A program made the position numbers and the translations under genes. From sequence record OK040170.1: DNA of 64,000 nt; one strand, given 5' to 3'. The notes beneath the pieces are model-generated. The model had not been told where the DNA came from. It ran no database searches and was given only the letters and a program-made list of their open reading frames with translations. Below are positions 1 through 64,000 of this stretch, in pieces; within the stretch, counting starts at the first letter, position 1; each line of letters starts with the position of its first letter.

Positions 1-2
1 CA

Positions 3-1619
3 ACGTACGGTAACCTTGTCATCGATAAGTTGAATCTGTTCAACATGGACGGATATAACCCTAACGTTGTTCTTAACGGTATCTTGATGATTGCATCGGG
101 TTCACGTTTTAACTTCATGATGGCAACTAACTTCAATGGCCGGGCTATCCATTTCGCTGACTCTTACGATAACGTAATGGGCGACATTCGAGTAATGTGG
201 TCTGGGAACCAAAGCGCCTTTGCATTAGAAGTTGGTGCATGGAAAGCTGACAGTACGTCTAGTCGCGATGAATCTAACGCCAATACATTCTTGGCAGTAA
301 TGGCGCATAACTGCCGTGAGAAGTCGTGGTTGATTGCTGGTAGTAAAACCAACGTTGTCCGTATTCACGACGAGGCAATCTTGTCCACTACGGCAACTCC
401 GAGTAATCCTATCGGGATTGAGTCACGAAATGGTTACGGGTATACCTCGTGCTACTTCTCTTCAATCGGCGGTCACTTAGGCGATGTCAGTTTCGCTACT
501 TTCGACAAGGCGTCTACCGTTAAACCAGTATTGACGATTGGTTCTTCGGTCACTTGTAGTTGCGACAATATCGCTTCTGGTCGTGATGGTGCGAACGTTG
601 CGGTTATCTCAGGTGATCCAGGTCCAAGTGGCGCTGGTACTATCGCATCTGTTACCTGTAATGAATTCCGTACACTGGCCAACGCCAGGACTGCGACTAC
701 TGCGCTGGTTTGTAACAACGCAATACTCGTGGATCCTAGCTCCCCTATTTTGTCAGGGACGATCAACGGAGATTTAACGTTGATGTCTAGTGCTACTTGG
801 ATAGGTCTGAGTAATCTTCGCGTTGGCGGCGTGACCAATGTTGGGACACCTGCGATGTTTAGTAACTGTACGTTCAACGGTTTACTGAATATCACGTTCG
901 ATAACTTCGGCACCATCCTTAACCGGATGCGCCATACGTTCGAACACTGTAAAATAAACGACGCCGTTAAGTCAGATACGTCGAAAGTCATTTTCCGAGA
1001 TTGCTCACTTATTTCGACTAAAGACTTTACTATTACGGGTGCGGGTGAAGGAGTACGCTTTGAGTCTAGTCGCATTAACATGAACGTCATCATGGACAAT
1101 AAAGCTAGTCTTGAATTCATCGACTCTGAGGCGAATGGGACTAACGTCGCTACCAGTTCTACCGGTACAATTTTAGTTTCTAACTCTAGCTGGTCGACCG
1201 GTGCAATTAATGCTACCGCAGCTACGCAAGTTATTATCCGTGAAGGTTCGGTAATGCAAGCCTTGAACGGTGTAGTTAATCTTAGAGTTATCGACTCAAC
1301 GGTTGCTTCTCCGTTTACGTTGGGTAATAACGCTCGTGTTTGGTTGTCTAATGCAAACATGAATGATGTAACGATTTCTGGCACAGGTATTAACTTGGAT
1401 GCCGATAAAACGTTCTTCAACCGTTTCGTATTTGATAGCGGCAAAACCAATACCGGTGCGTGGCGTATCTCTCAAGATTGCGTTGCGTGGACAACTGCTA
1501 ACTGGGTTGTTCCTACCGTTGTATCGGGCTACGGTGTACGTACTTACGATATATCTACTGGTACAATTTATAAGGTTGTCTCTGGAGCATGGAAAGTAGT
1601 AACTGAAAGTACAGCGTAA
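3..1619 (+). CDS. Virion tail/beta-helix protein, 5'-truncated by the window edge
   Basis: Frame is open from base 3. Long Asn/Ser/Thr/Gly-rich beta-solenoid-like sequence. C-terminus 'TYDISTGTIYKVVSGAWK' is typical of tail fibre/spike ends. Confidence 0.6.
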   Translation, partial: TYGNLVIDKLNLFNMDGYNPNVVLNGILMIASGSRFNFMMATNFNGRAIHFADSYDNVMGDIRVMWSGNQSAFALEVGAWKADSTSSRDESNANTFLAVMAHNCREKSWLIAGSKTNVVRIHDEAILSTTATPSNPIGIESRNGYGYTSCYFSSIGGHLGDVSFATFDKASTVKPVLTIGSSVTCSCDNIASGRDGANVAVISGDPGPSGAGTIASVTCNEFRTLANARTATTALVCNNAILVDPSSPILSGTINGDLTLMSSATWIGLSNLRVGGVTNVGTPAMFSNCTFNGLLNITFDNFGTILNRMRHTFEHCKINDAVKSDTSKVIFRDCSLISTKDFTITGAGEGVRFESSRINMNVIMDNKASLEFIDSEANGTNVATSSTGTILVSNSSWSTGAINATAATQVIIREGSVMQALNGVVNLRVIDSTVASPFTLGNNARVWLSNANMNDVTISGTGINLDADKTFFNRFVFDSGKTNTGAWRISQDCVAWTTANWVVPTVVSGYGVRTYDISTGTIYKVVSGAWKVVTESTA

Positions 1620-1626
1620 GATAAAT

Positions 1627-1656
1627 ACGATGGTCCGGATCTACTCCGGCCATCGT
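1627..1656 (+). terminator. Hairpin between two tail genes
   Basis: ACGATGG-T-CCGGA-TCTAC-TCCGG-CCATCGT immediately after the stop codon. Confidence 0.6.
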
Positions 1657-1661
1657 GTTCC

Positions 1662-1665
1662 TATG
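1662..1665 (+). promoter_or_regulatory. Candidate phiKZ-type late promoter core (TATG)
   Basis: TTCCTATGAA about 35 nt before the tailspike ATG. The same TTCCTATGAA occurs on the - strand before the 55727 gene. Confidence 0.45.
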
Positions 1666-1697
1666 AATATCTACAGCCTTACAATAGGACTAAACAC

Positions 1698-3515
1698 ATG
1701 GCAATCACTGGCATTGGGGCGGAGAACACCAGGACTTACCCTGTAGAGAATGTCACTGCATTACGTGCAGTTGTACCTCAAGCAGATGGTCAGTTATTTG
1801 AAATGGTCGGTGCTCCGATCGATAACGGTACAGGGCGTAACCAAAAAGGTGGCGTGTTCCGTTACTACGCAGATCTCAACATCGCCGATTATCCAGATGA
1901 CGGCGGTTACTTTATTAAACCGGGAGCAGGTACTGGTGTTCTGATTCGTCAGCACGAACCTAACGAGTTCTTTGTTGATTGGTGGATCACTTCCCCAGAT
2001 ACAGACTTCGCGTTCGCTATGACTCGTCTACAGGCTTGTCTGGTTAAATTAAACTTAGACTACCCTGTATTGGTCAGAGCAACCGGCCCAACCTACAAGT
2101 TGGCTTCTACGTTGAACATCGACGTTACTTACGCCGACTATAACTTCGAAGATTGTAAATTCATCTGGACGACTAACCCAGCCGTTGCAGTGCAGTTCTC
2201 TGCATCTAAAGATGTCGGACCTAAACGCGTCATCGTTTCCCCACGTACCTATTTCCGGGGCGGTATCTTTGCAGGAGCAGGCGGGGTAGCTAAGGGAACT
2301 AACGTAGGGTTCGATTGTTCCTTTGCTCGCGGTAACATTGCAGGGGTAAACTTCGAGAACGTGACAATCACTGGATTTGACCGTACCGTTTCTTACGGTT
2401 CGAATGCGTACATGTATAGCTGGACCGGGTGTCGTTTCGGTGGTGGTGTTGCAATCCACACCAAAGCTAACGCCAGTAACTTCGGCGAAAACATGAACTA
2501 CCATAACTGCGTATTCGGAGATATGTACCGATTCATGGATATGGATACGGGTGGTGGTTTCTACTTCCATAACTGTAGTTTCGACTATAGCGGGGAGAAT
2601 GATGCTGCGGTTCCATTATTCCGGGTATCTGGTCAAATCAACTTCAATAGCTGTCACTTTGAATGGGGTAATGCCAACCGACCTAACTCCGGTAACTCGG
2701 TATTCCGTTTAGGCGGAGATTCCACTTACGTAGTTATTCGCGACGGTATTATCTTACTTAACGATAATGCGGCTACGGTGCATGACTACTGGTTTAACTT
2801 TGGTAGCTCTGGCGCAGCAGCGGCGATCCTCGATACTTACGTTTACGGTGCGCGGTTTAGTAAGGCATGGGGTTCTCGTGATTTCGAGATGAAGGTCAAG
2901 ACTAATGGTAACGGGAATACACCTAACGTACCCGCTAACATTACGTCCAAACGTACGGAAGCCTCATTACTGATCGACCCAACCATGAACGATGTAACCT
3001 TACCCGATTTCTGGACAGTGGGTGAATTCGATGGCACTGATCCCTCACGTACTCGTTTGAAATCGCCTAGTCGTCAAGTTGTAGCTAACGGAGATGGTAC
3101 TGTTACTTTCGTAGCATTAGCTAAGTCGAATGAACAGCCGGGTATGCTCTTCCCAGTAAAGGATTTAGAAGTACCGGTAATTAACTTCGATTATAAAGTG
3201 AAACATACTCCTGCCAACTTCAACGCATTCGTTACGTGGTTCTGGACTCGAGTGGAAGGTGACACTCGTGGCTACCGAGTAGTGAAGCGAGTTCAGGCGA
3301 CAATGCTTGGTCAGCAAACTCTGACACAGAACCCCGACTTCCAGCCAGCAGTCCCTACTTCGGCCTATACTTTCCGTTGGCCGATTAAACCACGTTGGGC
3401 TACTCACATGGAGTTCAGGATTAACATGTCTCAGTTTGAAGCAGCTTCCGATGGAACACCTAACGGGGTAAGTATCCGGAACCTTTACCACAACTACTTT
3501 AACAGCTCAATGTAG
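1698..3515 (+). CDS. Tailspike / putative exopolysaccharide depolymerase (pectate-lyase-like beta-helix)
   Basis: N-terminal 'VENVTALRAV...GGVF...DDGG' tailspike head motif. Beta-helix core 'GENMNYHNCVFG...FHNCSFDY' is shared with 53550-55727. Has an RBS. Confidence 0.7.
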   Translation: MAITGIGAENTRTYPVENVTALRAVVPQADGQLFEMVGAPIDNGTGRNQKGGVFRYYADLNIADYPDDGGYFIKPGAGTGVLIRQHEPNEFFVDWWITSPDTDFAFAMTRLQACLVKLNLDYPVLVRATGPTYKLASTLNIDVTYADYNFEDCKFIWTTNPAVAVQFSASKDVGPKRVIVSPRTYFRGGIFAGAGGVAKGTNVGFDCSFARGNIAGVNFENVTITGFDRTVSYGSNAYMYSWTGCRFGGGVAIHTKANASNFGENMNYHNCVFGDMYRFMDMDTGGGFYFHNCSFDYSGENDAAVPLFRVSGQINFNSCHFEWGNANRPNSGNSVFRLGGDSTYVVIRDGIILLNDNAATVHDYWFNFGSSGAAAAILDTYVYGARFSKAWGSRDFEMKVKTNGNGNTPNVPANITSKRTEASLLIDPTMNDVTLPDFWTVGEFDGTDPSRTRLKSPSRQVVANGDGTVTFVALAKSNEQPGMLFPVKDLEVPVINFDYKVKHTPANFNAFVTWFWTRVEGDTRGYRVVKRVQATMLGQQTLTQNPDFQPAVPTSAYTFRWPIKPRWATHMEFRINMSQFEAASDGTPNGVSIRNLYHNYFNSSM

Positions 3516-3543
3516 TTTTGGCCATTTCCAAATAATTTGAGAT

Positions 3544-3561
3544 CTATATACCCCGTGTGAA
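3544..3561 (+). promoter_or_regulatory. Early-type phage promoter (variant copy)
   Basis: CTATATACCCCGTGTGAA resembles the CTATAT-H-AC-N5-Y-GAA motif repeated in this window. Confidence 0.55.
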
Positions 3562-3648
3562 TAAGGAAATAAGACAACCATATTCATTCACTTTAACTTA
3601 ACAGTGTTAGGTCAACCTTCCGGAAAAAGCTAGACCAAAACATTATAC

Positions 3649-3674
3649 GAGCAGGGGATTAATTTCCCCTGCTC
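3649..3674 (+). terminator. Intrinsic terminator hairpin
   Basis: GAGCAGGGGA-TTAAT-TTCCCCTGCTC followed by TATTTT. Confidence 0.7.
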
Positions 3675-3705
3675 TATTTTCCATTTTAATAAAAAGGAGC
3701 AACAC

Positions 3706-3909
3706 TTGCAAACTCAAGCTATGTCATTTAACGACGCCTACAACATGCTGGCTAATACTTATCTTAAACGCGGCATTGATATCAGTCGCACAATTAAATG
3801 TAACTGCGCCCATTGTGGCGAGGTTCACGACCGTCTCGCTACTGTGCCTTTGACCGGTAACGAGATTTGCTTCCAGTGCACTTATCGTAAACTGACAGAA
3901 TCCAAATAG
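3706..3909 (+). CDS. Small Cys-rich (possible Zn-finger) protein
   Basis: RBS AAGGAG. CxCxxC...CxxC pattern. Start may be TTG 3706 or ATG 3721. Confidence 0.6.
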   Translation: MQTQAMSFNDAYNMLANTYLKRGIDISRTIKCNCAHCGEVHDRLATVPLTGNEICFQCTYRKLTESK

Positions 3910-3917
3910 GAGATGTC

Positions 3918-4172
3918 ATGGATCTTAAAAACCATCCCAGACCTAATCAGAAAACGACTATCTGGGAAGCACCCGGTAAAATAAAAACCAAACTTCCTTA
4001 CCCCCATACTCGTATAGAGCGATACCATGAACTTCGAGCTATGGCAGATGAAGCTGGGAACGATTATACTCTGAGGCAGTTCATCGGTTGTAAAATATTC
4101 GATTTATTGGCGATTACCGATGAGCAGTACCAGAGCAGGATCGAGTACGAACACAAATACCTCTCGCATTAA
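3918..4172 (+). CDS. Hypothetical protein, paralogue of 4207-4563
   Basis: RBS GGAG. 'TKLPYPHTRIERYHEL' motif shared with the next gene. Confidence 0.7.
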   Translation: MDLKNHPRPNQKTTIWEAPGKIKTKLPYPHTRIERYHELRAMADEAGNDYTLRQFIGCKIFDLLAITDEQYQSRIEYEHKYLSH

Positions 4173-4206
4173 TAAACCAATTCCTAAAACCTTTCAGGAG
4201 AATACC

Positions 4207-4563
4207 ATGAGCAACAATATCCGTCATTCGCAAGCTTATTACAGTTCCAAACACCATCCAGTAGTATTAGAGGCCCAACGGGAAGCTGGCACCAAACTCC
4301 CGTATCCGCATACGCGAGCCGAACGTATCGAAGAACTCAAGCTCCAACTTAGTACAGTTGAACCAGATACCTACTTGGAGCGTTTCGTTAAATCTTACCT
4401 CTACGAAGCAGAAAGCTTGTCTGATGAAGAGTATCGGGTAAAGATTGACGACAAAGCTAACTTTGACGCTTTAGTCAAAGAGGAAGAAGAAAAGGCCTTA
4501 TCGCGAAAAACGGCAGCCGGAACAGTCACAGGTTTTGTGGGCGTTAAAGTTCGCGAAGATTAA
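4207..4563 (+). CDS. Hypothetical protein, paralogue of 3918-4172
   Basis: RBS CAGGAG before ATG 4207, preferred over the track start at 4120. Contains 'TKLPYPHTRAERIEEL'. Confidence 0.75.
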   Translation: MSNNIRHSQAYYSSKHHPVVLEAQREAGTKLPYPHTRAERIEELKLQLSTVEPDTYLERFVKSYLYEAESLSDEEYRVKIDDKANFDALVKEEEEKALSRKTAAGTVTGFVGVKVRED

Positions 4564-4618
4564 TCGTTAATAACCAGTTAAACTCTCTAAACCAAACTCA
4601 ATTAACAAGGAATTAAAA

Positions 4619-5200
4619 ATGTCTACTATCATCAATACTCCAAACAACAAAACTGTTTCTAACCGCTTCTTCTACTACACCGTTGCAGCCTTCGCTGTCT
4701 TCGCAACCATCGTCGGCATATCCGAAAACGATACCGTCAACCTGATCGCTTGGGTTGTTCTCATGGTCGTCAACGTTAACCTGGCGCATTGCGATAACGA
4801 AGAAGTAAAAGCTGCCGGTTACAAACCAACTACCGTCTGGCTGAATATGCTGCTCTCTCCTATCGGCTGGGGTATCGTTCGTGTTATCCGTACCCGTAAC
4901 GGCGGCTTCCATAACTTCAAAGGCATCATCGGTTATGTTGTCGGTGTTCTGGCAGTATTGATGGTTCTGGGCCTGGCCACTGAGCCTAACGAAGACGAAG
5001 CAATTGCAACCCGCACTTGTGAAATCATCAACGAACAAACTGAGCCATTCTTCCTGGAAGGCGTTAAATGCGATCACGCTGAGTTCGACAGCAAACCAGG
5101 CAAATACACCTGGGTCATTAACGTGTACAAAACCGATGGTGACGTTACCATGGTAAACGCACGCTACGACGCTAAGAACGATATGATCACCGTGTTCTAA
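4619..5200 (+). CDS. Membrane protein (several TM helices plus a soluble C-terminal domain)
   Basis: Strong RBS, biased codons, hydrophobic segments, two Cys in the C-terminal domain. Confidence 0.75.
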   Translation: MSTIINTPNNKTVSNRFFYYTVAAFAVFATIVGISENDTVNLIAWVVLMVVNVNLAHCDNEEVKAAGYKPTTVWLNMLLSPIGWGIVRVIRTRNGGFHNFKGIIGYVVGVLAVLMVLGLATEPNEDEAIATRTCEIINEQTEPFFLEGVKCDHAEFDSKPGKYTWVINVYKTDGDVTMVNARYDAKNDMITVF

Positions 5201-5264
5201 AGTCTTACGCTCCCTTGGTTACTATGGACATTATATCCGTTGTAGCTTAGGGAGCTAATAGACT

Positions 5265-5471
5265 ATGGGACGTTCTATTTTTGTTGAGTCTATCCATGAG
5301 GCGCTTTCTTTAGTGCCTGACGAGAATCTGCCACTGGCGCTGGAAGCGATTGAATTGCTCAGCGACCGCACACCTCCATGGGAAGACTTGACGCATGAGG
5401 AACAGCTGAAAGGCGTGTTGTCTCATGTTGTACCTTTCGGTTGGGTACAAGAAGAATTTGTACCGATATAA
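5265..5471 (+). CDS. Hypothetical protein
   Basis: RBS AGGGAG lies inside a long hairpin. Followed by a terminator. Confidence 0.65.
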   Translation: MGRSIFVESIHEALSLVPDENLPLALEAIELLSDRTPPWEDLTHEEQLKGVLSHVVPFGWVQEEFVPI

Positions 5472-5479
5472 CAGCATAG

Positions 5480-5503
5480 GGAGAGTAGCCGCGGCTACTC
5501 TCC
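5480..5503. terminator. Bidirectional terminator between convergent genes
   Basis: GGAGAGTAGCC-GC-GGCTACTCTCC perfect inverted repeat between the 5471(+) and 5515(-) stops. Confidence 0.7.
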
Positions 5504-5514
5504 TTTATGTCGAC

Positions 5515-5718
5515 TTAGAGGCTATTGACTACCTGAGTAAAACCTTGAGTATCCTTAACCAAGAAGTCACCAACCTTAGGCTGATGTTTTTCCATGAACC
5601 ATTTCATAAATGACTCTTTAGAGCCACCTTCGAAATGGAGAACCGTAAGTTCACGGCTAGTTTTGGACGGAGTAATGTTTTCAATTTTACGTGCAGTTTC
5701 TACTACTAACTGATTCAT
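5515..5718 (-). CDS. Hypothetical protein on the minority strand
   Basis: Fills an otherwise empty gap, overlaps 5715-5927 by ATGA, and ends at the bidirectional hairpin. Confidence 0.55.
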   Translation of the reverse strand: MNQLVVETARKIENITPSKTSRELTVLHFEGGSKESFMKWFMEKHQPKVGDFLVKDTQGFTQVVNSL

Positions 5719-5927
5719 TGATCTGACCTTAATGGAAATTTTAATTTTGGGTAATTCATAAGATATGAGATTACATTCTCATTATGAATTGAACCTGACA
5801 TCATTATTGAGAGGTACCTAATGGCCAGTAAGAGTAGAATAAAAAGGATCGAAAGTAAGAAGTTAAACGCAACGCCAAGAGCGCCTATAAAGGACTCTGT
5901 TGCACTCAACCCGGATGACATGGACAA
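5715..5927 (-). CDS. Putative small membrane protein
   Basis: One long hydrophobic segment. Stop overlaps the start of the next - strand ORF. Confidence 0.45.
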   Translation of the reverse strand: MSMSSGLSATESFIGALGVAFNFLLSILFILLLLAIRYLSIMMSGSIHNENVISYLMNYPKLKFPLRSDQ

Positions 5928-5994
5928 GATGTCATCTAAAACAATTGCGCGCTTAGAAAGGCGTACAAAGCTTATTTATTGAGGAATCAAAAAG

Positions 5995-6228
5995 ATGACC
6001 CGTAAAGCATTTTACATCATTGCAGCAATCATTTTGGTAATCGGCTGGGCAGTTGTAGGTTACTGTATCTACGACGCGTTCCATCAGGTTAGTGCCTGGT
6101 ATATTTTCGGTAACGTGGCCTGCGCTATTATGGTCTTTATCTGGATGGGCGCGTTGATCGTTGCGGTTGGTATGCAAGTAAAACCAACTAAAATGGAACA
6201 CGCCCATGACAAAGCCGGAAACTACTGA
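5995..6228 (+). CDS. Two-TM membrane protein
   Basis: RBS GAGGA; two hydrophobic helices. Confidence 0.7.
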   Translation: MTRKAFYIIAAIILVIGWAVVGYCIYDAFHQVSAWYIFGNVACAIMVFIWMGALIVAVGMQVKPTKMEHAHDKAGNY

Positions 6229-6526
6229 CCAAGCGATGGCGAAGCTGTTTGAAAGATGGCAGCGTAATCTTGAGACAGCAATCTACCATGTGTACATTAA
6301 AGTCATCCCTTACGACTTTGATACACTTTGTACTTTAATGCACCGTGAGATGGGATTATCGGGTGGCGCTGGCGCAGATGTGGTCGATGGCCGCTACGTT
6401 AAAGTCTACGGTAAGTTTTACGAAGACAAATATCGGATCATGTTCAAAGTAGAACAAGATACGCCGATATACATGTTCTTCACGGAAGATGATATTCGTG
6501 CAGTTTATAATCGTTTCGTCAAGTGA
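6206..6526 (+). CDS. Hypothetical protein
   Basis: Coupled to the previous gene; terminator follows. Confidence 0.65.
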   Translation: MTKPETTDQAMAKLFERWQRNLETAIYHVYIKVIPYDFDTLCTLMHREMGLSGGAGADVVDGRYVKVYGKFYEDKYRIMFKVEQDTPIYMFFTEDDIRAVYNRFVK

Positions 6527-6529
6527 GTG

Positions 6530-6567
6530 CTAGAGCGGAAGTGTCCTTTATGGGCACTCCGCTCTAG
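6530..6567 (+). terminator. Long terminator hairpin
   Basis: CTAGAGCGGA-A-GTGTCC-TTTAT-GGGCAC-TCCGCTCTAG followed by TTATTT. Confidence 0.7.
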
Positions 6568-6610
6568 TTATTTGTACCTGCCTTTTATTTTTTGACACTA
6601 GCTCGCTTAC

Positions 6611-6614
6611 TATG
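6611..6614 (+). promoter_or_regulatory. Candidate late promoter core (TATG)
   Basis: TATG in the intergenic region upstream of the virion gene at 6667. Confidence 0.4.
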
Positions 6615-6666
6615 ACACCTTATAAAACCCCATTCCTGAGCATGTTACAGGAGAAGGAAACTTGCC

Positions 6667-8718
6667 ATGGTTGACTTAACCAAAGACGCTAAACTCATTG
6701 CGATTGACCTCATCAATGAAGCTAACGGAACTAACTTTACCGATAAAACTATCGCGTTGTCAGGGCCGGTTGTAAACAACTTCGTGTTGAACGGTCTGAA
6801 TACGGAAGTTACTGCTTCGCCTAACGCAGGTGATAGCAATGACATTCCGGTAACTACTTATTATTCCCGTCTCCATCTGAACCATTTGCTGGAACGTCCT
6901 TACGCCGCCTTAGAGAACCAAGCACCTTCTCGCCTGGCTGGTTTACTTCCTTCTATCAACGCTAAGTATCGCCTCGGTCTGACCGCTGCAGATATCGTTG
7001 ATGGCCCGTATCGTCCTGACGATGTAGCGACTGGTATTCGTCACGTTCAGATCGAAGCTAACCCGAACAGTTACGGTTACATCGGTAAGACTGACATCTA
7101 TCTGGGTGATAGCGCTCTGGTAGCCGATTGGTTTGAACGTCCTCATTATCAGTTCTCTCGTGACTTCGGCGCAGTTACCTTCATGGGCAACAGCTATAAC
7201 TTCCCTGATACCGATATCCGATTCGCTGGCCCTATTCAGACTATTACTCTCAATAGCCGGATCAAAGCTGTGAGCATCGATACTGACCGCCAATACCGTG
7301 CTTTCGAAAGCTACCCGGTAAACGGTACGTTGGTTGCGCACTTCAATAACGGCGTGATGAAAGAGATCGTTGGTAACCGTGGCGAAACGAGCTACGATGA
7401 AAACGGTATTCTTCTGGATATCATGCCGGATCTCCCTTCCTTCATGGACAACATCCACGAAGATGTACGCATCCTCAAATCGTACGGTAACGGGAACATT
7501 ACCTACAGCACCGACTACGACGTAGGTAAGCGAAAGGCAACTTCTGGTTTGACTTACTACGTTGATAACGTAGCAGGCAACGATCAGAACGATGGTCAGT
7601 CGGAGGGTAAAGCATTCAAGTCGTTTAACCGTGCATTGATGGCAACTCCTGCTGCCCGTATCATCATGGTCAAAGGGACGGATGTTTATTACGATGCCAA
7701 CAACGGCTGGACGAGTTCAGTTAATAACCGTTCTCTGGACGTCATCGGCTTCGGCCCTAAAAAGCCTATCTTCACGGCGACCGTAAACGACCTCACCTGG
7801 AAACAGCAAAGTGAGTCCATGTGGTATACCGACCGTATCCGTTTGGCTGCCTTCGTTGACATGAACAACGTAACGCTGGCCGCTGGCCCAGTCCGTATGA
7901 CCGCTGCTAAGACGCTGGACGACTGCCGTATCAACCAGTCTACCTATTACTTCGACAACGTGTCTGGTCGTACTTACGTTCACTTGTTTGACGATCGTCA
8001 ACCAGATGACAAAGTTCTGGGTATCATGGCAAGTAACTCTGGTCGTACCGAGAACGGGTCTACTGTTTACATGGAAAACCTTCAGTTCCAGTACACTTAC
8101 CGTGGCTTCCAGACTGAAATCACTCAGGCTAAAGTAGTTGGGTATCTGTACGCTAAGAACTGCGACTTCGGCTGGAGCTGGACTGATGCTGGTCTTAACA
8201 GCTGGGGTACTAACGTTGTTACTCAGGGCTGTACCGCTCAGTGGTGTCAGCGTGGCGGTTTCCGTTATAACTCAGACCGCGTAACTCCAACCATGGGTAT
8301 CAAACCTTGGGTTGTTGAAATCGGCGCAGTTGTTAAGCAGTGCGGTTTTGACGGTACTGGTCAGGGCGTAGGTTCCGGTATCTCCGGTAACGTAACTATC
8401 ATGCGTATTGGCGGTAGCTATTCTGATTGCGAAGGTAACTTCGTTCAGGACACCGGTGACAATACCTACTCGCTCAACCTGAGTTTGACTACGTTTAAAT
8501 CTCGGTGGAATAACCCAGATGCGGCCGCGTACACTAACGGCCTGAACTCAGTGCGTGCAGCAGTTGCACATTACTGGAGCTGCACTATGGACAGCAGCGC
8601 TTTGTCTATCTATCCGAAAGGCAAAGGTCAAGCGTTCTTGCACAACACGTTAGTAGGTGCACGTCCCTGCTACCAGCGCGAAACGCCGTATCGTTTTATT
8701 TACACTAAGAAAGGGTAA
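6667..8718 (+). CDS. Virion structural / tail-associated protein (phiKZ-like N-terminal module plus beta-helix)
   Basis: 683 aa. 'YYVDNVAGND...GKAFKSFNRA' beta-helix cap motif. Paralogous along its length to 8729-10795. Confidence 0.65.
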   Translation: MVDLTKDAKLIAIDLINEANGTNFTDKTIALSGPVVNNFVLNGLNTEVTASPNAGDSNDIPVTTYYSRLHLNHLLERPYAALENQAPSRLAGLLPSINAKYRLGLTAADIVDGPYRPDDVATGIRHVQIEANPNSYGYIGKTDIYLGDSALVADWFERPHYQFSRDFGAVTFMGNSYNFPDTDIRFAGPIQTITLNSRIKAVSIDTDRQYRAFESYPVNGTLVAHFNNGVMKEIVGNRGETSYDENGILLDIMPDLPSFMDNIHEDVRILKSYGNGNITYSTDYDVGKRKATSGLTYYVDNVAGNDQNDGQSEGKAFKSFNRALMATPAARIIMVKGTDVYYDANNGWTSSVNNRSLDVIGFGPKKPIFTATVNDLTWKQQSESMWYTDRIRLAAFVDMNNVTLAAGPVRMTAAKTLDDCRINQSTYYFDNVSGRTYVHLFDDRQPDDKVLGIMASNSGRTENGSTVYMENLQFQYTYRGFQTEITQAKVVGYLYAKNCDFGWSWTDAGLNSWGTNVVTQGCTAQWCQRGGFRYNSDRVTPTMGIKPWVVEIGAVVKQCGFDGTGQGVGSGISGNVTIMRIGGSYSDCEGNFVQDTGDNTYSLNLSLTTFKSRWNNPDAAAYTNGLNSVRAAVAHYWSCTMDSSALSIYPKGKGQAFLHNTLVGARPCYQRETPYRFIYTKKG

Positions 8719-8728
8719 GTGAACCAAT

Positions 8729-10795
8729 ATGAGTAATTACTCCCAACAAAGTAAGGTTCTGTTAGTTAGCGTAATTAACCAGGACAAAGGTACGTTCATT
8801 TCTCCTAATGACGTATACTTCATCGGACCAACCGCTAACGATCACCCCGACTACGATACGAAAGTCACCATGGTCGCCTTGGAGGATTCACCTTATCGTG
8901 ACTCCAAGGTTATCGAGTACAACAAAGTAGAGTTCTCGGGTATCTTCTCCGTACCGCTCATCTTTACTGCCGCAGGTAATATCCTGACTACGTCTGACTT
9001 GATCAAACGTATCAACGAAGAATACGGTACTCAGTTAGATGATACCGACATCATCGTTGAACCAGTAACACCAGTGTTGCTGAGCAGTACTGTGGCAATG
9101 GTGACGGTTCGTGCTGCGCCTAACGCACTGATCATCAAAGGTCAGTTGACGGTTTACTTCTCTGACACCGCATCCATTCGTAAGTGGATTCGTAACGTAA
9201 GTACGGAGTATTCCAGTGACGGTAAAACTCTGCGTATCTCTGGCTCTAACCGCCGCGTAGATAAAAAGGTTGTCATCGGTAATGCTATCGATTATCTCCC
9301 GGCTACGAGCGCCATGGCGCTTTCTCTGGGGGCTGACGGTAAGTTCAACGAAGTAATGACTTTACCTACTCAGAGTCCGGTGAAGGTTCGCTTCCGTGAA
9401 GGTTCCCTGTTAGAAGTTGTGGGTCCGAGCGATGAGACTAGCTACGACCGTAATGGTAAGTTGCTTCGTATCTCTCCTCAGCTGCCACCGATCTTCGAAA
9501 CTATCGGGAACCTGGCACAGATCAAAGCAACGTTCGACGATAACGGACCAGACTTCAATCCGAACTATTCGATTAAAGTTAAACGGGCACGTTCTGGTGT
9601 TGTCTACTACGTTGACTCTGTAAATGGCAATGACCTGAACGGTCAGGGGACCGAACAGTCTCCGTACAAGAGCTTCAACGCAGCGATCACTCGTACTCCG
9701 CTGGCACGGACTATCGTCATCAAAGACGGTTCTTCGTTCAAGAGCGGAGAAGGCCCAAGTGCGCCAATCGAAGACCGTTCACTGGATATCGTTACTTCCG
9801 GTACGAACAAGGTCACCCTGAGTGGTGCATGTAAGGTAAGCGCGTGGACTAAGTCGCCAGGTCAAGACAACGTCTACGTTGCAACCCTGACTGATAAAGT
9901 GGGCGGTGTTGCTGACTACATCGCAGCCGGTACGTCTGGTCGAGCTACTCAGTTGACTGCCGTAGCATCTATTGCTGCTGCAGCTACAACCAAAGGTAGT
10001 TACTACCCCGAAGAAGGAAAGGTCTACGTCCATACGCTGGATGATCGTGCACCGGATAATAAGTTGGTTGTTATCTCAGCCAACCCAGTAATCAGTGTAA
10101 AAGGTAACTCACAGGTTTACCTGGAGAACCTGATCATCGTCGATAGCATCAACGGTGTTGTAGTTGAAGCGACCAGTGTTGACAAAGTTCCTAACTTCTA
10201 CGCAGTGAACTGCGAGTTTAAAAACTCAGCGGGCCGCGGTTTAAGTGGTTACGGTTCGACTGTTCAGACTGAAGGCTGTAAGTTCACGGCGAACGCCAGT
10301 AACGCAACCTACTACGATCTGGATCGTCAGTCCCCTGGTCTGGGCATCAAGTCCCGCTTCAGTGAGTCGAGTAACACCTTTGAGTGGAACGGTACTGTCG
10401 ATCCATTCACGGGCTCAACAACACTCGCTATCGCCGGTACGGTCGGTACACGTTGTAAGAACGTCTACTCCAACTGCTTCGGTCGCCCTATCCTGGATTA
10501 CGGTACAAATACCGCAACAGCCAACTACTCGTTGACTGTGGGTCAAAGTACGATTAACGATGTATTGAACGGTGCGCTGATTACTTCAGGTCACCCAGAT
10601 ACAAGTCGTTACGGTCGTGCGATGACGTTGGTGTTCTCGTCTAAACTGACTCAGCGCGATGGTGCATTTACCTTAGCGTCAATCGGTAACGGTAACATCT
10701 ACCTGTACGATACCCCGGTAGGTAAGATGGGCCAGTATGGATTGAGCGATCCGTACAAGTTCATCTACACCTCGAGCCAACGAGCTCAACAGTGA
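8729..10795 (+). CDS. Virion structural / tail-associated protein, tandem paralogue of 6667-8718
   Basis: 688 aa. Shares 'ETSYD.NG.LL', 'YYVD.V.GND', 'YVH..DDR.PD', 'VY.ENL' and C-terminal 'PY.FIYT' with 6667-8718. Confidence 0.65.
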   Translation: MSNYSQQSKVLLVSVINQDKGTFISPNDVYFIGPTANDHPDYDTKVTMVALEDSPYRDSKVIEYNKVEFSGIFSVPLIFTAAGNILTTSDLIKRINEEYGTQLDDTDIIVEPVTPVLLSSTVAMVTVRAAPNALIIKGQLTVYFSDTASIRKWIRNVSTEYSSDGKTLRISGSNRRVDKKVVIGNAIDYLPATSAMALSLGADGKFNEVMTLPTQSPVKVRFREGSLLEVVGPSDETSYDRNGKLLRISPQLPPIFETIGNLAQIKATFDDNGPDFNPNYSIKVKRARSGVVYYVDSVNGNDLNGQGTEQSPYKSFNAAITRTPLARTIVIKDGSSFKSGEGPSAPIEDRSLDIVTSGTNKVTLSGACKVSAWTKSPGQDNVYVATLTDKVGGVADYIAAGTSGRATQLTAVASIAAAATTKGSYYPEEGKVYVHTLDDRAPDNKLVVISANPVISVKGNSQVYLENLIIVDSINGVVVEATSVDKVPNFYAVNCEFKNSAGRGLSGYGSTVQTEGCKFTANASNATYYDLDRQSPGLGIKSRFSESSNTFEWNGTVDPFTGSTTLAIAGTVGTRCKNVYSNCFGRPILDYGTNTATANYSLTVGQSTINDVLNGALITSGHPDTSRYGRAMTLVFSSKLTQRDGAFTLASIGNGNIYLYDTPVGKMGQYGLSDPYKFIYTSSQRAQQ

Positions 10796-10862
10796 TTATA
10801 TGAGCGTCTGTAACATCGATGCTTCGTAAACGTTTTTGAGTTCTGATGGTTAATCCATATTG

Positions 10863-10890
10863 GGAGGAGGGCTTCGGCTCTCCTCCTTTT
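10863..10890 (+). terminator. Intrinsic terminator (UUCG tetraloop)
   Basis: GGAGGAGGGC-TTCG-GCTCTCCTCC followed by a T run. Confidence 0.8.
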
Positions 10891-10952
10891 TTTACGCCTC
10901 TTTGGAATTATTTGAAGAAGTACTCAAATTAACCCCATTGAAGGAAACACCT

Positions 10953-12095
10953 GTGAACGTAGAACTCAAACTGATCGACCCACGTTATAAATCCAGCGAG
11001 TGGGCAATCCCTGACTACAAAACCTCCGGTGCTGCAGCAATCGATGTATTGGCATGTATCGATACCGAAATCGTTATTAACCCAGGCGAAGTCAAGATGA
11101 TTCCTCTGGGTATCGCATTCCACCTGAACGACTCCGAAGTAGCAGCAATCCTGATGCCACGTTCTGGTCTGGGTTCTAAAGAAGGTGTGATCCTGGGTAA
11201 CACTCTGGGTCTGATCGACTCCGATTTCCAAGGTCAGGTACAGGCTCCTATCTGGAACCGTAACTTCGCCGATAAACAAATCCGTATCCAGCCGGGTGAT
11301 CGCATTGCTCAGCTGATGTTCGTACCGGTAGTTCACCCTACCTTTAAAGTAGTGGAAGAGTTCAGTGAAACTACTGAACGTGGTGAAGGCGGTTTCGGCT
11401 CCACTGGCGTAGCAACCAAATCGGTTGACGAAGTGATCGACGCTATCGTTGACTTTCACTCCGATGCCCTGGTAAAGAAAGGCCCGTACGCATTGAAAGA
11501 TGCAATGGCGATGCCGCGTGGTGAGCTGGCTGCTACGTTCAAGTATTTCCTGATCGAAGGCTGGGTTGGTAAGATCCAGGTAGAGTTCAAAGAGCTGATC
11601 GCGAAATACCCTGGTGTAGAAGTCCGTATGGCGTTGAAAGAACTGCCAGGTGAACATGTACAGGCTATCTACACCCGTCACTACAAAGACGCGGTAGAAT
11701 CTGCCAAGAAACCTATCTCCCCTGAACACCCACAGGCTGAACAAATCGGTAAACTGGGTTCGTACACCAATCAGGCAGTTGATCCAGCAACCATGAGTAA
11801 GGAGGAGCTGATTGACGCGATCGTTGTCAAGCACACCGTGGATCTGTACGACACCAAAAAGGACGCCGTTGTCAAGAGTGACCTGGGTGGCTACGAAGAA
11901 CTGAAACGCATTCTGGATAACACTATCCGCCAGCGTTCGATGATTTACGCCATTGCCCATTTCAAAGAGATCGTCCGTGGCTATACCGGCAACGCTGTGG
12001 AGATGTTCCTGAACACGATGGATGAACGCACCATCTACAACATCTACATTCGCCACTACGGTAAGAAACCGCTTTCTGCGACATTCGGTAGTTAA
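10953..12095 (+). CDS. dut: Trimeric dUTPase with a long C-terminal duplicated-domain extension
   Basis: GTG start after RBS AAGGA. Motifs 'AAIDV', 'PRSGLG', 'GLIDSDFQG', 'RIAQL', 'RGEGGFGSTG'. Confidence 0.92.
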   Translation: MNVELKLIDPRYKSSEWAIPDYKTSGAAAIDVLACIDTEIVINPGEVKMIPLGIAFHLNDSEVAAILMPRSGLGSKEGVILGNTLGLIDSDFQGQVQAPIWNRNFADKQIRIQPGDRIAQLMFVPVVHPTFKVVEEFSETTERGEGGFGSTGVATKSVDEVIDAIVDFHSDALVKKGPYALKDAMAMPRGELAATFKYFLIEGWVGKIQVEFKELIAKYPGVEVRMALKELPGEHVQAIYTRHYKDAVESAKKPISPEHPQAEQIGKLGSYTNQAVDPATMSKEELIDAIVVKHTVDLYDTKKDAVVKSDLGGYEELKRILDNTIRQRSMIYAIAHFKEIVRGYTGNAVEMFLNTMDERTIYNIYIRHYGKKPLSATFGS

Positions 12096-12108
12096 TAAGC
12101 GTCATAGC

Positions 12109-12132
12109 GGTGAGAGGGTAATTCCTCTCACC
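12109..12132 (+). terminator. Intrinsic terminator
   Basis: GGTGAGAGGG-TAATT-CCTCTCACC followed by TTATTTT. Confidence 0.7.
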
Positions 12133-12157
12133 TTATTTTACATCGGAAGGTATTACA

Positions 12158-12727
12158 ATGTCCCACGCTAAGTTCTTTTTAGTCAAGCCATACGGTAGAG
12201 GTTACGTAGTGACTAACGCTATGGGCTCCATTATGACAATTAACGACTTGCCTCTTTGTAGATCGTTAAATGGAAAGTTTGTTGACTCAGCGGGTTGTCC
12301 GGACTTTGTTGTACATCGCTTAATTACAGGGGCTAGGGAAGCTGCTGAGCTCTTGGAAGAGACATCGATTAACGCGATGCTTATGGAGATGGATGAAGAA
12401 GACGAAAAAAGAAAAGAGAAAGAGAAGAAGGCCTTACTTAATGATAAGAAGTACGCTACGTTCTACGCTATCTTGGCGTTGATATTCGCAGCACTTTATT
12501 TTACTTCGCCAACCACCGATGGAGCCCCAAAATGGCAGACATTATTCTCGACCCCAACCAAGACGGAATCACCCACATCAACATCTACTCCAAGTCCAGA
12601 TGTATGCTCGGGAAGTTCCTGTCCCATTTCAGCAGAACCCCTTTCGAACACCCTACTCTGGGACGGTTCGAATCCATGGAAGCACTTTGGTATTTTGCAA
12701 AGACGGGATACCAGCACGAAGAACTGA
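12158..12727 (+). CDS. Hypothetical membrane-anchored protein
   Basis: RBS GAAGG; one TM helix. The last 196 nt overlap the next gene in another frame. Confidence 0.55.
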   Translation: MSHAKFFLVKPYGRGYVVTNAMGSIMTINDLPLCRSLNGKFVDSAGCPDFVVHRLITGAREAAELLEETSINAMLMEMDEEDEKRKEKEKKALLNDKKYATFYAILALIFAALYFTSPTTDGAPKWQTLFSTPTKTESPTSTSTPSPDVCSGSSCPISAEPLSNTLLWDGSNPWKHFGILQRRDTSTKN

Positions 12728-13032
12728 GGGGACTTTGGGGTTACGAAGCCAAACGACAAGGTCAGCAGTACGCCACTGTTCATGATGACAATTTCCTCAA
12801 GGTCATTCATGAAGGGAACCGGGCTAAGATTGAAGCCTACCCTAGGCAGCTCGAAGCATTCAAAAAGAATAAGCTCCCGTTTACGCATTATTACGTATTT
12901 GGTAAAGCAACTTGGGATAACGGTGTACCTACATGGATTGGTGAGTATAAAGTTCAGGATGCTTCCAACGGCTCTGCCCTAGTCTGTTTCTGGGAAACTC
13001 TCAAGACCGAGTACGATTTCGAATCTATTTGA
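12532..13032 (+). CDS. NADAR-like protein (putative ADP-ribosyl glycohydrolase fold)
   Basis: RBS GGAG. 'LSHFSRTPFEHPTLGRFESMEALWYFAKTG' resembles the NADAR LSNF...F.S.E..y...K motif. Recognised by eye only. Confidence 0.5.
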   Translation: MADIILDPNQDGITHINIYSKSRCMLGKFLSHFSRTPFEHPTLGRFESMEALWYFAKTGYQHEELRGLWGYEAKRQGQQYATVHDDNFLKVIHEGNRAKIEAYPRQLEAFKKNKLPFTHYYVFGKATWDNGVPTWIGEYKVQDASNGSALVCFWETLKTEYDFESI

Positions 13033-13035
13033 CAG

Positions 13036-13053
13036 CTATATTACTTATTTGAA
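13036..13053 (+). promoter_or_regulatory. Early-type phage promoter
   Basis: CTATATTACTTATTTGAA contains the phiKZ early consensus TATATTAC. Confidence 0.7.
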
Positions 13054-13095
13054 TAGGATACAAATCCTAATTAACCACTTTTAAGGAATCGATAG

Positions 13096-13500
13096 ATGAA
13101 ATTAATGAAAAGTAGCTTCTCTGGTTTAGTGGCTCAAGCTCGTGCCGAATTCAATTGTCTGAATGACAACAAAGATCGAGAAGACTACCTTCATTTATTA
13201 GAAGGAAAGCTGTCTCGCTTTACTTGGTCGCATTTCGGTGAAAAGGAATTCACTAACCCAAAAAATAAAATCCGTGCTCGCCGTATTGCGTATCTGTCCA
13301 AAGTCTTCCTGTACGAGTTGGTTTTACTCGCCATTAAGAAAGATCCGAACAGAATCGCATTGGTCACTTATAGTCGCCATATTCGTCGCGATGCTAACGC
13401 CGCCTGGGTGCGTTACGAAGCCGCCATTAACACTAACCAAGGTAGTTGGTGGCAGCAGATTAAATTCTACTTCGATGCCCGTAAATTCAACAGCCTTTAA
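13096..13500 (+). CDS. Hypothetical protein
   Basis: RBS AAGGA; first gene after an early promoter. Confidence 0.7.
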   Translation: MKLMKSSFSGLVAQARAEFNCLNDNKDREDYLHLLEGKLSRFTWSHFGEKEFTNPKNKIRARRIAYLSKVFLYELVLLAIKKDPNRIALVTYSRHIRRDANAAWVRYEAAINTNQGSWWQQIKFYFDARKFNSL

Positions 13501-13515
13501 TTAGAAGGAACCGTC

Positions 13516-14001
13516 ATGATCTGTGTTAACCAATATGTCTTCAACGCTTATTACTCTTACCTGTCAGAAAACGGCGATGGCCGTGTTCACATGTTCGTTA
13601 TGAAAGAGGGGATCAATAACCCTCGTTTGTTACCGTATGTCAATAAAGACTACCTGGTACTGAACATCTCCGGCCGTGCTTGCCCCGAGATGCGCGTGGA
13701 AGCTACCGGGATCAATTTCAAGGCCAGCTTCGGCGGTGTTCCTCTGACCGACTTCCTTAGTTGGAATCATATCGCATTCATGGCTGCGCCGAATAACCCG
13801 GAGCTAGGTATTCTCCCGTTACCTCATCCGGTTCAATGGGTCGATAACGAACCCGCTACCGAGTTGGGCGCGTTGGCTAAAAGCGAAACTGTGCCGACCT
13901 CCGAGCTCAGTAAGATCAATAACTATGTCCCTATGGAGCGTAGTATCGAGCGCAAAGAGCGTCCAAATCCATTCTCTGTTATTAAAGGCGGAAAGGAATG
14001 A
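13516..14001 (+). CDS. sspB: Stringent starvation protein B-like ClpXP adaptor
   Basis: 'AYYSYLSENG...LVLNISGRA...INFKASFGGVP' plus a C-terminal 'RPNPFSVIKGG' resembling the ClpX-binding tail. Confidence 0.8.
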   Translation: MICVNQYVFNAYYSYLSENGDGRVHMFVMKEGINNPRLLPYVNKDYLVLNISGRACPEMRVEATGINFKASFGGVPLTDFLSWNHIAFMAAPNNPELGILPLPHPVQWVDNEPATELGALAKSETVPTSELSKINNYVPMERSIERKERPNPFSVIKGGKE

Positions 14002-14468
14002 AAGAACAAGTTGGACTTGAGTTCCCTACAATTGAGGAATCTCTTCAGTACTCGATTGACTTTGGTAAACGAGCCATGGAGAATAAGGAAAAGGAAAATC
14101 TGGATAAGGGGTTATGTAAATTAGCCCATCTTCCTGAAGTCTGTATCCAGCGTATAGAGTACGAAGGGTACTCCGGCGTACACCAGCGCAGAATCGTTTC
14201 CGCCGCTAACCGCTTCTATCCGGAAAATGGTGAAGTGATCGTCATTGCATCGGCTCGGCATTACGATCCGTTGATGGTTGAACACGTAGAACGTTATCGG
14301 GAGTTGGGTTTGGATCTTGGTCATGCCTATGGCGACAACCAGGGATTCATCGACCAGTTCCGTAATTACTGGACTCGTGAAGAAGCTTGGACCATCGCAT
14401 TACATGCCGGTCAGATTCTCAACCGCGTATCTAGCGAAGGCGAGCTGTTCTCCGAAAACCTTTACTAA
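13998..14468 (+). CDS. Conserved phage hypothetical protein
   Basis: ATGA overlap. 'ARH...QGFIDQF..YWTREEA..IA..AGQI...LFSENLY' pattern. Confidence 0.7.
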   Translation: MKEQVGLEFPTIEESLQYSIDFGKRAMENKEKENLDKGLCKLAHLPEVCIQRIEYEGYSGVHQRRIVSAANRFYPENGEVIVIASARHYDPLMVEHVERYRELGLDLGHAYGDNQGFIDQFRNYWTREEAWTIALHAGQILNRVSSEGELFSENLY

Positions 14469-14483
14469 TAAGGATAAACACTT

Positions 14484-14951
14484 ATGGCCAGTTTCGAAGT
14501 AAATGGCGAGGGAAATCACTTTAGTTTCGGTGACTCAGTTCTAGGACAATCTCTCGCCAGCACTTTGGGAGTCTTCGTGTTCCCCTGTGCGGAACTTAAG
14601 AACTTATCGTACGCGATCGGCGGAACCCCGGACATTATCCTTAACGACTACACGGATAAGTCCCGTAAAGCCAAAATGGTTTACAAGGTTCCAGTCGACC
14701 CTTGGTACATCGACCGCCGAGTAAAACATCTTCGTCAGGATTATTTCAACGGCCTGGCAATCCCGCTTAAGATCGCCAGCAATAAGAGCGACACCATTAA
14801 AGAAATGCGTGTCGTTCTGGAAGATAACGGCGGTAATCGCTACCCGATCATTGCGCTACAAATTCGTTTCGACGAACATGGCGTATGGCATACCCTGAAT
14901 AACTCAGAAGGTATTTCGGGTATTGTCAAGTTCGTTAAATCTCTCAACTAA
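14484..14951 (+). CDS. Hypothetical protein
   Basis: RBS AAGGA; 155 aa. Confidence 0.7.
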   Translation: MASFEVNGEGNHFSFGDSVLGQSLASTLGVFVFPCAELKNLSYAIGGTPDIILNDYTDKSRKAKMVYKVPVDPWYIDRRVKHLRQDYFNGLAIPLKIASNKSDTIKEMRVVLEDNGGNRYPIIALQIRFDEHGVWHTLNNSEGISGIVKFVKSLN

Positions 14952-14966
14952 CCCAGGAGGTTCCAA

Positions 14967-15098
14967 ATGGGGCCACTATTGGAATTAGTTTCAAAAATTG
15001 TATTCTTCTCAATTCTCGCCAATATGGTAATCGGCGGGGTACAAAAGATTTCGTCTAAGGAAAAGAAAGATGGAAAAGTTTCTGATATCGATGGGTAA
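14967..15098 (+). CDS. Small hypothetical membrane peptide (43 aa, not in the ORF track)
   Basis: Strong RBS AGGAGG; starts MGPLLELVSKIVFFSILANMVIGG. Confidence 0.5.
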   Translation: MGPLLELVSKIVFFSILANMVIGGVQKISSKEKKDGKVSDIDG

Positions 15099-15219
15099 GG
15101 CCGTCGTCATTAAAGTCGCAAGTACACTGGCCATTCGCGGTACTCACTACGTTGTTAACTGGGCATCTAAACGTAAGGTGAAGAAGAATGAGCAAAGTAC
15201 TCCTGAACTCGAGTCGTGA
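15070..15219 (+). CDS. Small basic hypothetical protein (49 aa, not in the ORF track)
   Basis: Fills the gap and overlaps both neighbours; starts MEKFLISMGKAVVIKV. Confidence 0.45.
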   Translation: MEKFLISMGKAVVIKVASTLAIRGTHYVVNWASKRKVKKNEQSTPELES

Positions 15220-15538
15220 GTTACACGTAGATACGGTACAGGCGCTGTTCATGGCAGTCGTTATGCCGCTCCTGTTTCCGTTCTACGTTGTTTTAACGGG
15301 CAACTTCTGGTTTGCCCTAGGGTTCTTCCTCGTAGCCGCTGTGTTCACGCAGGGACTCGACTATTGGGAGTTACGAAGAGCTATCCGCCGCAAACATCTG
15401 TTTAGTCCATGGTGGATTCTGGCAATCTTCTTCTACTACCTCGTCCGGGATAAGTCTGGTTTCCCGAACTTCAAGTTATTCTACATCAACGGTTTCATGG
15501 TAGCGATCTCTTTGTTCTTGGTCGCATTTATCATCTAA
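15188..15538 (+). CDS. Membrane protein (3-4 TM)
   Basis: Hydrophobic profile. Confidence 0.7.
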   Translation: MSKVLLNSSRELHVDTVQALFMAVVMPLLFPFYVVLTGNFWFALGFFLVAAVFTQGLDYWELRRAIRRKHLFSPWWILAIFFYYLVRDKSGFPNFKLFYINGFMVAISLFLVAFII

Positions 15539-15567
15539 CCAATCTTTCTGAATTAAGAGGCTTTTAA

Positions 15568-15891
15568 ATGAAAGGTGTAAAACTGATCCCTGTTCCGAAG
15601 GGCTTCAAAGGTCTGAAAACTGGTGATCGCTTTATCCTCTCCGTAGAGAACAATGGCGAATACCGCGCTTTCTTTACCGACTCTACTCGTAAAGAGTCTG
15701 ACCTGGACCTGTTGGCTATTGCCGACAACAAAACGCACGACCCATTCAACCGGAAAGGCGTTAAGTTCTCGGCGCATGAAGTCCATGCTAAAACGCAGGA
15801 CAGCATCACAATCCGTCCGGTATTGATCGGTAGCGCTGAGCCTGTTACTCAGTCTTACAAGCTCTCTCCGAAAAACCTGCTGTCAGCCTAA
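15568..15891 (+). CDS. Hypothetical protein
   Basis: RBS GAGG; biased codons. Confidence 0.7.
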   Translation: MKGVKLIPVPKGFKGLKTGDRFILSVENNGEYRAFFTDSTRKESDLDLLAIADNKTHDPFNRKGVKFSAHEVHAKTQDSITIRPVLIGSAEPVTQSYKLSPKNLLSA

Positions 15892-15904
15892 CTGGAGCTA
15901 CACG

Positions 15905-16294
15905 ATGGCTGTTAAGAAAGTCAAACACACCAGCGAAATAGCTAACTTCGCTGATATTGAGGCAGTGGCGTTCAAAACTTCCCTGGATATCCTTAAGGCG
16001 TTGAATCGCAATAAGGGCGATACTATCCTGGTTTCCAGTGAAAAGATCTTCATCGAAGTTAAGGCCTTCATTAGCTCTTGTACGGGCTGCGAAGAAATGA
16101 TGAAGCGTCTGATCCACGTGGCACTTGGAACGATACCTCTCGCCTTAGAGGAACGTTTATGCGGTATCCGTGGTAGTAACATGTACGTTGTCATGGAACA
16201 GAAGCGTTTCGCTACCTTCCATCCGGTAATTTGGAAATACGCTGATTTGCCGAAAATCAATAGCCACATTTCAGTTTACCGTATCCAGGAGTAA
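15905..16294 (+). CDS. Hypothetical protein
   Basis: RBS GGAG. Confidence 0.7.
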   Translation: MAVKKVKHTSEIANFADIEAVAFKTSLDILKALNRNKGDTILVSSEKIFIEVKAFISSCTGCEEMMKRLIHVALGTIPLALEERLCGIRGSNMYVVMEQKRFATFHPVIWKYADLPKINSHISVYRIQE

Positions 16295-16298
16295 TCCG

Positions 16299-16538
16299 AT
16301 GGGTCTGAAAGTTATTACCAAGGAAGAAGAGGAACAACGTATCCTCGAAACCGCTCATGAACTCATTGATGGCACTAGTGAGTGGATCAACTACCTTGAC
16401 GGCGACAGCACGCAAGTTCAGTTGGACGGGTATTTCAATCTGGAAGAACTGGAAGCTATCTGTGCTGTCAAACGTAAAGCGCTGGGTGCAGAAGCTACTG
16501 GTCTGAAGGAAGCAGTTGATCTCAAGTACAATTCGTAA
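16299..16538 (+). CDS. Hypothetical protein
   Basis: RBS AGGAG; terminator follows. Confidence 0.7.
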   Translation: MGLKVITKEEEEQRILETAHELIDGTSEWINYLDGDSTQVQLDGYFNLEELEAICAVKRKALGAEATGLKEAVDLKYNS

Positions 16539-16543
16539 ACACA

Positions 16544-16569
16544 GGCGAGAGGGTTAATTCCCTCTCGCT
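16544..16569 (+). terminator. Intrinsic terminator
   Basis: GCGAGAGGG-TTAATT-CCCTCTCGC followed by TTATTTT. Confidence 0.7.
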
Positions 16570-16620
16570 TATTTTACGCTCTAGTGATTTCTTTTTGATT
16601 AAAGTAAGGGGAGTTGAAGA

Positions 16621-16971
16621 ATGAAAACTACTGATGTAACTAAGATTGAAGATGGACTGATGTCTGTAAAGGAAGGGGATCGTATCCTGCTCGCTATGGA
16701 TAACAAAGAAGAAGACCAAGAGAATTGGTTGTTCGTCTACAATCCAGGCTCAGGCTGCACTAGTAATCGCGAAGTCTACGCAGCTGCAATTGCATTCAAC
16801 GACAAAATAAAACCATTGGAGCCTACTTCCATTGTCGTTCCCGTTTATATCTCCTGGGCTGATGAAAGCTACGTCCAGGGGATGCTCATTAGTCACGACG
16901 GTTCTATCGTTGCACCTATTCGTTTCCATCGCAGCGTAGATCGCGTCCTCATTGATCGGAGTACCCAGTAA
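16621..16971 (+). CDS. Hypothetical protein
   Basis: RBS GGGGAG. Confidence 0.7.
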   Translation: MKTTDVTKIEDGLMSVKEGDRILLAMDNKEEDQENWLFVYNPGSGCTSNREVYAAAIAFNDKIKPLEPTSIVVPVYISWADESYVQGMLISHDGSIVAPIRFHRSVDRVLIDRSTQ

Positions 16972-17450
16972 TGAAAGGTTTGAAACATCACGAATATTCT
17001 CTGGCGATTGAACGTTTCCGTAAGTGGAAGAAAGAGGGGTTTAAAGGTGCTGACGCCGGGTTACCGGAACTACTGGAAGAGCTTAATAACATCCCTCAGG
17101 TAATTCCGTTGTGGTCATGCATCGGCCACCCTGACCGCCCAGGGAGTCAGCCCTACATTACCTTTGGCGTGAAGAACGGAGATGCACCTGGTCGATACGC
17201 CGATGAGATCATGGACGAGATCTTCGTCTCTGGTATTCTCAAGTTCGAATACGGTCTGATGGTGGCTCCTTGGCATGAGGATGAAGATTACATCATGACT
17301 GAAGATATGTTGGAGTTCACCATCCCAACCTTCACCATTCGCGGTACTGTAATGGGCAATGATGTTGAACAGAACAAAATGGCGAAAGAGCTGTTTATCT
17401 CCAACATCCAATCTATCATCATGAAGTTAGAGGCGTATACTGGATCATGA
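16971..17450 (+). CDS. TYW3-like (tRNA methyltransferase fold) protein
   Basis: 'LLEELNNIPQVIPLWSCIGHP' resembles the TYW3-family T-x-x-S-C-x-G-(R/H) motif. Confidence 0.4.
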   Translation: MKGLKHHEYSLAIERFRKWKKEGFKGADAGLPELLEELNNIPQVIPLWSCIGHPDRPGSQPYITFGVKNGDAPGRYADEIMDEIFVSGILKFEYGLMVAPWHEDEDYIMTEDMLEFTIPTFTIRGTVMGNDVEQNKMAKELFISNIQSIIMKLEAYTGS

Positions 17451-17929
17451 GTATTAAGAAACAGATCTTACAGGTTCTGACTAACTCCACTATGTCGGAT
17501 AGCGATAAAATTACCGCTGTTCGGGAATTAGTTGACACGATTCCACCTGGGACAAAAGATACAGTAGCCATCATGGTCGCTCCTAATTGCGTCCATAAGC
17601 TATTCCGTTTAACCAACTTTAGAGAACTTGAAGAGATCGTCATCGATAACATTATCGTAGACGGGCACTCTTTAGGTGCCATGGTTCCTGTCGTGTTTAA
17701 CTCAGTTACTCACGCCTCTGGTATCCATACGCAACGTATCACTGTCCAAACTCTGAAATACGGGCAGATTGCAGTAAGGGTATCGGTGGGGTTACAACGC
17801 GGTATCGTAAACGTCAAAGTCGAGCGTACTCCTACTGCAGTCGTTAATAACTATCTCGGATTAGATTCCACTCAGGATGTTTCCGAGTTACCGGTATCGG
17901 CTCTGTTGAAAATCACCGGATTCCGTTGA
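17447..17929 (+). CDS. Hypothetical protein
   Basis: ATGA overlap. Confidence 0.65.
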   Translation: MSIKKQILQVLTNSTMSDSDKITAVRELVDTIPPGTKDTVAIMVAPNCVHKLFRLTNFRELEEIVIDNIIVDGHSLGAMVPVVFNSVTHASGIHTQRITVQTLKYGQIAVRVSVGLQRGIVNVKVERTPTAVVNNYLGLDSTQDVSELPVSALLKITGFR

Positions 17930-17937
17930 GGTAAAGA

Positions 17938-18222
17938 ATGGCAACTTATAGCAACACTTTCTCCGTATCCTTCGAGTTCAAAGACTACAAGTCTAATACT
18001 CGGGATATCTACGTAGAGCACCTGGTAATGGACTGGGGCGTTCCAAAACGTAAACTGGACCGAATGTCTGTCCGTCAACTTAAATCGCTCTACGAGCGTC
18101 TGAAGACCGGTTATAAGGCTAAGACGAAAACGCGTAGTGCGGTTAAACAATACGGTCGTAACGCTGACGTCGTAGTCATGGGCAAATACATGGATACGGG
18201 GATGACAAATGGCTTTTGTTAA
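17938..18222 (+). CDS. Basic hypothetical protein
   Basis: RBS GAGG. Confidence 0.65.
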   Translation: MATYSNTFSVSFEFKDYKSNTRDIYVEHLVMDWGVPKRKLDRMSVRQLKSLYERLKTGYKAKTKTRSAVKQYGRNADVVVMGKYMDTGMTNGFC

Positions 18223-18616
18223 CGTCGTGAAGGTAAAGTCACCACCGGTCAAAAAGGAACGGAAAGAACCAGTACCGTTCCTCCGTATCAGCGCTAAACA
18301 GGGGACCTGTATGTTATCCCCTGAATTCTTGGCGTCGTTTGAAGAAGAGTTTGATAGCATTAATTTCTATTTCGACGAGTGGACTAACGAGTTTCGTTTC
18401 AAGTTAGGGACGGGTCTACTCACGAGGATTAAAGCCGGTGGCAACTTCTACATCCCGTCTAAGATATCTCGTGATATTAACGGTAAACACACTCGCTACC
18501 CGGAAAGTCATTACGGGTATCGTGGGTGGTGTCGGTCGTTTTATTACAAACTATCTTTGAAAGATGACGGGTATTGGTACGGCGAATATATCGGTCGCCA
18601 TAACCCTAACAAGTAA
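18209..18616 (+). CDS. Hypothetical protein
   Basis: Overlaps the previous gene; aromatic and basic. Confidence 0.65.
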   Translation: MAFVNVVKVKSPPVKKERKEPVPFLRISAKQGTCMLSPEFLASFEEEFDSINFYFDEWTNEFRFKLGTGLLTRIKAGGNFYIPSKISRDINGKHTRYPESHYGYRGWCRSFYYKLSLKDDGYWYGEYIGRHNPNK

Positions 18617-18625
18617 GGAAATGGA

Positions 18626-19507
18626 GTGGAAAGTATTAAAGTTAATTACGGTACCCCGGATGTTTTAATTCCGCTTTGGGAAACCCCAGAGTTGTCAATT
18701 ACTGAAGCCATGGGGGAAGATTCATTAATCGTACTCAATGGCGTGGAAACAGAATTAGGTTCTGTACGCGACTACTTAGCATTTGAACGCTTGGGGTTTT
18801 GCGGCTGCGGTCTGCCTGATGAGGTGGACCGATTTTGGGTAGATCAAATAGTCTCAATCGATAGCGATCAGGAAACGATCGATTACATTGGTTACGCTGG
18901 CGGGTTGGAATACTTTATCCAAACTGCAATTCGGCATAAAGCACTTGATGATAAATTAAAATTAACCCCGTTTGGTAAGTTGTTAGTTCTGATCATCCGA
19001 GCGCATTATGATCAGACCGTAGATGAAGAAGACCAGGAACCTACTCCTGTGATTACGCACGTAGTCAGTAAAGCCGATTCGTTCGAGAATGTTCAGGACA
19101 AAATCGACTACTTCTTACTCCGTGCGTTGGTAGTTCCTGGGATCATTCGTAACATGGAATTACCTAACGATAGTTGGTCGAAAACCTATGAGCAGCGCCA
19201 AGGTTCGGATCCAATGAATCTTTCTGACGGTGTTTATTACTGGGTATTTCATTCGTTAGGGGACTTAGGATGGGAGGAACATGGGGGATCTGCTCCAGGC
19301 TGGCTTACTTCAGACGGGGAGGATAAGTTGTGCGAACTTATCCGTCGTTTTGGTATTGATGAACTCTCTATTTTTTCACTTATTGAAAAGGGTTTTACTT
19401 TCAGAGAGCATCGATCAGATTACCTGACCCAATTCATACCTGAGTTTGAAAAGAAATACCCTAATGTAGACTGGAAATATATTTATCGCTTAAAAGATAA
19501 ATTATAA
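18626..19507 (+). CDS. Hypothetical protein (AT-rich codons, CGCG motif)
   Basis: 293-aa ORF; RBS AAGGA. Confidence 0.7.
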   Translation: MESIKVNYGTPDVLIPLWETPELSITEAMGEDSLIVLNGVETELGSVRDYLAFERLGFCGCGLPDEVDRFWVDQIVSIDSDQETIDYIGYAGGLEYFIQTAIRHKALDDKLKLTPFGKLLVLIIRAHYDQTVDEEDQEPTPVITHVVSKADSFENVQDKIDYFLLRALVVPGIIRNMELPNDSWSKTYEQRQGSDPMNLSDGVYYWVFHSLGDLGWEEHGGSAPGWLTSDGEDKLCELIRRFGIDELSIFSLIEKGFTFREHRSDYLTQFIPEFEKKYPNVDWKYIYRLKDKL

Positions 19508-19555
19508 ACCCTAGTTAAATCTAAGAAACCTGAATAACTTATAAGGAATACCATA

Positions 19556-20134
19556 ATGTTTGACAAAACCAAGCTCCACCCTAAACCAATTCATCGTGGC
19601 ACTAACAACTTTTACCTGCACTGGCGTTATGGTATTCCTCACCATACTCGCACCGGGGTAAAAATAAATAACGGCGATGTTATCGACGGAGTCGAGTTCC
19701 GTGTCACGATAAACGATGATGGCAGCTATTCATCGGCAGGTCCGATAATTGATGGTATGGTTCATGGCGAATGCTGTCCGGTTGTAGAGGATGCATTTGT
19801 TGTAACTACTTACAACTATAGCCATGATACCGACCTTAGTCTGGAAAGGACAGTTGACTTACTCCAGTACAGCAAACGTACTATCATCGTTGGTTACAGC
19901 TCTGAGATCGCTAAGTTGAAATCAATGCTTTCTCCAGAACAATTTAAGTTGGCAACGTTCCACGTCATTCATGACATGTGTACTGTAGACGACTTCAGAA
20001 GGGGTGTGAAGCGTGCCTGTAACAATCCAGGCAAACACCCAATGGTCTTCCTGGGATGTCTTCAAGAGGCAGTTGGTGCCGCTATGGCCGGTATCTCCGA
20101 TATCGAGAACGAACACTACATCTTCATCTGGTAA
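19556..20134 (+). CDS. Hypothetical protein
   Basis: RBS AAGGA; terminator follows. Confidence 0.7.
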   Translation: MFDKTKLHPKPIHRGTNNFYLHWRYGIPHHTRTGVKINNGDVIDGVEFRVTINDDGSYSSAGPIIDGMVHGECCPVVEDAFVVTTYNYSHDTDLSLERTVDLLQYSKRTIIVGYSSEIAKLKSMLSPEQFKLATFHVIHDMCTVDDFRRGVKRACNNPGKHPMVFLGCLQEAVGAAMAGISDIENEHYIFIW

Positions 20135-20142
20135 CAGCCAGG

Positions 20143-20172
20143 GCCAGGGGTTAATTCCCCTGGCTTTATTTT
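20143..20172 (+). terminator. Intrinsic terminator
   Basis: GCCAGGGG-TTAATT-CCCCTGGC followed by a T-rich run. Confidence 0.75.
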
Positions 20173-20226
20173 TTTGTACGTACCGAACACTATTTATAGT
20201 TAACTTAATTAACCGAGGTAAGTTAA

Positions 20227-20619
20227 ATGAGCCTTGTATTGAAATTAGCTACTCTACCTAAACCTGACCTGAATAACATCACTCGTCAGTGGATTAATAT
20301 CTCGAAAGAGTTCGATGCCGGGATGATTAGCGATGAGCTTTTCTACCATCGCTTCGAAGAGGTAGCTACGGCCAAAACACCAGATTTCCTTTTGTTCATC
20401 CAGGACTGCTATTCTAAATTCCACAACGAGTCGTATGCGTCCATACCGGACGGAAATGGTTTTGCTGTTCACCCAGACTTACTGAAAGCATTGGGCGATT
20501 TGGAAGCGAACGGTATTACTGCTATTGCCGACCAGGAGTTCATGAACGCCATTAAGAAGTTGGCTAATGAAGTAGACCACAGCAAGACCTGGGTATTCTT
20601 CTACGTCGAGAAGAAATAG
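20227..20619 (+). CDS. Hypothetical protein
   Basis: RBS GAGG. Confidence 0.7.
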   Translation: MSLVLKLATLPKPDLNNITRQWINISKEFDAGMISDELFYHRFEEVATAKTPDFLLFIQDCYSKFHNESYASIPDGNGFAVHPDLLKALGDLEANGITAIADQEFMNAIKKLANEVDHSKTWVFFYVEKK

Positions 20620-20620
20620 A

Positions 20621-20890
20621 ATGCGTACTCTCTCTTATTACTCCGCTATGGATCAGTCCCCCGCCAAGTTTAAACGAGCTAGTCATACACTCTCTTTCCT
20701 TTCTTTTAAGACAACGGTTCCGTTCAGAATCATTAATCGGCTCACGCTGAAGAACGCGATTAAGTTGGCTAAGAAAGAGGGTTATAACTCGGATAAGGAT
20801 TGGCGAGAGTATCCGTGTAAATGGCACCTGCGTCCAGATTACGAACTGGAGCAGTGTGCATGTGAACCACCATGTAAAGGTACAAAATGA
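20621..20890 (+). CDS. Basic hypothetical protein
   Basis: Fills the gap; ATGA overlap with the next gene. Confidence 0.55.
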   Translation: MRTLSYYSAMDQSPAKFKRASHTLSFLSFKTTVPFRIINRLTLKNAIKLAKKEGYNSDKDWREYPCKWHLRPDYELEQCACEPPCKGTK

Positions 20891-21312
20891 TGAAAAGTAA
20901 AGTAATCTCCGGATTCCCTGGCGTAGGTAAAAGTACCCTGTTCAACACTGGGTTAAACTGCTCGGACTCAGATTCCTCTAAGTTCGATAAGAGCCTATTC
21001 CCTGGTAATTACATTTCCCATATTCAGAAACTATTAAACTCAGGGGAGCTGGACTTTGTCTTTGTGTCTTCACATGAGATCGTTCGCGATGCACTTATTT
21101 CGGCAGAGATTCCGTTTACTCTCGTTTATCCGTGCCTAGAGGCAAAAGCGGACTTCATCGAGCGTTATAAGTCTCGCGGATCGCCAGAAGGTTTTATCAA
21201 TCTTTTGGACAATAACTTCGAATCGTGGGTTCGGGAGTGCCAAGCGCTTAATCACCCGTTAGTCACAAAGATCGAGCTAGCGCCGGGTCAATTTTTATCC
21301 GATGTTATTTAA
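20887..21312 (+). CDS. Small P-loop NTPase / nucleotide-kinase-like protein
   Basis: 'VISGFPGVGKST' Walker A at the N-terminus; directly upstream of thyA. Confidence 0.7.
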   Translation: MMKSKVISGFPGVGKSTLFNTGLNCSDSDSSKFDKSLFPGNYISHIQKLLNSGELDFVFVSSHEIVRDALISAEIPFTLVYPCLEAKADFIERYKSRGSPEGFINLLDNNFESWVRECQALNHPLVTKIELAPGQFLSDVI

Positions 21313-21324
21313 CAGGGGAAAGAG

Positions 21325-22179
21325 ATGCAGCAGTATTCTGATTTAGGTAACCGCATCATCAACGAAGGTATTTGGATTGAGAACCCACGTACCGGCGTTA
21401 AATGTAAAACTGTACTGAACCACACGTTCGTCTATGACGTCGGTAACTGTGAAGTTCCGGTGGTCACTACGCGTAAGGTTCCTTACCGTGGCGCGTTCGG
21501 TGAGTTCATCGGTTATCTTCAGGGTAAAGACAGCGCAGCCGATCTGCGTGAACTGGGTAGCAAAACCTGGGATGGTAATGCTAACGAAAACAAATCGTGG
21601 TTAGCTAACCCTAACCGTAAAGGTGAAGATGACCTCGGTCGTATCTATGGCGTCCAAATGAGGGACTGGGTTAACCAATTTGGTGAGCATTTCGATCAGT
21701 TGAAGAAAGTCATCAATAACCTGAAACAAGGCATTGACGACCGGGGTGAAGTCGTGACGTTCTGGAACCCAGGCGAATTCGACTACGGCTGTCTGCGCCC
21801 CTGTATGCACACGCATACCTTCTCTATCTTCGACGGTAAACTGCACATGACTTCAGTCAGTCGCTCAGTGGACGTTCCGCTGGGCTTACCGGCTAACATG
21901 ATGCAGTGTTACTTCTTCCTGGATCTGGTTGCCCGTCTGACCGGCCTGGTTCCTGGTAAGGTAACTCACCACATGATCAACGTCCATGTCTACGAGAACC
22001 AGTACGATCTGTTCGTTGAAGAAATGAAACGTCCGGTCATGGAATCCAACGCTACTCTGTGGCTAGATCCTCGGTTACTTCTGGCGGGGATTGATGGTAT
22101 CGATACGCTGACCAAAGAGTCTGTCGTATTAGAAGACTACTCAGCTCATCCACCGATCAAATATCCTTTCACCGTTTAA
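21325..22179 (+). CDS. thyA: Thymidylate synthase
   Basis: 'PVVTTRKV', 'DLGRIYGVQMR', catalytic 'LRPCMH', 'RSVDVPLGLPAN', 'NVHVYENQ'. Confidence 0.95.
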   Translation: MQQYSDLGNRIINEGIWIENPRTGVKCKTVLNHTFVYDVGNCEVPVVTTRKVPYRGAFGEFIGYLQGKDSAADLRELGSKTWDGNANENKSWLANPNRKGEDDLGRIYGVQMRDWVNQFGEHFDQLKKVINNLKQGIDDRGEVVTFWNPGEFDYGCLRPCMHTHTFSIFDGKLHMTSVSRSVDVPLGLPANMMQCYFFLDLVARLTGLVPGKVTHHMINVHVYENQYDLFVEEMKRPVMESNATLWLDPRLLLAGIDGIDTLTKESVVLEDYSAHPPIKYPFTV

Positions 22180-22189
22180 CTGTCATATT

Positions 22190-22214
22190 CCGTAGGGGTA
22201 TTTAGCCCCTACGG
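22190..22214 (+). terminator. Terminator-like hairpin
   Basis: CCGTAGGGG-TATTTAG-CCCCTACGG. Confidence 0.6.
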
Positions 22215-22239
22215 TTACTGTCTTAATAGGGAGTACATT

Positions 22240-22971
22240 ATGGGCGCAGTATTCGATATTAGTTTCAATCAGGATACCGTTGTTCAAGGTATTAAGATTA
22301 ATAAGGGCTACGACCAAGTTCGCCATGACTTAGGTTTCGGTTTGATTACTCTGGATGCTACCGGTAAAATAACCGGCGGTTATGGTGAATGCGTTACTGA
22401 GGAAACTCTGACTAAAATGACCGGTGTCCTCGATTGTACCGATCGTCAGTATTTCTTCTACAAGGGTCAATTGTTGTTCCCGCAAGCAATTGTCTCTTCG
22501 GAGTTCTCTAGACTGTTCGACACGTTTTACAGAGACTTCGGTCCGTGTGTACACGATGGTAAAATCATCACTATGTCGGAAGACGGTGCTGAGTATTTCC
22601 TCAGTGCTCTGAACCACTACCGTAAAGCTCTGAGCACCGATTACAAAGTGAAAGGTACTTTCGAGCTCTACTTCCAAAAAGATAACCCGTACTTCAACAC
22701 CGGGTTCTTTGGACGTGCTCCTATCGAAGAGTATTTGGAAGATCTCGATAAGTTAAGGGAATATTACCAGACCGGCACCGAGAATTGGCGCATCGGCACG
22801 GTAGTTAAAGAACACACCGTTGAAGAGATGTTTGAGTTGCTTCGTCAGAAGTGGGGCGATGCTGATGTCAACACGACTAAAGTCAAAGCGATTGGCGGCG
22901 GGTTCTGGGAGCTCATGCGCTCGGAAGGCATTCCGGAATTCTCATTTGACGGCGAAATTAAATTATATTGA
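22240..22971 (+). CDS. Hypothetical protein
   Basis: RBS GGGAG; 243 aa. Confidence 0.7.
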   Translation: MGAVFDISFNQDTVVQGIKINKGYDQVRHDLGFGLITLDATGKITGGYGECVTEETLTKMTGVLDCTDRQYFFYKGQLLFPQAIVSSEFSRLFDTFYRDFGPCVHDGKIITMSEDGAEYFLSALNHYRKALSTDYKVKGTFELYFQKDNPYFNTGFFGRAPIEEYLEDLDKLREYYQTGTENWRIGTVVKEHTVEEMFELLRQKWGDADVNTTKVKAIGGGFWELMRSEGIPEFSFDGEIKLY

Positions 22972-23047
22972 CCTGGTCGACAGTCTGTTTATCAAACAGA
23001 CCGAACTATGATGCGATCATCGCTTACTAAAAAATAGGAAGTGTGTA

Positions 23048-23908
23048 ATGAAATACAGAATCGATACCAATATCCACAACCCGGCCCAACCAATTTCCAT
23101 CATCGTGGATCATGGCGATAAGGACTGGCGCAAGAAGGCTTTCAATACCCTGGTGGAAAAATACGAACTGCAGGACGTAGACGTCAGGGATGCAATTAAT
23201 CCGATTCTCACAATGTGCGAAGACGGTAACAGCTGTTCTGGTCACATTGCTTTTGCGCCAAGTGGATGGAACATGGCGTACACGATCACTCGTCTCTTGG
23301 GTGAAGAAGGTTGGAACAATCTGCTCAACGCCATCTCAGCTGAACCAGCACCAACTGATGAACTGAAGGAACTGATGAGTAGCCCTCGTCGTTACGTTAG
23401 ACACGATCCTAAAGTAGTGACTATCGAAATCACTGGTCAAGCACGCGCCGGTAAAACATCGGTCGCTGCTATCTTGTATCGCTTACTGGAAAGCGCCGGG
23501 GTTTCAACTACCCTGCAGTCCGATGATCTGTCAGTTGTCAGTGAAACACCAGACATCATGGCAGCTGTAGCTCGCTTGAAGGCGACTGGGTCTAAGGTAG
23601 TGATCAAAGACCTGCCAAGTACTGGCGATGCTCTTAAGATGGTATATACCGTCCCTGAGCTGATCCAAATGCTTCGTGAACTTGAAGGTGGCGCCAGTCT
23701 ACTGATCCGCGTAGCTGAGAACGGCACCCTCTATCGTGAAGAGTACGAGTATACCCCGGTAGAAACGTTCAATGCGCTTCTCGACCTGTCGCTGATCGGT
23801 TACGCCGGTAACCCGCACCATGGTTCCGTTGAACTCACTTCACTGGGTCAAGTTGTATTCGATCAGTACACTGCGTTTATCGCCGATGAAGAAGACGAAG
23901 AAGTATAA
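23048..23908 (+). CDS. Multidomain protein with an internal P-loop kinase-like domain
   Basis: 'IEITGQARAGKTSVA' Walker A in the middle of the protein. Confidence 0.6.
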   Translation: MKYRIDTNIHNPAQPISIIVDHGDKDWRKKAFNTLVEKYELQDVDVRDAINPILTMCEDGNSCSGHIAFAPSGWNMAYTITRLLGEEGWNNLLNAISAEPAPTDELKELMSSPRRYVRHDPKVVTIEITGQARAGKTSVAAILYRLLESAGVSTTLQSDDLSVVSETPDIMAAVARLKATGSKVVIKDLPSTGDALKMVYTVPELIQMLRELEGGASLLIRVAENGTLYREEYEYTPVETFNALLDLSLIGYAGNPHHGSVELTSLGQVVFDQYTAFIADEEDEEV

Positions 23909-23916
23909 GTCATAAC

Positions 23917-23946
23917 AGCTAGGGGTTTTCCCCTAGCTTTTTATTT
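23917..23946 (+). terminator. Intrinsic terminator
   Basis: AGCTAGGGG-TTTT-CCCCTAGCT followed by a T run. Confidence 0.75.
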
Positions 23947-23959
23947 TTTGGAGCAATGT

Positions 23960-24403
23960 ATGTTTGAATGGTTAAAACGTTTGATTCAAAAGGATTATTA
24001 CCAACGTAAGTTAGAGATGAATATCCGACTTTGGACACTGCATTTACGTGACCACAGAGGAACGGACTGTTATACGTTCACAACGAGATTGGATGCCAAT
24101 CCTCGGTTCCACAAGTACGGTGAGAATCATACTCGTAACTATTATTACAACCTGGCGTTAGATGCATTTACCCGGATGCGGGACAACGGTAGGTTGAAAG
24201 AATTCAAGTTAACGGAGAGCTCTGATTACATTCGCTGCTACTACCGTTTTCCCACTAAGTCAGGTACAGTACATCACCACTACATCTCGCTCGCTTACTT
24301 TGACGTCGTTGATTTTGCAGTTGAGATGGATGCAATCATGGATTTCAGTAGGGTCACCAAACGTAACGTCAGATTCGGTTACCTTAGCACGAGGTATTTT
24401 TAA
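23960..24403 (+). CDS. Hypothetical protein
   Basis: RBS GGAG; ATG 23960 preferred over the track TTG. Confidence 0.6.
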   Translation: MFEWLKRLIQKDYYQRKLEMNIRLWTLHLRDHRGTDCYTFTTRLDANPRFHKYGENHTRNYYYNLALDAFTRMRDNGRLKEFKLTESSDYIRCYYRFPTKSGTVHHHYISLAYFDVVDFAVEMDAIMDFSRVTKRNVRFGYLSTRYF

Positions 24404-24619
24404 ACTCTCGTTAAGTAAATCGTAAAACTAACTTTTTGCATCTTTGTTTGGGTTGTATTTCAACATGGCTAACCCTTCGGTTTAAGATAAGTCATCATAG
24501 AACAGGTCGGAGTCTGATTATTTTTTACGGGTCTAATGGTAGTATGAAGCTAACCCTCAAACCGTTAGCCGTGGGGAGAATAGTTGGAGTGGTTAACCCC
24601 ACTCCAACCTATTTAACGT

Positions 24620-24637
24620 CTATATTACCTTTTTGAA
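24620..24637 (+). promoter_or_regulatory. Early-type phage promoter
   Basis: CTATATTACCTTTTTGAA. Confidence 0.7.
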
Positions 24638-24673
24638 TAGCAGTTCAAATTAACCTAAATAAGGAACACTAAA

Positions 24674-25180
24674 ATGACTACTCTAGAATCCCGTAAAGAA
24701 GCTCTGAAACACTTCATCCAGTCTCCAGCTACCGCTGAAGCCATCAGTGAATTCCGTCGCGATGAAGATCGTAAAGTTGGTAAGTTTATCGATACCGTTA
24801 TGGGTGATGTGGAACGTGCGATGGGAGTCATGTTTACTGACCTGGCTTCGATCTCCGCCACCGCCTGCCTGGCTGACAAATGGGCGGTTCACTCAAACCA
24901 AGGTGGCGAATCCTATTTCAGCTACAAAGCAGAAGTGGCGGGTTACACTGTCATCGGTACTATTGAAGTTAACTCTACTGTTACCTTCAGAATCAAATAC
25001 AACGAAGAAGATTACAGTCGTATTACTTCCGGTGTATGTTTCTGCGCTATGCATCGTACCGAAGTTATCAAGCAACTCGAAGCTCTCCTCACACTGCATT
25101 ATCCGGATATCGCAGTAATGGTAGATACGCCAAAGATCGACTTCACTAACGAAGCCATGAACAAAACCATCCGTCAATAA
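24674..25180 (+). CDS. Hypothetical protein
   Basis: RBS AAGGA; first gene after an early promoter. Confidence 0.75.
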   Translation: MTTLESRKEALKHFIQSPATAEAISEFRRDEDRKVGKFIDTVMGDVERAMGVMFTDLASISATACLADKWAVHSNQGGESYFSYKAEVAGYTVIGTIEVNSTVTFRIKYNEEDYSRITSGVCFCAMHRTEVIKQLEALLTLHYPDIAVMVDTPKIDFTNEAMNKTIRQ

Positions 25181-25193
25181 TTCTAAGGAGAAA

Positions 25194-25727
25194 ATGATGG
25201 GAACTTATATTTACGCAGAGTCACAATGTAAGAAAGGTAAGACCTGGGTTGATACTTACAGCTCCTTCGGTCCTTTAAAAAGTAGCGAGCTTAGCCAACT
25301 ATTTGGTTGGGGTAAATCAAATTACCTGGCCGATGAGGTAGGCTTTATCCTTTCTAAACACAACGGTGCGCCGGAGGTTTTATTCTCATCTGAGTTTGAG
25401 TGGGATTACGACTACGCTCGTAACTGGTTTATGGGCTCTGAATTAATTGCTCTGATGGATTCGGGTAAGACCATTCCTCGTCGCGGTTATCTTTCCCGTA
25501 AGGAATTCTTGACCTGGGACGGGAAAAGTGAATTGGATAGCTACTCAGGCAACGCTTGGGGCAAAACCGTCCATATGGCTGCGGCGAATAAAGTGGATGA
25601 TTACGATTGCGTTCTGGTTACCTGGGAAAGTACGCTTAGTTCGGTGTTAGGCACCTTCGGCACTTTTGTACGTGAAGAAGTTGCTGAGCATGGCGATGTT
25701 CGTATCGTTTATGGTTTCGATCAATAA
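25194..25727 (+). CDS. Hypothetical protein
   Basis: RBS AAGGAG. Confidence 0.7.
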   Translation: MMGTYIYAESQCKKGKTWVDTYSSFGPLKSSELSQLFGWGKSNYLADEVGFILSKHNGAPEVLFSSEFEWDYDYARNWFMGSELIALMDSGKTIPRRGYLSRKEFLTWDGKSELDSYSGNAWGKTVHMAAANKVDDYDCVLVTWESTLSSVLGTFGTFVREEVAEHGDVRIVYGFDQ

Positions 25728-25742
25728 CTCCAAGGAGGAGAC

Positions 25743-26183
25743 ATGACCCTTTTAGCGCGCTACATTAAAGCTAACGAACCGGCACCTAAAGTGGATAAGG
25801 ATGAGGAGTTTATCGAGAAGGTAAAACTAAACGCCTCGCTGGTAGTTATTGGGTACGTAACTGATATCTACGAGTCGGCCAAGAAACTCATCGATGAGAA
25901 GTCCAATCCGCTTTATTGGACAATGTCCGTCAATGAGGAGAAAAACGAACTCACGGCGAAGAGTCGTAATACTTTCAAACGCGAAGGTATTACTTTCGAT
26001 GTTGAGATAATTATCGTATCCCAGCCCGATAAAGAAAGTCTCATTGTCAAGTACGGCTTTGATGATGAGAAAGTCAAGTACATCGTTCAATACTACAGCG
26101 CTGACATAGAGGCGCTGATTGAATCGACCTTGGCGATGTCGAACTATAATTTCAGTAACGTGGAAATCGAGTTCCCTTATTAA
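25743..26183 (+). CDS. Hypothetical protein
   Basis: RBS AAGGAGGAG. Confidence 0.7.
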   Translation: MTLLARYIKANEPAPKVDKDEEFIEKVKLNASLVVIGYVTDIYESAKKLIDEKSNPLYWTMSVNEEKNELTAKSRNTFKREGITFDVEIIIVSQPDKESLIVKYGFDDEKVKYIVQYYSADIEALIESTLAMSNYNFSNVEIEFPY

Positions 26184-26200
26184 AGGTGGAGGATAATAGC

Positions 26201-26596
26201 ATGGGTTTAGATATTGATTTTTGCAAAGTACCAAAAAGTGCAGTTGATCCCAAAGTCGTGGAAGTACACGAACGTTTCGGTGCACTCAGTGAAAATGGCT
26301 GTAGTTACATGATAGATTACCCTCGTTTGTCCGATAACCCGGAGAAAGAAGAGATTCAATATTACCGCAAGTGGCACGACGTTAGAAATACCATGACGGG
26401 GTTGTTTGATGCTACCAACCAATGCGACTACTATTTATTGACTAAGGAAGATGTCGCACTACTACTTGAGAACGTTGAGAATAGCGATGGCTGGTTGCTT
26501 GAATCTGAGCGAGTTGAATTTATCGCCATGATCAAGTCTAAACTTCTCGACTTCCCGTTCGATACCCACTATCTGACATACTCCTGGATTTCTTGA
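26201..26596 (+). CDS. Conserved phage hypothetical protein
   Basis: RBS GGAGG before ATG 26201. 'MGLDI...YYRKWH...C...LTKED' family pattern. Confidence 0.7.
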   Translation: MGLDIDFCKVPKSAVDPKVVEVHERFGALSENGCSYMIDYPRLSDNPEKEEIQYYRKWHDVRNTMTGLFDATNQCDYYLLTKEDVALLLENVENSDGWLLESERVEFIAMIKSKLLDFPFDTHYLTYSWIS

Positions 26597-26625
26597 TTTA
26601 ACCGCAAATAGCTAAAGGTCTTAAA

Positions 26626-26910
26626 ATGGCAAGGTCAGTTCTCTTTATCGCAATCCCGGTTATCGTTGTCACCGCTGTTGGTTATTACCAAAACCTCACT
26701 GCAAACACCAAGATCACATCGGAGATCGAATCGATGGGATACAAAGGGGTTAACTTGATGCAGCGTACCATGGACTGCTCAAGGGGTTATAGCGGGGAGA
26801 TCTTCACCGGGACTAGCGAAAAGAATGAACGTGTCTATGCAGCTTTCTGCACAGCAGATAACCAACCTCCGTTCATCGAGGTGATCCGTAACTCTGGAGA
26901 AATAAAGTGA
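26626..26910 (+). CDS. Membrane-anchored exported protein with a Cys pair
   Basis: N-terminal TM/signal segment; 'DCSRG...AFCTAD'. Confidence 0.65.
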   Translation: MARSVLFIAIPVIVVTAVGYYQNLTANTKITSEIESMGYKGVNLMQRTMDCSRGYSGEIFTGTSEKNERVYAAFCTADNQPPFIEVIRNSGEIK

Positions 26911-27587
26911 AAACCGTAGAGAAGAAGATTCGATCAGAGCTTCAAATTGCAAACTACGAGCGTTACTTCGGTGACCATTCCGTAGAACACGCACGTAAGG
27001 TCGCAGAGCTGGCTACTCAGTTGGCCGAATTCCGCTGGACTGGTCATTGCCCGGAACGCGTAGTTTCTCAATATCGTTCATCTGATTATTGGGAGCGTCT
27101 GCTGGATATCAACTACAAAACGTATTGTCGTCTGGTTTCCAGTGACCATTACAAATTCATCATGGACTATCTGTTCAAGATGGAGAACGCAGCCGGGAAC
27201 TATCGTGAAGCTACCAAAACGGCGATCAAAGTCTTCTACGCCATCTCCGGATATTCTCAGTTCGAAGACCTGACGGATGTCGAAAAAGCATCGATTCCGT
27301 TCATTGTCAATATGGACATCTGGCGCCGTAATATCATTGCGAGCGATTTCAGTTTCTCCGCTGAATCGGCCGAGTTCCTGGAAACATTTGTAGATCCCAT
27401 CTACGTCGGCATGGATACGTTCCAGTTCGATGAAGACAACGACGATGAGTCGTGGGGTATCGCCAAGGTAACTACCGCTAAAGAGCTACTGAGCCTGATG
27501 GTTGCAGTTAGCCGTTTCATCCTCAAACAGGATGAGGCGGAAGCGCAGGAACTCAACGGTCATGGGTTCCCTGATCGCATTGGTTGA
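26907..27587 (+). CDS. Hypothetical protein
   Basis: GTGA overlap; 226 aa. Confidence 0.7.
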   Translation: MKTVEKKIRSELQIANYERYFGDHSVEHARKVAELATQLAEFRWTGHCPERVVSQYRSSDYWERLLDINYKTYCRLVSSDHYKFIMDYLFKMENAAGNYREATKTAIKVFYAISGYSQFEDLTDVEKASIPFIVNMDIWRRNIIASDFSFSAESAEFLETFVDPIYVGMDTFQFDEDNDDESWGIAKVTTAKELLSLMVAVSRFILKQDEAEAQELNGHGFPDRIG

Positions 27588-27601
27588 TTAAAACGTCATA
27601 G

Positions 27602-27624
27602 CCCAGGGGATTAACTCCCCTGGG
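27602..27624 (+). terminator. Terminator-like hairpin
   Basis: CCCAGGGGA-TTAAC-TCCCCTGGG. Confidence 0.65.
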
Positions 27625-27654
27625 AATTATTCACTTTGTTTAGTAAGGGACAAC

Positions 27655-28134
27655 ATGAACAGCAAGCTTTTGAATCCTGTAAAATCTGGACTATTAATCC
27701 TGATCTCCGCATTGGTCGTCAACTTCTTTAGTGAGGGAGACTCATTCTACAACTTCCTTAAAGTAATCGCCCTTTATACAGTTCTGGAAATTGCCAGTCT
27801 GTATATCGGCGGCGCTATAAATAATAAAACCTTAGGTAACCCTAAGAAAGTTTACAGCAACAGTAAATATTACGTAGAGGCTAATAAAAGTCTCAACCAT
27901 TTCTTCCTGGTAGACAAAACGCCGTACAGCAACATTAACCGGGCTATCATCGAAGTCTCTGAGGCGACTGAAGAAAGGCTCGATGATAAGTCGCCGTTAA
28001 TCAAAGCGTTTGTCATCGCAATCCTGGAATCTCAAGGCTGGTCAATGAAGGATATCCTCGAAGCAGTGTTATTCGAGGATGAATATCCGAAAGAAATGAA
28101 AGCGGCTAGGGACTTTGTCAGTACCATCGGTTAA
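27655..28134 (+). CDS. Membrane protein (2 N-terminal TM)
   Basis: RBS AAGGGA; hydrophobic N-terminus. Confidence 0.7.
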   Translation: MNSKLLNPVKSGLLILISALVVNFFSEGDSFYNFLKVIALYTVLEIASLYIGGAINNKTLGNPKKVYSNSKYYVEANKSLNHFFLVDKTPYSNINRAIIEVSEATEERLDDKSPLIKAFVIAILESQGWSMKDILEAVLFEDEYPKEMKAARDFVSTIG

Positions 28135-28153
28135 TTAAAAAAGGAAAAAAGAC

Positions 28154-28678
28154 ATGATCGTAAGCATGATTTTAGCACTGGACAAAAACATGTTGGTTGG
28201 TAAGGATGATACCTTGCCATGGAACGAACCTATCGACATGCAGTGGTTCAAACGCAAGACTCGGCACAAAGCCATTCTCATGGGCTACCGTACCTACATG
28301 GGTATTGGTAAACCTTTACCTGGTCGTTTGAATCTAGTGATGGCCAGCAGCGAACCAGAAGTCCATGGCGCCGCTGTAGTACCTGATCTGTACGACGCTA
28401 CTCAAGCTGCTAAGAAACACCACTACAACGAGCTGGTGATCTGTGGCGGCCCTAGTTTATACAACCGTTACATTCTCTCGGTAGATAAGATCTACCTGAC
28501 CGTATTAGAAAATGAATACGAAGGTAACGTCTACCTGAAGAACGATGTCATCGCAGAACTCATGCGCGTTCAGTCTAAAGAGACACTGACTGAGTCGGGT
28601 TTTGTTTTGGAGGATATCCGCACCGTTGAAGGTGTTGGTCAATTCAAAATCTTTACGCGCGTCCGTCGTCCACTTTAA
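28154..28678 (+). CDS. folA: Dihydrofolate reductase
   Basis: 'LVGKDDTLPW..PIDMQWFK', 'MGYRTY', 'GKPLPGRLNLV', 'ICGG..LY', 'KIYLT'. Confidence 0.93.
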   Translation: MIVSMILALDKNMLVGKDDTLPWNEPIDMQWFKRKTRHKAILMGYRTYMGIGKPLPGRLNLVMASSEPEVHGAAVVPDLYDATQAAKKHHYNELVICGGPSLYNRYILSVDKIYLTVLENEYEGNVYLKNDVIAELMRVQSKETLTESGFVLEDIRTVEGVGQFKIFTRVRRPL

Positions 28679-28697
28679 ATAGTCCCTGGAGAAAAGA

Positions 28698-29030
28698 ATG
28701 AAGGCAACAACCCGTACCTACGACCGGGATACGATCGAATATATCGATGCCCTGTTGTTCGAAGGTAAGAAAGGTACCCTGGTGCAACGTGACGGTAAGA
28801 TGTATTTCTACTGCGACGAAATGCGCTTGGACTGCGGTGAGGTAGAAAGGACTAAACCCGTTGCTAATGACTCAACGGAAAACCTACTCTTTACCACGGC
28901 ACCAAATGAAGAGTACGGTAAGGAGTTCAAGGAAAATGGTGACTTCATCATTCTTCGTGAGAACACCCATTACGGTCTGGTATTCCGTGGCAAGAAAATT
29001 CGCCCACTTAAATTTGCGGAGATAGCATGA
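28698..29030 (+). CDS. Hypothetical protein
   Basis: RBS GGAG. Confidence 0.7.
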   Translation: MKATTRTYDRDTIEYIDALLFEGKKGTLVQRDGKMYFYCDEMRLDCGEVERTKPVANDSTENLLFTTAPNEEYGKEFKENGDFIILRENTHYGLVFRGKKIRPLKFAEIA

Positions 29031-30007
29031 TTAAGTTCTTTAAGGGTTTATTCGGTTTTAATCAAGAGTCGGTAGTAGAACGTAACTTGGTAGAAAAAGA
29101 GACCGACGAAGAACTTAACACATCCGCTGAGCTGGATAAGGCGGAGTTGGAAGTTCTCGATTACAGTAATCTAGTTAAGGGTCGTGCTGCTAAAGTAGCT
29201 GACGCGGCATTGTCGTTAACAGGGTTCTATTTGAACAATGGGACTACCGAAGTTATCCAGCAACATAATGGCGTTATCTCAGTGACATCTGCGCAGTGCC
29301 TCTATTTTGCAAATAGTTATTTGGAATCTAAAGAACTGATAACCGGCAATCGCTCAGTTTCTCCTTATCTGAATGACCTCTTTACTTCCGAGGTAGATCG
29401 TTTGATGGCCGGGAAAGGCTACTATCCAACAGATGCCGTGCAGATATTTCGGGTAGACCCTACCTGCAGTTATAACCACCACGCCGTACATGGTAGTCAG
29501 ACAACAGGTTACGTGGAATTTGTTTTGAGCCGCAACTACGTCAAGGAGGGGGTTGATCTGATACTCAAAGGCATCGCTGCGTACAAACTGGATTTTGAAG
29601 CGGCCAAGGCCAATATGATGAAGAAACACTTCACTAATCGTTTCCGTCCGGTGATCGAGTGCTTAAACGATCTCTATCTGAAAAGTATTACGGATCTGCC
29701 AGCGACCAACTATAACCCAATGGATCGTAGTGGTTTGTTAACGGTACCGCTCGGTCAACACTTCGAAGATATAGGGTTGAGTACCGAGCTGTCGTTAGGT
29801 CGATTCCGGTATACCACCGATCGTTTTGAGGTTGATTACTACCTTAACGATCAAGATGAAGAGTTCATCTATACAGTACATGATCTTCGTGCTGTCGTCT
29901 CGTTCCTCTGGGAAGCTCTTGACCCTATCGTGAAAGTTGGTAAGTTAAACGTCTCTGTCGATCAGCGTGGCGGTGACGCTCGCTACACAATCTCAGTATC
30001 ATTTTAA
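29027..30007 (+). CDS. Hypothetical protein
   Basis: 326-aa ORF; ATGA overlap. Confidence 0.7.
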   Translation: MIKFFKGLFGFNQESVVERNLVEKETDEELNTSAELDKAELEVLDYSNLVKGRAAKVADAALSLTGFYLNNGTTEVIQQHNGVISVTSAQCLYFANSYLESKELITGNRSVSPYLNDLFTSEVDRLMAGKGYYPTDAVQIFRVDPTCSYNHHAVHGSQTTGYVEFVLSRNYVKEGVDLILKGIAAYKLDFEAAKANMMKKHFTNRFRPVIECLNDLYLKSITDLPATNYNPMDRSGLLTVPLGQHFEDIGLSTELSLGRFRYTTDRFEVDYYLNDQDEEFIYTVHDLRAVVSFLWEALDPIVKVGKLNVSVDQRGGDARYTISVSF

Positions 30008-30014
30008 AATAACG

Positions 30015-30040
30015 CCTTCCTCTATTCAGATAGAGGAAGG
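30015..30040 (+). terminator. Terminator-like hairpin
   Basis: CCTTCCTCTAT-TCAG-ATAGAGGAAGG. Confidence 0.65.
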
Positions 30041-30065
30041 TTCTATTCTGTCCTAGGAGATAACC

Positions 30066-30524
30066 ATGCTTGCAACGTTAGTAGATATCATCCGTACTTA
30101 CGAAAAAGAAGTGAAACGTTACATTACCCTGCACTTCTCTGCTAACCCGAACGATTTGGCGTTTGGTTTTGGTAAACTGTATCCGGGTAAAGGTCACTTC
30201 GTCTCTCTGGCACGAGAGAACCCTAACACGATCATTGTCGATGGTCAGTTCCGTTGTGTCTGGATCGACAACGACGTCGACTTCGAAACACTCTTCCATG
30301 AGATTCGGGCTACAGAATTGCCTGTCCACGTATTCGGTTCCGGTAGTGTAAGGATGCCTGAGGATTTAGGTCCTGAGCGCATGAACTACGGGTTCCCTGT
30401 AAAAATGGTATTCGTTGCACATGTGGCAATTGAGTACCTCCGTGGCCACGGGGTAATTGAGGTAGTCTTGGTGCGAGACATCCGTCAGCCTTCTCGCGTC
30501 TCTCAAACTTTCGAGATTGAATAA
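30066..30524 (+). CDS. Hypothetical protein
   Basis: RBS AGGAG. Confidence 0.7.
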   Translation: MLATLVDIIRTYEKEVKRYITLHFSANPNDLAFGFGKLYPGKGHFVSLARENPNTIIVDGQFRCVWIDNDVDFETLFHEIRATELPVHVFGSGSVRMPEDLGPERMNYGFPVKMVFVAHVAIEYLRGHGVIEVVLVRDIRQPSRVSQTFEIE

Positions 30525-30910
30525 TGAGCGACAAAATCGTTCGGGTCTATTCTGGGTCACTTACCCCGGCCCTCAGCGCAGTCCTGTTGGAATATAACAC
30601 CAACCAAAGCGCTATCCTTCAAGCGGCTAATAAACCCGGTGAGTTCATCCTGGGGAAAAGCGGTTTCCATTTCCTCATGGTAGACGATACCGTTGGAACG
30701 GAACGGATGAAGTTTCTTTCCGATCGAAATAACTACCCAGATGCCACCGTTGTCATTAGTTGTATTTCTACGAAATTCAGCGACCTGGTCGCACTAGGTT
30801 ACATTAGTTCATCCCACATGACCATAGATGTTATTGATGGTGAACTCTGTGCTACCGTCAACCGTAGCAACTATTTATCAATGGGGACCGTGATACGCAT
30901 ATGTTACTGA
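30524..30910 (+). CDS. Hypothetical protein
   Basis: TAATG coupling with the previous gene. Confidence 0.65.
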   Translation: MSDKIVRVYSGSLTPALSAVLLEYNTNQSAILQAANKPGEFILGKSGFHFLMVDDTVGTERMKFLSDRNNYPDATVVISCISTKFSDLVALGYISSSHMTIDVIDGELCATVNRSNYLSMGTVIRICY

Positions 30911-31008
30911 TCGACGAACCTGAAGACCGTGGAGCATTTCAGCAGGAAGACCCCTCTGACTTCACCGGCAACCAACCCGTAAACTCTTAATCGAAAGGTA
31001 GATAATAA

Positions 31009-32667
31009 ATGGAACAGATTCAAAACGCAGGTACTGAACACGAAGCTGGTAAATCTCAATTCGACTTCGACCTGTTGGTTGAAGTAGTAAAAGAAAACAT
31101 CAAACTCAACAGTAGCGCACCTAACCTCCGTTTCGGCGAAAGCTCGTTCTTCCCACTCTTCCGCGTCAACGTGGCGCACGCTAACTCGAGCAAATCTCTG
31201 TACGACATTTACCTGGACTCCTTCGGTGAACAGGATCGCAAAGAGCTGACCTGCCGGACCTGTAAGCGTTGGTTGGAAGCTAACGGCAATCTCGTTACCA
31301 TCGGTGCCGGCGGAGAAGTTTCATCTGTCGCTTTTAATACCGAGACTGGTAAGTTGGCCGAACTGCCAGTGGAAGTCTCTAACCTGCTTCTGAAGCTCCA
31401 GAGTGCAGTTGAGCGTTCTCCGGTTAATGGTTACCGTACACTTAGCCGCGGTAGCGATACTGCAGTACCTAACGATGGTCGGTGGCTGCACTTCCACGGT
31501 ACCCTGGGTTCTATTCCTCTGAACCCGGTCAAAGTTAACTACGCAGGTGAAGAGAATGCGGCGGCTGAGAAAGTATTGGTAATGCGCAATGCGCTGAACC
31601 GTTGGTCTCTGGATATTCTGTCTCATGCAAAAGCGCTGGCTACCTACGGTGCTCTGCGCAATCACCGCCATCGTAACCGCATCAAGCAGTACGTCGATAA
31701 CGCTAAGCTGTACCATGCGATTAAAGACAACCGTAAGCGTGATGCACTGGTTTGGCTGTGGGCTAATACCCTGACTCCAGATCAGACTAACGTAGTCGGT
31801 ACATCCCTGGGCATGTTGTTCGACGCCCTGGTGGAAGGCGGTGAGGATCTGGCACTGACTCGTTATATCCGTGAAACTGACGGTGTTAACTATCAGCGGC
31901 CGACTGAAGAGCCTACAGTACGTGAGCTCGATGAAGCACAAGAGCTGGTGTCTAAGAACGGTTGGGATCGTTCGTTCCACCGTACCGCTGCTAAGCTGGA
32001 AGACATCCAGTACCTGTTCTGGGTACCGGGTGAAACTAAGCAGGAAGAAGGTCGCCAGGGTGTATTCAGCCAGGTGAAAACCAAGGATGCGCAACCTGAG
32101 AAGGCGGCAGTTGAAGGTGGCCGTATCTCGATTCTGGACTTCATGTCTAAAGTCGTACCTAACGCTACTTCTATCCAGTTCAAGTTCAATCCTCGCGGCG
32201 TGTTTAACTTCCTGTTCTACACGAAAGCCGAATTCGCCGATGCACCTCCTATCCTGAAGTGGGATCGCGAAGACCGCCGTAATACCGTTTCCGGTTACCA
32301 GTATAGCCAGTCAATCTATCCTGAGTATGCCGGTATCGATTCTCCACGTGTCGACGTCATTGGGATTACGGTTCCGCCTGAAACCTGGGCTAACCCAGAG
32401 ATGGAGTACGGTACAATGAAGGACCCAGTGTTCTTGCTTAAAGGTGCGTACGATATCCGTAACAGCCAGAGCGCTTTGTTCCCTGAGAACATGCGTCATG
32501 AGCTGCACGGTTCCCGTCGCGTTATTGAAGCGTTCTCTTCCAGCACACCGCTGGCTGATAAAGTCGGCGTAACAGGTATTACTCCGATCAACTTCCCGCA
32601 ATTGACCGCGGAAGTAGTTACTAAAGACGGCGAGAAAGTGAGCTACTCGTTTATCGGTAATCACTAA
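31009..32667 (+). CDS. Large conserved phage protein of unknown function
   Basis: 552 aa, strongly biased codons. 'LYDIYLDSF...TCRTCKRWL', 'WLHFH', 'NYQRPT', 'RRNTVSGYQY', 'LFPENMRHELHGSRRVIEAFS'. Confidence 0.75.
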   Translation: MEQIQNAGTEHEAGKSQFDFDLLVEVVKENIKLNSSAPNLRFGESSFFPLFRVNVAHANSSKSLYDIYLDSFGEQDRKELTCRTCKRWLEANGNLVTIGAGGEVSSVAFNTETGKLAELPVEVSNLLLKLQSAVERSPVNGYRTLSRGSDTAVPNDGRWLHFHGTLGSIPLNPVKVNYAGEENAAAEKVLVMRNALNRWSLDILSHAKALATYGALRNHRHRNRIKQYVDNAKLYHAIKDNRKRDALVWLWANTLTPDQTNVVGTSLGMLFDALVEGGEDLALTRYIRETDGVNYQRPTEEPTVRELDEAQELVSKNGWDRSFHRTAAKLEDIQYLFWVPGETKQEEGRQGVFSQVKTKDAQPEKAAVEGGRISILDFMSKVVPNATSIQFKFNPRGVFNFLFYTKAEFADAPPILKWDREDRRNTVSGYQYSQSIYPEYAGIDSPRVDVIGITVPPETWANPEMEYGTMKDPVFLLKGAYDIRNSQSALFPENMRHELHGSRRVIEAFSSSTPLADKVGVTGITPINFPQLTAEVVTKDGEKVSYSFIGNH

Positions 32668-32681
32668 TCGTTGTTCATATC

Positions 32682-32710
32682 GGCGGGGATTTTCCCCGCC
32701 TTTATTTTTT
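32682..32710 (+). terminator. Intrinsic terminator
   Basis: GGCGGGGA-TTT-TCCCCGCC followed by TTTATTTTTT. Confidence 0.75.
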
Positions 32711-32735
32711 GTTTGAATCTAAACTTTTTTGAAGC

Positions 32736-32753
32736 CTATATTACTTTATTGAG
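32736..32753 (+). promoter_or_regulatory. Early-type phage promoter
   Basis: CTATATTACTTTATTGAG. Confidence 0.7.
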
Positions 32754-32784
32754 GATAGAATTCCAATTTAGCGGAGAAACTTTT

Positions 32785-33339
32785 ATGGAGTATCAAGTAT
32801 ATCGAGGCTTAGTTCGTAAAGCACCTATCACTGAATCAGTTCATCCATCCATAACCTTTGCTGGTAATAAAGCAACGGCTGAGTATTACGCCCACAATCC
32901 AAACAACGCTGACCTGAAGGGTAATTGCCCTACGGTCTACTCGGCGACGATTGAGATCAATAACCCTTTCATTGTCGATAAGGATTACTCCGGCATCGAG
33001 TTCAAACAACTCCTTCGTGTTATGAGTAAGGTCGAGGTTTATAAGCTGATCTTAGAACACGAAGAATATGTCAAAGGGACTTACCTTTATCAGGAGTTCG
33101 TAAGGGAAGGCGCGTTGAGTAGTAACTACGTTCTGGAGTGTATCGGGAGAACCCCGTCTCTTCTGGAAGTGGCTTTACCTGCGTATGTGTTCCTGGATAA
33201 TCCTGATATCATCTCGAGACTTATTCGTTCAGGTTTTGACGGATCGATACATCGCGGTACGGGTGTCTCTATGGATGACGTCGAATATCGGATCTGGCTG
33301 AGTCACTCCCAGATAAAGAAGCATTGTTGCTGTAATTAG
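32785..33339 (+). CDS. Putative ADP-ribosyltransferase (ART-PolyVal-like)
   Basis: ATG 32785 after RBS GGAG. 'VYRG...SITF...A.YYA...VYSATIEINNP...GFDG.I...EY.IW...QIK' layout. Confidence 0.55.
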   Translation: MEYQVYRGLVRKAPITESVHPSITFAGNKATAEYYAHNPNNADLKGNCPTVYSATIEINNPFIVDKDYSGIEFKQLLRVMSKVEVYKLILEHEEYVKGTYLYQEFVREGALSSNYVLECIGRTPSLLEVALPAYVFLDNPDIISRLIRSGFDGSIHRGTGVSMDDVEYRIWLSHSQIKKHCCCN

Positions 33340-33347
33340 GAGGAGTT

Positions 33348-33737
33348 ATGAAACCTATTGAGCCTGGTTGTATGGCGGTTATAATTTCCCAGACCAAAGA
33401 AGAAGGTCGTAACGAAGTCGGTAAGGTAGTAAGAGTAGTTGGACTTGTTCCTGATGGGGAGAGTCTCTATTCTTTGGAAGGAGTGACTACGTGTACTGGG
33501 GGGTCGATTAAATCAACTGGGGCATTCATACCGGATGTTAGAAGTTGGGTAGTTCTTGGTGACATCGTGGTCGCTAAACTTACCACGGATAAGTACGGTA
33601 CCATCTTTGCTAAAGGTGAAATCACAATCGGTGGTTTTACTGGTAACGGGATGGTTGCCGAACATCGTTTAATGCGTATCGATGGTTTTGAGGACGAAGA
33701 CAAAACCAAAGAAAAAGATTTACTGCTTACGGAGTAG
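33348..33737 (+). CDS. Conserved phage hypothetical protein
   Basis: RBS AGGAGG. 'MKPIEPGCMAVII...EHRLMRIDG' pattern. Confidence 0.7.
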   Translation: MKPIEPGCMAVIISQTKEEGRNEVGKVVRVVGLVPDGESLYSLEGVTTCTGGSIKSTGAFIPDVRSWVVLGDIVVAKLTTDKYGTIFAKGEITIGGFTGNGMVAEHRLMRIDGFEDEDKTKEKDLLLTE

Positions 33738-33743
33738 AAAAAC

Positions 33744-34184
33744 ATGTACCTCCCAATTACTTTTGACCTGCTGCGAGAGAAATCAACGGGAACGATCGTT
33801 GAAGTAACTTCTTCTGATGCGGAACAGTCTACCATCAGTTTTGTTCCAGTGATCGATAAAGAGGGTAATGTCATTACATCAGGCGTTACCGATATCCTCT
33901 CTCTGGAAGAGATGGTTAAGCAGTTCGAACTACTGGAGAACCTGTCTTACTTCAACGTACGTGAAGAAGGTCAGATGGACTTTGGTAGCATGGTAGTCGT
34001 TAAGGATAACGATGAAGTTAACAAGCTGATGCTTGCCTACTACGAATACATGGATCAACCGATGATGCTCCAGTATCTCGAGATCGATGTAGAGTGGCCG
34101 GCATTGGCTGTAGTAATGAACCAGGCTCTCTTTGTAGAGTCGGTAAACAAAGTCAGTAAAATCATTCAAACTGTTAAAGGTTAA
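33744..34184 (+). CDS. Hypothetical acidic protein
   Basis: RBS GGAG. Confidence 0.7.
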   Translation: MYLPITFDLLREKSTGTIVEVTSSDAEQSTISFVPVIDKEGNVITSGVTDILSLEEMVKQFELLENLSYFNVREEGQMDFGSMVVVKDNDEVNKLMLAYYEYMDQPMMLQYLEIDVEWPALAVVMNQALFVESVNKVSKIIQTVKG

Positions 34185-34194
34185 GGAAAGTCAA

Positions 34195-34650
34195 ATGTCC
34201 GATAAAACTATTGCTCGTCGTGTCTTCATCGCATCTTCCGATCTGGTTAACAAAATCGGCTATACGGCCTTTAACCAGGTCTTGCTGAACGCCAAACATA
34301 TTCAGTGTGCATTCGGGTTACCTTACCCGGACGCAGGCTCTGCTAAGCTGGCAGAACCGTATTCCTATTCCCCGCTGCCAAACAACGGTTACGATACCGT
34401 AGAGAACCCGGTAGCTTATCTGCACGATTTCCGCCGTACTCCTTCTGGTATCTACGCACTGATCTCCCCGATGGAAGGTTGTACTAACAAAACCTTCCTG
34501 AAGGCGCTGGCGGGTACGCAGCAGACGTTCAAGTTCGTTCCGCGCGTTATCTTGAAGAAAGCGAAGCTCAAGTCAGTGAACAACTTCCACCTGCAGGCAG
34601 CCAACCGGGACTTCCACGAGATCATCACTTTTGACATGATCTGGAAATAA
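34195..34650 (+). CDS. Hypothetical protein (possible degenerate prohead-protease-like fold)
   Basis: RBS AAGGA; 'FKFVPR...IITFDM'. Confidence 0.6.
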   Translation: MSDKTIARRVFIASSDLVNKIGYTAFNQVLLNAKHIQCAFGLPYPDAGSAKLAEPYSYSPLPNNGYDTVENPVAYLHDFRRTPSGIYALISPMEGCTNKTFLKALAGTQQTFKFVPRVILKKAKLKSVNNFHLQAANRDFHEIITFDMIWK

Positions 34651-34661
34651 CTAATCATAGC

Positions 34662-34681
34662 GGGTAGGGATTTCCCTACCC
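34662..34681 (+). terminator. Terminator hairpin
   Basis: GGGTAGGGA-TT-TCCCTACCC. Confidence 0.65.
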
Positions 34682-34715
34682 TTTATACTCCCATTTAATT
34701 AAGTAAGGAAATGTC

Positions 34716-35168
34716 ATGAAAGGTATTAGCGATTATTTGTTATCCATGTTGATTGAAGAAGGTACTGTTACTCGTGCTGAGATTAAGGACTTTATCCGTA
34801 TCATCAAGGAGCCTTCTTCTTACGCGACGATTCGCATCGTAGTTCCTAAAGACGCCGGGATTGCTTTCCTGAAAGATCATATTCAGGCCGATGAGATCAA
34901 AGCAATGAAGTTCCGTCGGGTTCGCATTGTTGATGCGCAGTGGCGAGTTGGCGAAACGCTGGTTAACTTGGGCGATAATAAGCCTGGTTTCATCTACCGT
35001 GAAGACTCCCACTCTACGTTCCACCTGGATCAGGTGGTAGGTTATCGCGACCTGGGCCTACGGTTCTCATTTAAGGCAGATACCCTTGCGAGCGGTTTTA
35101 CTCGTGATGTTTTCTTCCGTCAGCCTGACTGGGTGGAATTAGAATTCGCTGGGGTATTACTGAAATGA
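34716..35168 (+). CDS. Hypothetical protein
   Basis: RBS AAGGA. Confidence 0.7.
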   Translation: MKGISDYLLSMLIEEGTVTRAEIKDFIRIIKEPSSYATIRIVVPKDAGIAFLKDHIQADEIKAMKFRRVRIVDAQWRVGETLVNLGDNKPGFIYREDSHSTFHLDQVVGYRDLGLRFSFKADTLASGFTRDVFFRQPDWVELEFAGVLLK

Positions 35169-35668
35169 TTACAACACTCATCACCTACCGTAAGGGCAGT
35201 GGGATGAATCAGATACGTAAGCAACTGCCAATTAAACACAATGCAGTTGTGTCTGAATCCACTGTCTCGATTGTCTACGCTAAATGGGCGAGTGGTGTAG
35301 AGATGACCAACCCTGATGTCGAAGTCAAGATGGAGGGTAAGTTACTTTCCTTCTCCATGATCCCTCCTGTTGTCGTTGATGACAATGAAGGGATTGAGCT
35401 CTTCGTCAACGATCGTTGGTTAGTTGATCTGAGTAAGATTACTACTGTCGATCAACCGGAGATCATCATCTTCGAGATCGAAACGGGAATTAAGTCGGCC
35501 AGTCTCTATCGTCACCACTCGGGTAAGATCTATCAGGTTATTACTTTAAGTAACATGAAGGTAACCAAACCCGAGTACAAAGAGACTGTGACTTATCGGG
35601 ATATCGAGAGCGGCACGACCTACAGTCGTCCCCTTGAAGAATTCACTAAGAGCTTTACAGCTCTCTAA
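35165..35668 (+). CDS. Protein with a C-terminal DUF1653-like domain
   Basis: 'LYRHHSGKIYQV...VTYR......YSRPLEEF'. Confidence 0.65.
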   Translation: MITTLITYRKGSGMNQIRKQLPIKHNAVVSESTVSIVYAKWASGVEMTNPDVEVKMEGKLLSFSMIPPVVVDDNEGIELFVNDRWLVDLSKITTVDQPEIIIFEIETGIKSASLYRHHSGKIYQVITLSNMKVTKPEYKETVTYRDIESGTTYSRPLEEFTKSFTAL

Positions 35669-35683
35669 AAAGGTAACGGGGAA

Positions 35684-36925
35684 ATGTTAGAGTCAATAAT
35701 GACTGTGCTTGAGAAATTCAACCACATTGCAAAAGACAACATGTTACTTAGCGTGTTGTTTGGCGGCTCTGGGGTGATGTTGATTACAGCGGTGGTGAAG
35801 GGCTTACCATCTAAGTTATTCAACTTCTTCTTACACCACCTCACTACACGCATCAACATGGAGACAATCTTCAACTATACGCACTTTTCTAACTTTGAAG
35901 AGTGGTTCTCCAGTAGTAAGTGGGTTCGCTACGTACGTTCGGTACAGCCGTCAGTAACGGGTAACGGCAAACAGTCAGCCGGGATGGGGACTCATTGGTT
36001 CTTCTATAAATGCAGACCTGTTAAGTTCACTAAGAAGATGGTGCAGAGCAATGGTCGTAATGATGGGTCAATGGATATGGAATTCCGATTCTTTACCCGT
36101 AACCATGCACTCATTGATCAGTTCTTTGCCGAGATATCTCGGTCGCCAGATCGTAACACGCACACGTTCATCTCAGAACAAGGTGCAGGTGCCTCGGTTA
36201 AGATACCCAGTCGAGATCTCGATACGGTAGTTATCGATGCTGAGACTAAATCGAAGATCATCACTACAATTGATAACTTCAGGAAGAACCGTCAGTGGTA
36301 CTACGACCGTGGTATTCCTTATAAGTTAGTCATCCTTCTTCACGGTTTGCCTGGTACGGGTAAGACGTCATTGATCCGTAGTATCGCAGGTTATCTGAAG
36401 ATGGATATCATGGTGTTCGACCCACGTCGCGACCCTTACAACATTGGCGCCAATCTACGCGGATTGTGGCCAGGGTACATTGGAGTTATCGAGGACATTA
36501 ACGCCAAACCAATGTCTAAGGACTTAGCGATTGAGCGGGAACCAGATCCTTTCTCTCCAGTAAACTCCCCTGCATCCAATAAGCCGCCTATCAACGAAGT
36601 TGACATGAAGTCCATGTTGAACGCGTTGGACGGGCCAGTGCCGTTGGACGATAAGATCATCTTCATTACGTCTAACCACGTAGAGGAGTTGGATCCTACC
36701 TTTATTCGGCCAGGTCGTATTGATCTTTCCATCGAGATCAAACCACTGACCTACAAGGAAGTTAATGAGTTCAGTATCCTTAATTACGGCCGTGGCATTT
36801 CTGATGATGAGTCATATGGTACAATCACCGGTGCCGCACTTCAACAGATCATGTTGGATAACATCGGTGATTTCGATGGCTTCTACAAAACACTTAAAAC
36901 AAAACTTTCCGAAGAGGTAGCGTAA
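35684..36925 (+). CDS. BCS1-like AAA+ ATPase with an N-terminal membrane anchor
   Basis: 'WY..RGIPYK...LHGLPGTGKTS', 'LNALDG', 'TSNHVEELDPTFIRPGRID'. Confidence 0.85.
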   Translation: MLESIMTVLEKFNHIAKDNMLLSVLFGGSGVMLITAVVKGLPSKLFNFFLHHLTTRINMETIFNYTHFSNFEEWFSSSKWVRYVRSVQPSVTGNGKQSAGMGTHWFFYKCRPVKFTKKMVQSNGRNDGSMDMEFRFFTRNHALIDQFFAEISRSPDRNTHTFISEQGAGASVKIPSRDLDTVVIDAETKSKIITTIDNFRKNRQWYYDRGIPYKLVILLHGLPGTGKTSLIRSIAGYLKMDIMVFDPRRDPYNIGANLRGLWPGYIGVIEDINAKPMSKDLAIEREPDPFSPVNSPASNKPPINEVDMKSMLNALDGPVPLDDKIIFITSNHVEELDPTFIRPGRIDLSIEIKPLTYKEVNEFSILNYGRGISDDESYGTITGAALQQIMLDNIGDFDGFYKTLKTKLSEEVA

Positions 36926-37359
36926 TGTTTTCACCCATGTTCGAGATGATCGGTAACTTCCTCAACGGTTGTCCTCGGTCTTTCATCACTACCGACGGTT
37001 CAGTGACGCTGGAAGAAATGAAAGGGTGGTTTGGTAACGGTTACAATATCGTTGTTTTTACTCCCCCGGAAGATACTTCCAAATCACGTTCTTACCTCGC
37101 TAAGATGTTTGAGCAGGACGCCGCTGAATTAGAAAGCGAAGAAGGTGAGAATAAGATTTACTTCTACGAGTCAGAGGAAACCGACAGCTATCTGGATATG
37201 GCTATTCTGGTTTCCACCGACGCGTTGGTTGAGTTCTCTCGTTACATTGATGTTGACGACAAGAATTTCAGCTACATCAACGCTACCATCAAAAAGTGCC
37301 GTGGTTACGAATCTTACGGTAAAGTCACGCTACAACTACCAATGGGGTATCCGCTGTGA
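36925..37359 (+). CDS. Hypothetical acidic protein
   Basis: TAATG coupling. Confidence 0.7.
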   Translation: MFSPMFEMIGNFLNGCPRSFITTDGSVTLEEMKGWFGNGYNIVVFTPPEDTSKSRSYLAKMFEQDAAELESEEGENKIYFYESEETDSYLDMAILVSTDALVEFSRYIDVDDKNFSYINATIKKCRGYESYGKVTLQLPMGYPL

Positions 37360-37748
37360 TCGAATACGTTATCTCAGAAACACATATCACTGACAAGACA
37401 AAGAAACGCCTGAGTGAACAACTCGGCGAAGGTCGGGAGATTACTGCGGTTCTCTCCTTCGATCAGTCTTACGTCATGGAACGTAAAGGCCCTGACTTTT
37501 CTGGTCTGCTGGTAATCACCGGGCCACTGCTGGAATACCATATCTTCCGTAAGGTCGGTATGAAGTTCGTTCATGCAGGAGCCATGAAAACCTCCATTTC
37601 AACCGTGTCACTCAGCGATGATAACTACAACGCGATGGCCGGTCTGGGAGTGGAGGATAAACTCACCGCTCTTTCCCATAAGGTCAAAGAGCTCCACCCA
37701 CATATCCTCGCTTACTTTAAGACGGAGGAAATGAAAGGAGTACTCTGA
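37356..37748 (+). CDS. Hypothetical protein
   Basis: GTGA overlap. Confidence 0.65.
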   Translation: MIEYVISETHITDKTKKRLSEQLGEGREITAVLSFDQSYVMERKGPDFSGLLVITGPLLEYHIFRKVGMKFVHAGAMKTSISTVSLSDDNYNAMAGLGVEDKLTALSHKVKELHPHILAYFKTEEMKGVL

Positions 37749-38137
37749 TGAAGAAGTTGATCATCGGCGTTGTTGCGTTGATGCTGGCGGTTTCGTTCAG
37801 CATCTCGTTTAGCTACGCAAAAGATCCGGTCGTGTTCCGTGAGGGCTATATCTTCGAAGCTATATTCACGGGCGACGTAGTCCACGTTAAAACTTTTGAC
37901 TCCGGGGTTAATTGTACTTACGATAGTCGGGTTGATAACGTAGACGAGTTCGAAGGTAAATACTACACGATGCGGTACAGTTGCTGGATCATTCCTGCCA
38001 AGTACTTTAACAGCGTTCATCTGACTTACTACTACGACTCGGACACCTTTAATCTGATCTATCGGAGAAATTCGAAAGGAGAGATCATTTACGAAGGGAT
38101 TTGGGCCGCTAAGGATGTGCTCGATGTACGCCAGTAA
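37748..38137 (+). CDS. Secreted two-Cys protein (paralogue family member 1)
   Basis: Signal peptide ending SYA; C-x23-C with 'GKYYTMRYSC'. Confidence 0.75.
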   Translation: MKKLIIGVVALMLAVSFSISFSYAKDPVVFREGYIFEAIFTGDVVHVKTFDSGVNCTYDSRVDNVDEFEGKYYTMRYSCWIIPAKYFNSVHLTYYYDSDTFNLIYRRNSKGEIIYEGIWAAKDVLDVRQ

Positions 38138-38510
38138 AGCTCTCCTTGATCTGGAGGGGATACAGGTGCTACAGGTTGACAAGGAAGTCAATCTCCGTAC
38201 GCTAGTGAGCTATTACCCCGTACCTGACGCTCGGGATATTCTCCGCGCAATAGGTCACCCTTGGGTGGAAATAAAGAGCGACTATCGATCTATCTTCTAC
38301 TGTACGCTACGCAAAGGCACAGACCAGAAGCGGTCGTTCATGGATTCGGCTAAGGTGAATAGTTTCTTGAGCAAAGCCAAGGTCGAGGGTAAGGGTGCAT
38401 TACTCATCGTCCGCGGTTCACTGGTCTATTCAGAGGCCAAGGAAGGCGTTAAACGTAAAGTGCGAGTCTACCGTAATCAACTGGGAAATATAACGGAAGT
38501 GCTATTGTGA
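38115..38510 (+). CDS. Hypothetical basic protein
   Basis: RBS AAGGA before GTG; overlaps both neighbours. Confidence 0.55.
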   Translation: MCSMYASKALLDLEGIQVLQVDKEVNLRTLVSYYPVPDARDILRAIGHPWVEIKSDYRSIFYCTLRKGTDQKRSFMDSAKVNSFLSKAKVEGKGALLIVRGSLVYSEAKEGVKRKVRVYRNQLGNITEVLL

Positions 38511-38779
38511 TGAAACCTTCAAGTAAGAGTATTATCATTTCGTGGGTGGTGGCGATCATGTATATTCTTTACATCGTTGCCCTGATGGTATCGCCATTAC
38601 ATTGGCTACCGTGGATCATCGTTGTTCGAGTGATTCCTTTTATTGGTATTTGGCTCTACGATCGTTACAAGGGAAATAAAGCCCACGGGTTCTTCTCGTA
38701 CGTGCTTATGCCGCAAGGTATACTGTCCATAGCGATCTTAAACTTCAAACAGGATGTCAAGTACGTCTTTGGCAAATAA
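38507..38779 (+). CDS. Membrane protein
   Basis: 2-3 hydrophobic helices. Confidence 0.65.
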   Translation: MMKPSSKSIIISWVVAIMYILYIVALMVSPLHWLPWIIVVRVIPFIGIWLYDRYKGNKAHGFFSYVLMPQGILSIAILNFKQDVKYVFGK

Positions 38780-38790
38780 ACACAGAGAAG

Positions 38791-38818
38791 CTCTCCTAGG
38801 GATTATTCCCTAGGAGAG
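38791..38818 (+). terminator. Terminator hairpin
   Basis: CTCTCCTAGGGA-TTAT-TCCCTAGGAGAG. Confidence 0.7.
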
Positions 38819-38822
38819 TCCT

Positions 38823-38861
38823 ATTATATCCATTTCCAATTTTTTTGGTGTCTATATAACC
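38823..38861 (+). repeat. 39-bp block identical to 61793-61831, containing an early-type promoter
   Basis: ATTATATCCATTTCCAATTTTTTTGGTGTCTATATAACC at both sites. Confidence 0.85.
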
Positions 38862-38919
38862 AGCGCGAAGGTCTATAGTAAAACCTTCTTTTCAAACGTT
38901 ACAATAAAGGATTATAAAG

Positions 38920-39438
38920 ATGTTAAGTTCCCTGAAGAAGTGGGCAAAGACCGTCGTCTTTAACTACCGGGCAGATAAAGCCTGGGGTTCGGATGATGAA
39001 ACTAAAATGGAGTATCTCGCTGCTATTAGAGCAATGGATTTTTGGAAGTTCAGAGAGATGCGTTTTTTCACAAAGATGGCCACCGAGGACTTTGTTAGGG
39101 TACATAATCTTACCGATCCTTTAAAGATAGCTGATGGATCAATGTTGGTCCATCGCTTACTCTCCAAGTCGACATTCAGTGCGGCGCTTAAGGTGCTCGG
39201 TATACTCTCCATATACTACACCTTCCCGGTAGAAGGGGCTGTTCTTGGTACGTGTGCATTATTAGCTCACATACGCTTCTTGTACGTAAGAGAGCTGAGA
39301 TACTTAACTATCAAGATAATCCTGGAAACTGAACATAAAGAGTTGGACGGTTGCACCCGTCCAACTCTGGCTACGTGTCTTAAATCATACGTGGTTCGGA
39401 TTAAACCAATTATAAAAAGGAGGTTAGGACTTAACTAA
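38920..39438 (+). CDS. Hypothetical membrane-associated protein (AT-rich codons)
   Basis: RBS AAGGA; first gene after the promoter. Confidence 0.7.
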   Translation: MLSSLKKWAKTVVFNYRADKAWGSDDETKMEYLAAIRAMDFWKFREMRFFTKMATEDFVRVHNLTDPLKIADGSMLVHRLLSKSTFSAALKVLGILSIYYTFPVEGAVLGTCALLAHIRFLYVRELRYLTIKIILETEHKELDGCTRPTLATCLKSYVVRIKPIIKRRLGLN

Positions 39439-39444
39439 CTCCGC

Positions 39445-39478
39445 TAACCGGGTCAGGTTATGATCCCTGGCTCGGTTA
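39445..39478 (+). terminator. Long hairpin with G-U pairs
   Basis: TAACCGGGTCAGG-N8-CCTGGCTCGGTTA. Confidence 0.6.
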
Positions 39479-39533
39479 CATACTAATTTAAAATACGTAA
39501 AAAATTACTTACTTACTTAAAAAGGAAACTATA

Positions 39534-39854
39534 ATGAAAACAATCATTACCGTACTAACTACTGTTCTTATTGCAACTGTACCTTTCCTTCCTAAAGCGG
39601 AAGCAAGCAACGTCTACCATACCGACAAAGGTGTTACATTCACCATTGATGGTAAGTTAGCAGAAATCGAACAAAACGGTAAAGTCACCAAGTGTGCTTT
39701 GGTAATCAGTAAAGATGCCACCTCTGCCTGGAAATGCAGCAACGGCAAGCAGCTCTGGATTCGTAACAAGCCGGAAAGTGAACTGATCACGTTCGCTATC
39801 TTCGATCTGAAAGATGACTACCCGGACTTCATTGATTCGGTTCTGAAGAAATAA
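39534..39854 (+). CDS. Secreted two-Cys protein (family member 2)
   Basis: Signal peptide ending AEA; 'TKC...AWKC'. Confidence 0.75.
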   Translation: MKTIITVLTTVLIATVPFLPKAEASNVYHTDKGVTFTIDGKLAEIEQNGKVTKCALVISKDATSAWKCSNGKQLWIRNKPESELITFAIFDLKDDYPDFIDSVLKK

Positions 39855-39928
39855 CCAAAATTACGGAGGGGTTATCCCCTCCTCTAATAACTAAATACAA
39901 ACACTTTAAACTTAAAAAGGAAATAACA

Positions 39929-40381
39929 ATGAACCCGATCCAACACCTCAAAAAATTCGTTAAGTCAGACGTAGAAGGTCATGCTTTCATCGCGCTATCT
40001 GATTCACCTTTCCAGACCGCAATTGTAAAATGCATTCTTGGGAACGAATTCGGTGAAGCGTTTGAATTGGCCAAGGCTAATAAAAACTCATTCAAATTCT
40101 TCGAAATAAAAGAACAGAAATATGCCGTAGTGGTGGCCAACGAATACGACTTCACAACCTACATGGACTTACCTGGACTAGTGAACCTGGAAACTGAACT
40201 GGGAACTCGCGTAATCGTCTTTGGAGAGTATGCCCAAGGCGAAGTGCTGGGTAACCTGTTAATCGCTGTTGGGGCTTCCTGGTACGGTTTTACGGCGCCA
40301 TGGAAACATCACAACGATGCTCTCCATTATGTCACTTCCAGATATGCCGGTTGTGAAATGGCTCAGTGCAAAATTGCTTAA
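39929..40381 (+). CDS. Hypothetical protein
   Basis: RBS AAGGA; flanked by hairpins. Confidence 0.7.
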   Translation: MNPIQHLKKFVKSDVEGHAFIALSDSPFQTAIVKCILGNEFGEAFELAKANKNSFKFFEIKEQKYAVVVANEYDFTTYMDLPGLVNLETELGTRVIVFGEYAQGEVLGNLLIAVGASWYGFTAPWKHHNDALHYVTSRYAGCEMAQCKIA

Positions 40382-40450
40382 CAAACTTTACTAGGGGACA
40401 TGTTCCCCTAGTTTATTCTCACTTGTCCCAATCTTAATTAGGAAAACCAA

Positions 40451-40810
40451 ATGAAACTCATCCACGCTATCTTCGCTATCGCTCTTCTGACTTTTGCTGG
40501 TTCTGCTTATGCTAACAACTATCGTCTGTACGATGACTACAGCAATGAGATTACTCTTCGCGGTAACCTGCTGAAAATTAAGAACGACGCACACGGCGGT
40601 GTTACTCGTTGTACCTTCAACGAAAACATCACGGGTAAAGAAAGTGATGGTACAACTTACCGTGGCGCTAACTACCTTTGTGGTGGTAAGATGTGGGCTA
40701 CCTTCACCACTAACCAAGAACGTCACACTGTAGAGGTTAGCGTCTTCCTGTACAAAGATACTCTCTACACCAAAGAACTGCCGCTGGCTGCTCTTGAACT
40801 CATCGACTAA
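40451..40810 (+). CDS. Secreted two-Cys protein (family member 3)
   Basis: Signal peptide ending AYA; 'TRC-x22-C'. Confidence 0.8.
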   Translation: MKLIHAIFAIALLTFAGSAYANNYRLYDDYSNEITLRGNLLKIKNDAHGGVTRCTFNENITGKESDGTTYRGANYLCGGKMWATFTTNQERHTVEVSVFLYKDTLYTKELPLAALELID

Positions 40811-40828
40811 TCAATAAGGCAATCTGAC

Positions 40829-41170
40829 ATGAACCGTTTTATCATCGTATTACTGGCTTTGATTTCTTTTAGCGCTTATGCTGACACCACGACCCTTAGT
40901 GAGGGAACTGACTTTAATGCCGTGATCGGTGATAAAACCTCAGTCGTTAATTACGACGACCAGACCCTGTATTGTGAATTAGAGAAGACCAGCCGGGAAC
41001 TCGATTCAGAATACGGCAAGTATCAACTGAAACTCTATAGCTGTGGCGCCAACATCATGTTCGCCCACAAGACCTACGACAGCCAACCTTTCACGCAAGC
41101 TATCATCGGTGACAAGGCAACCAATGTAGTTTACTACAGCAACTACTTCAATAAGGAAACAACTAAATGA
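40829..41170 (+). CDS. Secreted two-Cys protein (family member 4)
   Basis: Signal peptide ending AYA; 'LYC...GKYQLKLYSC'. Confidence 0.8.
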   Translation: MNRFIIVLLALISFSAYADTTTLSEGTDFNAVIGDKTSVVNYDDQTLYCELEKTSRELDSEYGKYQLKLYSCGANIMFAHKTYDSQPFTQAIIGDKATNVVYYSNYFNKETTK

Positions 41171-41532
41171 AATTCGTTATCGCGTTATTCGTAGCCGTAC
41201 TGTCCCTGGCGTCTTTCTCTGCCAATGCAAGTCTGATCCATATGAGCGATGCACCTGAATACGATTTCGTAGTAGGTGACACTACTGCTCGGGTCAAAAA
41301 CCTGCAAACCAATAAAACCTCTCGCTGTACGCTGATGTACAATGACAACGGTATCGATAAAGATAACCTCGTCTACGTCGTTAGCTTCTTCCAATGCGAT
41401 GCAGGATTCGAGCTGATGGCCAAGATCACAACCGAGAACGGCAACATCATCGTAGCCATGATTCGTAACGGTGCCAATAAAGAGTTCTATCGCAAGTACG
41501 CTCCTAAAGGTACTTGGGTTGTCATGAACTAA
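41167..41532 (+). CDS. Secreted two-Cys protein (family member 5)
   Basis: Signal peptide ending ANA; 'SRC...FFQC'. Confidence 0.8.
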   Translation: MKFVIALFVAVLSLASFSANASLIHMSDAPEYDFVVGDTTARVKNLQTNKTSRCTLMYNDNGIDKDNLVYVVSFFQCDAGFELMAKITTENGNIIVAMIRNGANKEFYRKYAPKGTWVVMN

Positions 41533-41651
41533 ACCGATCCCTCTACCTATCCGGGTAGGGGGATTATTTTACGTATTACTCTTTTATTTTTTATGAACGC
41601 GAAACGTTTCTGAACTCCCCCGTTTCAGAAACCTCTTAATCTCCCGCTAAG

Positions 41652-42437
41652 GTGGTACAGATGGGTCGTCAAAAAGCCGCGACAGTTAAACGTCGCGATG
41701 TTCGTAAAGCAAAAAGACAAAACAACCGTGGCATTGATAATCTGGTAGAGTTCCCGACTGCCGGTGGTCACGACGTTATCGGCATGGCTAAAGAGAAGCG
41801 CGATACAAGCCCTCTGGAGCCACGTAACGATAACCAAGCGCAATACCTTAACGCTTTAGAACTAAGCAACATCGTCGTTTCTACGGGCTCCGCTGGTGCA
41901 GGTAAAACCTATATCTGCGCTGCCTGGGCAGCTGATCGTCTTCTGGCAAAAGAGACTGATCGGATTATCGTAACGCGTCCTGTGTTGACTGCTGAAGAAG
42001 ATCTGGGTTTCTTGCCCGGTGACATCTCCGAAAAATTCCGCCCGTTCTTCCGTCCAGTTTACGACGTGTTGCGTAAACGCCTGGGTAATAGCTTCCTCGA
42101 GTATTGCCTGAAACCGATGATCGAGAAAGTCGAGATTGCACCTTTCGCTTATATGCGTGGTCGTACATTCGATGATGCGGTTGTCATTCTGGACGAAGCT
42201 CAGAACGTTACTGTCAACCAGATGCGTCTCTTCATTACGCGTATCGGCATGAACTCCACTGTAATTATCAATGGCGACATTGAGCAGTGCGATCTGCCAA
42301 ACAAAAACGATTCAGGTCTGCTTGATCTGATTCGTCGTATTGAAGAACGGGATATTGACATTCCCGTAATCAAGTTCGTTAAGGATGACTGCGTGCGTTC
42401 ACCGATCTGTCAGCTGGGTCTGGAGATTTATTCGTAA
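41652..42437 (+). CDS. phoH: PhoH-family ATPase
   Basis: 'GSAGAGKT', 'TRP', 'LGFLPGD', 'AYMRGRTF', 'ILDEAQN', 'GDIEQCD'. Confidence 0.93.
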   Translation: MVQMGRQKAATVKRRDVRKAKRQNNRGIDNLVEFPTAGGHDVIGMAKEKRDTSPLEPRNDNQAQYLNALELSNIVVSTGSAGAGKTYICAAWAADRLLAKETDRIIVTRPVLTAEEDLGFLPGDISEKFRPFFRPVYDVLRKRLGNSFLEYCLKPMIEKVEIAPFAYMRGRTFDDAVVILDEAQNVTVNQMRLFITRIGMNSTVIINGDIEQCDLPNKNDSGLLDLIRRIEERDIDIPVIKFVKDDCVRSPICQLGLEIYS

Positions 42438-42443
42438 CCATTG

Positions 42444-42467
42444 GGTAGAGGGCTTCGGCTCTCTACC
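42444..42467 (+). terminator. Intrinsic terminator (UUCG)
   Basis: GGTAGAGGGC-TTCG-GCTCTCTACC. Confidence 0.75.
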
Positions 42468-42488
42468 TTATTCGAATTCTTTTCAGAA

Positions 42489-42506
42489 CTATATCACTTA
42501 TTTGAA
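42489..42506 (+). promoter_or_regulatory. Early-type phage promoter
   Basis: CTATATCACTTATTTGAA. Confidence 0.7.
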
Positions 42507-42541
42507 TGAACATTTAATAAAACATATTGGAGTTTTTAAAG

Positions 42542-42658
42542 ATGGGTGATTTCTTGGACTTTATCATGGGTGCTATTCTTTGTTCTGCTGCTGCGGGGGA
42601 ATTGGACGAAGAAGAGGAAGAGCTGGAAGTTGAAGAAGTAGAGGATGAAGACGATTAA
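42542..42658 (+). CDS. 38-aa highly acidic peptide (not in the ORF track)
   Basis: RBS GGAG. MGDFLDFIMGAILCSAAAGELDEEEEELEVEEVEDEDD. Lies between a promoter and a hairpin. Confidence 0.7.
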   Translation: MGDFLDFIMGAILCSAAAGELDEEEEELEVEEVEDEDD

Positions 42659-42669
42659 GTTCGTTCTTC

Positions 42670-42689
42670 GGCAGGGGTAGTTCCCTGCC
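42670..42689 (+). terminator. Terminator hairpin
   Basis: GGCAGGGG-TAGT-TCCCTGCC followed by CTCTATTTTTT. Confidence 0.65.
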
Positions 42690-42698
42690 CTCTATTTT

Positions 42699-43010
42699 TT
42701 GTTTTGTCTAATAAGGAGATTCGTTGTGCCCCGTTTACTTACGTTGATTGTTCCGATTTATGCTGCTGCACTTACTTATATTTTCTCAGTGATCTACAAA
42801 GACCTCAGTGAAGATACACTCATGGTTATTACTACGCTGGGTTTCTCCGGAGTAGTCGTTTGCATTATGCTTTATAGCTACGGTATCTTCCGTAGTACGA
42901 ATCGCCTCAAGGCGTGGCTGGAGAAAGGGTACTTGGATTACCTGTCGATGATCCCAAGTATTTCATTCGCCGTTTCATTAACGATCCTTTTCTACATCAT
43001 GGACATTTAA
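42699..43010 (+). CDS. Membrane protein
   Basis: Three hydrophobic segments. True start is probably the GTG just after RBS AAGGAG. Confidence 0.6.
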   Translation: MFCLIRRFVVPRLLTLIVPIYAAALTYIFSVIYKDLSEDTLMVITTLGFSGVVVCIMLYSYGIFRSTNRLKAWLEKGYLDYLSMIPSISFAVSLTILFYIMDI

Positions 43011-43011
43011 A

Positions 43012-43341
43012 ATGATAGAGTATATTCGTTCTGAGAATTTCCTGTCTGGCTTTTACTTCGTTCTCTTCGTGATGTCAACCTTCACGTTCATCGGGATTCG
43101 TCACTCTGAAGTCATTGGTCAGTTGACTAGAGCGACGACTTGGGTGTTGGTCGCAGCTGGTCTTATGACTATCTTTGGTTTTGTGGTTATCGCGCCCATT
43201 ACCGAAGACTGGAGTCATCTCGGCTTCCTGCCCTTCACTTCGTTCCTCGGTTACGTTGTAGCCAGGGTCACTACGTCGATGGAGAACGAGAGAGTCGATA
43301 ACAAGTCTAAACGACGGAGCATTCACCATGCTAAAGACTGA
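43012..43341 (+). CDS. Membrane protein (3 TM)
   Basis: Hydrophobic profile. Confidence 0.7.
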   Translation: MIEYIRSENFLSGFYFVLFVMSTFTFIGIRHSEVIGQLTRATTWVLVAAGLMTIFGFVVIAPITEDWSHLGFLPFTSFLGYVVARVTTSMENERVDNKSKRRSIHHAKD

Positions 43342-43627
43342 CCAAAAATACCCGCGTCGTGGCGGGGCGGTAGAGAACTTAATCTACCTCGTGCAATTCG
43401 TGGTGGTTGTCTTTGGGTACTTCCAGTTCTTGGTTGAACCTGAAGACATTTACAACCAACTGGTCTTTATTTTCATTGCGTCGATTATCATTGAGAATCT
43501 GGCAGTACTGTGGATTCTCCGTGCTAAGATCGTTACCTCGGTCACTAACGCAGTTATCTGGTGTGCGTTGGGATCGGTTCTGGGTTGTGTTATTACGGCC
43601 TGGTACTTTGAGGTATTCACGCTTTAA
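43328..43627 (+). CDS. Membrane protein (3 TM)
   Basis: RBS GGAG; hydrophobic profile. Confidence 0.7.
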   Translation: MLKTDQKYPRRGGAVENLIYLVQFVVVVFGYFQFLVEPEDIYNQLVFIFIASIIIENLAVLWILRAKIVTSVTNAVIWCALGSVLGCVITAWYFEVFTL

Positions 43628-43639
43628 AGGAATCGCTAG

Positions 43640-44221
43640 ATGTCAAATCTTTACTTCTACTACGCTTCCATGAACTCAGGGAAATCGACCACGCTTATTC
43701 AGTCGGCCTATAACTACCGTGAACGTCGTATGCGTCCTCTGGTAATGAAGCCTGCAATCGATACGCGTGACTCTGAGCAAGAAGTCGTCAGTCGAATCGG
43801 CCTTCACGTTGAAGCTGTCATCATCCGTGAAGAGATGGATCTTCCAAGTTATATCCGTAACGACATTTTGTTAAACGGAAAGCTGGATTGTATCCTGGTT
43901 GATGAGGCTCAATTCCTCACCGCTGCTCAAGTAAGTCAGTTAGCCTTCATTGTAGACGCTATGGATATCCCAGTGCTCTGCTATGGGCTGCGTAACGACT
44001 TCCGTGGTGAAGCGTTCCCTGGTTCTGCTCGGTTGTTAGCAATGGCTGACAAGTTGGTAGAAATCAAATCGATCTGTTGGTGCGGTTCTAAATCTACTCA
44101 TGTTCTCCGTTTGGATGGCGAGGGTAAGGTTCTGCGTTCCGGGCCACAGGTTCAGATTGGGGGTAACGATAGCTACGTAGCTGTCTGCCGTAAACATTGG
44201 CGGGAGGGGAAATATGAGTAG
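43640..44221 (+). CDS. tdk: Thymidine kinase (type II, bacterial-like)
   Basis: 'YASMNSGKST', 'LVDEAQFL', 'YGLRNDF', Zn motifs 'CWCG' and 'VCRKH'. Confidence 0.95.
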   Translation: MSNLYFYYASMNSGKSTTLIQSAYNYRERRMRPLVMKPAIDTRDSEQEVVSRIGLHVEAVIIREEMDLPSYIRNDILLNGKLDCILVDEAQFLTAAQVSQLAFIVDAMDIPVLCYGLRNDFRGEAFPGSARLLAMADKLVEIKSICWCGSKSTHVLRLDGEGKVLRSGPQVQIGGNDSYVAVCRKHWREGKYE

Positions 44222-44462
44222 TGCGTGTAAGGTTGCCATTGCCGTTACACTGGCATGTTTGACGGTGTTAACTTTGGCACTCGCCGTTCCTAACTTTCAC
44301 GATGTCGTTCCTTTCTGGATCGCACCTATCGCTTCGATCGTTTCTTTCATTGTAGCGGTCGGACTCTTCGTTAGTAAATACCGCGAGGCCAAATGGGCTA
44401 TTATCGTCCAGTACGTTTCGCTGTACGTCTATATCGTGTCAGTTATCTGTATCAGTAACTAA
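44214..44462 (+). CDS. Membrane protein (3 TM)
   Basis: RBS GGAGG; hydrophobic. Confidence 0.7.
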   Translation: MSSACKVAIAVTLACLTVLTLALAVPNFHDVVPFWIAPIASIVSFIVAVGLFVSKYREAKWAIIVQYVSLYVYIVSVICISN

Positions 44463-44466
44463 GCGT

Positions 44467-44497
44467 AGGGAGGGGTTAATTCCTCTCCCTTATTTTT
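44467..44497 (+). terminator. Intrinsic terminator
   Basis: AGGGAGGGG-TTAATT-CCTCTCCCT followed by TATTTTT. Confidence 0.7.
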
Positions 44498-44560
44498 AAC
44501 CTAAAGGGAACGTATTATGAATAATGCGCATTTCTCCTGGCCTGATGAGTGGTACTGTTA

Positions 44561-45001
44561 ATGTCTGAACATTCGCGCGTAGTTAACGAAGATGGCACCA
44601 TTACTATCTTCGTAAGTAAGTTAGGTGTCCCGTCTAAAATCGACGGACGGATCTATAACGCTTCGGAAGAAGTAATCGATAAGTTCACTAAGGACAACAT
44701 CGGTAAAGTCGTAGGTACGTTTGGGCACCCGGACATGACCGGCTTTGTCGACGTCGCCGATTACTTCAAACGACTCGAAGCAAAAGATCTGTTTAACAGC
44801 ATCGGGATCTTGGTAGACGCCAACCTTAAGGTAGACGAGCCGTATCTCGTAATCGAACCGAGCAAGCGCCTCAAAAAGATGGTTGACGATAACGTACCAT
44901 TTGGGCTGGGTATACGCGCTATTGTGATCGCGCATTCTCTTGAGTCGAACAATGTTCTGACTATTGAAAAACTCATCGGCTACGATGTCGTCACTAAGTA
45001 A
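44561..45001 (+). CDS. Prohead-protease-like (T4 gp21/S80-type fold) protein, probably degenerate
   Basis: 'DGRIY...GTFGHP...FGLGIRA...IGYDVV' mirrors the NGRxY / GExGHP / SxRG / txDxV order. Confidence 0.45.
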   Translation: MSEHSRVVNEDGTITIFVSKLGVPSKIDGRIYNASEEVIDKFTKDNIGKVVGTFGHPDMTGFVDVADYFKRLEAKDLFNSIGILVDANLKVDEPYLVIEPSKRLKKMVDDNVPFGLGIRAIVIAHSLESNNVLTIEKLIGYDVVTK

Positions 45002-45051
45002 CTAAAAACATGAGGGCTTCGGCCCTCTATTATTTTTGTCAGGAGATCACC

Positions 45052-45603
45052 ATGGCTAACAAAACGAGAGAACAGCTGCTCGAAGAATTGAAAGTAGCAA
45101 TTAACGCAAACGTCCAACATTGCTCCCGCATCGCAAAAACAAAAGAAGAAGCGGCCGTCATGGTCGCCGGGTCTATCCTCCGTATTCTGGACGGGGTAAC
45201 TTCTTCTTTCCCTCACGCAGTTAACCTGGTGGCTAACGCGAACACGAAAGAGGATAAAGATTATCTTCGCTCAACTAACCGTGATTGGCTGAGTGAGGAC
45301 ACCGACTTTACTCCGATGGATTATATCTATAAAACGATAACGATCGATTACCAGCCTGCAGATTTCTTCCCGTCTTTAGTTAAGCGCTATAAGGACATGG
45401 CTATGTCACTTAATCTAGAAGACCCTACCATGACAGGTAGTCATTTAGTCTGGATGTTAGAAGAGATGGCTTCTAATGAGGATCAGTCCGATACCAAGAA
45501 ACATCGTTGGTTAGGTTACATCCAGGGCATCCTTATTGCGCACGGCGTAACTACCGTCGATAAAGAACGTAACTTTACTCGGAGGATCTTCAATGGTGCG
45601 TAA
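45052..45603 (+). CDS. Conserved phage hypothetical protein
   Basis: ATG 45052 after RBS AGGAG. C-terminal 'HLVWML...KKHRWLGYIQG...ERNFTR' pattern. Confidence 0.75.
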   Translation: MANKTREQLLEELKVAINANVQHCSRIAKTKEEAAVMVAGSILRILDGVTSSFPHAVNLVANANTKEDKDYLRSTNRDWLSEDTDFTPMDYIYKTITIDYQPADFFPSLVKRYKDMAMSLNLEDPTMTGSHLVWMLEEMASNEDQSDTKKHRWLGYIQGILIAHGVTTVDKERNFTRRIFNGA

Positions 45604-45718
45604 GGTTTGGGAACGTCGATTAGAGATCATTATTGTTTTGGTCTTTGTTGTTTGTATCCCGGCCGCAGTAGTCGCGGCATTGATGTTCCTTCTGGAAATG
45701 AACGGTAGCCTTAAATGA
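45593..45718 (+). CDS. 41-aa single-TM peptide (not in the ORF track)
   Basis: RBS GGAGG; starts MVRKVWERRLEIIIVLVFVVCIPAAVV. Confidence 0.55.
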   Translation: MVRKVWERRLEIIIVLVFVVCIPAAVVAALMFLLEMNGSLK

Positions 45719-45840
45719 ATTCTAAAGAAAACTTCATTTCATGGATTAACTCGATAGTAACCGCTGCAGTAATTGCGCTGCCGGTACTAATCTCGATGAT
45801 CTTACTCCTTTACTTTTCTACTGGCGGGGAAGTCTACTGA
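45715..45840 (+). CDS. 41-aa single-TM peptide (not in the ORF track)
   Basis: Overlaps both neighbouring start/stop codons; starts MNSKENFISWINSIVTAAVIALPVL. Confidence 0.55.
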   Translation: MNSKENFISWINSIVTAAVIALPVLISMILLLYFSTGGEVY

Positions 45841-46301
45841 TGTTCCTTGAAACGTATCGTGATATGTGGAGATCCTTCTATACTCGCTACCGTTACGAAG
45901 GGGCAAAAGGAAAGGTCTTTAAATTCGCCGTATCTGAAGACGTGGTCGATACATTAGATAAACGCATGGCGGTAATATTCCTAAAAGATCCTGGGCAAGA
46001 ACCTAAGCTCCTTTGGGTCTATTACAACGAACCCATTTACCCTACAGTTTTCATCAGAGCACTGAAGGCTGCAGGCGTTATTAAAGAGGGTATCGGTTAC
46101 GAACACGGGTGCGCTGCTAATCTCAGTGTGTCTAGACACTCTCGTAGCGATGTCTGGCAGATCTACACGGGTTCGCGGCCATTGTTGAAAGTAGGGTTGT
46201 TTAGCTCTACGTTCTACGCCAAAGCTATCGATCATGTCGGCTTCTTGGTAAATGACCATAAAGCCTTTCTCAAATTCTGTACTAATAAGGGTCTAAAATG
46301 A
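45840..46301 (+). CDS. Hypothetical protein
   Basis: Coupled ORF. Confidence 0.65.
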   Translation: MFLETYRDMWRSFYTRYRYEGAKGKVFKFAVSEDVVDTLDKRMAVIFLKDPGQEPKLLWVYYNEPIYPTVFIRALKAAGVIKEGIGYEHGCAANLSVSRHSRSDVWQIYTGSRPLLKVGLFSSTFYAKAIDHVGFLVNDHKAFLKFCTNKGLK

Positions 46302-47368
46302 GCATTGCTACATTAGAGAAATATAAAAAAGGTTTCCATGAATCTAAGCGATTTACTCCTTGGATGGTTAACTTTGCCGAAGGTTTCATCGACCTATTCC
46401 TCGTAGCAGATGGGGAGTACTCTTATTTGTTGAGTAGTCGTTTTACGTTGCACGAGCTGAGTGGTCACATCTCCGACCAACCTGCGTTACTCGCAGCGGT
46501 CACTGCCATATGGCAATCAAACCCTAACCTGGTTCGCGTTGTACTGCGCGTTTGTGATCTTTTACAAAACGGTCATCGACTCGACGTACTGGAAGAGATC
46601 GATCCAAGTAAGGTTAAGTACGACCAGATGTCGGATGTAACCTATTACGAAGGTTACGATATCGTTAAACAGGGCGACGAGTGGCTGGCGGTCTATCGTT
46701 CGAGAGTCCATCCTAGCGATACTTACAGCACCTGGCAAAGTTTCGGGGAACGTACTCCGGTTAAGTTCCCATACGACCCGCTGGATGAAGCGGAGAAGAC
46801 TTACTACACGACCCCGTATATCCCACTTCCGTCTGGCGGTGAGGAACTGGAGTATACGGCCATTCCTAAAGGGACGGATGTTGATCTCTGGTTAGCTGAA
46901 CGGGCAACTAAGTACTACTACGGCGTTAAGTATACCGAATACGGTAGTACTGTCTGTTTCCTTACTGCGGAACAGGTGACTGCAATTGCTGAGTTATGGG
47001 TAGGTAAACTCTCCACTGATGCGTTGGTTAAATCGTTAGAAGCAAAAGATCCGATGCTAGCTCACCAGATCTTACAACTCTACGGTATGATCTACATTCC
47101 GTCTATCCATCTCCCGCCGCTCTACGTAGGCCACGTACATTCTCACCTGCCGGGTATCATGTCACCTGCGCCTAAGTACGACAGTTTTGTACTGGCTGTA
47201 GATCCAGATAAGGTTCCAGCCTTCCTGGATAAAATGGGTACGCGTTACGAGGCGTTCTTTGCTCGTGACGAAAAAGGAAACTACCAACCCGCTAAAGTCA
47301 AGCATTTCAAAATGACTGAGGTTGACATCGGTAGCCTGAAGTTGAAGACCTTCCCTTCTAAACTTTAA
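46298..47368 (+). CDS. Hypothetical protein
   Basis: 356-aa ORF; terminator follows. Confidence 0.7.
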   Translation: MSIATLEKYKKGFHESKRFTPWMVNFAEGFIDLFLVADGEYSYLLSSRFTLHELSGHISDQPALLAAVTAIWQSNPNLVRVVLRVCDLLQNGHRLDVLEEIDPSKVKYDQMSDVTYYEGYDIVKQGDEWLAVYRSRVHPSDTYSTWQSFGERTPVKFPYDPLDEAEKTYYTTPYIPLPSGGEELEYTAIPKGTDVDLWLAERATKYYYGVKYTEYGSTVCFLTAEQVTAIAELWVGKLSTDALVKSLEAKDPMLAHQILQLYGMIYIPSIHLPPLYVGHVHSHLPGIMSPAPKYDSFVLAVDPDKVPAFLDKMGTRYEAFFARDEKGNYQPAKVKHFKMTEVDIGSLKLKTFPSKL

Positions 47369-47377
47369 AACATAGAC

Positions 47378-47397
47378 GAGTAGGGGAAACCCTACTC
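47378..47397 (+). terminator. Intrinsic terminator (GAAA tetraloop)
   Basis: GAGTAGGG-GAAA-CCCTACTC followed by GCTTTT. Confidence 0.75.
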
Positions 47398-47436
47398 GCT
47401 TTTAACGTATCGCCGACTACTATAGAGAGGTGTTAC

Positions 47437-48123
47437 ATGGAACAATTAATTGAGTTTGCTAAGACGTTCGCAATCGCTGCCCATTCTGCAATCGGGCAAA
47501 AGAGAAAGGGTAGCGACATCCCTTACTGGAGACATCCAGAGCAAGTCGCCAATATCGTAAGTCGTTACCATCCGATTCCTTCGCTCATCGCGGCAGCGTG
47601 GCTCCACGACGTATTGGAGGATACTCAGTCGGAGAAGCGGGACATTGCTTATGCGTTCTTGAATTCAAGGACGTTGCTGGATAAGGCAAGTAGTGAGATG
47701 ACGATGGCTATGAATATACTGACTGAACTTACCGATGAGTTCAAGGGTACTCCTGGCGTTAATCGTCTGTACCGTGTTTCAGCAGAAATCCTTCGCCATT
47801 CTCGTTGCGACCTGGATGGATTTTGGGTCGTTAAGATTGGGGACGTACTCTCTAATCTTTCGTGTAAGGATACCGTAGATCTTTCTTTCCTTCCGGTGTT
47901 CTTGTCAGAGACGTATACGTTAATGACTATGGCGCCGGAGCGCATCAAGGCTTTACCTATTTATCTCGATCTCATGACCGAGTTCGATAAGTATGAAGAA
48001 GAGGTTCAATTCAAAGAATCGCTTCGAACCGCTACTTACCGTGTAGCGATAAAAACGCTTAACGCTAAATTCCCAAAACCTTTTACTCAGGAGCAACTCC
48101 GTGACTACTTCACTTCGAAATGA
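47437..48123 (+). CDS. HD-domain hydrolase, SpoT/Mesh1-like (p)ppNpp hydrolase family
   Basis: 'FA.AAH..IGQKRKGSDIPYWRHPEQVA', 'AAWLHDVLEDT', 'VKIGD..SN'. Confidence 0.75.
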   Translation: MEQLIEFAKTFAIAAHSAIGQKRKGSDIPYWRHPEQVANIVSRYHPIPSLIAAAWLHDVLEDTQSEKRDIAYAFLNSRTLLDKASSEMTMAMNILTELTDEFKGTPGVNRLYRVSAEILRHSRCDLDGFWVVKIGDVLSNLSCKDTVDLSFLPVFLSETYTLMTMAPERIKALPIYLDLMTEFDKYEEEVQFKESLRTATYRVAIKTLNAKFPKPFTQEQLRDYFTSK

Positions 48124-48547
48124 TTTCCCACAAGTTCACTTTAACCTGCTGTCTTCTTACGGTCTGGCAGAAGCTTCGGTCGGCTTCATCGACGGTCAAC
48201 TGAAACGTAACAACGGCTCTCTGATGGCGCTTAAAGCGAACATGGTAACTAACGTTGCCCGTGCGCTGTATCACAGCGACTATCGCCAGGAACGTACCAT
48301 CGGGGAAATCAAAGAGCAACTTCGCTCTATGAGTCTTTACGAGCTGGGTGTGTTGGGCTATGCGATGACTATCGGGGAAGATAACTTCACCTTTGGTTAT
48401 ATCCAGAACGACGAAGCGCCAACTGCGACTACCGTTGCCGAGCTGCTGCGCGAAATCCAATCTGCGTTCACCGAGCGCGGTAACACCGTAGCCGATAATA
48501 TCCTGGCTGCACTCGTAACCGAATATGACAACAAGGCCCTCAACTGA
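48101..48547 (+). CDS. Hypothetical protein
   Basis: RBS AGGAG before GTG; biased codons. Confidence 0.7.
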   Translation: MTTSLRNDFPQVHFNLLSSYGLAEASVGFIDGQLKRNNGSLMALKANMVTNVARALYHSDYRQERTIGEIKEQLRSMSLYELGVLGYAMTIGEDNFTFGYIQNDEAPTATTVAELLREIQSAFTERGNTVADNILAALVTEYDNKALN

Positions 48548-48897
48548 TGTCTACGCCATACGAGCAGTTAGTTGTAAACAGAGCGGCCGGGGTTTCTATC
48601 CGCTACTCCAACTTCAAGGACGACCAAAGCCTGGATCATTGCAAAATGGTAAACCGGGCTTACCATAGCTCGGATGAGGACATCGTTGTAGGTGACTTCA
48701 AAGAGGGTGATATTATCGTAGCGCTGAGTGTCAGGATGAATCAACCTGAACCAAAGAAGAACACTTGGAGCACTCAGTACTACCGCACCTTTATGCTGCG
48801 TGTGTTCGCTAAAACAAACAGCGAAGCATTCAAAGCTGCAAACAAATATCTGGATGAACATCCGGAGCTGATTAAAACCATCCCGCAAGGAGAGTAA
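48547..48897 (+). CDS. Hypothetical protein
   Basis: TGATG coupling. Confidence 0.7.
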   Translation: MSTPYEQLVVNRAAGVSIRYSNFKDDQSLDHCKMVNRAYHSSDEDIVVGDFKEGDIIVALSVRMNQPEPKKNTWSTQYYRTFMLRVFAKTNSEAFKAANKYLDEHPELIKTIPQGE

Positions 48898-48898
48898 T

Positions 48899-49075
48899 AT
48901 GGACGAAGGCCAAGATACCAACTCAGGAATAATTTGGGGTGTTGGGTTAATCCTGGCGTCCTTATTCATCATCTTTACTCTGGTCTGCGCTATAATCTGG
49001 AGAGCCGTTGGTTCCCTGGGCAGCGCAACCATCACATTCATCAAACGGGGTACTCGTTATGTACTACGACGGTAA
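48899..49075 (+). CDS. 58-aa single-TM protein (not in the ORF track)
   Basis: RBS AAGGAG; starts MDEGQDTNSGIIWGVGLILASLFIIF. Confidence 0.6.
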   Translation: MDEGQDTNSGIIWGVGLILASLFIIFTLVCAIIWRAVGSLGSATITFIKRGTRYVLRR

Positions 49076-49376
49076 TGAGTTACGTGAGCGTTTCGTTGCT
49101 GATATCAAAAAGATCGCTGATGAAGTTCGTGAAGGGACAAGTCACGATAAAGTCGGCCAAGTAGTCAAAGAGCTACTTGAATACATGGACGGTACTCACA
49201 AGCTCAGTGTCAATCCGATGCTCCTCTACGTTGATGCCATGGAGCAAGATAAGATCAATAAGTTAATGATGGCTGGTGATCAGATTATTGAAGATCCTAT
49301 CTGCATTAACACGGGCGAATATCTCGCCCCTCACTTTAAGGTGAAGCGCGATGACCCAAAGTCGATACACGAGTAA
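49059..49376 (+). CDS. Hypothetical protein
   Basis: ATG 49059 preferred over the track TTG. Confidence 0.6.
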   Translation: MYYDGNELRERFVADIKKIADEVREGTSHDKVGQVVKELLEYMDGTHKLSVNPMLLYVDAMEQDKINKLMMAGDQIIEDPICINTGEYLAPHFKVKRDDPKSIHE

Positions 49377-49692
49377 AGACCTCAATATGGAAGTCTTTGC
49401 TCAGGAACTGGAGCAGGGCTATCTGCACGAAGATATAGCGTACCGCTACGATGTTCCGGTAAGCGACATTGAACGAATGCATACGCTCTTACGACTGACC
49501 GAGTATTCTGCCCGTACTGGGAATGCTATTTGCTTCCCGTTGCCATCGTTCGCATTTCCTGCCGATGAGTCTACTGCGGATCTTTTACGCTATACTCCAC
49601 GCAGTCCAAGGATGGACTCGGTTAATTTGAATCTCACCATGGATGAAATCCTCGACGATCGTTGTCCAGGTGAGATCTATCTGGAGAAGTAA
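49351..49692 (+). CDS. Putative HTH-containing protein
   Basis: 'LEQGYLHEDIAYRYDVPVSDIERM' is HTH-like and similar to 61232-61528. Confidence 0.55.
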   Translation: MTQSRYTSKDLNMEVFAQELEQGYLHEDIAYRYDVPVSDIERMHTLLRLTEYSARTGNAICFPLPSFAFPADESTADLLRYTPRSPRMDSVNLNLTMDEILDDRCPGEIYLEK

Positions 49693-49693
49693 A

Positions 49694-50152
49694 ATGAAAT
49701 TTGCTTTCTACAAGGGTCAGCGGGGTAAGTTTACTAAGGCTAACCGCGCATTGACTTCAATGGCTAATATCAAGGTCGGTGTCTCTGCTAGTCTGGGTTT
49801 CAACAACACAGTGATCTATACTGACGGCGGTACACTTAATGTCTTGATGCTTGGCGATCGGATGTTACGCACCTCGGTGATTTATGTCAAGTCACTCAAA
49901 CCGAAACGCATCCCTGGCAAAGACGGGAATGTGACATTCACTTCGGTTAGTATCGATACGGATATCGTAGGTTACGGTGATCTTGGCCTGACTTCTGGTT
50001 TCCGTGTATTGGGTGAGCGTATCGTCAATGAGATTAATCGTGGTACCTTCGACGTGGCGAAACTTATTTACTGTCGCGACCATGGTCACTCTACCGTAAC
50101 TGAAGGCTTGGCTGAAACAGAGCCAGGCGAAGAGTTTTACGTTAAGGCGTAA
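49694..50152 (+). CDS. Hypothetical protein
   Basis: ATG 49694 after RBS GGAG. Confidence 0.7.
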   Translation: MKFAFYKGQRGKFTKANRALTSMANIKVGVSASLGFNNTVIYTDGGTLNVLMLGDRMLRTSVIYVKSLKPKRIPGKDGNVTFTSVSIDTDIVGYGDLGLTSGFRVLGERIVNEINRGTFDVAKLIYCRDHGHSTVTEGLAETEPGEEFYVKA

Positions 50153-50260
50153 TTAAATGTCAACTAACCGTTCTCGCCAGCGGGCGAATACTTATTCCGA
50201 AAAACTACCTAGCCCTAGGGGATAGTCTTCTAGGGCTGATGGTTATTTGGAATATCAATA

Positions 50261-50506
50261 ATGTCAAATCGTACTCGTGCTTTCCGTCGTTACAAACGTG
50301 AACTTAAGAAACAAGCTGTTCGTCGCTATGGCGTTGCTGGTTACTGGTTCAATGGCGATAATCCCGTTAGTGACAAAGTCGTTATCGGTAAGGTTGCTAC
50401 GACACCTAAAGCATGTAGTTGCTGGATGTGCGCCAATCACGGTAAGGTATTCGGTGAGCGTTTCTCCGATACTCGTCGTAAGTTGAAGCACACCGGCGGT
50501 GAGTAA
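50261..50506 (+). CDS. Small basic protein with a CSCxxC motif
   Basis: 'GKVATTPKACSCWMCAN' phage-family pattern. Confidence 0.7.
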   Translation: MSNRTRAFRRYKRELKKQAVRRYGVAGYWFNGDNPVSDKVVIGKVATTPKACSCWMCANHGKVFGERFSDTRRKLKHTGGE

Positions 50507-50513
50507 TCATAAC

Positions 50514-50535
50514 GGCTAGGGGAAATCCCCTAGCC
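50514..50535 (+). terminator. Terminator hairpin
   Basis: GGCTAGGGG-AAAT-CCCCTAGCC. Confidence 0.7.
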
Positions 50536-50555
50536 TATTTCTGGAGTTATACAAG

Positions 50556-50861
50556 ATGGTCATGATGTCTTTACCTACCGCAATCGTTGCTGCAAGTGAC
50601 ATGGAAGAAACCTTTGGTGAAACCGTTACTCATGGCGGCTTCTCCGATAACGGTATGTTCCTTCTGTCTAACGACGGTAAGTTCCGTAACATCGTAGGGA
50701 GTAGTGATGACGGACGTAAACTCTGGGATGAGTTAACTAAAGCTCGTACTATGGGTAAACCTATCCTCTGGGGCACTGGCTTCTTCAGTGAGGATCTGGT
50801 ACTGAAAGGGTTCGGTGAGGAACTCGATAAGTCTTACCGTAAAAGTTACCAAATGAAATAA
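50556..50861 (+). CDS. Hypothetical protein
   Basis: RBS GGAG. Confidence 0.7.
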   Translation: MVMMSLPTAIVAASDMEETFGETVTHGGFSDNGMFLLSNDGKFRNIVGSSDDGRKLWDELTKARTMGKPILWGTGFFSEDLVLKGFGEELDKSYRKSYQMK

Positions 50862-50870
50862 ATCTCACAT

Positions 50871-50888
50871 CTATATCACTCTATTGAT
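50871..50888 (+). promoter_or_regulatory. Early-type phage promoter
   Basis: CTATATCACTCTATTGAT. Confidence 0.65.
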
Positions 50889-50954
50889 AACGAATCAAAT
50901 AAATGTTTTCGTTATCAATAACCATTCATTCAAACTGCAAAATAGGAGACTAAC

Positions 50955-51302
50955 ATGTCTAATGCAAACCAAACTAAAACCACCTTCTCTCTCGCTGATA
51001 TCGAAGCTCAAGTCATGGAACTCGAAGGTATCCGTATCGTCTTCCACGCTCCAGCTCGCTTGAAACTTACCGGCGTTTCCTACGCTGATAAATACAGCAA
51101 CAAAGTTGCCCATAACGGTAATGCGACTTTGCTCATCAACCGCGTGAAAGCAGTTATCAAAGGCGCTGTGAACGGTAACCAGCGCGGCTGGCTTTCCACC
51201 TACCCAATCACCGAAATCGATTTCGTTATCGTCGACGGTACCGGTAACGTACCTAACGGCGGCACGCACATCAAAACCATCCGTGATTCTTACTCTAAGT
51301 AA
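50955..51302 (+). CDS. Monocistronic early hypothetical protein
   Basis: RBS AGGAG; strongly biased codons; has its own promoter and terminator. Confidence 0.8.
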   Translation: MSNANQTKTTFSLADIEAQVMELEGIRIVFHAPARLKLTGVSYADKYSNKVAHNGNATLLINRVKAVIKGAVNGNQRGWLSTYPITEIDFVIVDGTGNVPNGGTHIKTIRDSYSK

Positions 51303-51311
51303 TAATCAATA

Positions 51312-51342
51312 AATAAAGGGGCTTCGGCTCCTTTATTTTTTT
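51312..51342 (+). terminator. Intrinsic terminator (UUCG)
   Basis: AATAAAGGGGC-TTCG-GCTCCTTTATT followed by a T run. Confidence 0.8.
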
Positions 51343-51361
51343 GTTCAATTTGGAGATACTC

Positions 51362-51796
51362 ATGACTTTAGCAAATGAACCGGCTGGGGAAGTTGTACTC
51401 ATCAGCTGCAAGGTTAAGTCTCTCGGACTAGAGTTCATCTCCGAGTTGACTTACAAAATGGAAGAAGACGTTTCAGTTATCGCCGGGCAATCTGTTCAGC
51501 GTTTATTGAACGAGGTACGTAAGTTAGCTGCTAGCGTTAACAAACGAACTTTCTTTCTGATCTACCCATGGGAGTTCCTGAAGGTTTCTTGCGAATCAGA
51601 TATCGATTATATCTCCTTATTCGAGGAGGCTATAAAAGATACTCTGGTTACCCTCTTGATCTTCCACAAACCGTCCACATTCAAATATAACGACGGTACC
51701 CATCCAAAGTTACGGGGTAAAATTAAAACCTCGTACAGGCTCTCTAAGACAGAATTCTCACGCACCATCGTAAAGGTAAAAGGAAAATTATGTTGA
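51362..51796 (+). CDS. Hypothetical protein
   Basis: ATG 51362 after RBS GGAG. Confidence 0.65.
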   Translation: MTLANEPAGEVVLISCKVKSLGLEFISELTYKMEEDVSVIAGQSVQRLLNEVRKLAASVNKRTFFLIYPWEFLKVSCESDIDYISLFEEAIKDTLVTLLIFHKPSTFKYNDGTHPKLRGKIKTSYRLSKTEFSRTIVKVKGKLC

Positions 51797-52158
51797 CTCG
51801 CTATGAACGTATTGAGTTTCTCCTTAAGTCAACGGGCTCGGATATTAAGGTAGTTCGCCGGAACCTACCAAAGATCAGCGATCAGCTTCGTAAGAAGTGG
51901 AATACTCGCGGTCTGATATTTGATGCCATTGATTCTAATGGCCGTGCATTAGAGATGCGCCTGCTTCTTATCTACTTCAGAATCCCTGAAGGTAAGCTGT
52001 TGAAGTTAAACTGGCGTAAGTTTAAGAAATCTGTATCCAAGGAACTAGGTCAGGAATTCGTCCAATGTTTCAATCGCCCCAAACCGCATTGGATCGTTTC
52101 AAAGATCTCTGAGGATCGCGACTACTTTAATGTCTGGGTTTCAGATAAAAAACCATAG
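51790..52158 (+). CDS. Basic hypothetical protein
   Basis: RBS AAGGA. Confidence 0.65.
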   Translation: MLTRYERIEFLLKSTGSDIKVVRRNLPKISDQLRKKWNTRGLIFDAIDSNGRALEMRLLLIYFRIPEGKLLKLNWRKFKKSVSKELGQEFVQCFNRPKPHWIVSKISEDRDYFNVWVSDKKP

Positions 52159-52210
52159 TGCCTCCGAAAGGACGGCACAAAAGAAAGGGCCGAAGCCCTT
52201 TCTTTTTTTT
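52158..52210. terminator. Back-to-back terminators at a convergent junction
   Basis: GTGCC-TCC-GAAA-GGA-CGGCAC, then AAAGAAAGGGC-CGAA-GCCCTTTCTTT (UUCG loop on the - strand). Confidence 0.75.
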
Positions 52211-52224
52211 GCTTTTTTGATGAC

Positions 52225-53496
52225 TTAGTCGATGCACTTCTCGATCAGGTCAAGTTCTGCGTTAGCCACTTTGAAGAAGTGACTGGTGTACGCAGCTACC
52301 GGGCCGGTGTAGCAACGAGTGTACATGCGAGACATGGAGTTAACCAGAGCCCACATGGAACGAGTGTCTTCGCCTTCCAGGATCCAGGTGATAACACCAG
52401 ACAGTTCAGCAGATGCCCAGTCGATGTTTGCCATGGCGTTGGTTTTGGAGAAGGTTGCCAGGGTACCTGATGCAGTTTTCAGTTTACGGATGATGCCAGT
52501 TGCACTGGACTTATCCATGCCCTTGAACTTAACGGCGGAAGAGTGGTCGTTACTGGCCGGTCCGATATCAACCAGAGTCTTCTTAGCTGCGTTAGGGATC
52601 TGGTTAGCTTCAGTTACCTGAGTACCGAAGTTAGAACCCACGTAGAAAGAACCCAGCTCTTTGGAGTTTTCACCGTACAGGCCTTTGGCTTGTTTCTGGA
52701 AGTCGTTGAACAACTTAACCAGTTTGCCACGCAGGTCATCGCGCAGACGGTCATTGTCTTTACCGCGACCAGAGTTACGAGCAGCCTGGACTACTACTTC
52801 CAGGAATTTGTCGTATTCACCAGCGGTCAGTTTGGACAGACCTACACCTTTACCCTGGACATCCCGGATGAAGGTTTCCACAGCAGAGTTCAGGGCAGCG
52901 GCGTTATCGATCTGATCATTACCTACGGTCAGGGCGCGTTTAGCCAGAGCTTTAGGAACGTCGACTTCTTCTTTGAATTCGCCGGAACCTACTTTACTTT
53001 CTACTTCCTGAATACGTTTCTTCAGAGCGCCCAGGCGAGTGAAGGTTGATTTCATAAAGTCGGTGAAGGCATCTTTCGCAGATTCTACCAGATCACCAAC
53101 GGCGCCGACCAGGGCTTTGATTTTGTCCTGGAAGCCTTCCAGGGAAACGGTGGAGTCTACATACGCTTCCATCGAAGGCATGACTTCTTCCACTTCGATA
53201 CCGGTGCCGTCCAGGTTAGCGGCGGTCGCTTGTTCGATCAGCGCAACTTCGTTGATCGGGGTATTTTGGTTTGGGTTGATTTCGCTTTCGATGAACTCGC
53301 ACATGTCGGTCATGCGATCGGCGCGGTCGGTCAGATTCTCTGACTCATCCAGGCGGTCAGCGATACCGTTGCGGCCTTCTTCCAATTCAACTGCCAGTTC
53401 GGCGTCATCGACATAATCAGGGATGTCGATTGATTCAAACGCTGGGCAGGAGAATTCTTCGCGTTTCTGTTGGATGATATTCCGGGTGTGTTTCAT
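52225..53496 (-). CDS. phiKZ-like internal head (inner body) protein
   Basis: Acidic ~120-aa propeptide ending 'PSMEAYVDSTVSLE|GF', matching the S/A/G-X-E head-protease consensus, followed by a helical body. Confidence 0.75.
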   Translation of the reverse strand: MKHTRNIIQQKREEFSCPAFESIDIPDYVDDAELAVELEEGRNGIADRLDESENLTDRADRMTDMCEFIESEINPNQNTPINEVALIEQATAANLDGTGIEVEEVMPSMEAYVDSTVSLEGFQDKIKALVGAVGDLVESAKDAFTDFMKSTFTRLGALKKRIQEVESKVGSGEFKEEVDVPKALAKRALTVGNDQIDNAAALNSAVETFIRDVQGKGVGLSKLTAGEYDKFLEVVVQAARNSGRGKDNDRLRDDLRGKLVKLFNDFQKQAKGLYGENSKELGSFYVGSNFGTQVTEANQIPNAAKKTLVDIGPASNDHSSAVKFKGMDKSSATGIIRKLKTASGTLATFSKTNAMANIDWASAELSGVITWILEGEDTRSMWALVNSMSRMYTRCYTGPVAAYTSHFFKVANAELDLIEKCID

Positions 53497-53528
53497 GGTA
53501 GTCTCTAGTCCTTGGATACGGATAAAAA

Positions 53529-53544
53529 GGCCGGTAAACCGGCC
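53529..53544 (-). terminator. Terminator hairpin after the tailspike gene
   Basis: GGCCGGT-TT-ACCGGCC followed by TTTTT on the - strand. Confidence 0.65.
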
Positions 53545-53549
53545 ATTTG

Positions 53550-55727
53550 TTAAATTTGCCTCATATAGATACTGTTGATCCGATGAGCCATGTTCATTGG
53601 TGCCCGAGTAACGTCAATCATGAACGCTGCATGGGTCGCCCAGTCAGGAATCGTGGTAAAGGAAAGTGGCTGTCCGTCGTAACCTTGGATGTTAAGCGGA
53701 GTCTCGTAAGTCTTGATCGAGGACCCTGGTCCGTTCAACTGAAGGTCGTAACCGCCACCAAATACCGACTTGTAAACGATAGGTGAACGCTCATCGTCTG
53801 GACCGAAGAACTCAGCTGCCATGTAGACTACGCGAATACTAATCGTACCCGAAGATGCCCAACTACTTAAGTTGACTCGAGCGATTACCGGACCGTTACC
53901 TTTGAGAGGCATAGAACCGATATACAGTTGATACTTACCATCTTTAGGTACGGTGTTAGTACCGACTTGCATGTAACCGTTAAGGCGCTGGATGGAGAAG
54001 TTAGTAGACGAGGCAGTACCCCAGCCCACTCGGTTCTTACGAATCTCACAACCCGTACCGCCAGGAGATGGGATCCAAACTTCGTGTGCGTAGTGAGATA
54101 CATCGCTAAAGATCTCTGAACGAATGTAGTTCTCTTCAGGGACTTCAGGTTGAATCGAAGTCAATGCCAACGGCGGGCCGTTCTGCGGCAACTTACTATC
54201 ACGGAAGGTAACTGTACCTTTACCCGATACCCAACCAGTAATTGCAGGGTCGTCGTTGCTGATACCCAAATTACTGAAGTAACATTTATCGAACGACATC
54301 GCACAGCGATCACCCGCAAAGAAGACGTTACTCTTAGCCTTCGTATTGGATGCACGGAAAATGAAGTTAACGCCGTTGAACGCGATATTGGCATTGAGTC
54401 CGTCTTTCACTTCGAAAGCATACTCGTAAGGACCTTCGCCTTCGAACCAGCCATCATTAAAGATCAAACGAGCCGAACCACTGTCTACTAAGACGTAACG
54501 CTTGTACGCATAGTCGAAGGAACAGTTGTCAAAGATCGTGTGTGCTTTGTTAACGTTGATGAAGTAATTCGACTGGGAGAAGATACAGGAGATGAAGTGG
54601 ATCTGTTCCCCGGAGTTAGTCATTGCAGCATTGTTGGTGTAGCAGATGTTACAATGGTTAAACTGGTAGTTGAAGAACTTGACGTAGTACGTATTGGAGT
54701 TATAGGTAAACCCAGTGGAGAAAAGATCACAACCGCCACCCATAAAGCACATGGAGTTCTGTGCCCAGAAATAAGCGAAGGTGTCGTTCATCCCCATGAA
54801 GTGCACGTACTTATCCATCCCAGGTCCGACCGCACGGAGATTACGACACTCCATGGTACCTTGGGTATAACCACGCAAGTTAACCCAGCTAATGCCGTAT
54901 ACAGGTGCCGCTGCAGTACCTGGGGTCATCATGGTAAAGTCGAGGATGGCTCCAGAGAAATCGTAATCGATTGTCTTAGTCTGAAGCGTAATCGTAGTCT
55001 TGATAAAGTACCGACCAGGATTACATTCCATCTTAATGTTACCGTTAATCGAACGAGTCGTATCGTTAGTAAACGGAACAGTCTCAGACCACTTGGACAT
55101 CCGGGTAAATGCAGGGCCAGAGTCGATGCTGTTGTCGTTAGGCGTCGCGCCCCAGAACGTAGGGTTGATTACACCGGCGTTGTCGAATACACGTTTCCAC
55201 CGACTACCATCTGTGGCAACAATAGTTGCACCACCGTCATCGGTAGAAGTTTTGTCCGCCTTAATAAAGGCAAACTTACCGCCACCGATACCTGAACCTG
55301 CACGATAACTTTTAACTTCAATAACTTCGTTATCGAAAATAGGTTTAGTAGTACGAAGATCAGAGACGCTCTCAACCGTACGTAATACTTTAGCGTACTG
55401 GAGTGCTTCGTTGGTGATGAGACGTTTAATCTTACCCTGTTCGTTCAGTGTAGCTACTGCACCGGCATCGTTACGAGTATATTCGTTAACGTAGAAGTGG
55501 CGACTGTCTTCGTAAGTAAAGAAAATATCGCCGACTTTAGTTGCTGCGATCCCTTTCTCAAGAGAATCAAACGCAGAATGATAATCAAGTTGTTTACGCA
55601 GATCGTTCAAGTCCAATACTGCGGTTTCCAATACACCTTGTTCATTCACCGTGTTGAATGGGAAATAGTCGTTTTCTTTTGGCGTAGACGACGAAGGTAA
55701 TTGAGATATCTTTTGGCCATTAATCAT
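53550..55727 (-). CDS. Tail fibre/tailspike with a pectate-lyase-like depolymerase domain
   Basis: N-terminal anchor shared with 57361-58959. 'VESVSDLRT...GGGKF...DDGG...RWKR', 'FGATPND'. Core is like 1698-3515. Confidence 0.75.
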   Translation of the reverse strand: MINGQKISQLPSSSTPKENDYFPFNTVNEQGVLETAVLDLNDLRKQLDYHSAFDSLEKGIAATKVGDIFFTYEDSRHFYVNEYTRNDAGAVATLNEQGKIKRLITNEALQYAKVLRTVESVSDLRTTKPIFDNEVIEVKSYRAGSGIGGGKFAFIKADKTSTDDGGATIVATDGSRWKRVFDNAGVINPTFWGATPNDNSIDSGPAFTRMSKWSETVPFTNDTTRSINGNIKMECNPGRYFIKTTITLQTKTIDYDFSGAILDFTMMTPGTAAAPVYGISWVNLRGYTQGTMECRNLRAVGPGMDKYVHFMGMNDTFAYFWAQNSMCFMGGGCDLFSTGFTYNSNTYYVKFFNYQFNHCNICYTNNAAMTNSGEQIHFISCIFSQSNYFINVNKAHTIFDNCSFDYAYKRYVLVDSGSARLIFNDGWFEGEGPYEYAFEVKDGLNANIAFNGVNFIFRASNTKAKSNVFFAGDRCAMSFDKCYFSNLGISNDDPAITGWVSGKGTVTFRDSKLPQNGPPLALTSIQPEVPEENYIRSEIFSDVSHYAHEVWIPSPGGTGCEIRKNRVGWGTASSTNFSIQRLNGYMQVGTNTVPKDGKYQLYIGSMPLKGNGPVIARVNLSSWASSGTISIRVVYMAAEFFGPDDERSPIVYKSVFGGGYDLQLNGPGSSIKTYETPLNIQGYDGQPLSFTTIPDWATHAAFMIDVTRAPMNMAHRINSIYMRQI

Positions 55728-55756
55728 GAGATAACCTTATCTGTATTTGGTCAATT

Positions 55757-55760
55757 CATA
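55757..55760 (-). promoter_or_regulatory. Candidate late promoter core (TATG)
   Basis: CTTCCTATGAA on the - strand about 30 nt before ATG 55727. Confidence 0.45.
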
Positions 55761-55775
55761 GGAAGTTGCATAATA

Positions 55776-55802
55776 GAGTAGAGCGGTCACCCGCTCTACT
55801 CG
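55776..55802 (-). terminator. Hairpin between tail genes
   Basis: GAGTAGAGCGG-GTGA-CCGCTCTACTC on the - strand. Confidence 0.7.
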
Positions 55803-55811
55803 TATGTTTAT

Positions 55812-57368
55812 TTACTGCATCCAGCCGATGTTGTTTCCATTGTTACCAATTACGTCGGGTAACGCGTTAACGGTACCAGAGTTAAAGGCAGAAGATCCAG
55901 CCATCAATCGGATTAACTTCGCTGCCTCTAGACCAGACGGCGGTACGTCGCTGAGATTAGAGAACTTAGGGTCCTCAAAAATAGAATTCGTTACCGTACC
56001 CGACCGAGGGTTCCAGTCGCGCGGATCCCCAGACTCTGTCCAGAAAATGTTATTCTTCCAGATGATGTTATTGAAGTTACCGTATCCGATCTCGCCCGGT
56101 GCGCCAGTACCAGACCTGTACCGCGGGTATTTGAAGTAGAAGATGTTATTCTCCATAACCATCGGATACTTTTTCCAGATAGGCTCGTAGTAATACTCCA
56201 GCAGTTCCACTAAGTGGAGATCGGTTCTACTGATCGTATCTATAATTGTACAGTTACGCACTGCACAGTTTACAGGATTACTCACGAACGTTATCTTAGG
56301 GTACCAGCCACCGTAAATCCCTCTGGCAACTGCATCGTTGTAAGAAAGACAATATTCGAAAACGCAGTTCTGGATACCGTGCTCTTCGGTGATCAAGAAT
56401 TTTTCAGCTTCCTCAAGAGATGCAAAGTTTTTACCTTTACTCTCCGCATCAGCAAACATGATAAACCCGCCTGCGTTATTGTGGCTATAGCAGTAACGTA
56501 CCCAAACGTTCTTACAGTTACCGTCGATATCAAACCCCATCTTATCGTAACGGTTAGGGAGTGTACCTGCCGCTTCGCAGTACTCGATACCGGTATTAGC
56601 ACAACCATACATCCACATAGCTGCTGTGTAGATAGTCGTGTCATCGCGGTAAGCAGACGAACGAGAGTAGCAGTTAGTCATGCACGCTTTCCCTTCTCCA
56701 TCAGCACGCATGACCATCCACGAGTCACCTACTCCGTCCAAATGGGAGCAGTTGTCTATCAGCACTTTCTTAGCTCGGTAAGGATCACCGCCATCAATGC
56801 GATAATAAGCGCCACCACCATTTATCTGAGCAGCCCAGTGACCGCCGTAGACATTACAGTTCTTGATGTACAGAACATCATTGCTGTATTTCAGATTGGC
56901 GCCGCCGATAGCGTCGATGTAAAAGGCTTTCGTCTTTGTAACTACAGTGGTCTGATAAACCACATCAACATTAGTGATGCCCACATTAGCGACGTTGTTG
57001 TTCAGACCCTCACTATCTGCCCTAAGAAAAATTGCATTCTCAGAGGTATAAGAGAAAAGATCTACAGTTACGTCAATGTCAGTTATCAATAAGTTCTTAA
57101 CTAAGGTAGACGTAATCACAGGGGTCGATGCGGACAACGGTAACAAGATGGGTTTATTACCCGTACCGTAAGAGCCGATCGTGGTCAGTTCCGTCTGACC
57201 TGTCATCGAAGGTAGCTGAATCGAAACCCTCTCCTGCGTACCGCGTTTAATCAGGGCGGTGTACGGGTAACTCAAGTTCAATATCTCGTTTAGAGTATTG
57301 AATGGTTTAGCCATTGTCCCGTCACCGTTGACCTTTGCCGATGGGTCTACGTAATAAGTATTAGACAT
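55812..57368 (-). CDS. Right-handed parallel beta-helix protein (putative lyase/depolymerase or receptor-binding protein)
   Basis: 'TYYVDPSA..NGDGT..KPFNTL' cap. Repeats such as 'NTGIEYCEA', 'GFDIDGNCKNVWVRYCYSHNNAGGFIM'. Confidence 0.75.
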   Translation of the reverse strand: MSNTYYVDPSAKVNGDGTMAKPFNTLNEILNLSYPYTALIKRGTQERVSIQLPSMTGQTELTTIGSYGTGNKPILLPLSASTPVITSTLVKNLLITDIDVTVDLFSYTSENAIFLRADSEGLNNNVANVGITNVDVVYQTTVVTKTKAFYIDAIGGANLKYSNDVLYIKNCNVYGGHWAAQINGGGAYYRIDGGDPYRAKKVLIDNCSHLDGVGDSWMVMRADGEGKACMTNCYSRSSAYRDDTTIYTAAMWMYGCANTGIEYCEAAGTLPNRYDKMGFDIDGNCKNVWVRYCYSHNNAGGFIMFADAESKGKNFASLEEAEKFLITEEHGIQNCVFEYCLSYNDAVARGIYGGWYPKITFVSNPVNCAVRNCTIIDTISRTDLHLVELLEYYYEPIWKKYPMVMENNIFYFKYPRYRSGTGAPGEIGYGNFNNIIWKNNIFWTESGDPRDWNPRSGTVTNSIFEDPKFSNLSDVPPSGLEAAKLIRLMAGSSAFNSGTVNALPDVIGNNGNNIGWMQ

Positions 57369-58959
57369 CTTTACTGTACCCCATTGATTCCGGGTTAATG
57401 AAGTTTAGGTGGACTATGTCCCAAGTTTCAAAAGGAACAATAGCCGACATTATTGTAGAGTTCGTTGCTGCAGCGGTAGTATAACGGAAGTTACGGTTAT
57501 ACGTGAAGTCGAACACATAACCCGGATTGGCCACCTTCACCGTTTCGGTGGTAGTTGTTTTGGCGTCGAAGTTAACCCCAGTAACCACCGTTTTGTCAAT
57601 GTACTGATTAGGAGCCTTTATCGAGTCCTTGATAGCTTTCGTTAAAGTGAAGGCTTCTGTCAGGTTTAAGGTGAAGTTATTGAACGGGTCGGTAAGTTGT
57701 GTTCCAGGTTGCATTGTAACAGTTTTAGGCAAACCGATTAACACGAACGTATCAAACCCACAGGCCGGATCCGTGGAAGCGGTCCCAGGAGTCCTGGTTA
57801 TATCTGCAGCTTTCCCGTCGGGGTCAGTAAGGTAATTCTCGATCATGAGGTGGGTCATGTTAGCGCCATCGCCGTTCAGGTAATACTCGGCCTTATTCAC
57901 AATTTTATAAAGTCCGAAGTTACTATCCCCTTTGACCTTATAACTGATGTAGAAGTTCATGCCTGAGTTTATCATGGAGCAGATAAAGTTACCCTGTAGT
58001 GAACGGATATAAATGTGCAGGGTAGTCCCGGTAGGGCTTCGACCCATCTTAACTCTGTAGTCTGTACCCGGCACTATCGTACCCGATGTAGCTTCCGACT
58101 GTATCTTCTGATAATAGAGCGAACTTCCTTGTTTAAAGTTCTTCTCGTCAGGGACTATAATGGCGCGCGAATTCCAATCTGGGGCACTTGTGAAGAGGAG
58201 AGGGTGGCGAATAACCACAGTGGGTTTTAACCCAGTGTTGGTCGAGAATTCAATCTCGAATTCGTTGTTTATATCACTCTTCCCAGAACCAGGGATCTTC
58301 ATTATACGGGTCATCTTCCCGTCCGCCCCGGCCCTACCCGAGTCGGATACATAAGGGTGATGGGTAATAGGAGTTAATGGTACGCGACTATTACGTAGTT
58401 GAGTTACCAAACCACCTTGTCCGTTCACCATGATGAACGACCGATACTCATCGCCACCGAAGGAAATACCTGAGCCGGTTATTGGCTGAGTGCCGGTGGG
58501 CCATACGTCGAATTGGCCACGTTCACCCTTCCACTCGGTAATTGATTTACTTTTACCGAAGTCGCCCTGAGTTTCACCCTTAAGACCCTGGGATTTTAGG
58601 TCATCTACTTTACTGATAATCGACGCTAAGGTCTTATCGGTAATGTAGTGGAAGATCTCATTGCCAAGCTCATCTTTTATCTCTACCGCGCCAGCGCCTG
58701 CTCGAACGAAAGGACTAACTTTAAAAATCTCACCATTCTCTTCTGGCTTATATACGTAGAATATTTGACCAGATTTGGTCTTCGCTATTCCCTCAGATGC
58801 ACTGGAAAATGCACCTTTATAGTTGAGCAGGTCTCGCAGGGTCTGTACGCTGATTTTGTTAGTCAGTAAGTTGGATGTGTCAACAACACTCAAAAAGTCA
58901 GTGTCATTAAGATCCATCAGTTCAGGTAGTTTCGAAATAGAGATTCCATTGTTTGACAC
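57361..58959 (-). CDS. Tail fibre-like virion protein
   Basis: N-terminal 'ISKLPEL...EGIAKTKSGQIFYV' anchor shared with 53550-55727; located among tail genes. Confidence 0.65.
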   Translation of the reverse strand: MSNNGISISKLPELMDLNDTDFLSVVDTSNLLTNKISVQTLRDLLNYKGAFSSASEGIAKTKSGQIFYVYKPEENGEIFKVSPFVRAGAGAVEIKDELGNEIFHYITDKTLASIISKVDDLKSQGLKGETQGDFGKSKSITEWKGERGQFDVWPTGTQPITGSGISFGGDEYRSFIMVNGQGGLVTQLRNSRVPLTPITHHPYVSDSGRAGADGKMTRIMKIPGSGKSDINNEFEIEFSTNTGLKPTVVIRHPLLFTSAPDWNSRAIIVPDEKNFKQGSSLYYQKIQSEATSGTIVPGTDYRVKMGRSPTGTTLHIYIRSLQGNFICSMINSGMNFYISYKVKGDSNFGLYKIVNKAEYYLNGDGANMTHLMIENYLTDPDGKAADITRTPGTASTDPACGFDTFVLIGLPKTVTMQPGTQLTDPFNNFTLNLTEAFTLTKAIKDSIKAPNQYIDKTVVTGVNFDAKTTTTETVKVANPGYVFDFTYNRNFRYTTAAATNSTIMSAIVPFETWDIVHLNFINPESMGYSKDV

Positions 58960-58970
58960 GGGGTTCCGCC

Positions 58971-59516
58971 TTATCTATCTGTTTTGAATGGGTTGAATTG
59001 AACCGCTAACTGATACGTATCAAAGTTCTCGGTTTTCAACTTCCAACCCAAGTAGATTTTGATACGTTTACCTTTAATGAAGCTAGGACCCATGTAATAG
59101 ATCATCCAGTAGTGGTCTTTGTAGATCCCTGTCTGATTGTTCCAAGCTGGACCTTTTACCGTCGGTTTGACTGAAGACTTAGGTGCACCCAAGAACCGGA
59201 TACTGAAGTTATATAGCGGATTCCGATAAAGCCAAAGTACTCGACAAATGTACTGCGCTGTTTTTGGCGGTAGGTTCTTTCTCCAGACCGTATGCTCTGT
59301 CTTCCAGCCGTTATCCCCATCTAAATCGTTATCTGGCATCATGAACCAATCGAGCCATTTAGGAAGTCGTGCATCCTTAGTCGCAAAGATTGGAAGGAAT
59401 GGTGTCACTACTGCGGCAACTGCCAAAGCCAGTAGGTAAACAACCAACAATAAACACCAGTGAATAAATCCCTTCAAGGGAACGGGCGTGCTGAACACCG
59501 TAATAGTTTTCATCAT
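58971..59516 (-). CDS. Conserved tail-gene-associated membrane protein
   Basis: 'LPKWLDWFMMPDNDLDGD.GW..EH...WLYRNP' pattern typical of genes next to tail fibres; N-terminal TM. Confidence 0.6.
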   Translation of the reverse strand: MMKTITVFSTPVPLKGFIHWCLLLVVYLLALAVAAVVTPFLPIFATKDARLPKWLDWFMMPDNDLDGDNGWKTEHTVWRKNLPPKTAQYICRVLWLYRNPLYNFSIRFLGAPKSSVKPTVKGPAWNNQTGIYKDHYWMIYYMGPSFIKGKRIKIYLGWKLKTENFDTYQLAVQFNPFKTDR

Positions 59517-59558
59517 GAGTCACTCTAGGTTAAAGGTCATATCAAACTTAATTTACGC

Positions 59559-59576
59559 CTATATCACAATTATGAA
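59559..59576 (+). promoter_or_regulatory. Early-type phage promoter, divergent from a - strand TATG at 59538-59541
   Basis: CTATATCACAATTATGAA. Confidence 0.65.
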
Positions 59577-59605
59577 TAGGATAAATTAATCTGAGGGCTT
59601 TATGC

Positions 59606-60127
59606 ATGAACATTGAAAACTTCAAGAAAGACTTTGCTGAAATCGCTGACAAATTCAAAGTGATGTACGGTCACTTCAATCCAGAGAAGACTCGTCCAGA
59701 TCTGGATATCAACAACGGTGACTGTGGCGTATTCGCACTGGCTGTCGGTGCAGTACTCCAGAACAAAGGTTACAGTATCCAGTACGTAGATAACCTCAAC
59801 CACGGCTTCATTCGTCTTTACGACGTCGATGAAGACCTCTGCTTCGACAGCAACAACTACGAAGGTTGTTCCACTGCTGACATGAATGAGCGTTGGAGTT
59901 CGGATGAAATCAATCCGCTTGACTACAACGGCATGTGCGATGCATTTGTCCCTTACGACGTTAAGGGTGCGTACATGATCAAAACAATCCTGGATCATTA
60001 CTCGGTCCCATTGCCAGAGTATATCCAGAACGTACTCAAAGAAGAACTCGAATACGAGATCACCGAGTACGTTGAGAAATACCAAGTGTTCATGGCTCGG
60101 TCTATCGAAGAAATGAACGCAGCGTAA
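59606..60127 (+). CDS. Putative papain/transglutaminase-like Cys-His-Asp enzyme
   Basis: 'NNGDCGVFA...NHGFI...CFDS' order; first gene after an early promoter. Confidence 0.45.
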   Translation: MNIENFKKDFAEIADKFKVMYGHFNPEKTRPDLDINNGDCGVFALAVGAVLQNKGYSIQYVDNLNHGFIRLYDVDEDLCFDSNNYEGCSTADMNERWSSDEINPLDYNGMCDAFVPYDVKGAYMIKTILDHYSVPLPEYIQNVLKEELEYEITEYVEKYQVFMARSIEEMNAA

Positions 60128-60218
60128 CCCTGAGCAATTCCGCTCGACACCCCGGCCGTAGTTCTCACAGGTCAATAGCGACACTCGTAGAGGCTACGGT
60201 TTTTAGGAGAGTAGTACG

Positions 60219-61091
60219 ATGAAAACAACTGTAAAAGAGTTAACCAAAAATGTCTATCTGGTCACCTTCGATCTGTTCGAGGCCAGTAGAATGATGAACA
60301 TGTCCTACTCGGATATGCAATCGTTATTCTGCCAACTGCGTAACATGAACGTCGGTAAAGATGACATGTATGGTCGGGTTATTAACAACCACCAACGTGC
60401 TCAGTACAACGGTCATGACCACTACGACTTCACTTGCTCACCGGACTTCATAATCCGGACAAGTGGTATCCGCATGGATAGCGAAGAGGCTATTGTCTCT
60501 ATCAAGTTGGAAGTACTTAACGAACACGCGTTCCCTGCCTCTGCTGCTGAATTCGCTACCTACTTTAACGAGTACGGTTGGCGCTTCGTACCACGTTGCT
60601 TCTACGTGAACTACGAAGTCGAGGATGCTAAGTTTGAAAATCCAATTCGCTCTTACGTCGGTCAGCCGAAAGAACTGCCCAAAGGCTGGGTTAAGGACGA
60701 AAACGTCAACTATAGAACCATCGATATTTGGATCGATGACGAAACTGGTACTGAGCTTGGCGAGAATCCAGATGAAGATATCGGCGTGTCGGATTCCGAC
60801 GAGCGTAACCCGGTAATCATCGTCGATCAGACCCATTCTGAAATCATCAAAATGATGCTCTGCTCCGGTTATAATTTCTCTACTGTCATCGACGGTAAAG
60901 AAGTTCATTTCGAAATCACCGGGCCTAAGGACAATTCAAATAACCCTTACGCAGCAAAGTTGGATGAGCACTGTAAAGATCTGAAAGGTTCCTTCAAACA
61001 GAAGGAAGGTTATGTCGGGCCGACCTTTACGCCGGAACAACCAAAACACGTCCCCAATGATCCAACTAGAAGTATGTGGGGGCCAGAATAA
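60219..61091 (+). CDS. Hypothetical protein
   Basis: RBS AGGAG; 290 aa; contains 'WRFVPR...TIDIW'. Confidence 0.7.
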   Translation: MKTTVKELTKNVYLVTFDLFEASRMMNMSYSDMQSLFCQLRNMNVGKDDMYGRVINNHQRAQYNGHDHYDFTCSPDFIIRTSGIRMDSEEAIVSIKLEVLNEHAFPASAAEFATYFNEYGWRFVPRCFYVNYEVEDAKFENPIRSYVGQPKELPKGWVKDENVNYRTIDIWIDDETGTELGENPDEDIGVSDSDERNPVIIVDQTHSEIIKMMLCSGYNFSTVIDGKEVHFEITGPKDNSNNPYAAKLDEHCKDLKGSFKQKEGYVGPTFTPEQPKHVPNDPTRSMWGPE

Positions 61092-61101
61092 AAGAGGGTG
61101 T

Positions 61102-61272
61102 ATGGAAAAAGAAACCAAGAAAGAGAAGCGCCCGGCAACGGTGCGGGAGGTTATTGAGAATATCCTCGAACTCCAGCCTTCCATTGATCCGAAGTATCTG
61201 AAAGGGTTCCATACCTTATCGGAACCCACAGATGACAACGGGAGGGTTTGTCGTGAATTCCTTCGCTGGTAA
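61102..61272 (+). CDS. Small hypothetical protein
   Basis: ATG 61102 after RBS GAGGG. Confidence 0.55.
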   Translation: MEKETKKEKRPATVREVIENILELQPSIDPKYLKGFHTLSEPTDDNGRVCREFLRW

Positions 61273-61528
61273 ACTCGCAATTGAAGGATCTTTCTTAGCC
61301 GATGAATTAGAGTTATCGGTGAGGGAACAAGATCATCACTTCGAAGAATACCGTAGACATAATGCAGACGTTAACGTTCTGGCTAACCGCCAACGGGAAA
61401 TAATGCATTTACATGGTATCGCTGAATGTTTGGATCGTGGGGTATTGGCTGAGGAAATTGCCTACTACCTGGACGCTCCGGTATCAGAGATCGAAGAGAA
61501 GATTGAAAAGATCAAGTCGTTTAAGTAA
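61232..61528 (+). CDS. Putative HTH-containing protein
   Basis: 'LDRGVLAEEIAYYLDAPVSEIEE' is similar to 49351-49692. Confidence 0.55.
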   Translation: MTTGGFVVNSFAGKLAIEGSFLADELELSVREQDHHFEEYRRHNADVNVLANRQREIMHLHGIAECLDRGVLAEEIAYYLDAPVSEIEEKIEKIKSFK

Positions 61529-61535
61529 ATAAATG

Positions 61536-61557
61536 AGGTAGGGTTAATTCCCTACCT
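61536..61557 (+). terminator. Terminator hairpin
   Basis: AGGTAGGG-TTAATT-CCCTACCT. Confidence 0.7.
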
Positions 61558-61589
61558 TTATTCTGTCTTATCATAAAGGGTAATTGTAA

Positions 61590-61751
61590 ATGCATATTTT
61601 AATTCTGTTGGTTCTCTGGGTTATCGGCTCTTATGTTGTTGCTAATCGCGCGCAGTCTAAGGGCGGTAATTTCAAAACGTGGTTCTGGATCTCCATGATC
61701 TTCGATCCTCTCGGCGGCTACGTGATCTATAAGCTCCTGTTACGCAAATAA
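61590..61751 (+). CDS. 53-aa two-TM membrane peptide (not in the ORF track)
   Basis: RBS AAGGG. MHILILLVLWVIGSYVVANRAQSKGGNFKTWFWISMIFDPLGGYVIYKLLLRK. Flanked by two hairpins. Confidence 0.7.
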   Translation: MHILILLVLWVIGSYVVANRAQSKGGNFKTWFWISMIFDPLGGYVIYKLLLRK

Positions 61752-61761
61752 ACATAACACT

Positions 61762-61791
61762 CCCTCAGTAGACCTAATGGTCTACTGAGGG
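61762..61791 (+). terminator. Terminator hairpin
   Basis: CCCTCAGTAGACC-TAAT-GGTCTACTGAGGG. Confidence 0.7.
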
Positions 61792-61792
61792 G

Positions 61793-61831
61793 ATTATATC
61801 CATTTCCAATTTTTTTGGTGTCTATATAACC
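61793..61831 (+). repeat. 39-bp block identical to 38823-38861, containing an early-type promoter
   Basis: Exact match read from the sequence. Confidence 0.85.
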
Positions 61832-61935
61832 GTGGCGCAAGGGTAGAAGTAATACCTTTGTTAAAATCACAAACCTGCCTCTAAAGGGGAAATACTGTAA
61901 TCAGATAGAAACCATATACTCCTATTGAAGTACTT

Positions 61936-62021
61936 AACCAGTTTTGACTTACGGACTACGTGAGTCGAAGAGCGTGTACGATTGTACACGTTAAACTGAG
62001 TTCCGGAACATTCGTCCGGAA
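61936..62021 (+). promoter_or_regulatory. Structured 5' leader (three-way junction plus a hairpin next to the RBS)
   Basis: P1 AACCAGTTT/AAACTG-A-GTT; P2 GACTTACG/CGTGAGTC; P3 CGTGTAC/GTACACG; then TTCCGGA/TCCGGAA. Confidence 0.5.
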
Positions 62022-62034
62022 TAGGAGCACTACC

Positions 62035-62649
62035 ATGGAAATCGACTACGATTTCAAAACACCTAGTTTATGGATTGACAAAGGTGTTGTCGAAGACGCT
62101 AAGAGATTTAAGTCTCTTAATAAATCCGGCAAGAAAAAGTTCATTGAAGAACTAAACGACTACGCCAGTAAAATGGGCGCGACTGACTACTCTAGTGATG
62201 GATTGAATCTACTTTGTACTCTTCTTGATAATATCGAGAAGGGATATGACGTAGAGGCATCTAAGGTGGTTATCTACTGCTTGTTGAAGCGCGTTGGTTT
62301 CAATGAGCTCGCCGAGAAGTTAGAGTCAGCTACTATGGAATCGTTATTAGTTAAAACGATTTTGAAGAAAGCGGCTCGTACGTTGTTATTCTTTATCTGT
62401 ACAACATACTTAAAGTCCTTTTCGATATCAGCTTTCATAGCTAAGTTTGCTTATGAATTCATGATACTAGTCGAAAAACGACTGGCGTTGATTAAAGCTG
62501 TTTTTAGATACTTTACCGTTAAAGGACATAAAGAGAAGACTGGGGACAACCAGTCTTCTCTGATTTACGGTCTTGGTACTAAGATCAGTTTGGTTTTCAC
62601 TTTCTTAAAAAGGAAGTGGAGGAATATCTATAAGATACTGAGGAGATAA
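62035..62649 (+). CDS. Hypothetical protein (AT-rich codons, basic C-terminus)
   Basis: ATG 62035 after RBS AGGAG. Confidence 0.7.
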   Translation: MEIDYDFKTPSLWIDKGVVEDAKRFKSLNKSGKKKFIEELNDYASKMGATDYSSDGLNLLCTLLDNIEKGYDVEASKVVIYCLLKRVGFNELAEKLESATMESLLVKTILKKAARTLLFFICTTYLKSFSISAFIAKFAYEFMILVEKRLALIKAVFRYFTVKGHKEKTGDNQSSLIYGLGTKISLVFTFLKRKWRNIYKILRR

Positions 62650-62740
62650 ACTACCACTAGGCCCGTGTTACCGCACGGGCCAATACCCTTTTCATAAAAA
62701 GAAAAGGTACGTAAAAATTGATTTCCATTACTTTTCAAGT

Positions 62741-62758
62741 CTATATAACCTAGGCGAA
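62741..62758 (+). promoter_or_regulatory. Early-type phage promoter
   Basis: CTATATAACCTAGGCGAA preceded by ATTTCCA. Confidence 0.65.
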
Positions 62759-62807
62759 TATCCAGAGTAATCTGGTCTTTTATCATACTTTATTTAGGAA
62801 AATCACC

Positions 62808-63143
62808 ATGTTCAACAAACTGAAATCTCACCCAATCGTAAACCGCATCAAAGCTATCGCTCAGAAAGTTCCAGTGATCAAAGTAGAGATCATGACTATC
62901 TCTGAAAACGATTCCGCTCTGCAGGTTGAAGTGAAACAGACTCTGAACTTCGGTCTGTCTGTAATCATGACCATCGCTCTGCTGGTAACTCTGGCAAACC
63001 TGATCGCAGTCACTTGGCCTATCCTGGCGTTCTACTCTGTTGTTCGTCTGTGCAACCGTGCTAGCCAAGCGTACAACAACTGGGCAGCTAAGCGTAAGGA
63101 AACCGAAACTCAAACCCCTGAAGCAGAACCAGTAACTGCGTAA
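62808..63143 (+). CDS. Two-TM membrane protein, paralogue of 63240-63689
   Basis: RBS AGGA; biased codons; starts 'MFNKLKS...IKVEIMT'. Confidence 0.75.
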   Translation: MFNKLKSHPIVNRIKAIAQKVPVIKVEIMTISENDSALQVEVKQTLNFGLSVIMTIALLVTLANLIAVTWPILAFYSVVRLCNRASQAYNNWAAKRKETETQTPEAEPVTA

Positions 63144-63239
63144 TAGCTCGATAACCCAAACTGTCGCGACCAGTGAGGGATCATCGAGGATCGTTCTATC
63201 ACAAACTCCAATCCATCATCTAATATTGAGGAAAACATT

Positions 63240-63689
63240 ATGTTCACTAAAGCTAAATCTTTCATCCGTAATATCGTCTCTCGTGCTAAAGCTGAGAAAA
63301 TCGAAGTGCTGACCGTTGAGCTGGTAGAAGTTCAGGACGTTGCTACTGCAGTTAAAACTGCTAAGAGCCGTCGTAACAAAGCCTTCGCAATCAACATGAT
63401 TGCAAACTGCATCGTTTCGTTCTCCTTCGGTTACGCGTTCATGTTCATCCTGTGCCTGTTCCCAGAAATCGTTCTGGCTCTGTGCACCCTGTTCGCTTTC
63501 ATTAAATGCGTCGATAAGATTGCCAACTTCTTTGCGGCGCGCGATGTTAACTCCACTAAAGCTCACCACGCTAACATGGAAGTAATCCTGAGCGTCTTCG
63601 GCGGTGAGGCTGTCAGCAATGTTCTGGATAAAAAATCTAAGTCGTCCAAGGAGGTGGCGGCTGACGATGGTGTAGTTGCTGCAGCGTAA
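63240..63689 (+). CDS. Two-TM membrane protein, paralogue of 62808-63143
   Basis: RBS GAGGA; starts 'MFTKAKS...IEVLTVEL'. Confidence 0.75.
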   Translation: MFTKAKSFIRNIVSRAKAEKIEVLTVELVEVQDVATAVKTAKSRRNKAFAINMIANCIVSFSFGYAFMFILCLFPEIVLALCTLFAFIKCVDKIANFFAARDVNSTKAHHANMEVILSVFGGEAVSNVLDKKSKSSKEVAADDGVVAAA

Positions 63690-63698
63690 TAAACAGAC

Positions 63699-63719
63699 GG
63701 CGGTGGTAATCCCACCGCC
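63699..63719 (+). terminator. Terminator-like hairpin
   Basis: GGCGGTGG-TAATC-CCACCGCC. Confidence 0.6.
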
Positions 63720-63752
63720 AATTATTTAAACTTGTTCAAAAGGTATATCCTA

Positions 63753-63926
63753 ATGGAACTGATCTTCTTGATGGTACTTCTCATCGTACTGCTGTCTTTC
63801 GTCACCAAATACCGTCCGAGCTTCATTACCGTGTTAGCGCTCAATCTCGCTATTGATGAGATCGGTATTAGAATCGCGCAGATGGCTTTCCGTGGCCTGG
63901 GCTCTGCTTTTAGTCGGGGTAATTGA
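63753..63926 (+). CDS. Small membrane protein
   Basis: ATG 63753 after AAGG; hydrophobic. Confidence 0.6.
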   Translation: MELIFLMVLLIVLLSFVTKYRPSFITVLALNLAIDEIGIRIAQMAFRGLGSAFSRGN

Positions 63927-63927
63927 A

Positions 63928-64000
63928 ATGGTACTAATCACTCTGTTGATGCTCATGTTCGTATTCGCTGAATGTAAGAACCCTATCTTGCGTTTCATTG
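63928..64000 (+). CDS. Small membrane protein, 3'-truncated by the window edge
   Basis: Starts MVLITLLMLMFVFAECK; open to the end of the window. Confidence 0.4.
   Translation, partial: MVLITLLMLMFVFAECKNPILRFI

Follow-up and report, generated by a model that had tools for sequence, protein, structure and literature searches.

To our knowledge, few phage proteins are exported to the periplasm, and only a handful of them (Spackle, Imm, Cor and Llp) are understood. The closest functional precedent for the role that we propose here is T4 Spackle, a small periplasmic phage protein that loses its signal by cleavage, contains one disulfide, inhibits the tail lysozyme of the incoming phage and excludes the superinfecting phage (PMC7677548); its likeness to the proteins described below lies in the proposed function only.

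With regard to structure, the nearest comparison is with bacterial lysozyme inhibitors. Inhibition by MliC/PliC and ACP is exerted through the loop between strands beta4 and beta5, and in these proteins a disulfide connects beta1 to beta8 (PMC5507604). The phage family may share with MliC/PliC a periplasmic eight-stranded beta-barrel, and the inhibitory beta4-beta5 segment coincides with the conserved position in its models; its two cysteines, however, are placed on the adjacent strands beta4 and beta5. ACP, like the phage proteins as predicted, is small, carries a Sec signal without lipobox, is made up of eight antiparallel beta-strands with a single disulfide and lacks the MliC/PliC motifs, but it is bacterial and surface-exposed whereas the family is phage-encoded, and its Cys38-Cys121 bond joins beta1 to beta8 over 83 residues whereas the bond predicted for the phage family joins beta4 to beta5 over 13-22. 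Brucella PhiA also resembles the family as we conceive of it, in that it is a periplasmic PliC-like barrel without the SGxxY motif for which control of an endogenous peptidoglycan hydrolase has been proposed; unlike the phage proteins, it is tetrameric and retains a long-range disulfide (Cys76-Cys154). The proposed target of PhiA was not inhibited in vitro, and caution should therefore be taken when inferring function from a PliC fold. Ivy and MliC, for their part, are weak inhibitors of lytic transglycosylases.

The gene array and its putatively exported products

The window analyzed here, a stretch of 64,000 nucleotides from sequence record OK040170.1, belongs to the genome of the Serratia jumbo phage BUCT660 (Moabitevirus), and a search of that whole 272.7-kb genome returned exactly five members of the family, all of them in the window. 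The five open reading frames and the signals that flank the tandem unit are as follows.

37748..38137, + strand: member 1, 129 aa; leader of 24 aa ending in SYA; Cys56 and Cys79
39534..39854, + strand: member 2, 106 aa, short-hairpin subtype; leader of 24 aa ending in AEA; Cys54 and Cys68
40390..40412, + strand: terminator-like hairpin followed by a T-run, directly upstream of the tandem unit; a terminator is annotated at the same place in Moabite
40451..40810, + strand: member 3, 119 aa, opening the tandem unit; leader of 21 aa ending in AYA; Cys54 and Cys77
40829..41170, + strand: member 4, 113 aa; leader of 18 aa ending in AYA; Cys49 and Cys72
41167..41532, + strand: member 5, 121 aa; leader of 21 aa ending in ANA; Cys54 and Cys77
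41536..41565, + strand: terminator-like hairpin closing the tandem unit, upstream of phoH; a terminator is annotated in Moabite

The tandem unit comprises three genes (40451-41532), the last of which overlaps the stop of its predecessor by 4 nt and is the best conserved of the five; the other two members lie nearby, ORF 39534 as a unit of its own with a hairpin behind it at 39865-39882, and ORF 37748 with a 5-residue insert behind its second cysteine that is common to its Totoro orthologue. A scan for sigma-70 promoters found 7, against 7.9 expected in shuffled sequence, and no promoter motif common to the intergenic regions was obvious. Many small predicted membrane proteins are encoded in the region around the five genes.

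All five proteins carry a Sec-type leader with a small-x-small end and no lipobox, and across the family 23 of 23 members combine an export signal with the absence of a lipobox and with exactly two cysteines in the mature part, which measures 82-105 aa. A crude Sec-signal filter is passed by about ten annotated genes genome-wide, five of which are family members. Since a lipobox is absent, a role as lipoproteins was rejected. The layout given for these proteins in the initial annotation, namely signal peptides, 38-50 aa C-terminal of the second cysteine, a GKY-x4-YSC string common to ORFs 37748 and 40829, and three genes in tandem with two nearby, is present as described, and two of its details require amendment: the spacing between the cysteines, 13 residues in ORF 39534 as noted, is 22 in all four long forms rather than 22-23, and the aromatic residue said to stand just before the second cysteine, although found in all five, lies two positions ahead of it.

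Were the N-terminal hydrophobic segment to remain uncleaved, the proteins would be membrane-anchored or virion-associated; this we regard as improbable, even though the signal peptides were called by a crude heuristic and inspection by eye, and although virion proteomics on the FBKp24 homologue, sought in the phiKp24 structure preprint, was not found there. Small residues occupy positions -3 and -1 in 23 of 23 leaders, behind an uncharged hydrophobic core and a basic N-terminus, the models show the leader apart from the domain and with low confidence, and the genes sit amid phoH, thymidine kinase and an AAA ATPase, outside the structural modules.

Kinship, distribution and divergence

Sequence comparison shows that the five genes are true paralogues of one phage protein family, as had first been supposed. 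With leave-one-out HMMs made from mature domains only and searched against the 367 ORFs of the window, each long form ranks first among the ORFs left out of the profile, with E values from 1.6e-7 to 5.4e-4 (5.4e-4 for ORF 37748, 5.4e-6 for 40451 and 1.6e-7 for 40829), and ORF 39534 ranks first too, marginally (E 0.054). The latter represents a diverged subtype in which about nine residues are missing at the hairpin tip, and profile-profile comparison with hhalign, restricted to mature domains and to sequence sets without overlap, joins this subtype to the main family at P 8.9e-6 with both cysteines in register, the reversed controls giving P 0.13-0.21. An earlier hhalign comparison of the subtype with alignment A3 (probability 98.7%) was discarded as circular, because A3 includes ORF 39534 and both profiles held leaders.

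Profile searches show the family to consist of PHROG 5474, a cluster whose function is unannotated, together with the short-hairpin subtype. The PHROG profile matches 20 of the 23 family members (best E 6e-14) and four of the five window proteins at E values between 3.9e-7 and 7.5e-3 (9e-5 for ORF 37748, 3.9e-7 for 40829); it misses ORF 39534 and its orthologues, the former being without a direct match and joined only by the profile-profile comparison. The initial statement that no description of the family was known must consequently be withdrawn, all the more so as ORF 39534 and an extra copy in Moabite already bear the GenBank label 'putative lysozyme inhibitor'. No credible match emerged from scans of the family against Pfam (where none of the 23 members matches any family), NCBIfam and PADLOC; stray matches to Ibs toxin, GLPGLI and Cor were rejected because they were leader-driven or far under the cut-offs. 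Word-indexed homologue searches with ORFs 40829 and 39534 each gave just the cluster of the query itself.

The family is found in about 100 sequenced large enterobacterial phages, where the records inspected say 'hypothetical'. The survey of copy number that had been suggested gives a divided picture: many large enterobacterial phages, and two plasmids, hold one copy, whereas an expansion to 5-6 copies is seen in Moabitevirus only, with a sixth member inserted in Moabite and Haymo directly upstream of the counterpart of ORF 40829. Single copies occur on plasmids and also next to resolvase genes.

The description of the set as fast-diverging holds for the long term only, in which copies are gained and lost and identity to the Totoro counterparts is 21-69%: ORF 41167 is 69% identical to Totoro_01200 and ORF 37748 50% identical to Totoro_01280, while ORF 40451 reaches 29% with its best Totoro gene and ORF 40829, at 21%, has no clear Totoro orthologue. 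Among close relatives, on the other hand, positive selection was sought and purifying selection was found instead (pN/pS 0.057), which indicates that the genes are in use.

Predicted fold and the conserved hairpin

Confident AlphaFold models of ORF 39534 (pLDDT 87.7) and ORF 41167 (pLDDT 89.1) bear out the beta-strand-like character ascribed to the mature domains: both are all-beta, their eight antiparallel strands follow an identical order, and the cysteines, in matching register, sit where beta4 and beta5 form the foot of a hairpin, although the likeness of the 39534 model to the main family is partly built in because the main family dominates the alignment from which it was built. In the ORF 41167 model the two cysteines are carried by the strands at 50-63 and 69-77. 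The beta4-turn-beta5 segment is the only well-conserved one, the cysteines being invariant (100%) and three more columns reaching 76-88%.

Regarding the AlphaFold and Foldseek check that had been proposed, the two models are alike in strand order and cysteine register, but matches to inhibitors are weak and come from ORF 39534 only. The top three PDB matches of that model are 5my7 and 6gq4 (Neisseria ACP) and 4mir (Brucella PliC), at probability 0.99-1.00, TM 0.47-0.54 and E of about 0.07, which is weak; the values are E 0.069, TM 0.49/0.54 and rmsd 4.7 over 90 columns for ACP, and E 0.08 and TM 0.47-0.51, likewise weak, for 4mir. ACP, MliC and PliC are all absent from the top 50 matches of the ORF 41167 model, the best geometric match of which is 3fyf, an uncharacterized Bacteroides protein; no match of either model reaches an E value of 1e-3, and ORF 41167 matches no solved structure. 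Searches of PDB sequences by phmmer and with profiles, run to an E value of 10, gave no meaningful relative and never returned ACP. The annotators of Moabite reached ACP independently by HHpred, a match that our own sequence searches did not reproduce.

Because the three best matches of the 39534 model are ACP, ACP and PliC, the comparison with MliC/PliC-type proteins drawn in the initial annotation stays the best structural lead, but the fold match is a weak one, and the defining features of those inhibitors are absent. The motifs SxSGAxY (loop 4) and YxxxTKG (beta6) were not found in the five proteins by regular expression, relaxed versions match once, in ORF 37748 only, and Pfam MliC matches neither the five window proteins at E up to 1 nor any of the 23 members. 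Spackle is an alpha-helical bundle and evolutionarily unrelated, whereas the family models are all-beta; it was not matched in PDB or viral fold searches with these models, and kinship with it was rejected because the predicted fold is all-beta. Taken by its sequences and its models, the family is real, widespread in large phages and weakly like bacterial lysozyme inhibitors.

Fatty-acid-binding proteins, lipocalins, LolA and beta-lactoglobulin account for many of the low-ranking Foldseek matches, and one may ask whether the family consists of calycin- or lipocalin-like barrels with a small periplasmic ligand, for instance a lipid, muropeptide or cofactor. We consider this very unlikely: the matches in question have TM values of 0.25-0.47 and large rmsd, 82-105 aa is small for a calycin that must enclose a ligand, and conservation lies on the protruding hairpin and not over the positions that would line the barrel.

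Candidate targets in the cell envelope

Our best guess, held with moderate confidence, is that, as a set, these proteins bind or inhibit peptidoglycan-cleaving enzymes in the periplasm. A more definite version, in which a disulfide-rigid hairpin binds such enzymes and the likeliest targets are SLT-type domains, we put forward tentatively and at somewhat less than an even chance. The proteins would be set free in the infected cell's periplasm; a disulfide formed there by the cysteine pair would keep the hairpin rigid, and the hairpin would then bind peptidoglycan-cleaving enzymes by analogy with the beta4-beta5 loop of ACP/MliC/PliC in the lysozyme cleft, SLT-type lytic transglycosylase domains being the likeliest targets. 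Among the proteins of the phage, SLT domains are carried by a tail protein of 2,213 aa and by an endolysin whose N-terminus resembles a signal; these domains are basic (pI 9.8-10.4), and the mature domains of the family are acidic to neutral (pI 4.6-6.5). The target might be the SLT domain that related phages bring in on their tail proteins, in which case exclusion would be Spackle-like, or that of the phage's own endolysin, in which case premature wall damage would be restrained; several diverged copies could serve to cover several enzyme variants. Besides the weak matches and the missing inhibitor features described above, it tells against this mechanism that the fold by itself is no predictor of inhibition, as PhiA and the weak action of Ivy and MliC on lytic transglycosylases illustrate, and that the ACP match comes from the short-hairpin subtype, which is without the conserved hairpin tip.

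Export signals and a rigid conserved hairpin would fit any protein-protein contact, and it is conceivable, if rather unlikely, that the proteins bind a non-enzymatic envelope target (the periplasmic face of a receptor, the DNA-entry route) or act in immunity-like fashion versus an envelope-acting effector, so that the infected cell's envelope would be altered and no peptidoglycan hydrolase inhibited. The weakness of the inhibitor match and the abundance of small predicted membrane proteins in the region agree with such a role, as does the presence of the T6SS immunity protein Tsi1 (4fgi, TM 0.34) among the low-ranking matches of ORF 39534; furthermore, a phage-specific enzyme target is less obvious for the single copies found on plasmids or beside resolvase genes. 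Conversely, NCBIfam and PADLOC show no similarity to a known exclusion or immunity family, the members are non-lipoproteins, unlike Cor and Llp, and lysozyme inhibitors are the sole coherent cluster of structural matches.

Within the reading that we prefer, of binders of peptidoglycan-cleaving enzymes, the fullest version would have the family act as inhibitors of SLT-type lytic transglycosylases through a stapled beta4-beta5 hairpin on an ACP/PliC-like barrel, the expanded Moabitevirus panel being directed at enzymes on the tails of nucleus-forming jumbo phages that compete with it. We judge it unlikely in this complete form; if true, T4 Spackle would gain a counterpart with a beta-barrel fold and virion lytic transglycosylases their first family of inhibitors, and the ACP/MliC/PliC theme would acquire a new structural solution, in which a relocated disulfide staples the inhibitory hairpin. 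If, on the contrary, the proteins do not inhibit lytic transglycosylases, then the GenBank label 'putative lysozyme inhibitor' is spreading on thin evidence and should be treated cautiously. That a single genus of jumbo phages has 5-6 copies next to phoH suggests a role where variety pays, and, should the proteins be inhibitors of lytic transglycosylases, they would show nucleus-forming jumbo phages guarding the wall of the infected cell against rivals or against their own exported endolysin.

Paralogy and arrangement of the array

The sequence of the window matches that of the Moabitevirus Serratia phage BUCT660 (OK040170.1, 272.7 kb) at 100% identity, and window position 37000 is position 223000 of the BUCT660 record. 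The tubulin-like protein gene of this phage, together with its genes for split multisubunit RNA polymerases and virion RNA polymerase subunits, places it among the nucleus-forming kind of jumbo phage; 2050HW is listed among the closest relatives of the nucleus-forming phage PCH45 in the PCH45 paper. The five small ORFs that the initial annotation had singled out as secreted two-cysteine proteins are confirmed in their lengths, leaders and cysteines, and they are arranged as follows.

37748, + strand: long form, leader ending in SYA
39534, + strand: short-hairpin form, leader ending in AEA
40390-40412: terminator-like hairpin, one flank of the tandem trio
40451, + strand: long form, first of the tandem trio, leader ending in AYA
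40829, + strand: long form, second of the trio, leader ending in AYA
41167, + strand: long form, third of the trio, leader ending in ANA
41536-41565: terminator-like hairpin, other flank of the trio

Each protein has exactly two cysteines, 22 residues apart in four of the five and 13 apart in ORF 39534, and a lipobox is absent from all five window proteins; that the leaders serve as uncleaved anchors, or that the proteins have a role in the virion, we consider improbable. ORF 39534 forms a separate unit, and no promoter signals above background were found around the family genes.

Since identity between pairs of the five proteins is low (23-32%), paralogy was tested by profiles, built from the mature domains alone so that the leaders could not drive the result. 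In leave-one-out HMM searches of the 367 window ORFs, all four long forms were top-ranked among the ORFs outside the profile (E 1.6e-7 to 5.4e-4), as was ORF 39534, at a marginal E of 0.054. In the alignment the 39534 subtype has about nine fewer residues between its cysteines, a feature found also in Totoro and one metagenomic relative; its profile (3 sequences), compared by hhalign with that of the remaining family (20 sequences), with leaders removed and no sequence in common, gave P 8.9e-6 and a probability of 83% with both cysteines in register, against P 0.13-0.21 for controls with reversed sequences. At the level of sequence profiles, these comparisons show the five genes to be paralogues.

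A six-frame scan yields exactly five members in the complete BUCT660 genome; Moabite and Haymo carry a sixth (P 1.3e-6 against the family profile), as an insertion between the positions that correspond to 40810 and 40829, and the divergent Moabitevirus Totoro has six as well. Three extra small ORFs (window 26626-26910; BUCT660 record 59948-60355 and 251538-251981) pass a crude signal-peptide filter and have two mature cysteines each; none matches the family profile. The array and phoH are flanked by several small ORFs whose products show multiple hydrophobic stretches resembling transmembrane segments (window 38507-38779, 42699-43010, 43012-43341 and 43328-43627), the last three in tandem directly after phoH. 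Counted with the five exported proteins, they give this neighbourhood an unusually large share of products directed to the envelope. The first of these genes is given a later start in BUCT660 (38558-38779) than in Moabite for the identical region (38510-38779), a minor annotation inconsistency.

Distribution and evolutionary turnover

A search of 1.84 billion representative proteins with a profile built from the five mature domains returned just 16 matches at E<=1e-3, several long proteins among them being spurious repeat proteins. Once reached through more distant members, the family is, judged by homology, widespread. In Klebsiella jumbo phage FBKp24, and likewise in one metagenomic phage contig, phoH is directly preceded by a single copy; tblastn with the FBKp24 protein found 13 phage records (FBKp24, Centimanus and KpLz-type Klebsiella jumbo phages), and relatives are present in 76 more, including Phapecoctavirus and phages of Dickeya, Salmonella, Shigella, Enterobacter and Yersinia, as well as on two Aeromonas mobilizable plasmids. 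The 22-residue cysteine spacing is kept in the inspected Phapecoctavirus and plasmid copies, the former also having a signal-type N-terminus, and a fold search of viral models also brings up Klebsiella phage Menlow and Escherichia phage Mt1B1_P17 proteins. Of the 23 aligned family members, 20 belong to PHROG 5474 (function unknown), and this, with the spread across phages, makes the family catalogued yet uncharacterised; the initial annotation knew of no description of it, and the search for copy number that it had proposed finds widespread phage relatives and an expansion only in Moabitevirus. On two metagenomic contigs (segments L007:1270-1635 and L015:2812-3174) a member immediately follows genes for a resolvase and a MerR/HTH_17 protein, and on Aeromonas plasmid pY47-1 (segment L017:2848-3279) one is close to partition and toxin-antitoxin genes; the family therefore moves on non-phage mobile elements as well.

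From BUCT660 to Totoro, identity is 67-80% for the neighbours of the array (72% for the AAA ATPase, 80% for the 39929 gene and 67% for PhoH), whereas within the family it declines from 69% (41167) through 50% (37748) and 36% (39534) to 29% (40451), and ORF 40829, at 21%, has no clear orthologue; the low values of the inner members relative to the neighbours argue that the array interior turns over. In comparisons with Moabite and 2050HW, both close relatives, synonymous differences in the five genes number 39 and non-synonymous ones 8 (pN/pS 0.057). This pattern indicates that purifying selection maintains the genes, and nothing among these relatives points to diversifying selection in progress. 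The description of the set as fast-diverging thus holds over the long term (21-69% identity to Totoro) but not among close relatives.

At window 38905-39306, inside ORF 38920-39438, 2050HW has a highly divergent allele in place of about 400 bp, as do, judged by coverage pattern, ParM-25, Kodama and Yaphecito, with flanks 97-99% identical. The gene as a whole (pS 0.65, pN 0.43) encodes 172 aa with a hydrophobic C-terminal half, and the replacement looks like a recombinational exchange of a single gene that is situated between family members. The 150-aa gene at 39929-40381, which separates ORF 39534 from the tandem trio, is the best conserved of the neighbourhood relative to Totoro; its 15 non-synonymous and 11 synonymous differences from Moabite are a local anomaly.

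Predicted fold and relation to lysozyme inhibitors

AlphaFold2 models built with the family alignment were obtained for ORF 41167 (pLDDT 89.1, pTM 0.76) and ORF 39534 (pLDDT 87.7, pTM 0.72), with the mature domain above 90 and a low-confidence leader (pLDDT 52-62) in both. In line with the common layout initially proposed, both mature domains are predicted to be all-beta, with eight antiparallel strands in identical order (ORF 41167 adding a short ninth), a likeness that is partly built in because the main family dominates the ORF 39534 alignment. The cysteines have the same register in the two models: the first is near the start of the long strand beta4 and the second is where beta5 ends, so that the predicted disulfide would staple the beta4-beta5 hairpin at its base. 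In ORF 39534 this hairpin is shorter by about 9 residues. Column statistics for 17 non-redundant main-family members centre conservation on this hairpin: both cysteines are at 100% and positions 62, 64 and 70 (ORF 41167 numbering) at 76%, 88% and 88%, the remainder of the domain being highly variable. That the domain is a barrel for a small ligand seems to us hardly likely.

For the ORF 41167 model no PDB match fell below E 0.14 and no lysozyme inhibitor was among the best 50; its best geometric match was an uncharacterised Bacteroides protein (3fyf, TM 0.55). The top three matches of the ORF 39534 model were ACP of N. meningitidis (5my7) and N. gonorrhoeae (6gq4) and Brucella PliC (4mir), with probabilities of 0.99-1.00 yet E 0.07-0.08, TM 0.47-0.54 and rmsd 4.2-5.0. 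The Moabite record carries an HHpred note that points to ACP too, and it is from this note that ORF 39534 has its GenBank label 'putative lysozyme inhibitor'. ACP, MliC and PliC have in common an eight-stranded barrel and a beta1-beta8 disulfide, MliC and PliC additionally carrying the motifs SxSGAxY (loop 4) and YxxxTKG (beta6) (PMC5507604). The disulfide predicted here sits elsewhere, at beta4-beta5, neither motif is present in the five window proteins, and no family member matches Pfam MliC; by defining features these proteins are therefore not MliC/PliC or ACP, and the models would make the family at most a distant structural variant of them. The structural intuition of lysozyme-inhibitor-like proteins is thus reasonable, but the label itself draws on a weak fold match and the defining features are absent. 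Intriguingly, the one conserved and stapled element of the family lies, in topology, where ACP, MliC and PliC have loop 4 (beta4-beta5), which in those inhibitors reaches into the lysozyme cleft (PMC5507604).

Proposed function and candidate targets

The paralogues have export-type leaders, and the predicted beta domain bears its cysteine pair on adjacent strands and has a conserved hairpin. The proteins would be released into the periplasm, form their disulfide there and use the beta4-beta5 hairpin to bind an enzyme that cleaves peptidoglycan, a reading that we advance tentatively. Two candidate targets are encoded in the phage lineage.

Segment L012:298-6939 (BUCT660 record 149797-156438, outside the window), - strand: 'putative tail lysozyme' of 2,213 aa with an SLT domain
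Segment L009:7109-7777 (BUCT660 record 7109-7777, outside the window): annotated SLT-type endolysin

The SLT domain of the tail protein (residues 1854-1970) marks it as a putative virion-borne lytic transglycosylase. The endolysin has a signal-like N-terminus that passed a signal-peptide heuristic, which suggests a secreted or signal-anchor-release type; no holin was identified in the Moabite paper. The pI values, 9.8-10.4 for the strongly basic SLT domains and 4.6-6.5 for the acidic to neutral mature proteins of the family, are compatible with inhibition but are weak evidence. T4 Spackle, likewise a small, exported, disulfide-bonded phage protein, inhibits the incoming tail lysozyme (PMC7677548), although its helical fold is unrelated to the beta domain predicted here. 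Two published findings call for caution: PhiA, which has a PliC fold without the motif, showed no inhibition of its proposed target in vitro, and Ivy and MliC are only weak inhibitors of lytic transglycosylases. That the target is a non-enzymatic envelope component is, in our view, rather unlikely. With inhibition of a peptidoglycan-cleaving enzyme as the tentative reading, the family represents a variation on a known theme that is of moderate interest and open to testing.
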